From Octopus sinensis (Eukaryota), in the NCBI RefSeq assembly GCF_006345805.1, contig NC_043004.1:39618001-39682000 (forward strand): a stretch of DNA of 64,000 nt. Direction: 5' to 3'. Under the pieces are notes generated by a model. The model did not search any database and was not told the DNA's origin. It worked only from the letters and a program-made list of their open reading frames with translations. Shown in pieces: positions 1 to 64,000 of the stretch. A program made the translations under genes and the position numbers. Numbering within the stretch: the stretch's first letter is position 1; every line of letters starts with the position of its first letter.

Positions 1-71
1 ATAGCTTGTCAGGACATAATGAGAAGTGAGAAAAGATCAATAATCACAAAAACAAAAAAAACCAAGACTTA

Positions 72-430
72 CAGGCGTGACTGAGTGGTAGGAAGCTTGC
101 TGCTTAACCATATCGCTCCAATTCCAGGTTCAGTCGTACAGTGTGGCACTTTGAGCCGATAAAAGCCTTGTGAGTGGATTTGGTAGATGGAAACTGGAAG
201 AAGCCTGTTGTGTGTGGCTTTTGTATCTGTTTATCTCCCACCAACGCTTGAAAACCGGTTTTGGTGGTTTCGTCCCCGTAACCTAGCGGTTCGGCCCAAG
301 AATGCGATAGAAAAAGTACCAGGCTTAGCAAAACAATTACGTACTAAGGTCGATTCATACGACTAAAGTTTTTTCATTGGCGGTGCACCAGCATGGCCGC
401 AGTCTAATGGTTGAAACAATTTGAATATAA
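72..430 (+). mobile_element. tRNA-derived SINE, family A (degenerate copy)
   Basis: tRNA-like head, body GCCTTGTGAGTGGATTTGGTAGA.GGAAACTG.AAGAAGCC and 3' tail GGCGGTGCACCAGCATGGCCGCAGTC, shared with more than 10 copies in the window. Confidence 0.8.
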
Positions 431-692
431 AAGACAAAGAATATATGTATGTATATACATACATGTGTGTGCATATATAAGGTTAGGGTTAGGGTTATAT
501 ATAAACATACATGCCTATGTGCACATTCCTGCAGTATATATATTTGTCGTCAGCATTCTGCCAACATTGTGTCCGAGAACATGGGCCAAAGAATGCAAAA
601 CTATAGCTGTGACGCATTCGCATAATTAATACCACGTGACCTAAGCTGCCCAATAGAGGCATAATGCCTAGAATTTTTTTTCATGTAATTAT

Positions 693-735
<43 letters not shown>

Positions 736-799
736 TCATTTTTGTATTTGGTTTACAAGATTCTTTATATGAATTCGTGTGTTGAATCATATTTTACTT

Positions 800-1085
800 T
801 GTCTGGAGAGATTCATTGTTTTTTAATGCCTTATTTATAAAACACTCACCGGTTGGATTTCCATTCATTTATTATTTTTTTCTAAAATTTTCGTTGTTTC
901 TTCAATAGTCATTAGCTATACATGCAGGTGTCGGTGTGGCTGGAGACGCAGCTCCGATAACAGATATTGTCAACGACTCCTGAAGTGGTTGCAAGAAAAT
1001 TTTAGAAAAAATAAAAAATAAATGAGTTGAAACCGAACCGGTGTGTTAATTAATAAGGCATTAAAACAGACTGACTCTCCCCAGG
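800..1085. repeat. Degenerate inverted repeat (arms ~800-910 and ~975-1085)
   Basis: Left arm TTTTAATGCCTTATT..ACCGGTT..TTTTTTCTAAAATTTTC is the reverse complement of the right arm GAAAATTTTAGAAAAAA..AACCGGT..AATAAGGCATTAAAA. Confidence 0.65.
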
Positions 1086-1640
1086 CAATAATATATATAC
1101 AAATATATATCATCATTATATGAGGGAAACGAAACAAACAAGGGAGATTGTGCATAAGATATTTAGCTACACCATCTTACGTACATTTCATTAACATAAG
1201 GTGATCATTAGCTACATAATGTGAATTAGAAAATCAAAACCTAGTGTTAAAGCGTCAGAGAAGTGTAACTTTTACACGAAACGCTTTTTTTTTTTCGCCT
1301 TTTTTTTCTTTTGTTGGAAAAGATGTTAATAATATTCATCAACGTAGATATGACATGCGACTCTACTGAACTGACTCGGACAAGCACTTTATAATATTTG
1401 CTATCAGATAAGGAAAATTGACACACAGTAGAATAGAAGAGGATCGAGGTGGGTATCAGGCGAGAACATTTTCTGATTAATAGTTTCACTGGATCATTTT
1501 ATCAGTTACTTTTTTTATACTTCTTTAGTCTAGCGATAAGAGTTATAGACAGTCATAAACAGTCTCAATATATTCTAACTTGTATATATCATGCATATGT
1601 TTATCTCCACAAGCGTACATGTGTATGAATATAATTTTCA

Positions 1641-1912
1641 TTTTATTTTATATGCTTCAGCCATTTGACTGCGGCTATGCTGGAGCACCGCCTTTAGTCG
1701 AACAAATCGACCCCAGGACTTTCTCTTTGTAAACCTAGTACTTATTCTATCGGTCTCTTTTGCCTAACCGCTAAGTGAACATAAACACACCAGCATCGGT
1801 TGTCAAGCGATAGTGGGGAAACAAACTCAGGTACACAAATATAAGCACACACGCACACATATATACGACGGGCTACTTTCAGTTTCCGTGTACCAGATCC
1901 ATTCACAAGGCT

Positions 1913-1956
<44 letters not shown>

Positions 1957-2321
1957 GTTTTTTATTCTTTTATTTATTTAATTCATTTAACTGCGGCCAT
2001 GGTGGAACAAATCGACTCCCAGGACTTATTCTTTGTAAGCCTGTACTTATTCTATCGGTCTCTTTTGTGTAAGTTACGGGACGTAAACACACCAACATCG
2101 GTTGTCAATCGACAGTGGTAAGGACAAACACAGACACACAAACAGATACATATACATACAGCGGGTTTCTTTCAGTTTCCGTCTACCAAATCCACTCAGA
2201 GGGCTTTGGTCGGCCCGAAGCTACAGGAAAAGACACTTGCTCAAGGTGCCATGCAGTGGGACTGTGCCTGGAACCATGTGGTTGGTTGGCAAGCTACTTA
2301 CCACACAGCCACTCCCGCGCC
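1641..2321 (-). mobile_element. Two tandem family A SINEs (1641-1911 lacking its head; ~1961-2321)
   Basis: Both match the family A body and tail in reverse; they are separated by (TA)n(TG)n. Confidence 0.85.
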
Positions 2322-3133
2322 TATATATACATACATACAAGTTTATACACACAATACCTTTAGATTTTAAACGCTATTAGCGGGATATGAACACAAAGCG
2401 CTGTGAGTTGGAACAGCAACACCACGATATTCTACCCAACGTACGTCTATGTTGCTTAGCTCACACACACTTACACACACACACAAACACATACAGACGA
2501 GCACACACGCACGAGCACCCACGTATGCACGCAAACTCACACACATATACACACACGACATTCTGAAAGATTTCTTATGCGCCATTTACAAAATAAAACA
2601 TTTTATGTTTTAAACGAAAGATAGAAACCATACGTTTGTTATCAGTTCCGACGTTTTATTACTTCCCCTGTTCTGTTCTATGGAGATTGCAGCTTTGGTC
2701 GTTTGTATATCGATGTCGTCGCTGCTGTTTTAATTGTCTGCACGCTCCTAGCTGGCGTCTCCATCTTGTAGAAATAAAATATTATGGTTTTTTTTTTCTC
2801 TTCAAATTGCGCTTTGTATCTCAACCACTGTCATCTTTTTATACTTACATTACGCCTCAAATTTAGGTTTTAATAGCAATCTGTGCTCATACTAAAATAC
2901 AGATACATCGTTAAAAGCCTATCCAACAGCGCATTCGACTCGAGATTCCGTGTCTCAGAGAGGTATAGTCTTAAAAAGCAGATATATCTGTAGCAGACAA
3001 AAGATCGTCGAGTAGTTTTGAGAGGCATTACCAAATGCATGTTTCTGCTTCTTTGAGCTTCGTCAATACCAAGAATTCACTGTCGTCCATATGCTAAGAC
3101 AAAATCGGCCGTTACTGATAAAGTAAAACTATA

Positions 3134-3905
3134 ACTGATAAATCACTGATGTCGCAGTGAGCTGATCAGATGGATAAGAAAAATTCATTATGTGCCACAA
3201 AAGTAATATTAGTTTAAAACAGCAATCTGTTTATTATACTTGATGTAAATATATGACTGAAAGCCAAATTAACTGCGGTATTCGCCCGAAAATTAACATT
3301 TTCTATGGATGCACTACGTTAAATAACACAAAAATACATCAGTAGCATATTTCTCAATCCCTTTTTTTCCCTGTTTTAATGTCGACAGATTTTGTCGTAG
3401 CATGCGATTACCAGTAGGGATACATGCTACAGACAAAGCCCCAAAATACAAAATGCTCATCTCGCATTCCCACTACCGCTGCTGGCCAAAATCCATCTGC
3501 TACTAATATATTTTTGTGTACCTCCATAAAAGACATCTCCGGATGAATATCTCAATTAATTTGGCATTACGTGATGTATTTGCATTAAGTATGATACGCA
3601 AGCTCCTATTTTAACATAATATTGCTTCTGTTGCACATAATGAATTTTTATTCAGCCAGTCGCTTAACTGCGACATCAGCGGTTTTTCAGTCATTCCTTT
3701 CCCATATCAGTAAGAATGGATATTGTCTTGCTATGTGGTTTTCAGCGGGTACATGAAGCCTCAAGAGGCAAGAAAAAAATGTTCATATTAAATATTATCA
3801 CCGGGATACTAATGAAGTTACTTTCGCTTTCCGTGGAGTATTTGCATCAAGTACGATACACAAATTACTATTTTAATCTAATACGGCGTCTGTTGCACAT
3901 AACAA
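3134..3905. repeat. Degenerate foldback element (arms ~3134-3260 and ~3570-3693) plus a third arm copy at ~3836-3905
   Basis: ACTGATAAATCACTGATGTCGCAG (3134) vs CTGCGACATCAGCGGTTTTTCAGT (~3668-3691). GTATTTGCAT.AAGTA.GATAC..TCTGTTGCACATAA occurs twice directly and once inverted. Confidence 0.55.
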
Positions 3906-3965
3906 ATTCATGAAAATTTTAACTTAACAGAGACAATATAAAGCCAAGATGGACTTATTTACATT

Positions 3966-4010
3966 ATAGTCTGATGATGGCTTATCAGGCCGAAACTTCG
4001 AAGTCACTAT
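3966..4010 (+). ncRNA. Type I hammerhead ribozyme with canonical core
   Basis: AUAGU-CUGAUGA-U-GGC(UUAUCAG)GCC-GAA-ACUUCGAAGU-C-ACUAU. Stem I is 5 bp, the core is intact, stem III is a perfect palindrome, and the GUC triplet predicts cleavage after 4005. Confidence 0.85.
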
Positions 4011-4115
4011 CAACACCATTCTTGTAAAAGAACTCTACCAAATGTATTTAGTAATCCTTTAATCTAATGTAAAATTGTTTTTATTACAACACAAAAACAA
4101 ACATTAATATATATA

Positions 4116-4754
4116 CAGGGTGCGATGGGTAAATTGTCATCTTTTTATATTTTTAATTTCGTTCATCTTCATTGTTTGCTTTTGATCTTGCCGACTAACC
4201 AGTATAGTAGGGGCAGTTGGGTACCGTCTGTGAGAAAAAACAGCACCGTGACTCAATTCACTCTGCCAGAAATTTGGGAACCACATGCTGTATTGCTTGG
4301 CATTCGCCCCGAAAGCTCCAATACGATCATTTCAGGGTGTTTGGGTGTCAATCTGAGAACATGTATCGAGAGTGATAAAAATCAAACGTCCTGTCAACAT
4401 CATGGTGTTTGGAGGAATCACTAGTAATGGCGACGTTATGCCTCTATTCATCTTCCTATACGAACTCAGACACAACACGTAGACCTACATCAAGTGCCTG
4501 GAGAGGGTAGTGCCGCCCTGGGTCAAGAGCGTGGCTGCTGGAAGACCTTATGTCTGGCTACAGGACTTTGCAGCATGCCACACAAACAGAAGATCCCAGA
4601 TTCTGAAGTCGTCTGGAGGCCGCCGTTGAAGCCAATGGTGGTTTTGTTGAATAAATTTACTCTTTAATATTTCAAGATATTTTTATGTAAATTTGGTATA
4701 TGCATCTGTTAAAATTTTTGTATATTTAGACGACAGTTTATTCACTGTACTCTG
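4116..4754 (+). mobile_element. Internally deleted Tc1/mariner-superfamily (maT/DD37D-like) DNA transposon
   Basis: TA|CAGGGTG left TIR and degenerate right TIR at 4729-4754. 4384-4600 translates KRPVNIMVFGGITSNGDVMPLFIF..YIKCLERVVPPWVKSVAAGRPYVWLQDFAACHT (one stop), matching the DDE catalytic region. Confidence 0.75.
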
Positions 4755-4757
4755 CAT

Positions 4758-4813
<56 letters not shown>

Positions 4814-5176
4814 CGATTGTGTGGGTGTAATTGGAGTCAAATTTCAAAAGTTTTCACAATTAAGCTAACTCAATGGCACCAACAACATCAGAACATAAAC
4901 AACAACAATCAAAATAAAATTGTATAATAAATACACGACTGTGTATATAAGAACAATTATAGCAGATTAGTGCAGCAGCAGCAGCTGCAAACAACTAAGA
5001 CAGACCATTTCTTTCTTTCTCTGTGATATAGTCGAGTAAATTCTACAGATTTCCTTTCTTAAAGTTATAATCTAGCTTTAGAAAACTTATCACGATTAAA
5101 AACGAAAGTCGTTGCGTAAAATTTTAGGCAACTCGATACCATTGCCAACACCACCACCATTGCAGGCACCCGACAA

Positions 5177-5225
<49 letters not shown>

Positions 5226-5245
5226 TTACTACTACTACTACTACT

Positions 5246-5655
5246 GGATCTTTTCGGTTTCAACGGCAGTTTTTTTCTAGCGGTGTCATATGAAATTGTC
5301 ACCCATAATTATGACCCTAGTATCGATCTATTGCATTTCAATCTGTGTTAGGGTTAGGGGTGGGGGGAAGGATAACTTTTTTTCTTCACAAATGTAAATA
5401 AACCTAATCTGTTTCTTAAACGAGGGACATATTCATATGGCACAGAATGTTGTTTACTTCAATGGACGCCAGTGATTGGTTGAAATTGCAGAAATTGAAG
5501 AAAAAACAACAAATATCTTACAAACTATAGAATTTTCTCAATAAATCCAAGAGAAAAAGATGTTTTAAAAACACATTCTACCAGTATACGAAGTTTAAAA
5601 TTTTTTAGTTAGCTAGAAATTATGTTAAAAACTGCCATTCAAACCGAAAAGATCC
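5246..5655 (+). mobile_element. MITE family M (TIR GGATCTTTTCGGTTT.AACGGCAGTTTTT), copy 1
   Basis: ~29-bp TIRs; inserted in (CTA)n with CTACTACT on both sides; internal TTAGGG units; non-coding. Confidence 0.9.
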
Positions 5656-5975
5656 CTACTACTACTACTATTAACATCAACAATAGCAACAACAGCAGCA
5701 ACAACGACAACAATAGTAACAACAGAAAGATGACGACTTAGAAATTGTAATTATGTCTTCCTGAATGCATTCCATACTGTCTTAGAAAAGGACGCGTTGA
5801 ATATACACGACAGTGGGCTCCCTGCATGTAAGATACAGGCGGAATCGTCACGGATGGAATGCTTTTTCTCAAATAAGGTTGATCTAAGGTGAACAGCAAT
5901 GACAACGACTATTACCATTTAGACAAAACAATCAAGGAATGGACTTCTTTCTAACTCGGGCAAAAAAGAACATAT

Positions 5976-6378
5976 TACTCTTTTACTCTTTTACTTGTTT
6001 CAGTCATTTGACTGCGGCCATGCTGGAGCACCGCCTTTAATCGAGCAACTCGACCCCGGGACTTATTCTATTGTAAGCCCAGTACTTATTCTATCGGTCT
6101 CTTATGCCGAACCGCTAAGTAGCGGGGACATAAACACACCAGCATCGGTTGTCAAGCAATGCTAGGGGGATAAACACAGACACACAAACACAGACACGCA
6201 TATATATATACATATATACGACGGGCTTCTTTCAGTTTCCGTCTACCAAATCCAATAACAAGGCTTTGGTCGGCCTGAGGCTATAGTAGAAGACACTTGC
6301 CCAAGGTGCCACGCAGTGGGACTGAACCCGGAACCATGTGGTTGGTAAACAAGTTACTTACCACGCAGCCACTCCTGC
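5976..6378 (-). mobile_element. Full-length family A SINE
   Basis: Head GCAGGAGTGGCTGCGTGGTAAG..GGTTCCGGGTTCAGTCCC (A/B-box-like), internal (CA)/(TA) tract and AAAAGAGT-repeat tail. Confidence 0.9.
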
Positions 6379-6580
6379 AAAAAATAAATAAATAAATATG
6401 GTTAATGTAGTGAAATAGATATGAAAATGGGGGTAGGCTGAAATGCCTTTATTCGTATGTTTTAATCAGGGATGACCAGGGCATTAAACAAGAAAAATGA
6501 GTATCACCGACGTCACAGCCACCACATCCATCGCAACCACCGCCACCGCTTCCGCAACTGAAAGCCATAACCAGTAGCAG

Positions 6581-6801
6581 TACCTATTTCTTTATTACCC
6601 ACAAGGGGCTAAACACAGAGGGGACAAACAAGGACAGACATAGGTATTAAATCGATTACATCGACCCCAGTGTGTTACTGGTACTTAATTTATCGACCCC
6701 GGAAAGATGAAAGGCAATGTCGACCTCGGCGGAATTTGAACTCAGACCGTAACGGCAGACGAAATACGGCTACGCATTTCGCCCGGCGTGCTAACGTTTC
6801 T
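6581..6801 (-). mobile_element. tRNA-derived SINE, family B
   Basis: Reverse of AGAAACGTTAGCACGCCGGGCGAAAT..GAGTTCAAATTCCGCCGAGGTCGAC..GCCCCTTGTGGGTAATAAAGAAATAGGTA. Other copies lie at about 10010-10200, 12928-13156, 22196-22356, 33575-34450, 38048-38280, 42581-42812, 51626-51840, 56191-56460 and 63418-63570. Confidence 0.9.
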
Positions 6802-6839
6802 CGGTACCATTACCACGAATACCATTTCTATCGTCTCTA

Positions 6840-6966
6840 CTACGACTGCCACCACAGCTACCACCACTGTTATCATCGTCATCATCATCATTATCAACAT
6901 CATCATCACCATCATCATCAACATCATCATCACCATCAACATTATCAGCATCATCATCATCATCAT
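6840..6966. repeat. (CAT/CAC)n trinucleotide tract
   Basis: Directly visible; it explains the poly-H, poly-M and poly-I ORFs. Confidence 0.9.
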
Positions 6967-7514
6967 CTTTGTCAATGCAAGGACATCAACAATAGTTTTG
7001 AAATACTGTTTTATCATCAGTTTTTAATTATTTTTTCATTATTATTATTTTTGGAAATGAATTTTAGGCCTTTTTTTTTGCTAATTTCTTCAACTATTTG
7101 TATTCTAAATGATTGTTCAAAAACCTCTGCGTACTCGTGTACTTACCAAGACACATTCAAACACACACACACACACACACACACTAATACACAAACACAT
7201 GTACGCACACACACACTTTCACATACATAAACACATATCCACAACATACGTACACAAATATACACAAACATCTATACACACATGCACGCAAATATATATA
7301 GACATATACATCTGCACATATATACATGCTCACATATACAGATACACACACACACATATATATACATGCACTCATACACACATACACACGCACATACAAT
7401 ACATTAAGGATATATACCGCACGCATTACACATACATGCGCGAATATAAACATATATGCGCGGATATTCGCAAATCATGCAGATATACACACAGACACAC
7501 GCAAAACGAAACAC

Positions 7515-7562
<48 letters not shown>

Positions 7563-7756
7563 ACAGACAGACAGACAGACAGACAGACACAGGCAGACAG
7601 GAACACCGCCTTTATTCGAACAAACTGCGCCCAGGACTTATTCTTTGTAAGCCTAGTACTTATTCTATTGGGCTCTTTTACCGAACCGCTAGGTACGGGC
7701 TGTAAGCGATGGTAGGTGGACAAACACAGACACTCACACACAAATATACACATGTA

Positions 7757-8013
7757 TTCTTCTTCTTCCTTTAGCCCTCCAACGCGGTGTATAGGCCACT
7801 TATAGTTGAATTCCATGTCGCATAATTTTTCGCTTCTGTACTTATACTCTGCCGTGAATGTCCCCCTTTCTCTAGTTCCTTTTGTGTTGATCTACGCAAC
7901 GAGTTCTTAGACCTACCTTTCTTTCTATATCCATTCGGATTCCACTGTGAAGCACTTTTTGCTACATTTGGTGTGTTTTATCTAATTGTGCTACCAATCC
8001 ACTTCCACTTTTT
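7757..8013 (-). mobile_element. RTE-clade LINE 3' end
   Basis: Minus strand translates KKWKWIGSTIR*NTPNVAKSASQWNPNGYRKKGRSKNSLRRS.., matching the RTE C-terminal WIGH..WNP.G.R.RGRP motif, followed by a (GAA)n tail. Confidence 0.75.
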
Positions 8014-8040
8014 CTTAAATATTTGCTCCCTATATACATA

Positions 8041-8080
<40 letters not shown>

Positions 8081-8082
8081 AT

Positions 8083-8230
8083 ACGACAGACTTCTTTCGG
8101 TTTCTTTCTACCAAGTTCACTCACAAGGTTTTGGTCGGCCCGAGACATTTGCCCAAGCTGCCACGCAGTGGGACTGAACCCAGAATCATGTGGTTCGGAA
8201 CCACGCTTCTAACCACACAGCCACGCCTGC
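8083..8230 (-). mobile_element. Family A SINE, 5' half
   Basis: Reverse of the family A head and body. Similar partial copies lie at about 7604-7735, 42387-42531, 42836-43030 (+), 43101-43270, 43436-43606, 50047-50210 and 50597-50702. Confidence 0.8.
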
Positions 8231-8908
8231 ATCTATGTATGTATACATAAGAAACGAAACGAAAAAAAAATGAAAGAATGATGCAAACAAAGAGGGAAAG
8301 AAAAAAGTCAAAGAGAAAGAAGAAAAAGAAAATTTGGATGATTCTTCCCTAAAGGAGAATAATATCTTTGTCTAAACGGATCTATGACACCTGGAACTCA
8401 TATTTCAGATAAGATGCTCTCTGTTGATTGTTCATAATAGTGACACACAAAGGGGAAATAATCCGACTCTTTGAATCTCTGAAGGAAAACTTCGGATTCT
8501 GCATCCGTGCACACTCGAACGTTATCTGACTTCAAATCTTTGCATACCCTTAGACTTTATGTAAGTTGCGACGTATTTTCCCAGATATTCGCCGATTCAG
8601 TAGAATCTGTAATCTGTAGCTAGTCAATCTAAAGAGAACAGAAAAAAAATCAATTTCAGATACGTAAATGTAATGATTGAATGGTTGGTAATACTACACA
8701 CACACGCGCGCGCGCGCGCGCACACACACACACACACAAAGACACACACACATACACGCGCGCGCGAACACATACACACACACATATATATACTTGGAAG
8801 AGGAGGCGTGGCGTTCAATCATATAATATATATATTTATATATGAATTATGTATATATATATATATGTGTGTATGTATATATTTATATATACATGTATAT
8901 ATATATAC

Positions 8909-8945
<37 letters not shown>

Positions 8946-9166
8946 TACTTGGAGAAAAGAAAAGACAAACCAAACGACGTGAGGGTGCTCAGTCATACAA
9001 TAATTTAATAATAAAATATATGCATACATACATGTATGTACGTACCTACATCTACATGTATATATACATGAATATATATATATATATATCTATATATATA
9101 TATATTATATATATATATATGATTGTGTGTGTGTATATGTTTATGTGTGTATAGATATATACATAT

Positions 9167-9201
<35 letters not shown>

Positions 9202-9626
9202 ATATATATATATAATATATATACATCTAACATTGTTTTCATCTTTATAGTAATGCAAACAGTAGTGAAGTTTTGGACCTTCTTTGTAATACCATCCATT
9301 GTTTTTTCTGTGCTGCAGAAATTATTTTCTTTTAAAAAGAAGAAATGCGTCCATGGATTTCTGTCATTTTTGAATTATTTATGATTTGCAAACTTTATCA
9401 TATCCCATTGGTAAACGGAAATAGAGTGGATGGAACTGGAAATTGAGAATACTGATAGTCATTATTTAAAAAATGCTTAGAATCTGTGTGTGTCCGAGAG
9501 AGTGTGTGTGTGTGTGTGTGTGTAATTGCGATCGTCTGCACGTATTTATGCATAACTTATATTACTATATATTTTGATAGATAGACAGACATATAGATAG
9601 GTAGATAGATAGATAGATAGATAGAT

Positions 9627-9950
9627 AGATTAGATATGTTTCTTTATTAGCCACACAGGGCTGCACACAGACAGGACAAATTACAAGGCAGCGCTTTTCT
9701 TTTGGGGGTAAAAAAAGGCGGTTTGGTATTCGATCAAAAGGGATCGTAAAAGGAAAGAAAGAGGACAAAAAATGGGGTGGGATAGAAAATAAAAGGAAAA
9801 GGAAAAAAATCGATCAATAGGGATCGTTATCACAGAACTGTCAATATAAAGTGTAAAGGGGAGGACAGGTGAGGTTTACCCGTGGAAAGAAAAGCCTACG
9901 GAAAAGACCACGGTAACCTCGGTCAATGAAGTCACATTTTATATTTGACT
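9627..9950 (-). mobile_element. Probable LINE 3' UTR whose terminus resembles the family B SINE tail
   Basis: Minus strand ends TTTGTCCTGTCTGTGTGCAGCCCTGTGTGGCTAATAAAGAAAC followed by an (ATCT)n tail. Confidence 0.5.
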
Positions 9951-10294
9951 TCATAGATAGGTAGATAGATAGATAGAAGGACTAAGCAAGGGAGAGAGGG
10001 CAACTGATGTGGCGTGCAGGCAAAATCTTGAGCACGCCAAACAAAATGCCTACCGATATTTCGTCCGTCTTTACGTTCTGAGTTGAAATTCCACGCAGGT
10101 CAACTTTACCTTTCATCCTTTGATTGTTCTATAAAATAAGTACCAGATGAATACTGGGTTCGATATAATCGAATATTCTGCTCTCCTGAAATTGCTGGAA
10201 CTTGTGCCAAAATTTTAAACTAATATTTATACCATAATATTTATTGCTCTATCTACTTCAAGTTAAGCTGTTGAAACGAAATGCATGTGCGAGT

Positions 10295-10342
<48 letters not shown>

Positions 10343-10513
10343 TTTGTGTGTTTGAGTGTTTGTGTGCTTAAGTGTGTGTGTAGAGAGGGAGGGAGGGTGC
10401 CGAAAAGATTCTATAGAAAATCAAGTAACTGATGAAGTTTTAGTGTAGAGCAACGCTACTTCCGCCTTCCTGGAGGTCGTCAAGCGTTTACTAGCACTGT
10501 TAGTTATTTCTAT

Positions 10514-10895
10514 GGAGGCGCAATGGCCCAGTGGTTAGGGCAGCGGACTCGCGGTCATAGGATCGGGGTTTCGATTCCCAGACCGGGCGTTGTGAGTGTT
10601 TATTGAGCGAAAACACCTAAAGCTCCACGCGGCTCCGGCAGGGGATGCTGGTGATCCCTGCTGTACTCTTTCACCACAACTTTCTCTGACTCTTACTTCC
10701 TGTTTCTGTTGTACCTGTATTTTAAAGGGCCGGTCTTGTCACTCTCTTGTCACGCTGAATATCCCCGAGAACTACGTTAAGGGTACACGTTTCTGTGGAG
10801 TGCTCAGCCACTTACACGTTAATTCACCGAGCAGGCTGTTCCGTTGATTCGGATCAACCGGAACCCTCGTCGTCGTAACCGACAGAGTGCTTCCA
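10514..10895 (+). mobile_element. Full-length tRNA-derived SINE, family C (OR-type-like)
   Basis: Head GGAGGCGCAATGGCCCAGTGGTTAGGGCAGCGGACTCGCGGTC..GGTTTCGATTCCC; 12-bp TSD AGTTATTTCTAT at 10502-10513 and 10898-10909. Other copies lie at about 12530-12627 (-), 39835-40115, 46145-46358 (-), 49786-50040 and 57850-57908. Confidence 0.9.
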
Positions 10896-11484
10896 TAAGT
10901 TATTTCTATGTATATACAAGGCTCCCTAGGAACGAGAAGTAGACACAGCAGCAGTGAAAGTGCGAAAGTAGGTGGGCTGACTTATTTCAGAAGAAGACTC
11001 AATTATTTTTGAAGCAACAAAGGAATCGCATTTCGTAATTTATTAAATATATCTCCAGGAATGTATTTTATAAAAAAACTAAAAGTGTTTCAGATTAATT
11101 AGTAGAACAAAAGATGGACTCATAGCCCATCAGCAAAAATTCCTGAACAGTTTTTTTTCTATTATTAATTTCATTGCGGAGGTTGAAAAACAGGAGTTGA
11201 AAAAAATAAATAACTTCTCTTATTTCACAAATAATCTCCTACGACATTCATGCTTGACTGTTATTGTTTTATTTATTTGTTTTTTTGTTTATATTTTTAA
11301 GTAGCCCCGGCAGTTCTATATATATATATATATATATGCATGTATATATGTATAAGAATGTTAGGCAATGTAAATACTGAGAGACCCCCCCGTAAGTAGA
11401 GAAACATACATACATCATACGTACATCATACATACATAGATATATGTGCCTGTGTGTGTGTATGTATGTATGTTTGTATGTATG

Positions 11485-11538
<54 letters not shown>

Positions 11539-12754
11539 GTATGGTGCAAAGGTTACGAAAAATAGAACACAAAAACGAAGTAGATGAATACGAGGAAGTA
11601 AAAGAAATCGAAATGTACATGACTTACCTTCAACCATCGTGTGTGTGTGTGTGTGTGTGTGTGTGTTGTGTGTGTGTGTGGTGTGTGCATGGCACATTGG
11701 GCATGTAACTTCTACTCTGGCCCCAGGTCGCTCTATATGTATTATAAGTGAATTTCATGGCGGAAACTGTGAGGAAGCTTTTCATGTGTGTTGTGTGTAT
11801 GTGTATGTGTGTGTGTGTGTTGTGACTTAGCTAAATTATACAAAAAAACGTAGACAACCGAATGTTTTTCTTACTCCACACTCCAGTTGTTCTGTTATGT
11901 CGGTAAGACCACCAGCGCTGCAATATCACGTGATTATTGTCGTATGCCTGTCTTCAACTCTATCAATTTGACAAAGTAAACAATACCAATTTTATTTGTT
12001 ATTAAAGATCACTATTTTTTCAAAAAACACGGATACATTTTCTTATGGTAATAATCACAAACAATATTATTGTTTATCACCGAATCATTCCATATCGTGC
12101 AAGCCTAAGATGTTCTGACGTATTCATTTTGTTTTCCTTCCTTTTATGGAAGAAAATCCCACGGTACTTGGAGAAAAAAAAACATAATATCTCTTACCCC
12201 AGTTGAGGCAGCAAGACAATAAATATTTCGTTTCTGTACGTTATAGGATTCTTGTAGCACCACCGAAAGCTTTGTCTTGATGCAACGACGAATATTGTGA
12301 CCCCCTTCGGTCATGAATGACCACGAGATTGCACCTAGAAAATTACCCTCCGAGGCACAAGTCTGGGTAAGGTTGTTTATGGAGACCAGCAGCCGCCCAT
12401 GCATACCAGCCTCCCCTCCCCATGCCACCGATGTTATCCAAGGGAAAGGCAAAGGAACCGTTACAGCTTTGCACCAGTGACGTCGCAGCTCATTTATTAA
12501 CGTGCAAGTGCCCGAGCATTTCACAGACACGTGTACCCTTAACGTAGTTCTCGGGGAGATTCAGCGTGACACCGCGATCTTACGACTGCGAGTCCGCTGC
12601 GCTAACCACTGGGCCATTGCACCTCCACTGCAATGACGAATAAAACAGAGCAATATAGAGAACATCCATTTTGCTCCTTATTCTCTCAATTCTTGAAATC
12701 ATTTGTAGCTAATAACGTTACTTCTGCATAGTACATGTTATGGTGCTTCTACAT

Positions 12755-13261
12755 AAGTGGGTCCCAAAATGGTCAGTAGCGCCCCCTTGGGGGCGTTGAA
12801 AAAATCCAGGGTTGGCGTTGAAGAAATGTGGGGCGATAATGTGATGGCCAAAAGGGGGTGAATGGTGTAAAAATGAAAAAAAGTAAAATAATGGGTTAAG
12901 CATGTTAAGTTTTATTTGTGAAATTTCTATTTCTTTATTACCCACAAGGGGCTAAACATAGAGGGGACAAACAAGGACAGACATAGGTATTAAGTCGATT
13001 ACATCGACCCCAGTACGTAACTAGTACTTAATTTATCGACCCCGAAAGGATGAAAGGCAAAGTCGACCTCGGCGGAATTTGAACTCACAACGTAACGGCA
13101 GACGAAATACCGCAAAGCATTTCGTCCGGCGTGCTAACGTTTCTGCCAGCTCGCCGAATTTGCTTCAGAAAAGTAGTCTATTTTGAGAAATGTGAGGGGA
13201 GTGCTAGGAATGGGACATGAGTGCCAAAGGGCGGTAACCTGAAAAAGTTTGGGAACCACTG
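12755..13261. mobile_element. hAT-like MITE interrupted by a family B SINE (12928-13156)
   Basis: Degenerate left TIR AAGTGGGTCCCAAA and right TIR TTTGGGAACCACTG; subterminal GCCCCCTTGGGGGC. A related end lies at 34858 (CAGTGGTTCTCAAA). Confidence 0.55.
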
Positions 13262-13571
13262 CCCTACCTGGTACTTCTACTTGGTACCAATAACCAAGTT
13301 TGCTATGCTGGCTTGACTAATGTATGTGGTGAGACTATAACCTCAGTCATATACACCACTGTCCGTGAAAAAATTATAATCGTCGAACTTTCAATTGAGA
13401 GTCCGTTTTTAATGAGTTGGTCAACACAATCATCCGTTTAACCTTTAACTTTTAACCTTTAATCACCAAACTAGTGTTGCTCTCTATTGTATGGAATCCG
13501 CCAAGAGAATTGCATGTGACATTTCGAGCAGGAGACAACCTAGCACGATTAAAACAATAATCTATGGAATC

Positions 13572-13833
13572 ACGAGGGAGTGGTGAAAAGTTCCTGGCTT
13601 TGGGTTAAAACAATACTGGAAGATCATTTACTCTTTTACTCTTTTACTTGTTTCAGTCATTTGACTGCGGCCATGCTGGAGCACCGCCTTTAATCGAGCA
13701 ACTCGACCCCCGGGTCTTATTCTTTTGTAAGCCCAGTACTTATTCTATCGGTCTCTTTTCCCGAACCGCTAAGTAACGGGGACATAAACACACCAGCGAT
13801 GTTGGGAGGGGACAAACACAGACACACACACAC

Positions 13834-13880
<47 letters not shown>

Positions 13881-14198
13881 CACACACATATATATACGAT
13901 GGGCTTCTTTCAGTTTTCGTCTACCAAATCCACTCACAAGGCTTTGGTCGGCCCGAGGCTATAGTAGAAGACACTTGCCCAAGGTGCCACGCAGTGGGAC
14001 TGAACCCGGAACCATGTGGTTGGTAAACAAGCTACTTACCACACAGCCACTCCTGAATTTTATTCAACATATTCCACTTCACACACTTATTGCAGCAGGC
14101 CTTCAATTTTTCAAAGCCTTGAAGCAAAAATTCGGAATGTTGGGCCTCCAACCAGACTTTTCTCGATGTCCTTAAAGCCAGGAACTTTTCGGCACCCT
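13572..14198 (-). mobile_element. Mariner-type MITE with a nested family A SINE (13629-14055)
   Basis: TIRs ACGAGGGAGTGGTGAAAAGTTCCTGGCTTT and AAAGCCAGGAACTTTTCGGCACCCT. An uninterrupted relative lies at 37429-37652 and a partial one at ~52207-52345. Confidence 0.75.
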
Positions 14199-14773
14199 AA
14201 ACGCGTTCTCCACGGCAAAGCCGATTAATTTTATTATCTCAGAAGTTTCTAAAGAAGTAGAAGCCAAAATCCTTTAAAAATTATGCAGCTCGTCACGAAA
14301 AGGTAGATAGAATAACTTAGTCCGGGGCACGTTGTTCCTGGAAAAAAGAAAGAAAGAAGGAAAGAAGAAAGAAAGAAAGAAGAATTCTTTTCATGATAGA
14401 TCTAGCTGCTCCATTAGAATTAAACAACAAAAGTATTTAAATCTTGTTACATCCTGCTAATCCACTTTATCTCCCAGAAAACAGAAAATGTAAATAAAGG
14501 TACTAAGCAGCAGGAATGTTGTAAAATCGAAGAAAGGCTCTTCAGCTAATAGCGACGACGAATGCAAATGCTACGAAATTGAAGAGAATCAAAATGGTTG
14601 TGTGGTTAAGAAGGTTGCGACGTAAACAACGAGTTCTGAGTTCATTCACAATACGCATTGTCTCAGCAATGTGTTTTCTAGTCTCGGGTTGACCAATGCC
14701 TCCTTGTAAATGACATTTGATAGACTGAAACTGTGCGGAACTTCGTCATCTCTCTCTCTCCTCTTCTCTCTCT

Positions 14774-14808
<35 letters not shown>

Positions 14809-15224
14809 TATATGATATATATATATATATAATATCGATATATATATATAGAATACAGCGTACGTTCAAACACAAAAAAGAGATACCCGAAGAATAGGAT
14901 ATCTGATTCGCCAGAAAGAGCAGTTAAAACTCCAAGCCACAATTGTTGTAATTCCGAAAGTGATTGAAAAAAAACAACTTTTACCTTAATCCTAGACCCT
15001 GCAAGGTTTCTGCAGACTTTAAATACAGACTGAAATTACATACATATATACATATTTATATATATACATACATACATCTATACATATATATATAATGTGT
15101 GTGTGTATCTGTCTATCTGTCTGTATATATGCTCGCACATACGTACTTATGTATGTATGTATGTATGTATGTATGTATGTATATCTGTCTATCTATCTAT
15201 CTAATATATAAGTCTCTGCAACTT

Positions 15225-15868
15225 TGTGTAGGTCGCTGTATGGAGAGGAGTGTATTAGCCACTCACAAGTGTAGGAGTGGTTCAGACCTTTCGAAAAAAT
15301 GTCGATATTGACGAACGTTCTGGGAGACCCGCAACCAGCCGAAGCGAGAAAAACGTCGCAGATGTACGTGCAGCTGTGAGGGGAAACCATTGAATCACCA
15401 CCCGCGAGTTATCAGAGAATGTGCAGATTAGTTACGGTTCAGTTCAGTCCATCATTACTGAAGATTCGGTTATGAGACGCGAGTCTGCTAAGTTTGTGCC
15501 CAAACTGCTTTCAGCTGACCAAGCAGACACTCGGGTCTCATTTGCACAAGATCTGCTTGATTGTGTTGAGAACGATGAAAACTACTTGAAAGCTTTGCGT
15601 AGGCGTGTGAGCAGGTATCGCCAAGCTTTTGGCAAAATTTGATGCAGATTCTTTGCTCAACTTTTTCTGTCATTGTTAATGCGACGATCACACGCTACAC
15701 ACCTTCCTCCCAAGCACTGCTGTAAACAGCGGATGTGAGCTAGAACGTTAAAACTTAGTGCCCATGCACAGTAGAGTTCAAGGTCAATCTGTGCCAAGTG
15801 GCTTTACTTTTTGTGCCTTAGTTTCATTACTATGGCAACAGTACATATACTTATTGATCACACCTCGT
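15225..15868. mobile_element. Rearranged mariner transposon remnant
   Basis: TIR CGAGGTGTGATCAATAAGT (minus, ending 15868) and N-terminus MTEKVEQRICIKFCQKLGDTCSHAYAKL on minus. The continuation YGEE..DERSGRP..MRRESAKFVPKLL is on plus at 15225-15598. Confidence 0.85.
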
Positions 15869-17182
15869 GTGTGTGTGTGTGTGAATGTATGTATGTATGT
15901 ATATAAATATATATCACACATTTGAAAAGCATTGTTCACGTCTTCTCCACGAAGTAGTTAGATGCCATTTATATGTCAGTGGTGATCCTTTAATAAGAGG
16001 GAGGGTCTGGGTCGTTTCAGCAATTCGTTCGTCATTAGTTATTTTCAGCAGACATTTCCAAACTGGGGCTGACAGAAGCTATTTCTCTTCATTTTATATT
16101 CTTATTTTTATCTATCAGGTTTCTCCTTTTAAATGAGTGTATGTGTGTGTGTATGTGTGTTGTGTGTGTGTGTGTGTGTGGTGTGTGTGTGTGTGTGTAT
16201 GTGTGTGTGTGTGTGTGTGTTTTCTTTTCTTTGATTCTCAGCATTTGCTCTTTGCTTTTGGGATTACTAATTTTTTTAATTGTTTTTAATGTTGGCTTTG
16301 TTCTTCTTAGGGGTTCACCAAGATTACATTTAATTTTATTTCGAAAACAGGGTGTAAGATGATAGCGTGTTTATATTTCAAGCTCCCTATTTACTGTCAG
16401 ATAACCGTTATCCGTTATTAAACCCCCGCCACACCCTCCACCACTAAACCCCACTTTGAGGAACTGGGATCCTACATGGGGTGTTACTTGGAAAGAAACC
16501 AAGAAGCCACATTACCCAACATAATTCGACACTCGGAGGCAGAAGATAATTTTAAAACCATCTATCTTTACCGTACCATAACGAATCTCATTCATGCAAC
16601 ACTCTTCTACGAAGTATCACGTTTCCCTTTCTTTCGTTTGGTGTATCGTTATTTTGTTATTTTTGTTATTTCGTTATTTATTTTGTCATTATTTTTTTTT
16701 ATTAAGGTTCTATTTACTTCCAGCTTTTTTTAAAATTTGATTATTTTAGAAATGGTATATTTAATGGCAATGTACTTAATGAGCGGTCATTTAGCAGAAT
16801 ATGGGAGCAAGTGTATACATACACACACACACAAATATATTTATCTCTATATGCACATATGTAATATAGATGTATATATATATATATATATTATATATAT
16901 AATATATCTATATATATATATGCATGCTTGCAGTTATGTATGTATATATGTATGTAGGTATGTATGCATATCCGTCCTTTCTATAACTCAAGTGGAAATG
17001 TATTCACTACATAGTGTAGAAGAAAACTGTTCGACTGTAACCGTATGCATGTGAATGAGCGACTGAGTAAGCGTGCGTGCGTGCGTGCGTGTATGTGTGT
17101 GTGTATGTCTGAGCGTGTGTCTATGTGTATGCGTGCGAGTGTTTGTGAGCTTTTGTGCATGCATGTGCATAGACTGACAGAC

Positions 17183-17218
<36 letters not shown>

Positions 17219-19467
17219 ATGCACGAATGCGTGTGAAAATATGGTGTGGGTGAAATGTTAATAAACAATTTATCAAATAGAAAATATAATTCTTAGTTTC
17301 GCAACAATGACAATCATAGTAGCAGAACAGCAACAACAACCAAATTTGCAGCAACAATTTTTTAAAAAATGAATTATTCAGAAGGAATAGGGCAACTCTA
17401 TAACCTTTTTATCGTATTTCTGAGGCTGATGGGGTGAGAAGACAGAAATTACAATACGTGGGTTGCAAGTGTAAGACAGGAATATACTAAACTATCGAGT
17501 TATGTATTTTTATATTTAATTATTGTATACAATTTGTAGAGAATTACATTGTAGGTTACAGACGGTTGCAATTTAGTGCAGAATACTCCATCGTCAGTTA
17601 CTACTTTGTTCAAAAAGTATCGTATTTATGTCAATCCATACATCTTTCTCCCAAATACAATCAGCGAATGATATACACACATCCTATGTGCACACAGATA
17701 CATAAACACATACGAAATACTCATACATACAGACATGTGTGTGTGTGCGCACGTACATTATAATTTCTTTTTCTTTTTCGCACATTCTTTCAGCTTCCTT
17801 CACCTCTCTTTCTCCTCATATTTCCTTTTCATATAATTTCCTTTCTGAAAAAGAGCTAACGCTCGAAATGTCAAGACACACTGTAATCCTGTGAAACATT
17901 AAACAAACACCTTATTCGTGGTTGTTTAAGACATTACCCTCTTAATCAATTTGTATTTCATTTTTCCTTTTTCATAAACGTATAGTCTTTGGGGAACTGT
18001 ACCCAAAATGTTATTCATTATTTAAAAGAAAATAGATATCATATAAGCGAGATTTGGCTGCTATTTCGAGGAATTCTAGTGGCACTTTGGAAGACCTTTC
18101 ATTTGTTTACTGAGAAATTGAAAACTTTCAAAAGTTTCCGATCGATCCTTTCCATGTGAACGATTTAAAAATCATTCAATGCCTGTTATAGACATTAAAG
18201 ATTATGTGTTTGGATAACTTTGTATGTAATTGGCAAGAGTACGAATCGCGCGCGCGCACGAGTTAGTGTGTACGTGTCTGTACGCACATATATATACATA
18301 TATATATATATCCATACATAAACACACACTCATACAAAAACGCACATATAGATATATGCACATATGCACAAACACATGCAAACATATATACACACATATA
18401 AAACATAGGGAGAGAGAGAGGAGAGATAGATAAATAGATACAAAGATAGACTAACCAACTAAGAGGCAGATAGACACATACATACATACATACATACATA
18501 CATACATACATACATACATACATACATACATACATACATACATACATACCACACATACATTTCATGTGTGAAAAGTTATAAACACACAGTATACGTGTAT
18601 ATGTATGTCTATGTTTGTGAGTTCTTCTATACTTCTGTGTAAATAAGCACAAATACATTGTAGATTTCGGATGGAAACTGCTGACATAATAAATTTCTAT
18701 AAATTTTAACTACTTACAGCTAGAGTATTAGAACTTCAAAGGAAATGAGAGAACACGTCTTACAGCTATATATTTAAAACCTTTATTAAGACATTTGTTA
18801 CACTGACAAGCTCTGGTTAAAGTATACACCCAACGGGGATGGGAAAATAATTCCAATGTCTTTCATACATATCTCTACTTCAATCAAACATTGAAACTGT
18901 AAATGTTTCATGCGTATTATCTCTCTCTCTCTCACCTCTCCCCCCTCTCTCTCTCTGGATGTGTGTGTGTATACTTTAAAAGGAGTGCTGATAATCTTGA
19001 GATGAGTCGATTATATTGTGTAATAGGGCCATCGGCTTGAGGAATAAAAGTAATCTTTTTCTGAAATACGTGTACATTATTCTAAGCATATAAAAGTTAC
19101 GTTTTCTATTTTCAAATTTATCCTATGCCCATATATTTACATACATACATATACATATTTATACATACATACATACATCTATACATATAATTTTACAAAT
19201 ATACATGTATATATACATATACATGCTCATACACATACATGTATAAATATATATATATATGTAATGCGTATGAATGAGTACGTTGTACTTTAATGAGCAT
19301 AAAAGTTGTGCATATATATGCATATATATATGTACATTTATATGTATGCATGTATGTATGTATGTATGTACTTATGTATTTATGTATCTCTGTCTCTCCC
19401 TCTCCCTCTCCCACTCTTTCTCTCTATATATATCTACATATATATATTATATATATATATAAACATC

Positions 19468-19507
<40 letters not shown>

Positions 19508-19631
19508 GTTATGTATATATACAAACATACTACACACTCTGACTCTGATACTCTGAGCAGTGATATGAGTATAGATTTATAAATATGTGTGTGTAGGTGT
19601 GTATACACACACACACAACACACACACACAC

Positions 19632-19669
<38 letters not shown>

Positions 19670-20050
19670 TATACTCACACACATACAGACACACATATAG
19701 TTACATAAATACTATAGATTTATGCACTCACATCCATATATGTACATATGTATAATACATAGAATATATCAGTATGTATCAATACATGTGTGTGTTTGCA
19801 TGTCAGTATATAGACAGACTTGGAAGGTCGTTGACTCTTTTGCGTTCGTCTGCCCTTTGACAAACTTTGCTTTCCATCATCTCACAGGTTGTCTAAAACC
19901 ACCTTTCTCAGCAAGTATGCTGGATGCAGTTGCCGAAATAGTTGCTAACGGCAAAACTATGCACAAGTTGTACTTGTTGGCATGGTTACCAGAAGCAAGT
20001 TTCAGGTTTTCAGATCTCTGACATGACAGGAATATATGTATGTAGTGTCT

Positions 20051-20089
<39 letters not shown>

Positions 20090-20236
20090 TATGTGTGTGT
20101 GTGTGTGATCCGTGTGCGTGTATGTATGTTAGTGCATAAAAGTACATAATCTCTTCATTTATTTGGGTAATTTAATTACATTTTAATACCAATTTTGTTT
20201 CATTACTGTTTCAATCAATATTGTTTAAAGAAAATT

Positions 20237-20271
20237 CTTAATTTTTCCTTTCTTCTTTATTGCAGGTAAGT
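20237..20271 (+). other. Candidate recursive splice site (zero-length exon, AG|GT)
   Basis: Branch-point-like CTTAAT (20237-20242), 19/20 pyrimidines (20242-20261), then CAG (20263-20265) directly followed by GTAAGT (20266-20271). Confidence 0.6.
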
Positions 20272-20446
20272 GGAATACTCCATTCAGTTTTGGATATAAT
20301 CTACTTTAATTTGGTAAATGCCCGTTGAACGTTTTCCCAAACACATAAAGGTATTTCACTGTATTTTAATACATATATGGACCTCTGTAATTTAAGACAA
20401 ACCCGTGGGTATAAAGAAGCGTCATGTTTTTAATTGTTGAAATATA

Positions 20447-20830
20447 GGCGCAGGAGCAGCTGTGTGGTAAGTAGCTTGCTTACCAACTATATTGTCCCGG
20501 GTTCAGTCCCACTGTGTGGCACATTGGTCAATTACCTACTATAGCCTCAGGCCGACCAAAGCATTGAGAGAGGATTTGGTAGGCAGAAACGGAAAGAAGC
20601 TCGTCATATATATATGTATATGTATGTATGTATATGTTTGTGTGTCTGTGTTTCTCCCCACCAACATCGCTTGATAACCAATCCTAGTGTGTTTGTGTTT
20701 ACGTAACTTAACGATTCGGCAAAAGATACCGATGGAATAAGTACTAGGCTTACAGAGGATACATCCTGGGGTTGATTTGCTCGACTAAAAGGGCGGCGCG
20801 GCAGTCAAATGACTGAAACAAGTAAAATAG
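20447..20830 (+). mobile_element. Full-length family A SINE
   Basis: Head GGCGCAGGAGCAGCTGTGTGGTAAG through tail CAGTCAAATGACTGAAACAAGTAAAA. Confidence 0.85.
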
Positions 20831-21216
20831 TATTTCTTTATGCGCGTTATAATATGAAGGCGCCCGGCTTAGTGATTCGGGTATTTAACTCATCCTCATG
20901 AGTTCGATTTTGTTCATTTGGTGAAATAGGTGCTGGGTTGATGTAATCGTATACAATTCCATGGAAGAAGTCAAATTACTTAAATCAGTAAAACAGGACG
21001 GAATGAAGGATTCATTCAAGCTGGGGTGATGACTATACCTACATATCTTTGATGTATATGCATACACACACAGATATATATTATGCATATATATATATAT
21101 ATTGGTAGCTTTAAAAAATCATATAATTACATTTACTTAACCGGTTTCTAATTTTATGATTTTCATAACAAGTCAGCGATGGATAGACATGGAGTTATAC
21201 CGAGAATGTACGCGTG

Positions 21217-21253
<37 letters not shown>

Positions 21254-22368
21254 ATGTGTGCAAGAGATTAACTAAAATGAACTAGATACTAAAAATAAAG
21301 AGACAAAGTTATACATATGTAGACGGATGCATTCTTATTTAATATATTTAGTATGTTTTCCTCGACGTTCAGCTATTCTTTCTACTCAAAACTATTGAGC
21401 AACGAGTTCTAATTCCCTTAGCGTCGTCAGAGGAAGACGAGTAAATATAGCAGTATAGTAAATACTTCTTATATAGCACTAGGTGAGGGAAAAAAATCAA
21501 AGGGACAAACAAGGCTGAAGAGTCAAGAAAGTAGAATCTTTAATTTCTCTACTAAGATACCATCATACGCTGACAATTGTGGGACAAGGGTATTGTTTCC
21601 TTGTTAATCTGACGATTACTATTACACAACACTATGCTGTGAGGAAGAAACTGAAATTATGGGAACATATGTTGATCGAAACTGCTAGAGTTTAAAAAGT
21701 ATTTCATATTGCTGGATGTATTGAGCACTGTCATTTTGGCTATTTAGTACGTTTGTGTGTATGGATGTATGTGTATGTTTCTTTGAGTGACCATGCGCGA
21801 GTGTATGTGTGTCTCTAAGCATTTTCAGTTTAATTACACATGCTTCAGTATGCAACTCATTATATGATACCTGGTGTGTTCACTGAAGACTTACTAATAA
21901 CTTACTAATAAGAAGTAGACTTTTGTCTCTGGCAAGCTGCCACTTTCTAAACAAGGAACATCGGTCTCCAACTGCGTCAACTTCGAAGTACCGAAGCACA
22001 GTCAGATGATTGTGACGGCGACGATAAGGACGATGACGATGACGATGACGATGATGATGATAATGATGATAGTGACGATGATGACGACGATTTCGATGAC
22101 GACGAGTCCTATGATATTGATGTGTTTGATAATAGTAATGAAAATAATAATATTTTCTACTGTAGGCACAAGGTCTGAAATTTGGGGTGAGGGGACGAGT
22201 CGATTAGAATGACCCCAGTGTTGCGCTGGTACTTATTTTATCGACCGAAAGGATGAAAGGCAAAGTCGACCTCGACGGAATTTGAACTTAGAACATAGCG
22301 ACAGGCGAAATACCGCTAAGCTTTTAGCCCGGCGTGCTAACGACACTGCCAGTTCGATAATAATGATG

Positions 22369-22406
<38 letters not shown>

Positions 22407-22411
22407 GCTTA

Positions 22412-22980
22412 TTAACCCTAAACTGCCAAGCCAATGTGATAAAAGATGGAGCTGACTCAAAATGCCGATTCTGTAACAATGAGATTGAAACTATAGACCA
22501 CCTAATCTCAGGGTGTAGAGTCTTAGCACCTGTAGAATATAAAGCAAGACATGACAGAGTTGGCCAGTATTTACACTGGACAATATGTCGGCATTATAAA
22601 ATTAAAACTGCTGACAAATGGTATAAACACCATCCTGAAGCTGTGACTGAGGGAGAAAATGTGTCGATTCTCTGGGTCTTCCCCGTACATACCGACAAAA
22701 CTATAAAAGCTAATAAACCGGATATTATTGTAAAAGATCAGAGAAAAAAGGTGTGTATATTAATTGAAGCGAAAGAATTTGACAAGATTAGTAAATATAA
22801 AGACTTGCTAATACAAACTGAAAAAAATGTGGCATCTCAAGGCGACTACAGTACCAGTGATTGTAGGATCTCTAGGAATGATAAAAAAAAAAAAAGGTAC
22901 TGAAACCTATTTGAAAATGATACCAGGAAGTACAAAAAATCGTGTTAACTGGAACGAGTCATGTACTGGGAAGAGCATTA
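22412..22980 (+). mobile_element. 5'-truncated RLE-type non-LTR retrotransposon (R4/Dong-like) C-terminus
   Basis: KCRFCNNEIETIDHLISGC (CCHC knuckle), RHDRVGQYLHW, KPDIIV..KVCILIE..KISKYKDL (PD-(D/E)xK nuclease) and VPVIVGSLG after a frameshift. It abuts (TAA)n at 22358-22405. Confidence 0.85.
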
Positions 22981-23452
22981 TCGCTGTGAAAACAACATCC
23001 ATTCATGAATTTATTTGTTTATTAATTTTTTAAATACATATTTTACCTGTGAATTTGCGTGTGCAATCTGAGAATGCAGGCAATGAGCTTCTCTGCCCTA
23101 GGTGTATGGAAAATATTCGTCGAGAAATGGGAGAAAATTTGAAGAAAGAAGGAAAAAATAAAAATAATAACATAAGTGCTGACGATTATGATGTGTGCCA
23201 AAACAGCAGAAACGGAGGAGGTGACAGATAAGAATAACAACAACAGCAATTACGACTGCTGCAAAAACAACAGCAACAATAACAACAACAACAACAACAA
23301 CAATAATAATAATAATTAGCAGAAAGAGGAGAAGAGGGGGAGGAGAGAAAGGAAGAAGTAAAGAAAGTTGAGGAAGTTTTTAATTGTTCAACAGTGATAA
23401 TAATATTAATGAAGACGATTGTTCAGGTTGATATCTATGACGTGGGAAGTAG

Positions 23453-23711
23453 GAAGATGATGACGATGATGATGATGATGATGATGGTAAGGAGGAGGAT
23501 TTGGTGGAGAGGAGAGGGGCACGAAGAAGAACGATGATGTGGAGGAAAGGAAGAAGAAAAATACAGCCACGACGAAGATGACGATGAAGGAGACGATGAT
23601 GATTAAGTTAATGATGACGATGATGATGACGATAATGTTTACGATAATGATAGCGATGATGATAACGACGATGACGATGATGACGAGGACGATGATGACG
23701 ATGATGACGAC

Positions 23712-23742
<31 letters not shown>

Positions 23743-23805
23743 GGGATGATGATGATGATGATGATGATGACGATGATGACGATGATGATGATGATGATGA
23801 TGATC
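23453..23805. repeat. (GAT/GAC)n trinucleotide tracts
   Basis: Directly visible; source of the poly-M, poly-H and poly-I ORFs. Confidence 0.9.
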
Positions 23806-24328
23806 AAGGGACAGAGAGCCATAAATAATGATGCTGATCATGGGAATGAAAATGACTTGCTCTTTTAGTGCTAATGATGAGGAAGAGTAACAGAGAGAGT
23901 GAAAGAGAGAGAAGGAGAGGAGAGAGAGAGAGAGAGAGGGATGTTTGAGTGAACACACAGGGGAGGCGGAGGAAAAAGAAAGATGGTGAGACCGATGAAA
24001 AGTAGTCGGTGGAGAACACATCAATGTTATGGAGGAACAGGGATGAAAACATTCCTGCTGGTGTAATTTATGCTACCATATTATTTCAACATATGATTAT
24101 GTCATCATAACATTTATCTGATGATTGCAATGAAATGGTGGATCGTAACACGATCTCTGAGTTGCGTATATTTGTTCGTGTATGTGTTCATACTTCTATG
24201 TATGTATGCGCATGCCCGTATGCGTGTGTGTGTGCGTGCGCGCGCGCTTTTGTATGTATGATTGTGTATGTGTGTATGTCTAAGTGTGCGTGTGTGTATG
24301 CGCATTTTTGTTTGTGTACGTGTTTATG

Positions 24329-26498
24329 TATATATAACGGGAAGCTTTATGAAAATAAACAAAAGACGAAGGCAGGTGGAAAACAAACGAACAATTGTAT
24401 TAGTATGGCGCTCAGGAAATATAAATAAAACAAGTCTTTAACGTTTCGAGCCTACGCTCTTCAACAGAAAGATACACAGAGAGAGAAAAACACAGAAAGA
24501 AGGAGAGAAAAAAAATGCGTATGAATGAATGAAAAAAGTGGTAATATAAGAGAAAATAAAAATACAACAAACGGGACAGTTTATGCGAACAAGTCAAGGT
24601 GTGAAAGTTCAAGGGAGGAAGGTGTAGACGTCGTGGTATATTTTTTAAGGATTTCACATCAATGCAAAGTCACTTTGATCCGCGAAAGAGAGGTGCAGCC
24701 GATGGTAGTATCCAAGAGGTAAAGAAAATCCAAGGTAGAGGTAAGTGTTGATAGTGGTATGGGTAGAATATAGGATGAAAGTGAGACCACGTGAGCGCAT
24801 AATATATAACGGGAAGCTTTATGAAAATAAACAAAAGACGAAGGCAGGTGGAAAACAAACGAACAATGTATTAGTATGGGGCGCTCAGGAAATATAAATA
24901 AAACAAGTCTTTAACGTTTCGAGCCTACGCTCTTCAACAGAAAGATACACAGAGAGAGAAAAACACAGAAAGAAGGAGAGAAAAAAAATGCGTATGAAAT
25001 GAATGTAAAAAAAGTGGTAATATAAGAGAAAATAAAAATACAACAAACGGGACAGTTTATGCGAACAAGTTCAAGGTTGAAAGTTCAAGGTGAGAAATGT
25101 GTAGACGTCGTGGTATATTTTTTAAGGATTTCACATCAATGCAAAGTCACTTTGATCCGCGAAAGAGAGGTGCAGCCGATGGTAAGTATCCAAGAGGTAA
25201 AGAAAATCCAAGGTAGAGGTAAGTGTTGATAGTGGTATTGGTAGAATATAGGATGAAAGTGAGACCACGTGAGCGCATAATATATAACGGGAAGCTTTAT
25301 GAAAATAAACAAAAGACGAAGGCAGGTGGAAAACAAACGAACAATTGTATTAGTATGGCGCTCAGGAAATATAAATAAAACAAGTCTTTAACGTTTCGAG
25401 CCTACGCTCTTCAACAGAAAGATACACAGAGAGAGAAAAACACAGAAAGAAGGAGAGAAAAAAAATGCGTATGAAATGAATGTAAAAAAAGTGGTAATAT
25501 AAGAGAAAATAAAAATACAACAAACGGGACAGTTTATGCGAACAAGTTCAAGGTTGAAAGTTCAAGGTGAGAAATGTGTAGACGTCGTGGTATATTTTTT
25601 AAGGATTCACATCAATGCAAAGTCACTTTGATCCGCGAAAGAGAGGTGCAGCCGATGGTAAGTATCCAAGAGGTAAAAAAATCAAGGTAGAGGTAAGTGT
25701 TGATAGTGGTATTGGTAGAATATAGGATGAAAGTGAGACCACGTGAGCGCATAATATATAACGGGAAGCTTATGAAAATAAACAAAAGACGAAGGCAGGT
25801 GGAAAACAAACGAACAATTGTATTAGTATGGCGCTCAGGAAATATAAATAAAACAAGTCTTTAACGTTTCGAGGCCTACGCTCTTCAACAGAAAGATACA
25901 CAGAGAGAGAAAAACACAGAAAGAAGGAGAGAAAAAAAATGCGTATGAAATGAATGTAAAAAAAGTGGTAATATAGAGAAAATAAAAATACAACAAACGG
26001 GACAGTTTATGCGAACAAGTCAAGGTTGAAAGTTCAAGAGTGAGAAATGTGTAGACGTCGTGGTATATTTTTTAAGGATTTCACATCAATGCAAAGTCAC
26101 TTTGATCCGCGAAAGAGAGGTGCAGCCGATGGTAAGTATCCAAGAGGTAAAGAAAATCCAAGGTAGAGGTAAGTGTTGATAGTGGTATTGGTAGAATATA
26201 GGATAGGATGAAAGTGAGACCACGTGAGCGCATAATATATAACGGGAAGCTTTATGAAAATAAACAAAAGACGAAGGCAGGTGGAAAACAAACGAACAAT
26301 TGTATTAGTATGGCGCTCAGGAAATATAAATAAAACAAGTCTTTAACGTTTCGAGCCTACGCTCTTCAACAGAAAGATACACAGAGAGAGAAAAACACAG
26401 AAAGAAGGAGAGAAAAAAAATGCGTATGAAATGAATGTAAAAAAAGTGGTAATATAAGAGAAAATAAAAATACAACAAACGGGACAGTTTATGCGAAC
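24329..26498 (-). repeat. Tandem array of ~4.6 near-identical ~475-bp monomers, each with a minimal hammerhead-like motif (retrozyme-like)
   Basis: ACGGGAAGC recurs at 24337, 24809, 25287, 25761 and 26242. HHR-like motifs lie at 24435-24472, 24908-24945, 25385-25422, 25858-25896 and 26340-26377. Confidence 0.9.
24435..24472 (-). ncRNA. Minimal type I hammerhead-like motif with variant core (first of five)
   Basis: RNA UCUUU-CUGUUGA-A-GAGC(GUAG)GCUC-GAA-ACGU-U-AAAGA: 5-bp stem I, 4-bp stem II, palindromic ACGU stem III and GUU triplet. Core A6 is replaced by U. Confidence 0.6.
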
Positions 26499-26565
26499 GT
26501 GTGTGTGTGCGTGTATGTATGTGTATGTATATATATATCTATATATCTCTATATATAAATAATAT

Positions 26566-26610
<45 letters not shown>

Positions 26611-26711
26611 TTAATATAAAATATAAATTACAAAGTGGGACAAGAACGCAAAAACACACATGTATATATTATTTATATATAGAGATATATATACATACAC
26701 ATACATACACG

Positions 26712-26762
<51 letters not shown>

Positions 26763-27629
26763 ATATATATATGTATGTATGTATATATGGGTACAGGAGG
26801 TCACCAAAAGTAAACAACATGTAATGCGAAACAAATGAGTTGAATACGCAAACAACGAGAGAAAGAAATGGAAAACAAGACAAGTAACATAAAGAACGAC
26901 CCTTCATCAGTTGTCGGCTACCTATCTACTCCTCATTTCGAGCATTGAACGACAATATGAGTCTCCGAAGGCAGTTGCTTCCACAAATACCAAAATAAAT
27001 TTGGGATTTATGGAGGGTCAAAGTTGGGATCAAAAACAGGACAGTGGAGACATACAAAGAAACCGAACGAAAACAAACATGAGGGTCGTTAGACCAGAAC
27101 GAGGGTGAAATAACGAACGCTGACATACATAGATATACGTATGTCTATATATATGCATAGGCGTAGGCGTTTATGCCTATATGTAATTGTGTATATATAT
27201 TTCGGTTTTTTACGTTGTTGCTTTTATTTTTCCTTACGCAGAGACCATAAACCGACCCTCTAAGTGGCCGCTCGAACCTTTTGAAATATCAGCCGGGTCT
27301 CTCTCAGATTTCCTACAAATTATACCCAACTACTCACACACACACACACACACACACACCACACACACACACACACAAAATACATTAAACAATTTTATAA
27401 TGAACTTCTAGATGTATACCTAAGGCAAGCCAGTCACGGCTGGATCATAGGTATAATAGAAAAGCTGACCTGGGAAGGAAATAGCAAAAAACAACCTCGT
27501 CATCAAGATAATTATCCTAATTATCATCATCCTAGTTATTATCCATCCATCTTCTCTCACTATTCCTGGGTGGTGTCAAGGGTAGAGTCCCCAGTCACCT
27601 CTTTCATATGACCCTATCATTACACTTTC

Positions 27630-28360
27630 CGGCTTGATTTCCAAACGTGTCTTAGACTATGGCTATAATTTCGTTCTCCTACCGTTTGGTTCAACTCAAA
27701 GAATCTGTCTTGCGATTAATTCCTGCGACATTCTAACCACACATCTATAGTACATGAGCTGTGATCTCTCAATGCGGAGAAGTAGCAGTTCGACCTGGAG
27801 ATATTCTCTTGAGTAACGTTACACCAGAGAGATTACCATTTCGAGTTAGCTTCTCGAGTCAAGCTGACTCATAAGGTCCGGTTTCTCGGTTTTCATGGCG
27901 TATAAGTTCCCTCACAGGATTACTTATTTTTAATAGCTGAGTGGACTAGGGCGACGTGAAATGAAATGTTTTGTTCAAGAATTCAACGTATCGCCCGGTC
28001 CAGGACTCCAAGCAACAATCTTACGATCATGAGTGCAACACGCTAACCACTAAGCCACGCGCCTCCACTGCACCAGGGACCCTTCGGAGGATTCCCATTT
28101 TGGCCACTTGTATTCACAGTCGGACCCTTTTGGACATTAACCAATATTCATGACCGAGGCTATGCACGAAAACCGAACTGAAGAGTGCGAATTTGAGGGG
28201 TTTTTTTTTTTTACCTACTTCTTCTATTTTGAGGATCGAGTGATAGAGGCACCGCATTACCATGCCAGCATTTGCAATTCTAGCGCCCGATTCAGTCTCC
28301 TGCTTCCCATGACTCGTAAATACGGCCTCGAGATACTTAAACATCTCCACTTGTTTCATA
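27630..28360 (-). mobile_element. RTE-clade LINE reverse-transcriptase C-terminal fragment interrupted by a SINE (27846-28068)
   Basis: KQVEMFKYLEAVFTSHGKQETESGARIANA..SVFVHSLGHEYWLMSKRVR, then QVELLLLRIERSQLMYYRCVVRMSQELIARQIL*VEPNGRR. Confidence 0.85.
27846..28068 (-). mobile_element. tRNA-derived SINE, family D
   Basis: Head GTGGAGGCGCGTGGCTTAGTGGTTAGCGTGTT; body related to 30580-30760 (+) and 12360-12500 (-). Confidence 0.7.
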
Positions 28361-29028
28361 TTTTTTCATTACAATCATCATCGCCATCATTATCGTCTTC
28401 AATATCGTCGTAATCATCGTGATAATTTTCATCAACCTTATCATCATCATCATCATCATAACCATCACGAACGCCGTCGCCGACAGTGACGACAAAATAG
28501 GAAGCATGGTCTCCTTCCTTACAGGAAACAAGAAATTACTGCGCTGAGATATGACTGCTATATCATCGTTCTCCGTCCCTGACTCCCATATATCTTCTAT
28601 TGGTTCTTTATCTGAAATGTTTGTTTGTATAAGCAAAGGTCATTGCGTACATTTTATACGTTAATGACCCCGTTGTACTTAAACACATTCAACAAGAACT
28701 ACCGTAAGAGCATCAGTATCAACAGCAGCAATAACAATAACGAAAACAACAATAGCAAAACGAAACAATGGGAGATTCATGTGTAACAATGATTCTCAAC
28801 TGGGATCCATATGGTCCTTGGCGGTCTGCAAAATTGTTTTCCCACGAGAGTTCCGGATCCCAGTTATGAACTCATTTGCATATAGCCGATCAGAGCTCAA
28901 CTATCAAACTAATTCATGAGCCCCATAACAAGTGATGGGCGACAAGATAAGGTCACTTGGATTGATCATGCTACTTTTCTCTTTTGTTAATGCTTGTTCT
29001 TGTTTCAACCACGGCTGCCTCTGCGAAG

Positions 29029-29178
29029 TTATTTGTACCAGTCACAAGTCCAAACATCCCTGAAAGTTTCATCCGAATCCATCCAGCAGTTTTTGAGATA
29101 TTTTGTCCACGGACAAACAAACAAACAAACACGACTGAAAACAATACCTCTGCCTAAGCGAAGGCGGAGGTAATAAAT
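29029..29178 (-). mobile_element. Helentron/DINE-1-like non-autonomous element end
   Basis: Minus strand TTACCTCCGCCTTCGCTTAGGCAGAGGT hairpin, then (GTTT)n and ATCTCAAAAACTGCTGGATGGATTCGGATGAAACTTTCAG. Confidence 0.55.
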
Positions 29179-29954
29179 GGGTGCTTTCTCCGTTGATGTT
29201 TTCTGAATTATTGATGTATACATAGAGTGGATCCATCCACACTTGCCACTTATACTACTTCCTTCTGCCTTTTCATAAATTTACTTGAGGACAGTAAAAA
29301 GAACAACTATAGCAAAACGAAAAACTGAGAAATTCTTCTATGTCACTGGTTCTCAATCGGGTCATTGGCAGTCCATATGTGATTTTATTTTTAAAGTTTA
29401 TGTACTATAAATGCAAGTGAAACTTGGAAAACTCGGTGGCAACCCAAACAAAGAGGAAAACGTCTATCCTAAGAACTTTTAGTCTCTTTTATTATACCCA
29501 CTAGAAAGAGGAAAACCGCGTTCTCTCCCTCATTAAAAGATGGGACTGGAGTTAATACCATTTTCAACGCAACTGGTAGCTAGGTCCACTCCACAGGCGC
29601 CAGCAGCTGTTCAACGTAACCCTCTTTCTCTAAAATCCTTGGGCAATAATCGAATGCGTGCAGAGTGGCCTCGTTGCCGTGTAGTTATCTCCGACAGGCC
29701 GGACTGACGGCATTTCAATACCTGTAGAGGTAATCTCGAACTAGTGCCACCTATCATTAGCATTATTAAACTAAGGATCTATGGAAGTTATATGTAGTAT
29801 CGTCTAATCCTGAACTTCTCCAAAACATGCTATAGCTTGTTTTCGTCGACACCCGGAGCTTCCCCGAGAGCGTCCTTCCTCTCTTCCCCACCTTAAATCC
29901 TCTGTAAGTTGTTGAAGTCGAAGTTAACCTATTCGCATTGTCCGATTGATATTA

Positions 29955-30260
29955 TCATCATCATCATCATCATCGCCATCAACATTTGATGCCCGATTTC
30001 CATGCTAGCATGGGTTGGACGGCTTGACAGGAACTAGCAAGGCCAGCAGCTGTACCCGGTTTTATAGTCTATTTTGGCTTGGTTTCTACAGCTGGATGAC
30101 CTTCCTAACACCAACCCCTTTACAGAGTGTACTGGGTGCTTTTTTTACGTGGCACCATCACCAGTGCATTTTACGAGGCACAAACCCCAATGCTACTTAC
30201 TTGGCATCAGCACCCACCCTAATGCTCTTTACATGGCACCTTGGTTTTCAGAATCTCAGT
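29955..30260 (-). mobile_element. Retroposon 3' fragment with a (GAT)n tail
   Basis: Reverse reads ..GTAGAAACCAAGCC..CCGTCCAACCCATGCTAGCATGGAAA then GATGATGAT; a short relative lies at ~39550. Confidence 0.55.
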
Positions 30261-31044
30261 TCTGTTGTGGTGGGCGGATCTTCTTTAAACCCCGTATACA
30301 TCAGTCCTTTGTTATCTCCTTTGCAAGGCTCAGCGTTCTCAGATCGGCCTTTAATTCATCGTCATATGTTTTCATTGGTCTCCATCTTCCACAACTTCCC
30401 TCCACTTTGAATGATCGTGCTTTTTTATGCAACTGCTTTCATCAATAAATAAATAAATTAATTAACATATAAATATATTAAAACAATAAAACTTTTTTTC
30501 AACTGAACGTCTTTCACCAGTTGTTAGCTTAATCAAGGTTAACCTGCAGCTGAGGTAGTGAATTCCATTCAGAGACCGAGATGTGTGTAGTTTTCTTAAG
30601 CAAGAGACTTTACTTCATATTCTTGCAGTTCAATCAGCTGTAGAAACGAGTTGGAACATCAGTGGTGCCAAGCTGTATCTACCTTTGCCTTTCCCTTGGT
30701 TAACATCGGTGGCGTGTAGAGGGAAGACTAGTACACATGAGTGGCTACTGGTCTTCCATAAAAATTTTTTTTTAAAAAACCTTGCCCGGACTTTCTAGTA
30801 GAAATTCTATGGTCATTCATGACCGAAGGTGGGTGTCTTTACATATTACTAATGACAATTACACCAGCAACAGCAATAGCAAAAAAAACCAAAAAAAACA
30901 AAAATAATCAATAATCAAATAAATAAAACAATAATTCATACATCTTGCAAAATAGCACCCAATGCAAACCGTATATTAATATATAATAGAATAGATGCAG
31001 GAACTTCGTTGCACAGCTCCAAGTTTCACTTTTCGGTTCGGATA

Positions 31045-31060
31045 TATCTATCTATCTATC

Positions 31061-31133
<73 letters not shown>

Positions 31134-31232
31134 ATATATATGTATATATATGTATATATATATATGTATATATATATGTATATATATGTATATATTATAT
31201 GTATATATATATTGTATATATATGTAATATAT

Positions 31233-31270
<38 letters not shown>

Positions 31271-31782
31271 TATATGTATATATATATATGTTATATATAT
31301 ATACATGTATATATATATATATAATATATATGTATATATATATATTATATATATGTATGTATATATATATGTATATATATATATGTATATATATATATGT
31401 ATATATATATGTATATATATATATATGATATATATATATGTTATATATATATATGTATATATATATATGTAATATATATATGTATATATATATATATTAT
31501 ATATATGTATATATTATATATATGTATATTATATGTATATATATTATGTATTATATATTTATAGGTATATATATATATATGTATATATTATATATGTATA
31601 TATATATATTATGTATATATATATAATATATGTATATATATATATATATGTATATGTATATATATATTATATATGTATATATATTATGTATATATGTATA
31701 TATAATATGTATATATATATTATATATATATATATATATAATATATATATATGTATATATATGTATGTATATATATATATAT
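31045..31782. repeat. Large compound (TATC)n/(TA)n/(TATG)n microsatellite
   Basis: Directly visible; source of all YI-rich ORFs here. Confidence 0.95.
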
Positions 31783-32299
31783 GCATCAATGTTTGTACAT
31801 GTGCAACTGTGGGTGTGTCTCCTAACGCCTGCAATGTGTATATTATATTTTGTGAAACTATGTCCGCGCGCACACACAGACGCGCACAAATACACGCATA
31901 TGTGTATATATATTATATATATAATATACATGCGTGTGTAATACATGTACGCTCATATGTCTGAGCATGTGTGCGTGTATGTGTCTGTGTGTGTTGTGTA
32001 TATGCGTGTGCGTTTGTGTGTAGGAGAATGAGAGCTGAGTATGTGCGTATGTATGTATGTATGGTTGTTTGTTCAGATATGCGTATATATGGATTCGTCT
32101 TGTTGTGGGTGTGTGTGTTGTGTGTTTGTGTGACATCGCTTCAGAATCAAGTGACCTTTAGACGATAGACTGATCGCCTGCTTCAAATTACCAGCCTGTA
32201 ACATTTATAGTACTAACTTGTTATTGTCTATGTCTGTACATTACGTGTGTGGCGAGGTATGATGTGGTGGAGATGGTGGTGTTGGTGGTGTTGGTGGTG

Positions 32300-32331
<32 letters not shown>

Positions 32332-32760
32332 CATTGTGTCGGTAAATGTGTATGTGTTGTGTGTGGAAATGTGCCTACGTACATATGTATGCATGCGTGT
32401 GTTGCTTTGATTTGTTTTGCCTTTTCTTCTTCCTTTTCCTATTCCAATTTTAGTCAAGAGTATCAAAAGGAGAGAGAGAGAGAGAGAGAAATTAAGAAAG
32501 AAATAGAGAGAGAGACAGGGAGTGAGAGAGATGTCTATAAAAAAAAACGTAATAGAAATGAAACAGCAGAAAAAACGCGTGCGTTCACAGACGAATACGC
32601 GCGCTGGGGCACCATATGAGACGACTGAGTTAGAATGTGTGTGAGCGTGTGTTTGAGATTTTGTGCATATGAGTCAGTGCATTTGAATCAGTTTGCGTGA
32701 GTGAGTGTGTGTGTGTGTTTATTTCCTGTGTTTGCCTATGGTTTGTTATTTCATTCTGGA

Positions 32761-32878
32761 ATGAACAATAAAATGGCAACATTGCTAAGGGAAACCAGTC
32801 GAAATGTTTTATGGCCATTTCATCTCCTCCCTGTTTTGAATTCCTATCGGAACTTGCTTTTACTTTTCATCTTCCAAG
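32761..32878 (+). CDS. Possible first coding exon with a signal-peptide-like end (unverified)
   Basis: ATG at 32761 and AAAATGG at 32773 give MNNKMATLLRETSRNVLWPFHLLPVLNSYRNLLLLFIFQ-G, then a phase-1 donor CAAG|GTAAAT. TCAGT motifs lie upstream (~32674, ~32688). Confidence 0.25.
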
Positions 32879-32965
32879 GTAAATAAAACATATTCGCCCA
32901 TTGGTTTTGCTGCTGTTGTTGTTGTTGTTGTTAGTCACAGATCCAAGAGATCTGTTATCAATGGT

Positions 32966-33374
32966 GGTATCTTTTCGGTTTGAACGGCAGTTTTTTCTAG
33001 CTGTGTCATATGAAATTGTCACCCATAATTAAGACCCTAGAATCGATCTATTGCATTTCAATCTATTTTAGGGTTAGGGGTGGGGGAAGGGTATATTTTT
33101 CTCTTCACAAATGTAAATAAACCCAATCTGTTTCTTGAACGAGGGACATATTCATACGGCACAGAATGTTGTTTACGTCAATGGACGTCATTGATTTGTT
33201 GAAATTGCAGAAATTGAAGAAAAAAACAACAAATATCTTACAAACTATAGAATTTTCTCAATAAAGTCAAGAGAAAAAGATGTTTTATAAACACATTCTA
33301 CCAGTATACGAAGTTTAAAATTTTTTAGTTGCCTAGAAATTATGTTAAAACTGCCGTTGAAACCGAAAAGATCC
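32966..33374 (+). mobile_element. MITE family M, copy 2
   Basis: Same TIRs and body as copy 1; flanked by a 19-bp direct duplication GAGATCTGTTATCAATGGT (32947-32965 and 33375-33393). Confidence 0.9.
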
Positions 33375-33574
33375 GAGATCTGTTATCAATGGTGTTCTAT
33401 CCATGGCTATCCATATTTTTTTCATGAGAATTTGTAACTTTGACTATGGTTTCCAATATGTATTCAACGTATCTTTTTGCGACGGTGAAGATTGACTGCT
33501 TTTGCAGAAACCGATGGACAAGGCATTGACACCCTCGTCGCCTCGCAAGTAATTGTAATATTATGGCGAAGATT

Positions 33575-34450
33575 AAGGCGGCGAGCTGGCAGAAACGTTA
33601 GCACGCCGGGCGAAATTCGTAGCCGTATTTCGTCTGCCGTTACGTTCTGAGTTCAAATTCCGCCGAGGTCGACTTTACCTTTCATCCTTTCGGGGTCGAT
33701 TACATAAGTACCAGTTACGCACTGGGGTCGATATAATCAACTTAATCCCTGTGTCTGTCCTTGTTTGCCCCCTCTGTGTTTAGCTCCTTGTGGGTAGTAA
33801 AGAAATAGGTATTTCGTCTGCCGCTACGTTCTGAGTTCAAAATCCGCCGAGGTTGACTTTACCTTTCATCCTTTCGGGGTCGATTACATAAGTACGAGTT
33901 ACACACTGGGGTCGATATAATCGACTTAATCTGTTTGTCTGTCCTTGTTTGTCCTCTCTGTGTTTAGCCCCTTGTGGGTAGTAAAGAAATAGGTAATATT
34001 ATGGCGAAGATTAAGGCGGTGAGCTGGCAGAAACGTTAGCACGCCGGACGAAATGCTAAGCGGTATTTCGTCTGCCGTTACGTTCTGAGTTCAAATTCCA
34101 CCGTGGTCGACTTTGCCTTTCATCCTTCCGGGGTCGATAAATTAAGTACCAGTTACGCACTGGGATCGATGTAATCGACTTAATCCCTTTGTCTGTCCTT
34201 GTTTGTCCCCTCTGTGTTTAGCCCCTTGTGGGCAATAAAGAAATAAGAATATAAAAGAAATAAGAATCGTTAACACGCCGGGCAAACTGCTTAGCAGCAT
34301 TTCGTCCTGAGTTCAAATTCCGCCGAGGTTGACTTTGCTTTTCATCCTTTCGGGGTCGATAAGCTAAGTACCAGTTGAATACTGGGGTCGAAGTAATCGA
34401 GTAACCTCCTCCACTGAAATTGCTGGCCTTATGCCAAAATTTGAAACCAA
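33575..34450 (+). mobile_element. Cluster of tandem family B SINEs
   Basis: 33575-33993 (internal duplication), 34013-34247 and ~34266-34450. TAATATTATGGCGAAGATT precedes both of the first two copies. Confidence 0.9.
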
Positions 34451-35109
34451 TATTATATGGGGAAGATTCAATTGGATATATATCTTCGATAGAAAGGTGA
34501 CTTCGTGTATTGGGTAAAGATAATTAATTTCATTAGGACGTCCTCAATGCCTTTTGAACAACTGGATGATGCGTTGTGTTTTTGAGCAACACATTTCATT
34601 CCACATTGCTCCACTCTACAGCCAAAAAAATGTAATCTCTCGATGGATCGGCATTTTGTCCTGGAAGAATATATGCGCCACAGAATCTTTGATCTCTTTT
34701 TCTGAGTTTTTTTCTTATTGTTGGAGTAAACAATAGAGTCGAGGTCAGAGGAGGCAACTGCCATCACCACCACAAGCACTTTATATTCATGGAGTGAACA
34801 AACAAAAAAACAATACTGTCTTTCTATTATAGAAATGTTTAGGAAACAGCTAGTCCAGTGGTTCTCAAATGGGGCTCATATGGTCCCTGAAGGTCCCTAT
34901 AAGATTTTGGGTTGGGAGAAGGTCCAAGTAGCATAATTGTAAATTGGGGATTCACAAGAGCCCCTGAAAATAATTTTGATTTCGAAGTATGTATTGGTAT
35001 GTATTGCAAGAAACAGCTAGGTATCTGAATATAATCGACTTAATCCGTTTGTCTTCCTTATTTGTCCTCTCTGTATTTAGCCCCTTGTGGGTAGTAAAGA
35101 AATAGGTAT

Positions 35110-36123
35110 CTGAATTTACGCTTCCCTGACATTAAAACATTTCTCCGCGTCCTGTGGCAGACATGCAGGCTGACACCATATTAGAACCACTCCCATGTTT
35201 TATGTTTGGTACCAGACATTCAGCCTTAAATGCTTACCCAAAACGCATGAAAATTGCACCAAATGTACCGAAAACCTAACTAAAAACATGAAAAATAATA
35301 TCAACTTTATGTTGGATACTTTTTTATATATTTTGGGCAACAAACCAGTTACATTAAGTTTATATGTTGATTGAATACATGTACTATCTTACCTCATAGT
35401 TACTTTCATCAGACCATATGACTTTTGACCATTGCTCACTGGTCTAATTTGAGTGGTTTTTGGCCCACAGAAAATGTTTTTCTATATTGGCTTTAGAAAC
35501 CCATGGCTTCTTCCTGGCTTTACAGCCTTTCAGACCGTACTCTACAAGCCTTCTTCTAACAGTTCTGGTTGATATTTATGAAGTATTTGCCTTGTTGAAG
35601 TCCATACAGAGCTCTGACAATGTATTTCTTCTGTTTATTGAGCGACTGACGGATGATGGATTTATCATCATGAGGTGATGTAACCATTTTTCTGTCTGTT
35701 CTTTGTATTGTCTTCACATCTTTTGTCTCTCTGAAGCGCTTGAAAATCGTTTACACTGCACATCGAGAACATTTCATCTGCTGAGCAATTTGCCTTTGAG
35801 ACATTCCATCTTCATGATGAGCTACGACTTGACCTCGCATAGACTCACTCAACTCCCTTGTTTTAGGCATTTTACTGTTTATTAACTGTATCTACAACGT
35901 ATTTTAGCATAAAACAAGGAAACAAGTTAATTTTAGACGTTGGTCTAACTCATAATTGGTTGCATGTGTACAGTACAGTATAAAAGCGGTAATTGATGCT
36001 AAAGAAGGGCCAACCACATATCAAAACTAATGCATATTGTGAAATATACTATAATCTACTATGTTCACTAGTTTCTTTAACATTGAGATAGCAGAACCCC
36101 AAAACACTGGGGTGACCTAATAC

Positions 36124-36126
<3 letters not shown>
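35110..36126 (-). mobile_element. Tc1-family transposon remnant with an intron-split transposase
   Basis: ATG at 35870: MPKTRELSESMRGQVVAHHEDGMSQRQIA..TRTVRRRLVEYGLKGCKARKKPW..WSDESNYE | 117-bp GT..AG (35392-35276) | VFGTFGAIFMR..ECLVPNIKHGSGS. TIR remnant GGGGTGACCTAATACTTT at 36109-36126. Confidence 0.85.
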
Positions 36127-36181
<55 letters not shown>

Positions 36182-36327
36182 ATATTTCGGAATGGTCATT
36201 TTGCCAGTTTAGCCAATAACACTGAAGCAAAATAGCACCAAATATATAGTGCGTGTGTTTTTATTGGCTAAAATATGTTTCAACACACGATTTCACATAA
36301 AAAATCTTGCACAACAAATATTTAAAC

Positions 36328-36378
<51 letters not shown>

Positions 36379-37091
36379 TATATATCTTGGTGTATTGTTG
36401 TATCACTGTCCTACATTTATATATATATATATTCGAAACGTAGAGTAGGTGAAACAGGGACAACTGAAGAAGGGAAATATTCTTTATGTTGTATATCTCG
36501 AAAAAAAGTTCGTTTCTATGTTTTTGTTTTTATGTTTTCGTTTCTCATCGTGTTCAACGTTTTTTTTATGTCCTGTACCCATATATGCATATGTGTATAC
36601 ATACATATATATGTAGGTATGTACATATATGTATGTATATACGCATATATTTATATTATATATATTATAGGTATATATATATATATATTATATATGTATG
36701 TACATACTTATATATGTGTGTGTGTCTGTGTACGTATATCAGGAAATAGCCAGGCTGTTCTCATTTCTCTTCCTCTGCCACTTATACACACCAAGCATAT
36801 AAAATCTGTATTATAATAGGTTTGTTTTGCGTCGCCTCTGTGCAATGTAATGTATTTGGTTGTTCTCGTTGTTGTTTTTGTAATGGTAGTTGTTGTTGCC
36901 TTTGTTGTTCGGTGTATTTGACGAATATGGGTTCCAAGTACAAAGACATGTGTTTCAAATAATCCGAAATTTAAAGACATTGGTTCACTTGCCACAGAAC
37001 TGTCAGAATTTAAACTAAACAGAAATGAAAAGAAATAATAATAAATCTAAAAAATAAATCATGAAAGAGTAGAGATAGCGCTGAATGCTTA

Positions 37092-37149
<58 letters not shown>

Positions 37150-37428
37150 TGTAGTGACAATGATAGCGGTCGTAATGATGGTGGTGGTGGTGATGGTAGT
37201 GGTTGTAGTGATGGTGGTGGTGCTAGTTCAGGTTGTAGTTGTGCTGATGGTTGCTGTAGTAGTATTGGCAGTGGTAGGGGCGATAGTTGCAGAGGTATCT
37301 GGATGATATTGATGCAAGCGAATGGTATTTGTGGAAGTGGCTGTAGTTGTGGTGGTGGCGGCGGCGGCGGTGTGGTGGTGGTGGTGGTTGTGGTGAAATG
37401 TGGGGAAAGCAGTTTGGCGATCGTATTG

Positions 37429-37652
37429 CGACAGGTTGCTGAAAATTTCTTGGCTTTAAAGATGTCGCGAAAGGCCTGGCTGGAGGCTCAGACTTCCGAG
37501 ATATTTTACAGGGCTTAGCAAAAAAAAAACTGAAGGACCGCTGCAATAAGTGGGTTAATCTGAGATGTGAAAATGTTAAATGAGATCATAATTAACTGAT
37601 TCTCCTGTATTTTATTTTAACCAAAGCCAAGAACTTTTCAATACCCCTCGTA
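37429..37652 (+). mobile_element. Mariner-type MITE
   Basis: TIRs CGACAGGTTGCTGAAAATTTCTTGGCTTT and AAAGCCAAGAACTTTTCAATACCCCTCGTA. Confidence 0.75.
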
Positions 37653-38047
37653 CTTCTGGTAGCAATTTCAGAAGTTTTATTAAATATATGGGTGATTCTT
37701 ATTTCTGCTTTCTCATCTCGCAAATAAATTCTCTCAAAATAGCTGTGTTTTTGCAGAACAAAACGGTATGGAGAGTCGGAAGTGGGAAGCAGTTTTTTAA
37801 CAGAATGTTGAAACTAATCCAATTCGGTTGTCTGAGCATGGTGTTACCAAATAATACTGACTCATTTCACATTATATGTCCAGAAGAATATGTGTGCCTG
37901 TCTTTGTACTGGTTTACGTCCCGGTAACCTAGCGGTTCACTTATAGGAATCAATAGAACTAATTCCAGACTTAAAAATAAGTGCTGGAGCCTTCTGCTGA
38001 GGTCGATTTTGCCTTTCATCCTTTCGGGGGTTCATAAATTAAGTACC

Positions 38048-38280
38048 TATTTCTTTATAACCCACAAGGGGCTAAACACAGAGGGGACAAACAAGGACAG
38101 ACATAGGTATTAAGTCGATTACATCGACCCCAGTGCATAACTGGTACTTAATTTATCGACCCCGAAAGGATGAAAAGCAAAGTCAACCTCGGCGGAATTT
38201 GAACTCACAACGTAACGGCAGACGAAACACCGCTAAGCATTTCGCCCGGCGTGCTAACGTTTCTGCCAGCTCGCCGCCTT
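38048..38280 (-). mobile_element. Family B SINE inserted antisense into an older family B copy
   Basis: 14-bp TSD ATAAATTAAGTACC at 38034-38047 and 38281-38294. Confidence 0.9.
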
Positions 38281-38820
38281 ATAAATTAAGTACCAGTTGC
38301 GTACTGGGGTCAATCTAATGAAATGGTCCCTTCCTCTAAAATTTCGGGCCTTGTGCCTAGAGTAGAAAAGAATATACCCATAGCTACATTAAGATATATA
38401 TCTTTCAAATTATAAGACGATAAAGGCAGCAAGCTGGTAGAATCGTTAGCACATCGGGCAAAATGTATAACGGTATTTCGTCGATCTTTACGCTCCGAGT
38501 TCAAATTCCGCCGGGATCGACTTTGCCTTTCATCGTTTCGGGGGTTGATAAATTAAGTACCAGTTGCGTACTGGGGTCGATCTAATAAAATGGCCCCCTC
38601 CTCCAAAATTTCGGGCCTTGTGCCTAGAGTAGAAAAGAATATACCCATAGCTACATTAAGATATATATCTTTCAAATTATAAGACGATAAAGACGGCAAG
38701 CTGGTAGAATCGTTAGCACATCGGGCAAAATGTATAACGGGATTTCGTCGATCTTTACGCTCCGAGTTCAAATTCCACCGGGATCGACTTTGCCTTTCAT
38801 CGTTTCGGTGTCGATAGAGT
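38281..38820 (+). repeat. Tandem duplication of a ~267-bp SINE-containing unit
   Basis: ATAAATTAAGTACCAGTTGCG at 38281 and 38548; the two units are near-identical. Confidence 0.9.
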
Positions 38821-40918
38821 AAGTACCATTTGAACTTTGGGGTTGATGTAATCGACTTATCCACTCCCACGAAATTTGCTGGCCTTGTACAAAAATTTGA
38901 AATCAGTTTAAAGACAGTAACTTGTATTAATTGTGAACGGAATTTGGCTGCTCTTTCTAGCACGAAAAAGCAACCACGACCACATAGAGACTTCTTCATG
39001 TAATCTAGTTAGTTTCCTGGCATGCGTAAATTAAGATGAAATGTTTCTTTAGACGGAAATAATTTTCTTAAAAGAAGTTTATATATACCCACTTTAGCTT
39101 ATTCACCTGTGTATGTACTTTAACGGAGATCTAGAGCATCGTGTATTGGATATCAGTAGTGTATTTGGTGCTGTTAGATTATAGCACGGTTGGATATGGA
39201 ACCAGCAGAATGGTTTGTCAATTTATTACCATATCAATTGCGCCATGAGACCCGCCGACGTCGTTTGGAGGTCTATACTGAAAGGAATAAAGTAGAGTAA
39301 ATTTGTTTTAATTTATCTCTGTCTCTTGCGAGAAGGAAATCTGCTACGCACGCACACACACACACACACACACAGACACACACACACACACTCACACACA
39401 TACACGAAGAGTGAGAATGAGAGAGAGAGAGAGAGAAAGAGAGATGCATATACATATACATGCGTGTGTGTATATGTGTTTGTGCGTGTGTGTGTGTGCT
39501 GTGTATTTGTATGGAAATGCATAAGTGTGTATTTATTTTATTACTTGGGATGCTGGCATGGGTTGGATGGGTCTTGCTGCATCTTGTAATTCGCGGGAGT
39601 TCTTAAGCATTCAGCATATACAGCAACGGAGATAAGCCGGTCACTTCAATCGGTAGAGAATAGTGAGTGATGAAATGGATAAGGCCTAAAACTTTGGTAT
39701 CTGTAACTCCTTTTCTCTATCTCCACATATTCCCGATGATCTAATATTTGCCAATAACCGATCGGTTATACTACTAAACTGAGGACCGTCTGCAGCAATA
39801 ATTTGGCGCAATATAGCCAATTGTATAAGGTAGTGGTTAGGGCAGCGGACTCGCAGTCGTAGGATCGCGGTTTCGATTCCCAGACCGGGCGTTGTGAGTG
39901 TTTATTGAGCGAAAACACCTAAAGCTCCACGACCTCCGGCAGGGAGTGTTGGCGATCCCTGTTGTACTCTTTCGCCACAACTTTCTCTCACTCTTTCTTC
40001 TGTTGGCCTGCTCGCTTAGCCAGCGGGGTGGCGTCATTTGAAAGCTAAAACAATGCGAAGCGCATTGTGACCGGCGATGTGTAGCAACATCTGATAGCCT
40101 GGTCAGTCACGGTGACGGTGACGGTATATGGTATCAGATTAGAGACTTCCTGAACCTTGGAACCCGTTGTGTTTTATTTCTGAGCAAGGCAAATACTTGA
40201 ACATGTCTCATCTTTACTATGTTGAAGATATATAGCAAACATTCTGGAATATTACTCTATCACAGACCGCATTTCTACTTAAGGAATGAAAATTGTATGT
40301 TTTGCTTATCTCTTATTTACTTGTTACGGAGCAGAAAATGGATCGAAACTCATTCTCTTGATATTAGTCATTGGTGGATTAATAATTTATAAATTACTCA
40401 TATTATATTTCGATGTGTTTTATCGATTCTGAACAGGTGATATTGCGTATTATCTTATCGATTCGAAATACATAAACAACAACACTGAAACCAGTGTAGT
40501 TTTATTTCAGTGTTGCATTTTTTTGAGAGGAAAAACCTCTGACGTATCAACAAATTAATATTTTAACATCGTTGGGCACAACGACTCGCATCTAATGGGA
40601 AAGAGGATTAAGAAAGCATAGCATTCATAGACTTTTTTTCATAGTGACATTAGTGATGGAATATAGAAATATCAGCTCTCTAATTATACCTTCGAAATAT
40701 TTGTTTCACCAAAAGAGTGCGCTTCTGTGGAATATTTGGAATACGTTATACACTTCTTGTTAAATATATGACAGCTAATCGAAGAAACAAATGCTCAGCC
40801 AGTAGGAACATATAGCATCTACAGTAATTTCTTCAGAAACAGACCCGACCCAGGAGTGATTTCCTACTAGTTTCCCAAGTAGAGATGAAGCCCATAATCT
40901 TCCCCAAGAAGCTATCGA

Positions 40919-41347
40919 GAATCTTTTCGGTTTGAACGGCAGTTTTTTCTAGCGGTGTCATATGAAATTGTCACCCATAATTATGACCCTAGTATCGATC
41001 TATTGCATTTCAATCTGTTTTAGGGTTAGGGTTAGTTAGGATTAGGGGTGGGGGAGAGGGTATCTGTTTTTCTTCACAAATGTAAATAAACCCAATCTGT
41101 TTCTTAAACGAGGGACATATTCATACGGCACAGAATGATTTTTTACCTCAATAGACGTCACTGATTGGTTGAAATTGCAGAAATTGAAGAAAAAACAACA
41201 ACAAATATCTTACAAACCATAGAATTTTCTCAATAAAGCCAAGAGAAAAAGATGTTTTATAAACACATTCTACCAATATACGAAGTTTAAAATTTTTTAG
41301 TTACCTAGAAATTATGTTAAAAACTGCTGTTCAAACCGAAAAGATTC
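40919..41347 (+). mobile_element. MITE family M, copy 3
   Basis: TIRs GAATCTTTTCGGTTTGAAC and GTTCAAACCGAAAAGATTC; flanks GCTATCGA and GCTATGA. Confidence 0.9.
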
Positions 41348-43389
41348 GCTATGATTTATTTGCTGGAATAAATCGATAAGAACCATGGCGTATCTAGTTC
41401 TGATGAGAAACACAGTCTTGTAGTAGATTTGATCTCGAGACACATAGGCTTCAAACTGAATACCTCAGCATCTATGGAATTTCACTTTAAATAATTCCCT
41501 GTGATTTATGGTTTGTGTCTTTATTTGTTTTTGTTTTTTTATATATTTCCAATAACTTGTGGCACCTATTTCGCATATTCTGGTGATTTTCCTGTCTCTT
41601 TCGCGGATCTCAAATATGTTTGTGAGTTTAACCCTAAATTCTGTGATACAGCAAGGCAAGAAAACCCAAACAAAAGTAAACGAAGGAAGACATCCTATTT
41701 TAATTCCTATTCGGTATTTGTTATTGGATATCGTGAATCAACATTGGATAAACGTCCATCTGTCTCTGACAGGAGAAAATCCTGGAAATAAAGCAGAAAG
41801 AAAAATAAATCTGAGTAAAAAAGATAAAATAAATGAAATAAAATAAAATAAAACGTGATAATAAATAAATGAACGAGTTTCCAAATCCGGATTTCTTTTT
41901 TCGTTCAGCTTTAAGATCTGTAAGATATTAAGAATGACAAAAATAGGATAAATAAATAAATCAAATACTCAACATTTGTTAAATTCGTTTAACTTATTGA
42001 CGATGTTCTCAAACAAACAAACACTGGTGTGCTTTACAGCTCGTTATCCTAAAAGAAAACAACCGAATGCTGCCACAAGATGTTTGTTTCAAAATAATTA
42101 CTTAAGTCATTCGACTTGATGAAACAAGTGCAGGAATGCCAGGCCTTCGTAAAAATGGTTAAACATAGCAAATTCCTTCAAAATACAAACAGGAATTATT
42201 TTTACGTAGGCTTGAAGCTTGAAAGTTACTGAAAACATCATGTAACACTTAAAGGGAACTTAAACGAAAGACTTTGTCTTAATATTTTGCAACGGTTTCC
42301 AAACTTTTTCACTACAAAGGATTCACCCACTTTTTATTGAAATATATTTTTTTTTTGTTTCCAACAGATCTCAGTTTTTTTTTTAATACGCTTCCCAGCC
42401 ACATGGTTCCGGGTTCAGTTCCACAGCGTGGCACCTTGGGCAAGTGTTTTCTATTATAGCCTCCGGCCGACCACTGCCTTGTGAGTGGATTTGGGATTTG
42501 GTAGACGGAAACTGAGAGAAGTCTGTCGTATATACATATATATATATATACATATGTAAACACACACACACACATATATATATTTCTTTATTACCCACAA
42601 GGGGCTAAACACAGAGAGGACAAACAAGGACAGACAAACGGATTAAGTCGATTATATCGACCCCAGTGCATAACTCGTACTTATTTAATCGACCACGAAA
42701 GGATGAAAGGCAAAGTCGACCTCGGCGGAATTTGAACTCAGAACGTAGCGGCAGACGAAACACCGCTAAGCATTTCGCCCGGTGCGCTAACGTTTCAGCC
42801 AGCTCGCCGCCTCCCCCCCCCATATATATTCGAGTGTTTATGTCTGTGTTTGTCCCTCCTCCATCGCTTGACATCCGATCTTATTGTGTTTACGTCCCCG
42901 AAAGCTAGCGGTTCGGCAAAAGAAACAGATAGAATAAGTACCAAGCTTACAAAGACTAAGTCCAGGGGTCGATTTCTTCGACTAAAAGGCGGTGCTTCAG
43001 CATGGCCACAGTGAAAATTTCTGTAACAACTAAAAGTGTAAACATGAAAAAAGGAAACTAGTTTTGCAAGTTTCACCTTCCTGTTGAAATATATTCTTTT
43101 ATTCTTTTACTTGTTTCAGTCAGTTGACTGTGGCCATGCTGGAGCACCGCCTTTAGTCGGCCTGAGGCTATAGCAGAAAACACTTGCCCAAGGTGCCACG
43201 CAGTGGGACTGAACCCGGAACCATTTGGTCCGTAAGCAAGCTACTTACCACACAACCACTCCTACGCCTATGTGTGTGTGTGTGAGTGCGTGTGAATGTG
43301 CATGTATCTCATCTCTCTCTCTCTCTCTTTCTCATATATATGTATATATATATATATATATGTATGTATATATACATATACATATATAC

Positions 43390-43421
<32 letters not shown>

Positions 43422-44062
43422 CTGTGTGTGTGTGTATGGACTTCTTTCAGTTTCCATTTATCGAATCCATTCACAAGGCTTCCTTCGTTCGATCCCGGGG
43501 GCTATAGCAAGAATCACTTGCGCAACGTCCACGCTGTGGGATTGAGCCCCAAATCATGTCTTTGGGAAGCATACTCCTTACCACACAGCCACACAGCCAC
43601 ACTGGCGTCTATGTACGGATATACATTTTAGAAGCAAAACAATACACATCTATAGGGGACACATTGTTTCCCTTCACTACTTCCATAGAACAGCAGCAAA
43701 GAATGTCGGTGATTTGCGCAACAATTTCCTGCGTTTCCGTTCAACTAGCAAATAACGGTATTAAGGAACGACTGTACCAATAAAAATAACATTCAGCTAA
43801 ACATTAAAAAGAAAAAGAATACGTCATGTGATTGCTCTATTGTTTTGCTAGTGTTGCTGCTGCTGCTGCTGCTGATGTGAGAGTTGGAGAATCTAAACGA
43901 GGCATTTATATTTCGGATCCTTTTTTTATTCTTATTATCACTTCTAAAGGAAGACGTACTTTTATTCCATTGTTTAGAGGAAGCATTTAGTCAACACACA
44001 CATGATTACTTCAGAATGATATATATTCACTTGCTATTGTATATGTGTATTTCTGTATTTAT

Positions 44063-44104
<42 letters not shown>

Positions 44105-44230
44105 GCACACACACACACGCATACATGCATGTACGTGCGTGTGTATGTACAAAGATATATATATGTATACATATTTAGAGAGAGAGAGAAGGGAGAGAAA
44201 TAGATAGAGAGATAGATAGATGTATGTATG

Positions 44231-44276
<46 letters not shown>

Positions 44277-44352
44277 AAGATAGGCAGACAGGCAGATACA
44301 TAGGTAGATATAGACATATATGTGTTTGTGTGTGTACAGCATATATATATAT

Positions 44353-44391
<39 letters not shown>

Positions 44392-44514
44392 AACATAAAT
44401 AGCATATATTTTGTGTAAGAACTTTATATATATAATATATATATATTAGAAATATTGAATTTCTAAATGTCTCAGAGACATGAGCGGTGGTGGAGCGATA
44501 GAATGGTTGTATAG

Positions 44515-44899
44515 TGTCAACATAACGTGACAGTCCCGTAAGGGAATTACACCACCGCTATTTAGCCCTAGGAAGCATCGACGCTTCCTGTCGGCTTTGA
44601 CACATTTCCTGTGTCCTTATATTTGTGAAGGGGAGGCAAGCACCCCCACCAGCTAGGATTCACCCCTGAGAACATGCATGTTTCTGGTTCTTTCCCGTCA
44701 TCAGCACAGGATAGTGAAACCTGCTAGTTAAAATGCTTGTCAGGTTGGAATCCTAGCTGGGGGGGGGGGGGTGCTTGCCTCCCCTTCGCAAATATAAGGA
44801 CACAGGAAATGTGTCAAAGCCGACAGGAAGCGTCGATGCTTCCTAGGGTTAAACAGCAGTGAGGTAATTCCCTTACGGGACTGTCACGTTATATTGACA
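44515..44899. mobile_element. Foldback (MITE-like) element with ~150-bp arms and a central hammerhead motif
   Basis: Arms 44515-44661 and 44748-44899 are reverse complements with about 7 substitutions plus a C-run length difference. Confidence 0.85.
44665..44710 (-). ncRNA. Type I hammerhead ribozyme motif (slightly degenerate)
   Basis: RNA CCUGUG-CUGAUGA-CGG(GAAAGAA)CCA-GAA-ACAUGCAUGU-U-CUCAGG: intact core, palindromic stem III, GUU triplet, one U-U mismatch in stem I and a weak stem II. Confidence 0.7.
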
Positions 44900-46445
44900 T
44901 ATATATATATAGTAATAACACGATATTTTAAAGATTTCGCTTTGACAATTATCATAGTCTTTTATACTTCGTGATTAAGAGTAAAAGTATAAATGGTGAA
45001 ATACATGAAGGCGAGGGAGTAGCTAACAGTGTAAAGTTTGATAATTATTAAATTATCATTGACTACAAACGATAATTTCTAGTGCTTTTGTATATCTCAG
45101 ATCTACTCGGAAGGGACACCCTTAAGATGAAAGCCTTCCATCCATTTTTAACCTTGCTCAGTTTTGTATATCGCTTATGAAGGCAGTAACGATAACTCGA
45201 TTGTGGTTTTCCTGCTATTTGTAGTTCAGGTTCATCGACTGTGTTTAGCTTAAGTTTATCTCCCTTCACATCGACTGTGTTATGCTTCAGTTTATCTCTA
45301 TATATGTAAACGGCAAAATGTCTGTGTGTGTGTGTGTCCTTCATACAAATCCACAATTTTTCACTTAGAGAGCTCACACTTTCTATGGTCATTCAAAACA
45401 GTCCAAGGGTGGTCGTGCATCTTTACATTTCCCCAATCACCCGGCAATGCCATTAAAAAATTAATAGAAGTGACTTTTTATGAATTTTCTATCCAAAACC
45501 CAATCAAAATGCCCGAAACTTGATACGCCAATTGAATGCCAGCTAGCTGTATGTGATTGGTCTGAGATTTGGACAGTACTCGCGTGTATGTGCGCACACA
45601 TGCAGCTGTATATGCATGCACTAGCACTATGATAAAATGATTTTCAGCTGATTTTAACCGTCGTGTTTATTTATATATCATGAAGTATACAGCCCAGTGA
45701 GTCCTTCTTTCGTTATGAAATTACGTTATATGATTTGATAAAGATTTGGCTGCTATCTATAGTGTTTTAAACCAGGTGGTTATACAGAAAACTTCTTCAT
45801 CACACAGTTATGCATGAAGAGGATAAAAGGGACGGATATATATGAATGATTTAGGAGAGAGAAAGAAATGGATAAATTTTGACCAATCTTTATTGAAAAC
45901 GATTAAATACTTCATTAAGGAATCAACAACCAAAGAAAACTTCAAATTGATTAGTTCGAGTATGACCGTAAACTTCCCAACGAAAAGCTTACATGCCAAT
46001 GAGAAGCCTACATGCCAGCCATGTGGTCTTGCTTAACTGTGAATGTCTTCTACTATAGCCCCATGTCGCCCAAAGATTTGTGAGTGAATTTGGTAGACAG
46101 AAAGAAGCCCGTCGTATGTATGTATATATACATATATTATATGATCACGTGACCGACCAGGTCATCAGATGCTGCTACACATCGCTGGTCACAGTGCACT
46201 TCGCATTGTTTCAGCGAGCAGGCCAACAGAAGAAAGAGTGAGAGAAAGTTGTGGTGAATAAACACTCAATAAACACTCACAACGTCTGGTCTAGGAATCG
46301 AAACCGCAATCCTACGACCACGCGTCCGCTGACCTAACCACTGGGCCATTGCGCATCCTCACACACACACACACACACACATAAATATATGTATGTATGT
46401 ATATATATATGTATGCATGCATGTATGTATATCTATGGCAGATTC

Positions 46446-46496
<51 letters not shown>

Positions 46497-46744
46497 TATG
46501 CGTTGTATGTGCATACGTACATAATACACACACATATATGTGCATACACACACACGCACACCACACATATATGAGTGTAGATATTTACGCGGGTATATCT
46601 TTGAGCGTATGCTGTATTTGACCCCACGACTGTTCGACAAGCGATACTGGATTGTTACGTTCCCATAACAAGGCGGTTTGGCAAAATAAAAATCAACAAA
46701 ATATGTACGAGGCTTTAAAATGTAAGTAGTGAGGTTGATATTTT

Positions 46745-47179
46745 GGATCTTTTCGGTTTGAACGGCAGTTTTTAACATAATTTCTAGGTAACTAAAATAT
46801 TTTAAACTTCGTATACTGGTAGAACGTGTTTATAAAACATCTTTTTCTCTTGGCTTTATTGAGAAAATTCTATTGTTTGTAAGATATCTGTTGTTTTTTA
46901 CTTCAATTTCTGCAATTTCAACCAATCAATGACGTGTATTGAGGTTATAAACATTCTGTGCCGTATGAATATGTCCCTCATTTAAGAAACAGATTGGGTT
47001 TATTTACATTTGTGAAGAAAAAAAGATACCCTTCTCCCTACCCTAACCCTAACTAACCCTAACTAGCCCTAACCCTAAAATAGATTGAAATGCAATAGAT
47101 CGATACTAGGCTCATAATTATGGGTGACAATTTCATATGATACCGCTAGAAAAAACTGCCGTTCAAACCGAAAAGATCC
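46745..47179 (-). mobile_element. MITE family M, copy 4
   Basis: Perfect 8-bp TSD GATATTTT (46737-46744 and 47180-47187); internal CCCTAA repeats. Confidence 0.9.
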
Positions 47180-47648
47180 GATATTTTCGACTAAAATCCT
47201 TCAAGGTGATATCCAGGTATATTTGCAGTTCAATAAGTAAAACGTAGATTCACTCTACAATTTGCCAGTTACAGAAGACGACCGTAGGTACTTTTCCCAA
47301 GTTGATTCTTTATCTAAACACGGTTCAGTGTTTCCAGGTCTGTGTATGTCGATGGCTTTTAGTGTAGACCTAATGACATCATGGAGCGAAGGCGGAGTTG
47401 GTTAATACGGAAAGTAGAGTTAACCAAGTAGTAACTGAACAAGTTCACTGGCATTCCACTAATCAAATATTAAACGAACAGGCTAACTAATTTAGAACAA
47501 ATAGATAAACGGAACTTGATTCTAAATAAACCAACGCAATTCTGAATGCAGACATTACAGACTATGCTGACCTCTCCATCTCTTTTTCATTACATCCCTA
47601 GTATCTTTCTAATCTTGCTACCGTCTTTAACGCTATCTTGGCCGCTGC

Positions 47649-47654
47649 TGCTAT

Positions 47655-47703
<49 letters not shown>

Positions 47704-47704
47704 T

Positions 47705-47738
<34 letters not shown>

Positions 47739-47872
47739 TTTCTCTCTCTCTTTCTCTCTCTCTCTTCTCTCTCTCTCTCCCTCTCTGTATCTATCTATCT
47801 ATCTATTATCCCTCACTCTTTCTCTCTCTCTCTGTTTCTATCTATCTATCTCTCCCTCACTCTCTCACTCTT

Positions 47873-47928
<56 letters not shown>

Positions 47929-47960
47929 CTTCTCTCTCTCTTCCTCTCTCTCTTACTCTT
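47649..47960. repeat. ~310-bp (CT)n/(CTAT)n pyrimidine-rich tract
   Basis: Directly visible. Confidence 0.95.
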
Positions 47961-48500
47961 TCTCCACTCAAATCTCACCCACTTTTCTTCAGAGAAACAA
48001 CGTTTCTTTCTCGATCCCCTTCTTTCTTCTATCTTTCTTTCTCTCGCATCGTAGGAAGGATGTTTTATCACCATCACCATCACCATCATCATCATCATTA
48101 TCATCATCATTGTTATTGTTGTTGTTATTGTTGTTATTATTTTGTATTATTTTTCTTTTAATCTTTCGCAACATCTGTCTGAAACGTCTTATCAATGTAT
48201 CTATGAAACAACACATCTCAATTACTTCCCTTGTTTTCCATTCTTCGCACGTCAACAGACATACAGACAGACACACACACACAGACACTCAGGCACACAC
48301 ACACACACACACTCAGACACAGACACACACACGTACACAGACACACACATATATATATGTATATGTGTATGTAAGAACGTATGTATTATATGTATGTATG
48401 TATTATATGTATTATATGTATGTATGTGTACACATCCACACACCACACACATATATATATATATATATATAAACACCAACATTTAATGTGATGAAGAAAC

Positions 48501-48554
<54 letters not shown>

Positions 48555-49160
48555 GTGGTGGAGCGAGCAATATTCGTAGACAATTTCTGGTAGCGTTATA
48601 ATTCGAAGTTCATAGGACACGGTTATAAATTCTGCGAGACTAGGTTTAGAAGTCTTTTTTTTTTTGCTTATTTATATTCACTCGTTCCTTTTTTACGATG
48701 GACATTTAAGTTTTGCGTTACTTCCCACCATATGTAAGGCTAGTATTTGTTTACATTTTCAGCTTGTCATAACCTGCTATCTCCCTTCATGTTTGAATTA
48801 ACATCTGTTTTAATGTTTTCCGTATCAGTAGTCTTCCGAGACCAAATAATGTAGACACGCGCCTTCACGAGTGTACCCACGTATACAGATACGATGTAAT
48901 ATGTATAATACGTATACACATACACTAATAAGTACATATCTCCTCAGCCAAAGATAGGACCTTTACCAAATCGCTCAGTCTGATTAGGAACAGCAGAATT
49001 ACGCTCTGCATTCTTAAATAAAGGTTACCTTGTATAATGTGGTCCCAGATACATTGCCTGAATATAGGATGGTTGGAATCGCCAAGGCTATAACGTATTC
49101 TATCATAATTCTGCTTAATGGGAGCTGGCCTGGAGCTAAACAACCATAACAATACATTTA

Positions 49161-49207
<47 letters not shown>

Positions 49208-49224
49208 ATATATATATATATACA

Positions 49225-49745
49225 TCTTTATATATATAAAACTGAGAATGTGTGTCCGTCTGTCTGTCTGTGTGTTTCCCTAAAACTTGAGAACTACACA
49301 ACCAATTTCATTCAAATTTTACACATACCTTACTTAGGGTCCGGGGAGAGTCATCGGCAAAAAAGTTTTAACTTTTTGCCTAGGACGAGCCCACAACAAT
49401 ATCATATCTTCTCCACTACGATTTTTATAATTTGTATTCTTATCTTATATGTATTGAATTATAAGATATATATGTATGCTATTAAGGTTCTCATTTTGTT
49501 GAATGAATAAATAATCCAACATTATAATATCCGAAAGTTGATGAAGGAACTAAATTTGTTTCTCCATTTTCTTATTTGTATTATAAATTAACAGTAAAAA
49601 TATTTCTTTACCTTCACCCGTTTAATACAATAAATGAGTTAATTGCATTGCAATTAGAAACATTTTTATATTAAGAATCTGGGTATTTTACCAACAGTAT
49701 ATTGGATAAATACTATCCCTTAGAGGGTTACACGCATAACCCCTA
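49225..49745 (+). mobile_element. Helitron-like non-autonomous element
   Basis: A|TC start, TATATATAAAA, (GTCT)n, AACTACACAACCAATTTCATTCAAATTTTACACA and a 3' hairpin GGGTTA-CACGCA-TAACCC. A similar 5' end lies at 52351-~52600. Confidence 0.5.
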
Positions 49746-51080
49746 ACTTACTTTGTGTTTTATATATATATATATATATATACACGTGGAGGCGCAATGG
49801 CCCAGTGGTTAGGGCAGCGGACTCGCGGTCGGAGGATCGCGGTTTCGATTCCCAAGCCGGGTGTTGTGAGTGTTTATTGAGCGAAAACACCTAAAACCTT
49901 CACGAGGTTCCGGCAGGGGCTGGTGATCCCTGCTGTACTCTTTCACCACTCTTTCTGGCCTGCTCGCTTAGCCAGCGGGGTGGCGTCATTCAAAGGCTAA
50001 AACAATGTGTAAAAACATCTGATGGTCACGTGATCACGTGATATATATACGACGGGCTTCTTTCAGTTTCCGTCTACCAAATCCACTCACAAGGCTTTGG
50101 TCGGCCCGAGACTATAGTAGAAGACGCGTTCCCAAGTTGCCACGCAGTGGGACTGAACCCGAAACCATGTCATTGATAAGCAAGCTACTTACAACATAGC
50201 CACTCCTGCCTCTTTAATTTGCTCCAGTCACTGGAATGCGGTCATGCTTCGCCCATACAGCAGCCGTGGAGGGGCATCTCTTCGAAGGACTTAGTTGAAG
50301 AAATCGACTGGTACTCATTTTATCGGTATTTTACCGACCCGCTATGTTACTGAGACGTAAAAAAACGAAACCGGCACCGGTGAGACATACATACGCACGC
50401 ACACACACATACACACACACATACATTATATATGTGTGTATGCATGTATGTATATTTGTATGTACGTATGTATGTGTGTCTATGTATATGTATGTGTATA
50501 CGTATATATACGAGTATATATATGTGTATGTGTGTGGTGTGTGTGTGCGTTTGTGTGTATGTGTATTTGTGTGTGTGTGTGTGCATCGATCGGCATGGGG
50601 CTATAGCAGAAGACTTTTGGCCAAGGTGTCGCAGAGTGGAACTGAACCCGAAACCACATGGCTGTAAAACGGACTTCTTAACTGCACGACCATACCTGCA
50701 CCTCTAGATCATTATATATATATCGATCTTTATAACAACTTATCGATCTGTCTACCAATTGATTTTCCTCGCTTCATCGCACGATGTCTGATGCTTTAAG
50801 ATAGATGTTCGTCTCAATTGCTCAATACCACCCACTCAGACATATCGATCAATCGGTGGATGACCCTATTAAACTCTGCTTGATACACGATTCAGACGTG
50901 CTTAATCTCTGGCTTACCATGTTTTAGTGTGTATATATGTATATATATATATACACACACACATTTTTATACATACATATATGCAAACATATATACATAC
51001 ATATATATATAAAACATTAGGAAAATTCATAGCGATGCTCGGTTACTACAACGAAATATCATGACCAAGAAGGCACTTAC

Positions 51081-51444
51081 TTGGGTCTTCTTGGGGAAAA
51101 CAACCTGGATATTGGGAAGGACACCACCCTGGGTGATGGTCACTCCAGACAAAAGTTTTTTCAATTAACCGTCGTTACAGATGACCAACTGCAAATGACG
51201 GGGAATAATTCTTAATTTCTTGTTATCGCTGGCAGCATTTCATGTCAATTCCGAAACTTCGGCAATTAAATATTGTATAAGTGCAACCAAGTAGATTGGG
51301 GTTCCGGCACCAACACGGTTGGCCATAGTTTCCCTCACTTAGAAGACAGTGGATACGAGCGACAGGGAACTGAATTCCAGCACGGGATGAACGACTCTTG
51401 CTCTTCCCCTTCAATTTACCTCCGCCTTTACCACGTCCAGACAT
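51081..51444 (-). pseudogene. H2A: Histone H2A pseudogene
   Basis: [41 protein letters not shown], +1 frameshift, [76 protein letters not shown]. Stops lie at 51240-51242 and 51165-51167. Confidence 0.95.
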
Positions 51445-53769
51445 ACTAGTTTTCAGCAAAATAGCGAAAGCGGCATGAGGTAGAGTCGGGTACAATATAT
51501 AACATACCTAGCAAAGATCTAGGGACACGCGCGTTAAGATCATCCTTAGATATTACATTACAGCTGTCAATAATGTTTTAATTGAGGGTAATTTGACAGC
51601 TACGTGTAACTTTTTTGAGATACCTGTTTCTTTACTATCCACAAGGGGCTAAACACAGAGAGGACAAACAAGGACAGACAAACGGATTAAGTCGATTATA
51701 TCGACCCTAGTGCGTAACTGGTACTTATTTAATCGACCCCGAAAGGATGAAAGTCGACCTCGGCGGAATTTGAACTCAGAACGAAACGGCAGACGAAATA
51801 CCGCTAAGCATTTCGCCCGGCGTGCTAACGTTTCTGCCAGGGCGATTCCCTGTTGAATGGGAAAAATGTGAACTAGGGTTGAATTGGCTACTATTTCTGT
51901 CGGCCGTAATTGCAATGTTGATGTCTAACTGTTTTATTGATTTCACTGTTGTTGTTATTGTTGATGTCAGTCTCGACAAAGCAACCTTCCAGCTTCGATC
52001 TTCCGATTTTTGTTTTATATTTTATATTGGTGTCTAATGTAGCCCTCAACACCTTTTCTCTGGATTTCTCGAAAAGGGGTCTGAAATGCCAGGTAATAGT
52101 ACTAACCATCAGCCTGTACAATTAATCTTTTTATAACGGGCATTGGTTTGGCTTTTAAAAATATCTAAAACACACACACACATACACATACACTCATATA
52201 CACACACACACATACACACACGCGCACACATTCTCGAGGAGAGGCTGTAAAGTTCTTAGCTGGCTGGAGGCCCAACCTTCCAAGTTCTTTAACAGGCTTA
52301 GAAACACTGAAGGACCGCTGCAGTAAGTGAGTGAATCTGAGAGAGAAATATCTATTATATAAAATCCGTTCTGTCTGTCTGTGTGTGTGTCTTCTAGGAT
52401 CTCGGGCATCCTCCATCCGATTGCGCTCAAATTTGGTATGTAGAAACCAACGGTATCAGGGCATGTATAAGTCTTGAAAAAATTACAAAAATCCATTCCA
52501 GGTGAGAATGCGATCGATAAAGCCGTGGGAACGTGCATTTCTACGTGCAAGTACATCAGCTGTTGCGATCGATACTACGCATACGCGAGAAAAATGCACG
52601 TGCAGTTTGCACAAAAGAAGCCGGCTGGCTTGAAATAATGCCACAAAATGGGACGGTCGGACAAGTTGTTTTGAGAAAATTTGGTTTAAATGTTTAACAA
52701 CTCAGCACCGTCCATTGGACGGGGGGCGTTTTGCTTGTGTTGATTAAGATCGTAGTTAACTGATTTTCCTATATTTTCTTTTACCCAAGGTCAGGAACTG
52801 TTCAGCACCCCCCCCCCACGTATGATATATACAAATATTGTGAAGAACATGCCTAGTTCTTGAAAACATCACCTTTATAGTTGTTTAACCTGTAATCAAT
52901 ACATTTTCTAAAGTTGTCTTTTGTATATCTATTTTTCTACTCACCCAACACTGTATTAGTACAAATGATACGTATGAATGCATATATTTATTTAATGCGC
53001 GTATATCTGAACGTATATTTGTGAGTACATGTCCATATTTTTAACTAAGTATTTTTGCATATACTTGTAAGTACTTATACATTTTCGTTGAGTGTGTAGT
53101 TTGGATGGATTTATGCATGCATGAATGTATGTAATTGTGTATATATAAACGTATATTTTAAATGTAGGCAGCTATACGTGCAACAGTATAAATCTTTCCC
53201 CATTGCGTGTGTGTGTGTGTGTGCGTGTGTGTGTGTGTGTGTGTGTGCATGTATTTGTGATCTATACGTATTTACTACACTGTGATCAGGACTTTACTAC
53301 CATTTATTTCGTTATTTTTATCTGTTTTTATACGAAAATCTTCCCGGAAAGATCCACTATGAAAAATGGACGCATAGAGCTCATTTGATTCAGCCTCAAT
53401 CTTTACATATGGTTGCAGGACTGCTATGTTAGGTTTTCTTGAAAAGAAACGGACAATTTCATACGACTATGTTCATGCGTGTATGCAGGGGATTTTTTCT
53501 TTTTTTTTTATGAACAGGTGGATTAAGATTTCTACAAACCAATAATCATTCGTTTGTTAAGCTTTGGAGTGTCCATTAGCATACTCAATACATATAAGAC
53601 ACGACAACCAAGCTGTACGCTGCACTCAGAGGTCACATTTACAGTCGTAAGTGACGTGAAAATGGCTCAATTCCCGCCTACACAACGCGAACATACGCAC
53701 GCACACTCTAGACAAATGCATACACATACAAACATACACACATATATACACACGCAGGCAGAAACACAC

Positions 53770-54000
53770 ACACACATACATACATATATACATACATATA
53801 TACATACATACATATATACATACATACTTATATACATACATACATACATATATATATACATACATACATGTATACATACATACATACATACATACATACA
53901 TGCATGCATGCATGCATACATACATACATGCATGCATGCATGCATACATACATACATACATACATACATACATACATACATACATACATACATACATACT
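53770..54000. repeat. (CATA)n/(CATG)n tract
   Basis: Directly visible. Confidence 0.95.
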
Positions 54001-54004
54001 TAGC

Positions 54005-54350
54005 TAAAAGATGTAACCGTAAATGTAAATTATATCATATTTCTGTGGAAGATATCACACATGGGAATAGCACTGCTCAAAAATGTTATCAAGGCACTTC
54101 CTGTACGACATGGCGCTGTCGCAAAAACAATATACGATGCCATTCGACGGAAAAAGACTGTCCTTATATAAATATAGAGAATTCCCTTCTTATTGACTGC
54201 ATACACAAACATCAAGGCGAAGGAATATTGATGGAACATTCCCATCAAGACATCTGTCAACTGTAAACTGTTCGGATATTGTTGTTTGGAACAGACAAAA
54301 AGTATTTACAGTCATAGAGGCCAGCAGTCATAGTGGTGTGAATAACTCAA
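54005..54350 (+). mobile_element. RLE non-LTR retrotransposon fragment (family R-CATA), knuckle to nuclease
   Basis: With frameshifts: CKLYHISVEDITH, LPVRHGAVAKTIYDAIRR, KEY*WNIPIKTSV, DIVVWNRQKVFTVIE. Confidence 0.7.
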
Positions 54351-54663
54351 AGAGAAAGTGCTTAGTTGCAGACAACTGCTTCGAAACCTCCTGCTTCTAA
54401 ATTCAGATTATAAGTTTACGCTTATAACTATTACGATGGGGGTAATTGATTCTGTGAGTAAATGCCAAAGTGATAAGTTAGGATTTTCAGGAAAAGAAAT
54501 CAGCAACTAACTCGCACATCAGAAATACAATCTGCTTCTGGACCAGTAAAAATTTGCAAGACTTTTCTTAAATTTAAATTTAAATGAAACTATATATATT
54601 TCTTAGAAACGAGTTCATTCTTCAAAGGAAGAATTTAAATAGTTAAAAACAGAAAAGAACACA

Positions 54664-54728
<65 letters not shown>

Positions 54729-54834
54729 ACTTATACATACATGCAAGTAGAAAGATTTATTTTCTACAATACATTTCAATGCGTCAAAAATAAACTTATG
54801 TTCGTTTACATATGACGTAATACATACATACATT

Positions 54835-55129
54835 ATGGCTGCCCCCTCGTTATCGAGTATGGCCATTGCACGAAGCTTAACTGTTACTAGTGTTGTGATC
54901 GAATGTGACTTTTTAGCCCAGCGAAATATCTACAATGTCTTGTACAGAGTTGGCAACTGAAACCTTTACCGGTAATAGCCGGCTGTAGTTGTAACTGGGC
55001 TTCAAGTGCATTTGCATGTCGTTTAAGTCCTCCTGTCGAATTACACTCTCTTCCACATGCCCGACAGATATGATTAGTATGGTGTGTTACACCACCACCA
55101 GTGGCCAGGTTGTCACTCATCTATCTCGC
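54835..55129 (-). mobile_element. ~295-bp cassette encoding two C2H2-like zinc fingers, copy 1 (probably an RTE-type 3' end)
   Basis: HICRACGRECNSTGGLKRHANAL..FSCQLCTRHCRYFAGLKSHIRSQH followed by an (ATGT)n tail. Confidence 0.65.
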
Positions 55130-55227
55130 TCTATGACTACGAAGATGACTCTTTAGTCCAGCTTTACTGAGGTATGTATGTGGTATGTATATGTATGTGA
55201 ACCACATACATACATACATACATACAT

Positions 55228-55500
55228 GGACGAAGTCGACTATATTGAGACCGGTGGGTCAAAAGCATATTGGTGGAGCTTATAAATTTAAACAGCCATC
55301 AAGTTACAACACAACCGGCCAAATATTGTTGTATAGGACTAAAGGGAAAAGATACGCTGTTGTAGAGATCAGCTGCCCTCTGGACATCAATGTGGTTAGA
55401 AAAATACATGCAAAAAAGCCATTGGTAAGGAGTTTGCAAATCATGTGCTGAAGATATACTTTCAGTTTCATACATATTATTAGAGTAACAGGGTACGTAC
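55228..55500 (+). mobile_element. RLE non-LTR retrotransposon fragment (family R-CATA)
   Basis: KAYWWSL..KLQHNRPNIVV*D..AVVEISCPLDINV..PLVRSLQIM; starts immediately after (CATA)n. Confidence 0.7.
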
Positions 55501-55866
55501 TAATCCGTCTGGGACAAGGCATAGCTGTAGTTGGGTTCTTGGGGAGAGAAAGTAAATGCTTAATTCATACACTACGAATGAACACGATATCTGTGGCTAT
55601 AAATATCTGTAAGATCTTTTTAAAATTTAAAGGATGACGAACAAAGCAAGACGCCTTCCTTTCCAACCTTGCTACAAAGTAGGCGGCCGGTCAAATTTTA
55701 TTCTGAATTGGTAAGAGGAAGTGAACACATACATACATACATACATACATACATACATACATACATACATACATACATACATACATACATACATGCGCTG
55801 GCAGCTAATTCAGTTATGACAGTGTGTTCCAAGCACATACGTACATATATACATAACTACATGATG

Positions 55867-56157
55867 ATGGCTGCCCCCTCGTTATCGAGTATTGCCATTA
55901 CGCGAAGCTTAACTGCTACTGGTGCTGTGATCGAATGTGACTTTTTAGCCCAGCTAAAGATCTACAATGTCTTGTACAGAATTGGCAACTAAAACCTTTA
56001 CCGGTAATAGCCGGCTGTAGTTGTAACTGGGCTTCATGTACCTTTGCATGTCGTTTAAGTCCTCCTGTCGAATTACACTCTCTTCCACATGCCCGACAGA
56101 TATGATTAGTATGGTGTGTTCACCACCAGTGGCCAGGTTGTCACTCATCTGTCTCGC
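55867..56157 (-). mobile_element. Two-C2H2 cassette, copy 2
   Basis: HICRACGRECNSTGGLKRHAKVH..FSCQFCTRHCRSLAGLKSHIRSQHQ*; same end points as copy 1. Confidence 0.65.
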
Positions 56158-56190
56158 ATAACTACATACAAACATATTTACATACATACA

Positions 56191-56460
56191 AAGGCGGTGA
56201 GCTGGCTAAGGCGGCGAGCTGGCTTCAAGGCGGCGAGCTGGCAGAAACGTTAGCGCGCCAGGCGAAATGCTTAGAGGTATTTCGTCTGTCGTTACGTTCT
56301 GAGTTCAAATTCCGTCGAGGTCGACTTTGCCTTTCATCATCTCGGGGTCGATAAATAAAGTACCAATTTCGCACTGGGGTCGATATAATCGACTTAATCC
56401 CTTTGTCTGTCCTTGTTTGTCCCCTCTATGTTTAGCCCCTTGTGGGTTATAAAGAAATAT
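56191..56460 (+). mobile_element. Family B SINE with a triplicated 5' end
   Basis: AAGGCGG(T/C)GAGCTGGC at 56191, 56208 and 56227. Confidence 0.9.
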
Positions 56461-56829
56461 ATATTTACATACATACAAATTTAGATACTTCCATGTGATC
56501 AGATGAAAAGACGACGACCAGGCAGAACATTTCATTGCACGGATGCAGCTAGTCTTATATACACACACACACACACACACACCACACACACATTAAAGGA
56601 CACATATGGGTCAGGTCTGCTCCTTTGAACAAAGTATTTGGCAGTTGCCGACACAAATAATCAACAACAACCACAGTAGGTTCTACATTGCATGTACATG
56701 CCCTTAATCACGTGATTGGGCAATTCACGAATTCATATATGTACGTATGTGTATGTATGCATACATATACATACGTACTCATATACGTATCTATAACTAA
56801 AAGTATTCATATAAGCATTTATAAGAACG

Positions 56830-56890
56830 CATGTATGTAGTTTGACGTGTATGCATCCATACATGTATGCATGCATGTATACACTGCATG

Positions 56891-56955
<65 letters not shown>

Positions 56956-57026
56956 CTATGTACGCATACACGTATGTATGTAGTTTGACATGTACATCCA
57001 TACATGTATGCGCATGCATGTATAAT

Positions 57027-57069
<43 letters not shown>

Positions 57070-57300
57070 CTATATACGCATACACGTATGTAGTAGTTTG
57101 ACATGTATGTATCCATACATGTATGCATGCATTTATACGTTGCATATCTATATATATATATATATATATATATACACCTATGAACGCATACACGTATGTA
57201 TGTAGTTTGACATGTATGCATGCATGTATACATTGCATGAATATATATATATATATGTGTGTATATATATATATATATACACACCTATGTACGCATGTAA
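56830..57300. repeat. Minisatellite, 4 units of ~110-140 bp with variable (TA)n
   Basis: GTAGTTTGAC recurs at about 56838, 56980, 57094 and 57202. Confidence 0.85.
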
Positions 57301-57700
57301 GTATATGTGTGTGTATGTGTTTGTGTGCGTGTGTGTGCGTTTGTATGTATATGTATCCGCTTGCATATATGTATGTTTGTATATATGTATCTGTATCTAT
57401 GTATGTACATATGTGCGGGCCAAACTGAAATACATCTCTGACGTTACAACGTTTACTCACGGATATAAGTTGATGATAAAAGCCTATGAAATCCGAAACG
57501 TGGGCTTTGTTTAAAGATTTCCGTTCCATTTTATGATGTTATTTTGACACGTTATTGCAGAAGAATTATGATCATATCAGCAACACAGCAATTATTTTAT
57601 CCTACATTCAGCAAGTACATTTTGTAGTGCTTATTATTATTGAAGTTGTTGTTATAGTTGTAATTGCTATTACCGTTATCTATTATTATCATTATTATTA

Positions 57701-57739
<39 letters not shown>

Positions 57740-57780
57740 GTTTATTGTTTTATTTATTATTTTATTATTATTATTATTAT

Positions 57781-57822
<42 letters not shown>

Positions 57823-57975
57823 CAGCAGCTGCAGCTTCTATATATAGAAGTGGATGCACAATGGCCTAGTGGTTAGAGCAGCGGACTCGCGGTCGTAGGG
57901 TCGCGTTACGTGTATATGACAGCTGTAGTAACACTTTTCATCCGTTGCCACCGCTGTTCTCGCTTTCACTTATAT

Positions 57976-58390
57976 GATTGATTGATTGATTGAATCTAGT
58001 TTCAGCTCATGAGCTGTGGCCATGCTGGGGCACCGCCATTTGGTGTTGCTACATGGTTTTACTTCACGAAAGCTTTTTAGCAACTGCCATTTGGTGCATG
58101 AGAGAGTTCGATGCAGCTGCCCTCATCTGCACCTCCTGCTGTGAAGTTGGTTCATCTGGGACACCCGACAGGAAGAGATCCAGTTTCATTTTAAAGACAT
58201 CTGCATCCACCCCATGCAGGTCTCTCAGGTTCTTCGGGAGGATAGTCACGATCTCTCTGTTACTAACTTCCCCACAGACTAATATGTTTTATAACTTCCT
58301 CATTTTATTATATAATTCGCCCAATGCTCCCGGGGAGCACATTATAGATTTTTATCGAAATCCAATTAGCCTATTATTGAATTCGATATC
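57976..58390 (-). mobile_element. CR1/L2-group LINE 3' end, copy 1
   Basis: ILPKNLRDLHGVDADVFKMKLDLFLSGVPDEPT..RAAASNSL; tail GGCGGTGCCCCAGCATGGCC then (AATC)n. Confidence 0.75.
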
Positions 58391-58470
58391 AGTGTAACTT
58401 ATATGCAAAGTTTCATGAATATTGGTTCGCTGATTTAGGCATTAAGATGCTAACAGACAGACAGAAATTG

Positions 58471-58506
<36 letters not shown>

Positions 58507-58772
58507 TATAAAGATAGTTAAAGAGAAAGGCACACAAACAGATAGGCAGACTGACAGACACACAGACAGACAGATACACAGACAGGCAGAGAGACCAACT
58601 GACGCATATGCACCCAGGCATACATACAGAAATATATTACAACACGTATGCGTAAAATGCTGTGTAATATGTATATTCTTAAGTCATATTTATGTGTGTA
58701 TACATACATACAAACACACACACACGTACATAAACGCACACCACTCGCTATGATAGATCGCTATCCACTACA

Positions 58773-58905
58773 CATACTTTATTTTTTCTCCTTGTTTCTT
58801 TCTGTATTCCTCTCTGTGTAAGAGCGTAGGCTCGAAACATTAACGACTTTTTCACTTCCCGAGCGTTATTCAATTACATCTGTTTTTGTTGTCTACACCA
58901 CCTAC
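58773..58905 (+). repeat. Dispersed partial relative of the 475-bp array monomer
   Basis: AAGAGCGTAGGCTCGAAAC and its flanks match the monomer; the ATCTTTCTGTTG segment (stem I arm plus core) is missing. Confidence 0.75.
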
Positions 58906-58945
58906 GAATTCTCCCTACATATATACATACATACATATATATATA

Positions 58946-59400
58946 TCCTTAAATCCTAAATCCTTAAAAATGTTTTAGCCCGAAGGCCGCGGCCATGCTG
59001 GGGCACCACCGCTGAATGAGCCACACTAGTTTGTGAATCCACCTCTGATACGTGGCACTTGATCAACAAGGGAGTTCGATGCTGCTGCCCGCATCCGTGT
59101 CTCCTGTCGTGAGGTAGGTTCATCTGGGACTCCCACAAGAAGAGATCCATTAGTTTTAAAGAAACCCACATCCACACCATGTAAGTCTCTCAGATTTAGG
59201 GAGGATGTTGAAAAGCTGTGGTCCTCTGAAACCAAGCTGTTGCAGTATCTGGACCTGTATTTTGATGGTGATGTTGGAATATATATATATATATATATAT
59301 AACTTGTTGTCATTGGCACCCTCGAGATAAGCAATGACTTTTTTCCTGAGAACACATTCTTCGTGGAAAATAGCGATTTTGACGTCTATATCTAGATACT
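58946..59400 (-). mobile_element. CR1/L2-group LINE 3' end, copy 2
   Basis: FRGPQLFNILPK..LRDLHGVDVGFFK..GVPDEPTSRQETRMRAAASNSL (frameshifted); same tail, with AAGGATTT-like repeats. Confidence 0.75.
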
Positions 59401-59433
59401 GACTGTCCATTTTAGTGGTCAGTCCTTTAATTT

Positions 59434-59473
<40 letters not shown>

Positions 59474-59594
59474 ATGATAGATAGATGATAGATAGATAGA
59501 GACAGACAAATACATACATACATACATACATGCATGCGCACATACATACATACATACATACATACATACATACATACATACATACATACATAGA

Positions 59595-59649
59595 TACAGT
59601 CTGATGACATGTGCAATACTTGAAACACTCGGCATTTCGTGTCTCTGGA
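59595..59649 (+). ncRNA. Degenerate type I hammerhead-like motif
   Basis: UACAGU-CUGAUGA-CAUGUGCAAUACUU-GAA-ACAC(UCGGCAUUUC)GUGU-C-UCUGGA: core and GUC triplet intact, stem I has 2 mismatches, stem II is poor. Confidence 0.4.
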
Positions 59650-60147
59650 GTTTTGTATCAAACCTTACAGCACAATTTTAAAAAAATAATACTCTTATGT
59701 ATTGTGTTCTGTCTCTCGTATTTCTTCACTCCTACCACACACACACTTTTCTTATAAAAGCAACGTTTCTCGCTAATGATGTCCCATTATTTCCCCCCAC
59801 CCACCAACCACCACCACCCCTTTGAATCATCCTCGTTTATTTTGCTTTACTTTAACAAATATTGCTTGTTTTCACCTACATAATGGTTTCGGGAGTAAAT
59901 ATTTAAGCGAAGAATTCTTCCCTGACAACTTCCCAGAGCAGAACAACACGCTAATAAATAACATCAATAATAATAATAATAATAACAATAATAATGATAA
60001 TAATAATAATAATAATAATAATAATAGCATAATGGTAGAGATAATAAATAGTATGATTGGAACAATGCTTCTTGTGTGTATTGTTGTTGTTGTTGGAATT
60101 GCTGCGTTTGTTACTGATGTTATTGTTCCTAATGTTGCTTTATAGCA

Positions 60148-60180
60148 ATGGTGGTGGTGGTGGTGTTGTTGTTGTTGCTC

Positions 60181-60221
<41 letters not shown>

Positions 60222-60325
60222 GGTGGTGGTTGGTGGTGGTGGTGGTGGTGGTGGAGGTGGTGGTGGTGGCGGCGGCGGCGGCGGTGGCGGTGGAGGTGGA
60301 GGTGGTGGTGGTGGTGGTGGTGGTG
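60148..60325. repeat. (GTT)n-(GGT)n-(GGC)n compound tract
   Basis: Directly visible. Confidence 0.9.
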
Positions 60326-60490
60326 GAAGCAGTGGCCATTTTAATAGCGATGATATTATCTATCCTATATGTTTGTCTATTTTCAGAAACAATTCTAACA
60401 CTAAAGTTTCTACAGGAATTCAGAAAATGACAAAATTTTTTTCTCCCTCCTTCTTTCTTTCTCTCTGCCTCGCTCTACCCCCCTTCTCTT

Positions 60491-60523
<33 letters not shown>

Positions 60524-61089
60524 ACCCCTGTCTCTCTCTCACTCTCCCTCTGTTTCCTAGCGTTTTCCCTTTTTGCCTTTTTGCTTATCTACATGCTTAC
60601 AAAGCTAAACTGCTGAGATAGGCAAATGTGTGTGCCTATGTGTGTGTCTGTGAATATCTGTGCGTGTGCCTTATGTCTATGCGTGTGTGCGTGCGTATGG
60701 AGAGAGACTGAGAGAGAGACGAGGAAAAAGAGATTATAAGACGGTAGGAAGATGGCTAGAGCAAAAAAATAGAGCGAAACTAATAGATAGCTACACACAC
60801 ACACACACACACACACAACACACACACACACGTGAGACTAGCCTTAATTGCTATCTGGTAATTACGGTGTATCCTCTAGAGATGGACATAATTTTTAAAA
60901 ATCAACAATTTATATTGTATGGTATTTAATATACCTATATTTATCTACGTTGTTCATATAAATACCTCTAAGTATTCTGAGTTATCTCTCTTAGATAATT
61001 TTTGTATGTGTGTGTGTACGTGTGTACGTGTGTGTGAGTGTGTGTGCACACACATTTTTGATAAGCAGTTCGCTTCCCAAGAATATGAA

Positions 61090-61260
61090 CTATGCAACAA
61101 ACTGCCTAAATACCAATCTTGCGAAACTAGGCATCACAAAATCAGAAAGGAGAAAGCTAATTCGAAGACTACAGATCCAATCCACCTCGGGAACTGTAAA
61201 CATCTGCAAACCGGTTCTTTCTCTATTGGCAAAAAATCTTGAAATAAGCCGAATAGGAAC
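61090..61260 (+). mobile_element. RLE retrotransposon (R-CATA) 3' end, internally deleted
   Basis: TNCLNTNLAKLGITKSERRKLIRRLQIQSTSGTVNICK joined to the terminal TTCTCTATTGGCAA.AAATCTTGAAATAA. Confidence 0.7.
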
Positions 61261-61344
61261 ATACATAGAAATATAATATATATGTACGTACGTACAAACA
61301 TGCATACTTGTTTTTATACATGCATACATACATATATACACACA

Positions 61345-61762
61345 TTACCCAGATTATAAGTTCAGGTTTATACCTGTAATTACTGGGGCCCTGGGATGTT
61401 TAACACACTGCCTAAATACCAATCTTGAGAAACTAGGCTTCTCAAAACCAGAAAGGAGACTACAGATCCAAGACTTCAGTGGAACTGTAAAAATCTGTAA
61501 AACTTTCCGGAAGTTTATCATTTAAGTATGTACGAGCATGTCTAGATATGGAAATATATGCATGAGAAGATATGCATAAAACAAAATATACAACATGGGA
61601 AGACATACATAAAACAAAACATAGAAATCTGCACGTATACATACATACAAAAATACCCTGTTGTTGATGTTGACATTCCAGTGAAGGAGCCTTGTATGTA
61701 GGTTACAAACTAAGTCTTTCTCTATTGGCAAGAAATCTTGAAATAAAACTGAATAATGACAT
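61345..61762 (+). mobile_element. RLE retrotransposon (R-CATA) 3' end with 3' UTR
   Basis: YPDYKFRFIPVITGALGCLTHCLNTNLEKLGFSKPERRLQIQDFSGTVKICKTFRKFII* (stop 61523-61525); CATA-type repeats on both flanks. Confidence 0.75.
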
Positions 61763-62352
61763 ATAGGCGAACATACGTACATACATACATTCATACATGC
61801 ATCCATTTATACATACATACAAATTCGCATACATACATACCGTTCCACACGCGGACAATAGAATCAGATATCTCTATATATAGATGGAGCGTAAGATTAC
61901 TATGCCTTGTCATCGCTTATTTTATTGAAGTTTCCAATAACTTGTCTCCTCCTGTTTTTTGCCGTTTTTCGCATCTTCCGTCTTCAATCTTTACATCTAG
62001 CTCCTCCTCCTTTCCTGTTCCTATCTTTCAACATCAAATGGACCTTTTAAACTAACTACATTTTATTTCCTACGCACCTTGTCTCAACCTCCTCCACTTA
62101 GATGTTTTCCATCTTTGTTTTTTGTTCTTTTTTGGTTGTTGTTGTTGTTGCTGTGGTTGTTGATGTTGTTATTGTTGTTGACGCTATTGTTGCTGTTTTT
62201 CAATATTTTCTTTAGCTTCCTTCCATCAACATTTCTTATCTCTCTTCTTCGAAAATATTTTTTCTTCTCCCCAGCTAAATTTCTCCGTGTTTATGTGTGC
62301 GTGCGTATATGTGTGTGTGTGTGTGTGTATGTGTGTGTGTGCGTATGTGTAT

Positions 62353-62392
<40 letters not shown>

Positions 62393-63689
62393 CGCAAATC
62401 AACGCCAGAACAAAGCTGTTACGTGATAGTATTTTATAGAACTAAGTTAATTAAACTCGAATGGAATGGTAAAGTGAGGAAGTCGGAATTCTGCGATGTC
62501 TAATATTCGAGGGAAGAAATGCTGCCTGAGACTGGAGCAGACTTAGGGTGAAGAAGCGTTGTGATGTGTAAAGGTCTGTGATTCGTTTGTTCCAAGTACT
62601 TGATTCCGTCCTGTGTGATGCTGTGTGTGTATGTATGTGTGTGTTTTCTGGCCGTTGCTATTTAGCCTCCGGTCTGGTCTGATCAAGCAAACCGCTTATC
62701 AAAAGGGATCCGGCCTTGACAATATCACTTTTAAGGGACTGTTGAAACTTTGTTCGTCTCTTTCTTTTTAATATAGAATACTATATTAGGGAAATTAGAC
62801 TACTGCTTTTCCTATTTCGAGTGATTATTATTAAGAAAAGCTGTCTCTATGCAAGAACAGGGCATATCTCAAAAGGGGCTCTGTACTCCCAGTTGTTTAT
62901 AGGTGCCATCTGTTCTTAATCTCACCGATTTAAGAGGTGGGGATCCTGTATAATTTACGTACCTTTCGCGGGTTTACGATCGCTTTCTTTTGTCCAGTGT
63001 GCCCTGAGAGCAGTAGTGATCGCGGATAAGAAATGCATCTTTACAAAGATAAAACACTGTAAATTTTCACATAAAACTGGTTGCTTATTCTTTTGGATAT
63101 TATTTATTTTTGCTATGTGTTATATTGAAGGAGGGACAGAACCCGTGACATTTGCAGGCCGCCTGAAAATTATGGGTGATATGTGATAATGAAAATTGAA
63201 GCGTTCTGTTCAGGGCTGGACTGAAATACTTTTAGTACTTTTTAAATCACAATCTAAGTGCGCAGAAGCTTTAGGGTAATGACTTCAAATCCGTTGCCCC
63301 ACCCCACCTCCGCCATGAATTTTCAAATTGAGAATTCTGGAAGTAACTGAGCTAACAATGCTTCATTCTTTAGGCACAAAACCCAAAATTTTGGTGGCTC
63401 TCGATTGCAGCAACCCCAGTGCTCAAGTGATACTTATTTTATTCCCCGAAAGGACGAAAGGCAAAGTCGACCTCGGCAGTGCATCTGAATTGAGAAGGTA
63501 AAGTGCAGAAGGAAATACCACTAAGCATTCTGTCTGGCGCGGTAACAATTCTGCCAGCCCACCACTTAGACCAAGCTTACTATAGTAAATGCTTAATATA
63601 CACAAGGAATTTTCAGGCAGTGTCTCTTCCTCCAACTCAAAGAACAGATTAAAGATTTTGTTCCTAATCCTCTTCCATTAACAAGGCTT

Positions 63690-63834
63690 TTCTCATCGGA
63701 AACTTGCTTACCAACCTCATAGTTCTGCTTTCAGTACCATTGCGTGATGCTTTGGACAAGCGTCTTCTACTATAGTCTCGGGCCAGCCAAAGCCTTGTGA
63801 GTGGATCTAGTAGATGAAACCAGAAAGAAGCCAG

Positions 63835-63871
<37 letters not shown>

Positions 63872-64000
63872 ACCTACCATAATTTGGTAACCGGTGCTGG
63901 TGTGTTTATATCCCCGAAACTTAGCAATTCGTCAAAAGGTAACGATAGAATAAATACCAGATACAAAAAAAAAAAAACTCCTGGGTCGATTCATTCGACT
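63690..64000 (+). mobile_element. Degenerate family A SINE running off the window end
   Basis: CTTGCTTACCAACC..CTTCTACTATAG..GCCTTGTGAGTGGAT..GATAGAATAAATACC. Confidence 0.75.

What the first reader, a model, noticed from the sequence alone, without database searches (positions are those of the whole stretch)
20237..20271. Consensus recursive splice site (ratchet point), suggesting stepwise splicing of a giant intron
Seen: branch-like CTTAAT with its A 24 nt upstream of the junction, a 20-nt pyrimidine tract, and CAG immediately followed by a perfect GTAAGT donor, in unique sequence. I noticed no other site this strong in the window. Known: YAG|GTAAGT zero-length exons define recursive splicing in very long Drosophila and vertebrate introns, often in neural genes. 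I am not aware of this being characterised in cephalopods (unverified). Inference: the window is intronic to a + strand gene.
Basis: partly seen in the sequence, partly recalled or inferred. Interest (0 to 1): 0.8.

Follow-up and report, generated by a model that had tools for sequence, protein, structure and literature searches.

The report
Unproven candidate recursive splice site
A textbook back-to-back splice acceptor and donor motif really is present at 20263-20271 in exon-free, repeat-rich octopus DNA, but nothing I could reach shows that it lies in a transcribed intron, so it is an untested candidate and not a discovery.

Summary
The motif is there as described. CTTAAT is at 20237-20242. 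A pyrimidine tract runs 20242-20262, with 19 of 21 pyrimidines and a 17-nt pure run. CAG|GTAAGT is at 20263-20271.

The 9-mer core alone is not above chance: 1 found, 1.28 expected. The composite is unusual. It is the best donor of 8,133 GT sites and a top-3 acceptor of 6,714 AG sites, both at one junction. Estimated chance is about 0.003-0.008 per 64-kb window, which implies roughly 100-300 equally good sites by chance in a 2.5-Gb genome.

The site also meets the sequence rules of fly ratchet points: TT at -5/-6, a branch A inside -36..-21, and a weaker donor 48 nt downstream.

Every contextual criterion stayed untestable. I found no coding exon in the 64 kb, no RNA gene and no strand asymmetry. 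No orthologous sequence, annotation or RNA data was reachable.

SINE copies match Octopus sinensis at 80-90%, so the DNA is octopod.

My split:
- about 0.5: inert or only latent chance motif
- about 0.38: a working recursive splice site
- about 0.08: edge of an ordinary unannotated exon

If it is real, it extends a known mechanism to a new phylum. It would not be a new mechanism.

The parts
20237..20242 (+). Candidate branch-point motif CTTAAT, with the branch A at 20241 (position -25 if the last intron base G at 20265 is -1).
   Evidence: Read directly. It lies inside the -36..-21 range of mapped fly ratchet-point branch points. It is weakly discriminating: 24% of all AG sites in the window have a YTNAY motif, and 10% a YTRAY motif, with the A in that range.
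20242..20262 (+). Polypyrimidine tract: 19 of 21 pyrimidines, a 17-nt uninterrupted run at 20242-20258, and TT at -6/-5 (20260-20261). The stretch 20231-20263 contains no AG.
   Evidence: Only 6 of 3,112 YAG sites on both strands have 19 or more of 21 pyrimidines upstream. TT at -5/-6 occurs at 8.4% of AG sites here, against 99.5% of fly ratchet points.
20263..20265 (+). CAG, the 3' splice-site (acceptor) half of the junction.
   Evidence: Acceptor score 11.0 bits, rank 2 of 3,380 AG on the + strand.
20266..20271 (+). GTAAGT, the 5' splice-site (donor) half. CAG|GTAAGT is fully complementary to the 5' end of U1 snRNA (established knowledge).
   Evidence: Donor score 12.8 bits, the best of all 8,133 GT sites on both strands.
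20266..20313 (+). Possible 48-nt cryptic RS-exon, closed by a weaker donor TTG|GTAAAT at 20314 (4.4 bits). Alternatives are 85 nt to AAG|GTATTT at 20351 (5.3 bits), or 201 nt to TGG|GTAAGT at 20467 (9.8 bits), which lies in the SINE head.
   Evidence: The size and the weaker downstream donor fit the fly model of a cryptic exon of about 50 nt. Moderate GT sites are common, so this is consistent but not discriminating. There are stop codons in two of the three frames (read).
20137..20441 (.). A 305-bp patch with no other copy in the window. It carries the site.
   Evidence: Self-BLAST. No terminal inverted repeats and no unusual RNA fold.
20442..20832 (+). Flanking tRNA-type SINE copy in + orientation, which supplies the downstream GTAAGT at 20467. 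The upstream flank is the (GT)n microsatellite at 20045-20107.
   Evidence: The same SINE family in Octopus sinensis contig VCDQ01003308.1 is 80-90% identical to window copies.

Best explanation
Most likely, by a narrow margin, this is a fortuitous back-to-back splice acceptor and donor in non-coding, repeat-rich octopod DNA, and it has no selected role. AT-rich DNA with many pyrimidine runs throws up such a composite roughly once per 8-25 Mb. It would be inert if the + strand is not part of a pre-mRNA, that is, if the site is intergenic or antisense to a gene. If it does sit in a sense-strand intron it would behave as a latent cryptic site and not as a conserved ratchet point. Shown: the motif and its rarity. 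Inferred: the lack of function, from base rates and from the absence of any sign of a host gene.
For: - The core 9-mer is at chance level.
- Composite chance is 0.003-0.008 per 64-kb window. That means about 100-300 equally good sites by chance in a genome of about 2.5 Gb, so a scan of many windows will meet some.
- No exon was found in 64 kb. There is no RNA gene, no strand skew and no TE orientation bias, so nothing says the + strand is transcribed.
- Three AG|GT sites score 18 bits or more, against 0.28 expected, and one of them is on the opposite strand. This suggests my nulls understate the tail in real DNA.
- In large genomes, defined recursive sites are rare. Only 20 were found in mouse cortex from 1.15 billion reads. 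Lungfish (40 Gb) shows human-like low levels.
Against: - The best donor and a top-3 acceptor of the whole window coincide at one nucleotide. This was reached in only 0-0.8% of simulated windows.
- The site also meets extra fly ratchet-point rules that I did not use in the score. It has TT at -5/-6 (8.4% background; 99.5% of ratchet points). It has a branch-type motif in the right range (10-24% background). It has a weaker donor about 50 nt downstream.
- About 46 kb of other cephalopod-type DNA fetched here has nothing above 16.1 bits.
Confidence: 0.5

Rival explanations
1. It is a working recursive splice site (ratchet point) in an intron longer than 64 kb of a + strand gene.

Mechanism, inferred from the fly and vertebrate models:
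1. U2AF and U2 recognise the tract and the branch A at 20241.
2. The site is defined as a short cryptic exon with the help of a downstream donor (20314, 20351 or 20467).
3. The upstream exon is ligated to 20266.
4. This recreates a perfect CAG|GTAAGT donor, which outcompetes the weaker downstream donor.
5. The rest of the intron is then removed and no trace is left in the mRNA.
For: - All sequence-level criteria are met: a juxtaposed strong 3' and 5' splice site, TT at -5/-6 and a prominent tract, a branch motif within -36..-21, and a cryptic exon of about 50 nt with a weaker donor.
- Rarity under the null models.
- 64 kb without a recognisable exon is compatible with a giant intron.
- Mouse recursive sites are also enriched for AGGTAAGT and pyrimidines.
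- ATTAAA is rarer on the + strand (29 against 52) and GGTRAG is commoner (27 against 18). This leans weakly towards + strand transcription, but the count is confounded by repeats.
Against: - There is no evidence of a host gene or of its strand.
- Conservation could not be tested: unique ORFs around the site hit nothing.
- No RNA data were available.
- If fly-like spacing (mean segment 18 kb) applied to a 64-kb intron piece, more than one strong site would be expected on the + strand. The next + strand site (53516) has a poor donor and lacks TT at -5/-6.
- Defined recursive sites are rare in other large genomes.
Confidence: 0.38
2. It is one edge of an ordinary but unrecognised exon. One form is the donor of a non-coding or UTR exon ending at 20265, for example from the good acceptor at 19886, giving exon 19888-20265. 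The other is the acceptor of a cassette or poison exon that starts at 20266 and happens to begin with GTAAGT.
For: - CAG|GTAAGT is simply the optimal donor.
- An acceptor ranked 7th on the + strand lies 380 nt upstream at 19886.
- Downstream donors exist at 48, 85 and 201 nt.
Against: - No frame stays open across 19888-20265 or 20266-20350, so neither can be a coding exon.
- The putative upstream exon would contain a 63-bp (GT)n microsatellite and end in a 21-nt pyrimidine tract.
- Nothing in the protein collection matches neighbouring ORFs.
Confidence: 0.08

Closest known systems
Drosophila intronic ratchet points (zero-nucleotide exons; Ubx, kuz, Bx, luna and others)
   Same: Juxtaposed strong acceptor and donor around AG|GT. 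A prominent pyrimidine tract with TT at -5/-6. A branch point within -36..-21. A short cryptic exon of about 50 nt closed by a weaker donor. Occurrence in very long stretches without exons.
   Different: Fly sites are defined by junction reads, saw-tooth coverage, lariats and strong conservation, and they lie in known introns of 11 kb or more. None of this is known for the site here. The taxon is a mollusc with a genome of gigabase scale, about 44% of this window is repeated within itself, and no host gene is known.
Vertebrate recursive splice sites and RS-exons in long neural genes
   Same: AGGTAAGT with a pyrimidine-rich upstream 20 nt. Exon-definition logic with a downstream donor. Association with very long introns in large genomes.
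   Different: Vertebrate sites sit in introns over 51 kb of genes over 294 kb, mostly in the first two introns. They are highly conserved and very few: 20 in mouse cortex. Here the position in a gene and the conservation are unknown.
Motif-predicted recursive site in the 230-kb intron 2 of locust NPF1
   Same: An invertebrate with an expanded genome. The site was predicted from the fly position matrix: branch point, pyrimidine tract and AG|GT.
   Different: The locust site lies in a known intron of a known gene and has some experimental support from U2AF65 immunoprecipitation. The octopod site has neither.
Cryptic splice sites and pseudoexon boundaries in long introns or non-genic DNA
   Same: Splice-consensus matches that arise by chance in long AT-rich non-coding DNA. 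They may be silent or used only sporadically.
   Different: Typical cryptic sites are not simultaneously the best acceptor-class and the best donor-class match in 64 kb.

Membership tests
Recursive splice site / ratchet point | [quoted passage not shown] | tested here: met
   ttgCAG|GTAAGT at 20260-20271. Donor rank 1 of 8,133 and acceptor rank 3 of 6,714 on both strands.
Recursive splice site / ratchet point | Prominent pyrimidine tract with TT at -5/-6 (99.5% of fly ratchet points) | tested here: met
   19 of 21 pyrimidines, with T at 20260 and 20261.
Recursive splice site / ratchet point | Branch point A about 21-36 nt upstream of the acceptor | tested here: inconclusive
   CTTAAT with its A at -25 is present, but 10-24% of all AG sites have such a motif. 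Actual use would need lariat reads.
Recursive splice site / ratchet point | Short cryptic RS-exon closed by a donor weaker than the regenerated one | tested here: inconclusive
   Donors at +48 nt (4.4 bits) and +85 nt (5.3 bits) are weaker than the 12.8-bit regenerated donor. Such donors are common by chance.
Recursive splice site / ratchet point | Lies in a long intron (11 kb or more in fly, over 51 kb in mouse) on the sense strand of a transcribed gene | not testable with these tools
   No exon, RNA gene or strand signal in 64 kb. No annotated cephalopod genome can be searched by DNA here.
Recursive splice site / ratchet point | The motif is conserved across species far more than its flanks | not testable with these tools
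   ORFs flanking the site found no related contigs. The only octopod DNA reached is non-orthologous.
Recursive splice site / ratchet point | Upstream-exon-to-site junction reads, saw-tooth coverage and recursive lariats | not testable with these tools
   No RNA-seq access.
Conventional internal coding exon boundary | An open reading frame adjoining the junction, with similarity to known proteins | tested here: not met
   Stops in all frames within about 60-130 nt on either side of the junction. No protein hits.

The most novel reading that the evidence does not exclude
The site is a genuine, constitutively used ratchet point in an intron longer than 64 kb of an octopus gene, and it follows the fly grammar down to TT at -5/-6 and a cryptic exon of about 50 nt. 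That would be the first recursive splice site documented in a mollusc or any lophotrochozoan. It would argue that the ratchet-point code is ancestral to bilaterians and was reused as cephalopod introns expanded with transposons.
Probability: 0.33. Interest if true: 0.45.

Novelty: new member of a known kind. Interest (0 to 1): 0.25.

Why it matters
If it is real, it extends recursive splicing to a third major animal lineage. It would also give a concrete site for asking how cephalopods, with transposon-swollen introns and long neural genes, keep splicing accurate.

The held literature has nothing on this for octopus or molluscs. Work on lungfish and mouse suggests that large genomes do not rely heavily on defined recursive sites. 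A fly-like usage in octopus would therefore be informative.

A single motif cannot carry that claim. The mechanism is already known in flies and vertebrates, so even a positive result would be an expected extension.

Tried and rejected
1. Core-motif significance was rejected: YAGGTAAGT occurs once against 1.28 expected.
2. Looking for a host gene found none.
   - ORF lists and stop-to-stop scans on six frames showed only transposon fragments, low-complexity ORFs and a histone pseudogene.
   - Pairing acceptors, open frames and donors gave 16 candidates, all SINE-like or low-complexity.
   - 62 relaxed exon-like pieces from unique sequence had no hit.
3. Orthologous sequence for a conservation test was not found. 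An exact look-up of the ORF 250 bp upstream is not on record. Nine unique ORFs within about 2.3 kb of the site had no hit.
4. Strand-of-transcription proxies gave nothing decisive.
   - Rfam and tRNA scans were empty.
   - SINE orientation is 8 minus to 6 plus.
   - GC and TA skew in unique DNA is zero within error.
   - Poly(A)-signal counts are mixed: AATAAA 85 on + against 76 on -, and ATTAAA 29 against 52.
5. The idea of a transposon or MITE carrying the motif has no support. There are no terminal inverted repeats and no second copy in the window. Copies elsewhere in the genome cannot be excluded.
6. An RNA structure around the site was rejected (z = -0.57).
7. A sense-versus-antisense enrichment test on octopus introns was considered and dropped. 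The look-ups left would yield under 1 Mb of genic DNA, far too little for an event expected once per 8-25 Mb by chance.
8. One literature search was badly framed and gave nothing useful. Burnette et al. 2005 is not held.

Full report
WHAT IS THERE
On the + strand the window reads ...aaaattCTTAATttttcctttcttctttattgCAG|GTAAGTggaatac....
- CTTAAT is at 20237-20242, with its second A at 20241.
- The pyrimidine tract is at 20242-20262.
- CAG is at 20263-20265 and GTAAGT at 20266-20271.

The tract is a 17-nt uninterrupted pyrimidine run followed by ATTG, which gives 19 pyrimidines of 21. The stretch 20231-20263 contains no AG.

IS IT MORE THAN CHANCE?
The 9-mer core YAGGTAAGT is not. It occurs once on both strands, against 1.28 expected from dinucleotide-preserving shuffles, and 73 of 100 shuffles have at least one.

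The composite is unusual. I scored every AG as an acceptor and every GT as a donor. The position matrices were written from general knowledge of metazoan splice sites, so they are approximate and are not trained on cephalopods.
- The donor at 20266 is the best of 8,133 GT sites on both strands.
- The acceptor at 20264 is 2nd of 3,380 on the + strand and 3rd of 6,714 overall.
- Among the 315 AG|GT sites the combined score is 23.8 bits, against 18.1 and 18.0 for the runners-up.
- Only 6 of 3,112 YAG sites have 19 or more of 21 pyrimidines upstream.

A score of 23.8 bits or more was reached in 0 of 600 windows simulated with an order-1 Markov model and in 5 of 600 with an order-4 model. Re-pairing real upstream contexts with real downstream contexts gives 0.0026 expected per window.

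The per-window chance is therefore roughly 0.003-0.008. Scaled to a genome of about 2.5 Gb (my assumption for an octopus), that is on the order of 100-300 equally good sites with no function.

One caution applies. Three sites score 18 bits or more where the re-pairing null expects 0.28, and one of them is on the opposite strand. The nulls may therefore understate the tail.

FURTHER SEQUENCE RULES
Published fly ratchet points have these properties:
- TT at -5/-6 in 99.5% of cases
- mapped branch points mostly at -36 to -21
- host introns of 11 kb or more
- a cryptic exon of about 50 nt, closed by a donor weaker than the regenerated one

Here -5 and -6 are both T (20261 and 20260). The CTTAAT branch A is at -25. 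Weaker donors follow at +48 nt (TTG|GTAAAT, 4.4 bits) and +85 nt (AAG|GTATTT, 5.3 bits). A strong donor lies at +201 nt inside the neighbouring SINE (9.8 bits).

Background rates among all 6,705 AG sites scored in the window are 8.4% for TT at -5/-6, 24% for YTNAY and 10% for YTRAY with the A in the right range. These features therefore add modest weight, and the downstream donors add almost none.

SURROUNDINGS
The site sits in a 305-bp patch (20137-20441) that has no other copy in the window. The patch lies between a (GT)n microsatellite (20045-20107) and a + oriented tRNA-type SINE (20442-20832). There are no terminal inverted repeats and no notable RNA fold. All three reading frames close within about 60-130 nt on either side of the junction, so it is not the edge of a coding exon.

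About 44% of the window is repeated within itself, and it is full of microsatellites. Recognisable protein-like pieces are all transposon remnants or a pseudogene:
- a LINE reverse-transcriptase tail at 22406-22900
- mariner-like fragments near 4.4-4.7 kb and 15.4-15.7 kb, identified by eye; Pfam gave no hit for them
- two C2H2 zinc-finger ORFs near 55-56 kb
- a decayed histone H2A fragment at 51226-51507 on the minus strand

TAXON
The LINE fragment's best relatives are ORFs on long ENA contigs, at 56-65% identity, and one Octopus sinensis model at 59%. A 20-kb stretch of O. sinensis contig VCDQ01003308.1 carries a copy of the window's SINE family. That copy is 80-90% identical to window copies, which is as close as the window copies are to each other.

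IS THE WINDOW AN INTRON OF A + STRAND GENE?
I could not find out.
- No coding exon is recognisable.
- Pairing good acceptors, open frames and good donors gave 16 candidates, all SINE-like or low-complexity.
- A relaxed set of 62 exon-like pieces from unique sequence hit nothing among 5.8 billion proteins, which include O. sinensis gene models.
- Rfam and tRNA scans, which could have revealed an intronic snoRNA or miRNA and hence the host strand, were empty.
- SINE orientation is balanced.
- GC and TA skews in unique sequence are 0.002 ± 0.009 and 0.006 ± 0.007.
- Poly(A)-signal and donor-like hexamer counts lean slightly towards + strand transcription, but they are small and confounded by repeats: ATTAAA 29 on + against 52 on -, and GGTRAG 27 against 18.

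Sixty-four kb without an exon fits a giant intron or an intergenic desert equally well.

CONSERVATION
The ORF 250 bp upstream is not on record. Nine unique ORFs within about 2.3 kb of the site found no relatives, so no orthologous contig could be fetched.

WEIGHING
What matters is the ratio of real to chance sites of this quality in an octopus genome.

If octopus were fly-like, real sites would outnumber chance ones. Flies have hundreds of strongly conserved ratchet points, in 6% of long introns.

If octopus were mammal- or lungfish-like, chance sites would dominate. Mouse cortex yielded 20 sites from 1.15 billion reads. Lungfish introns are far longer, yet usage there is only at human-like levels.

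A chance-born site that happens to lie in a sense-strand intron would probably still be used to some degree. However, only about a fifth of random sites do so; in mouse, 23% of AGGT sites lie in gene-sense regions.

Putting more weight on the large-genome pattern, and crediting the extra fly-type features, my estimates are:
- about 0.5: the motif is inert or merely latent
- about 0.38: it works as a recursive splice site
- about 0.08: it is the edge of an ordinary unannotated non-coding exon, for example 19888-20265 from the acceptor at 19886
- the small remainder: unassigned

These numbers are judgement, not computation.

COMPARISON WITH KNOWN SYSTEMS
In sequence this is indistinguishable from a Drosophila ratchet point, and it is compatible with vertebrate recursive sites. 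It cannot be filed as a member, because the defining functional and contextual criteria were not testable. Those criteria are a sense-strand long intron, junction, saw-tooth and lariat evidence, and conservation. The nearest precedent for a motif-only call in a large invertebrate genome is the locust NPF1 intron. There the host intron was known and some binding data were obtained.

NOVELTY AND VERDICT
No held paper links recursive splicing with octopus, and the few papers mentioning it alongside cephalopods or molluscs are unrelated. If real, this would be a new member of a known kind in a new phylum, which is an expected extension. Interest is low to moderate. The decisive checks are quick for anyone with the genome annotation and total RNA-seq.

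Noticed in passing
window 51226-51507 (- strand): A decayed histone H2A fragment. The ORF matches residues 1-55 of H2A in solved structures (E = 4e-15), then diverges and is not continued in frame. It is probably a pseudogene.
   Followed up: partly
window 24330-26498: A 477-bp tandem repeat, 4.6 copies at 97% identity, on a strongly purine-rich strand (GC skew about +0.33, AT skew about +0.26 over 22-26 kb). Each unit carries GAG|GTAAGT without a pyrimidine tract, which accounts for 4 of the 5 AGGTAAGT matches on the + strand.
   Followed up: partly
window 22406-22900 (+ strand): The C-terminal piece of a LINE reverse transcriptase (weak zf-RVT match). Relatives at 56-65% identity lie next to RVT_1 ORFs on very long contigs of two ENA 'metagenome' assemblies (ERZ25067903, ERZ25878469). 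Those contigs look like eukaryotic host DNA with prokaryote-style gene calls.
   Followed up: partly
window, 14 loci, e.g. 5984-6378, 13637-14055, 20442-20832; L004 4686-5062: A tRNA-type SINE family, 8 copies on the minus strand and 6 on the plus strand. Its head contains TGG|GTAAGT, a strong donor-like motif that is thereby scattered through the window. An Octopus sinensis contig has a copy 80-90% identical.
   Followed up: partly
window 54890-55120 and 55919-56119 (- strand): Two near-duplicate ORFs about 1 kb apart, each with C2H2 zinc-finger motifs (weak Pfam matches). It is not resolved whether they are transposon-derived or a decayed zinc-finger gene pair.
   Followed up: no
window 53516 (+ strand) and 27471 (- strand): Second-tier AG|GT sites with strong pyrimidine tracts but poor donors (cag|GTGGAT and ccag|GTCAGC, about 18 bits each), both in unique sequence. 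Together with the main site that makes three sites of 18 bits or more, against 0.28 expected under my re-pairing null.
   Followed up: partly
whole window: The poly(A)-signal variant ATTAAA is about half as frequent on the + strand (29) as on the - strand (52). AATAAA is balanced (85 against 76), and base skews in unique sequence are nil. This is unexplained and could be a repeat artefact.
   Followed up: no
window 12147-12560 (- strand) and 30562-30911 (+ strand): ORFs with shared peptide motifs (…LPLPFPW[IL]TSVA… and …SWSFMTEGG…) occur in opposite orientations about 18 kb apart, with no Pfam match. This is probably an uncharacterised repeat family.
   Followed up: no
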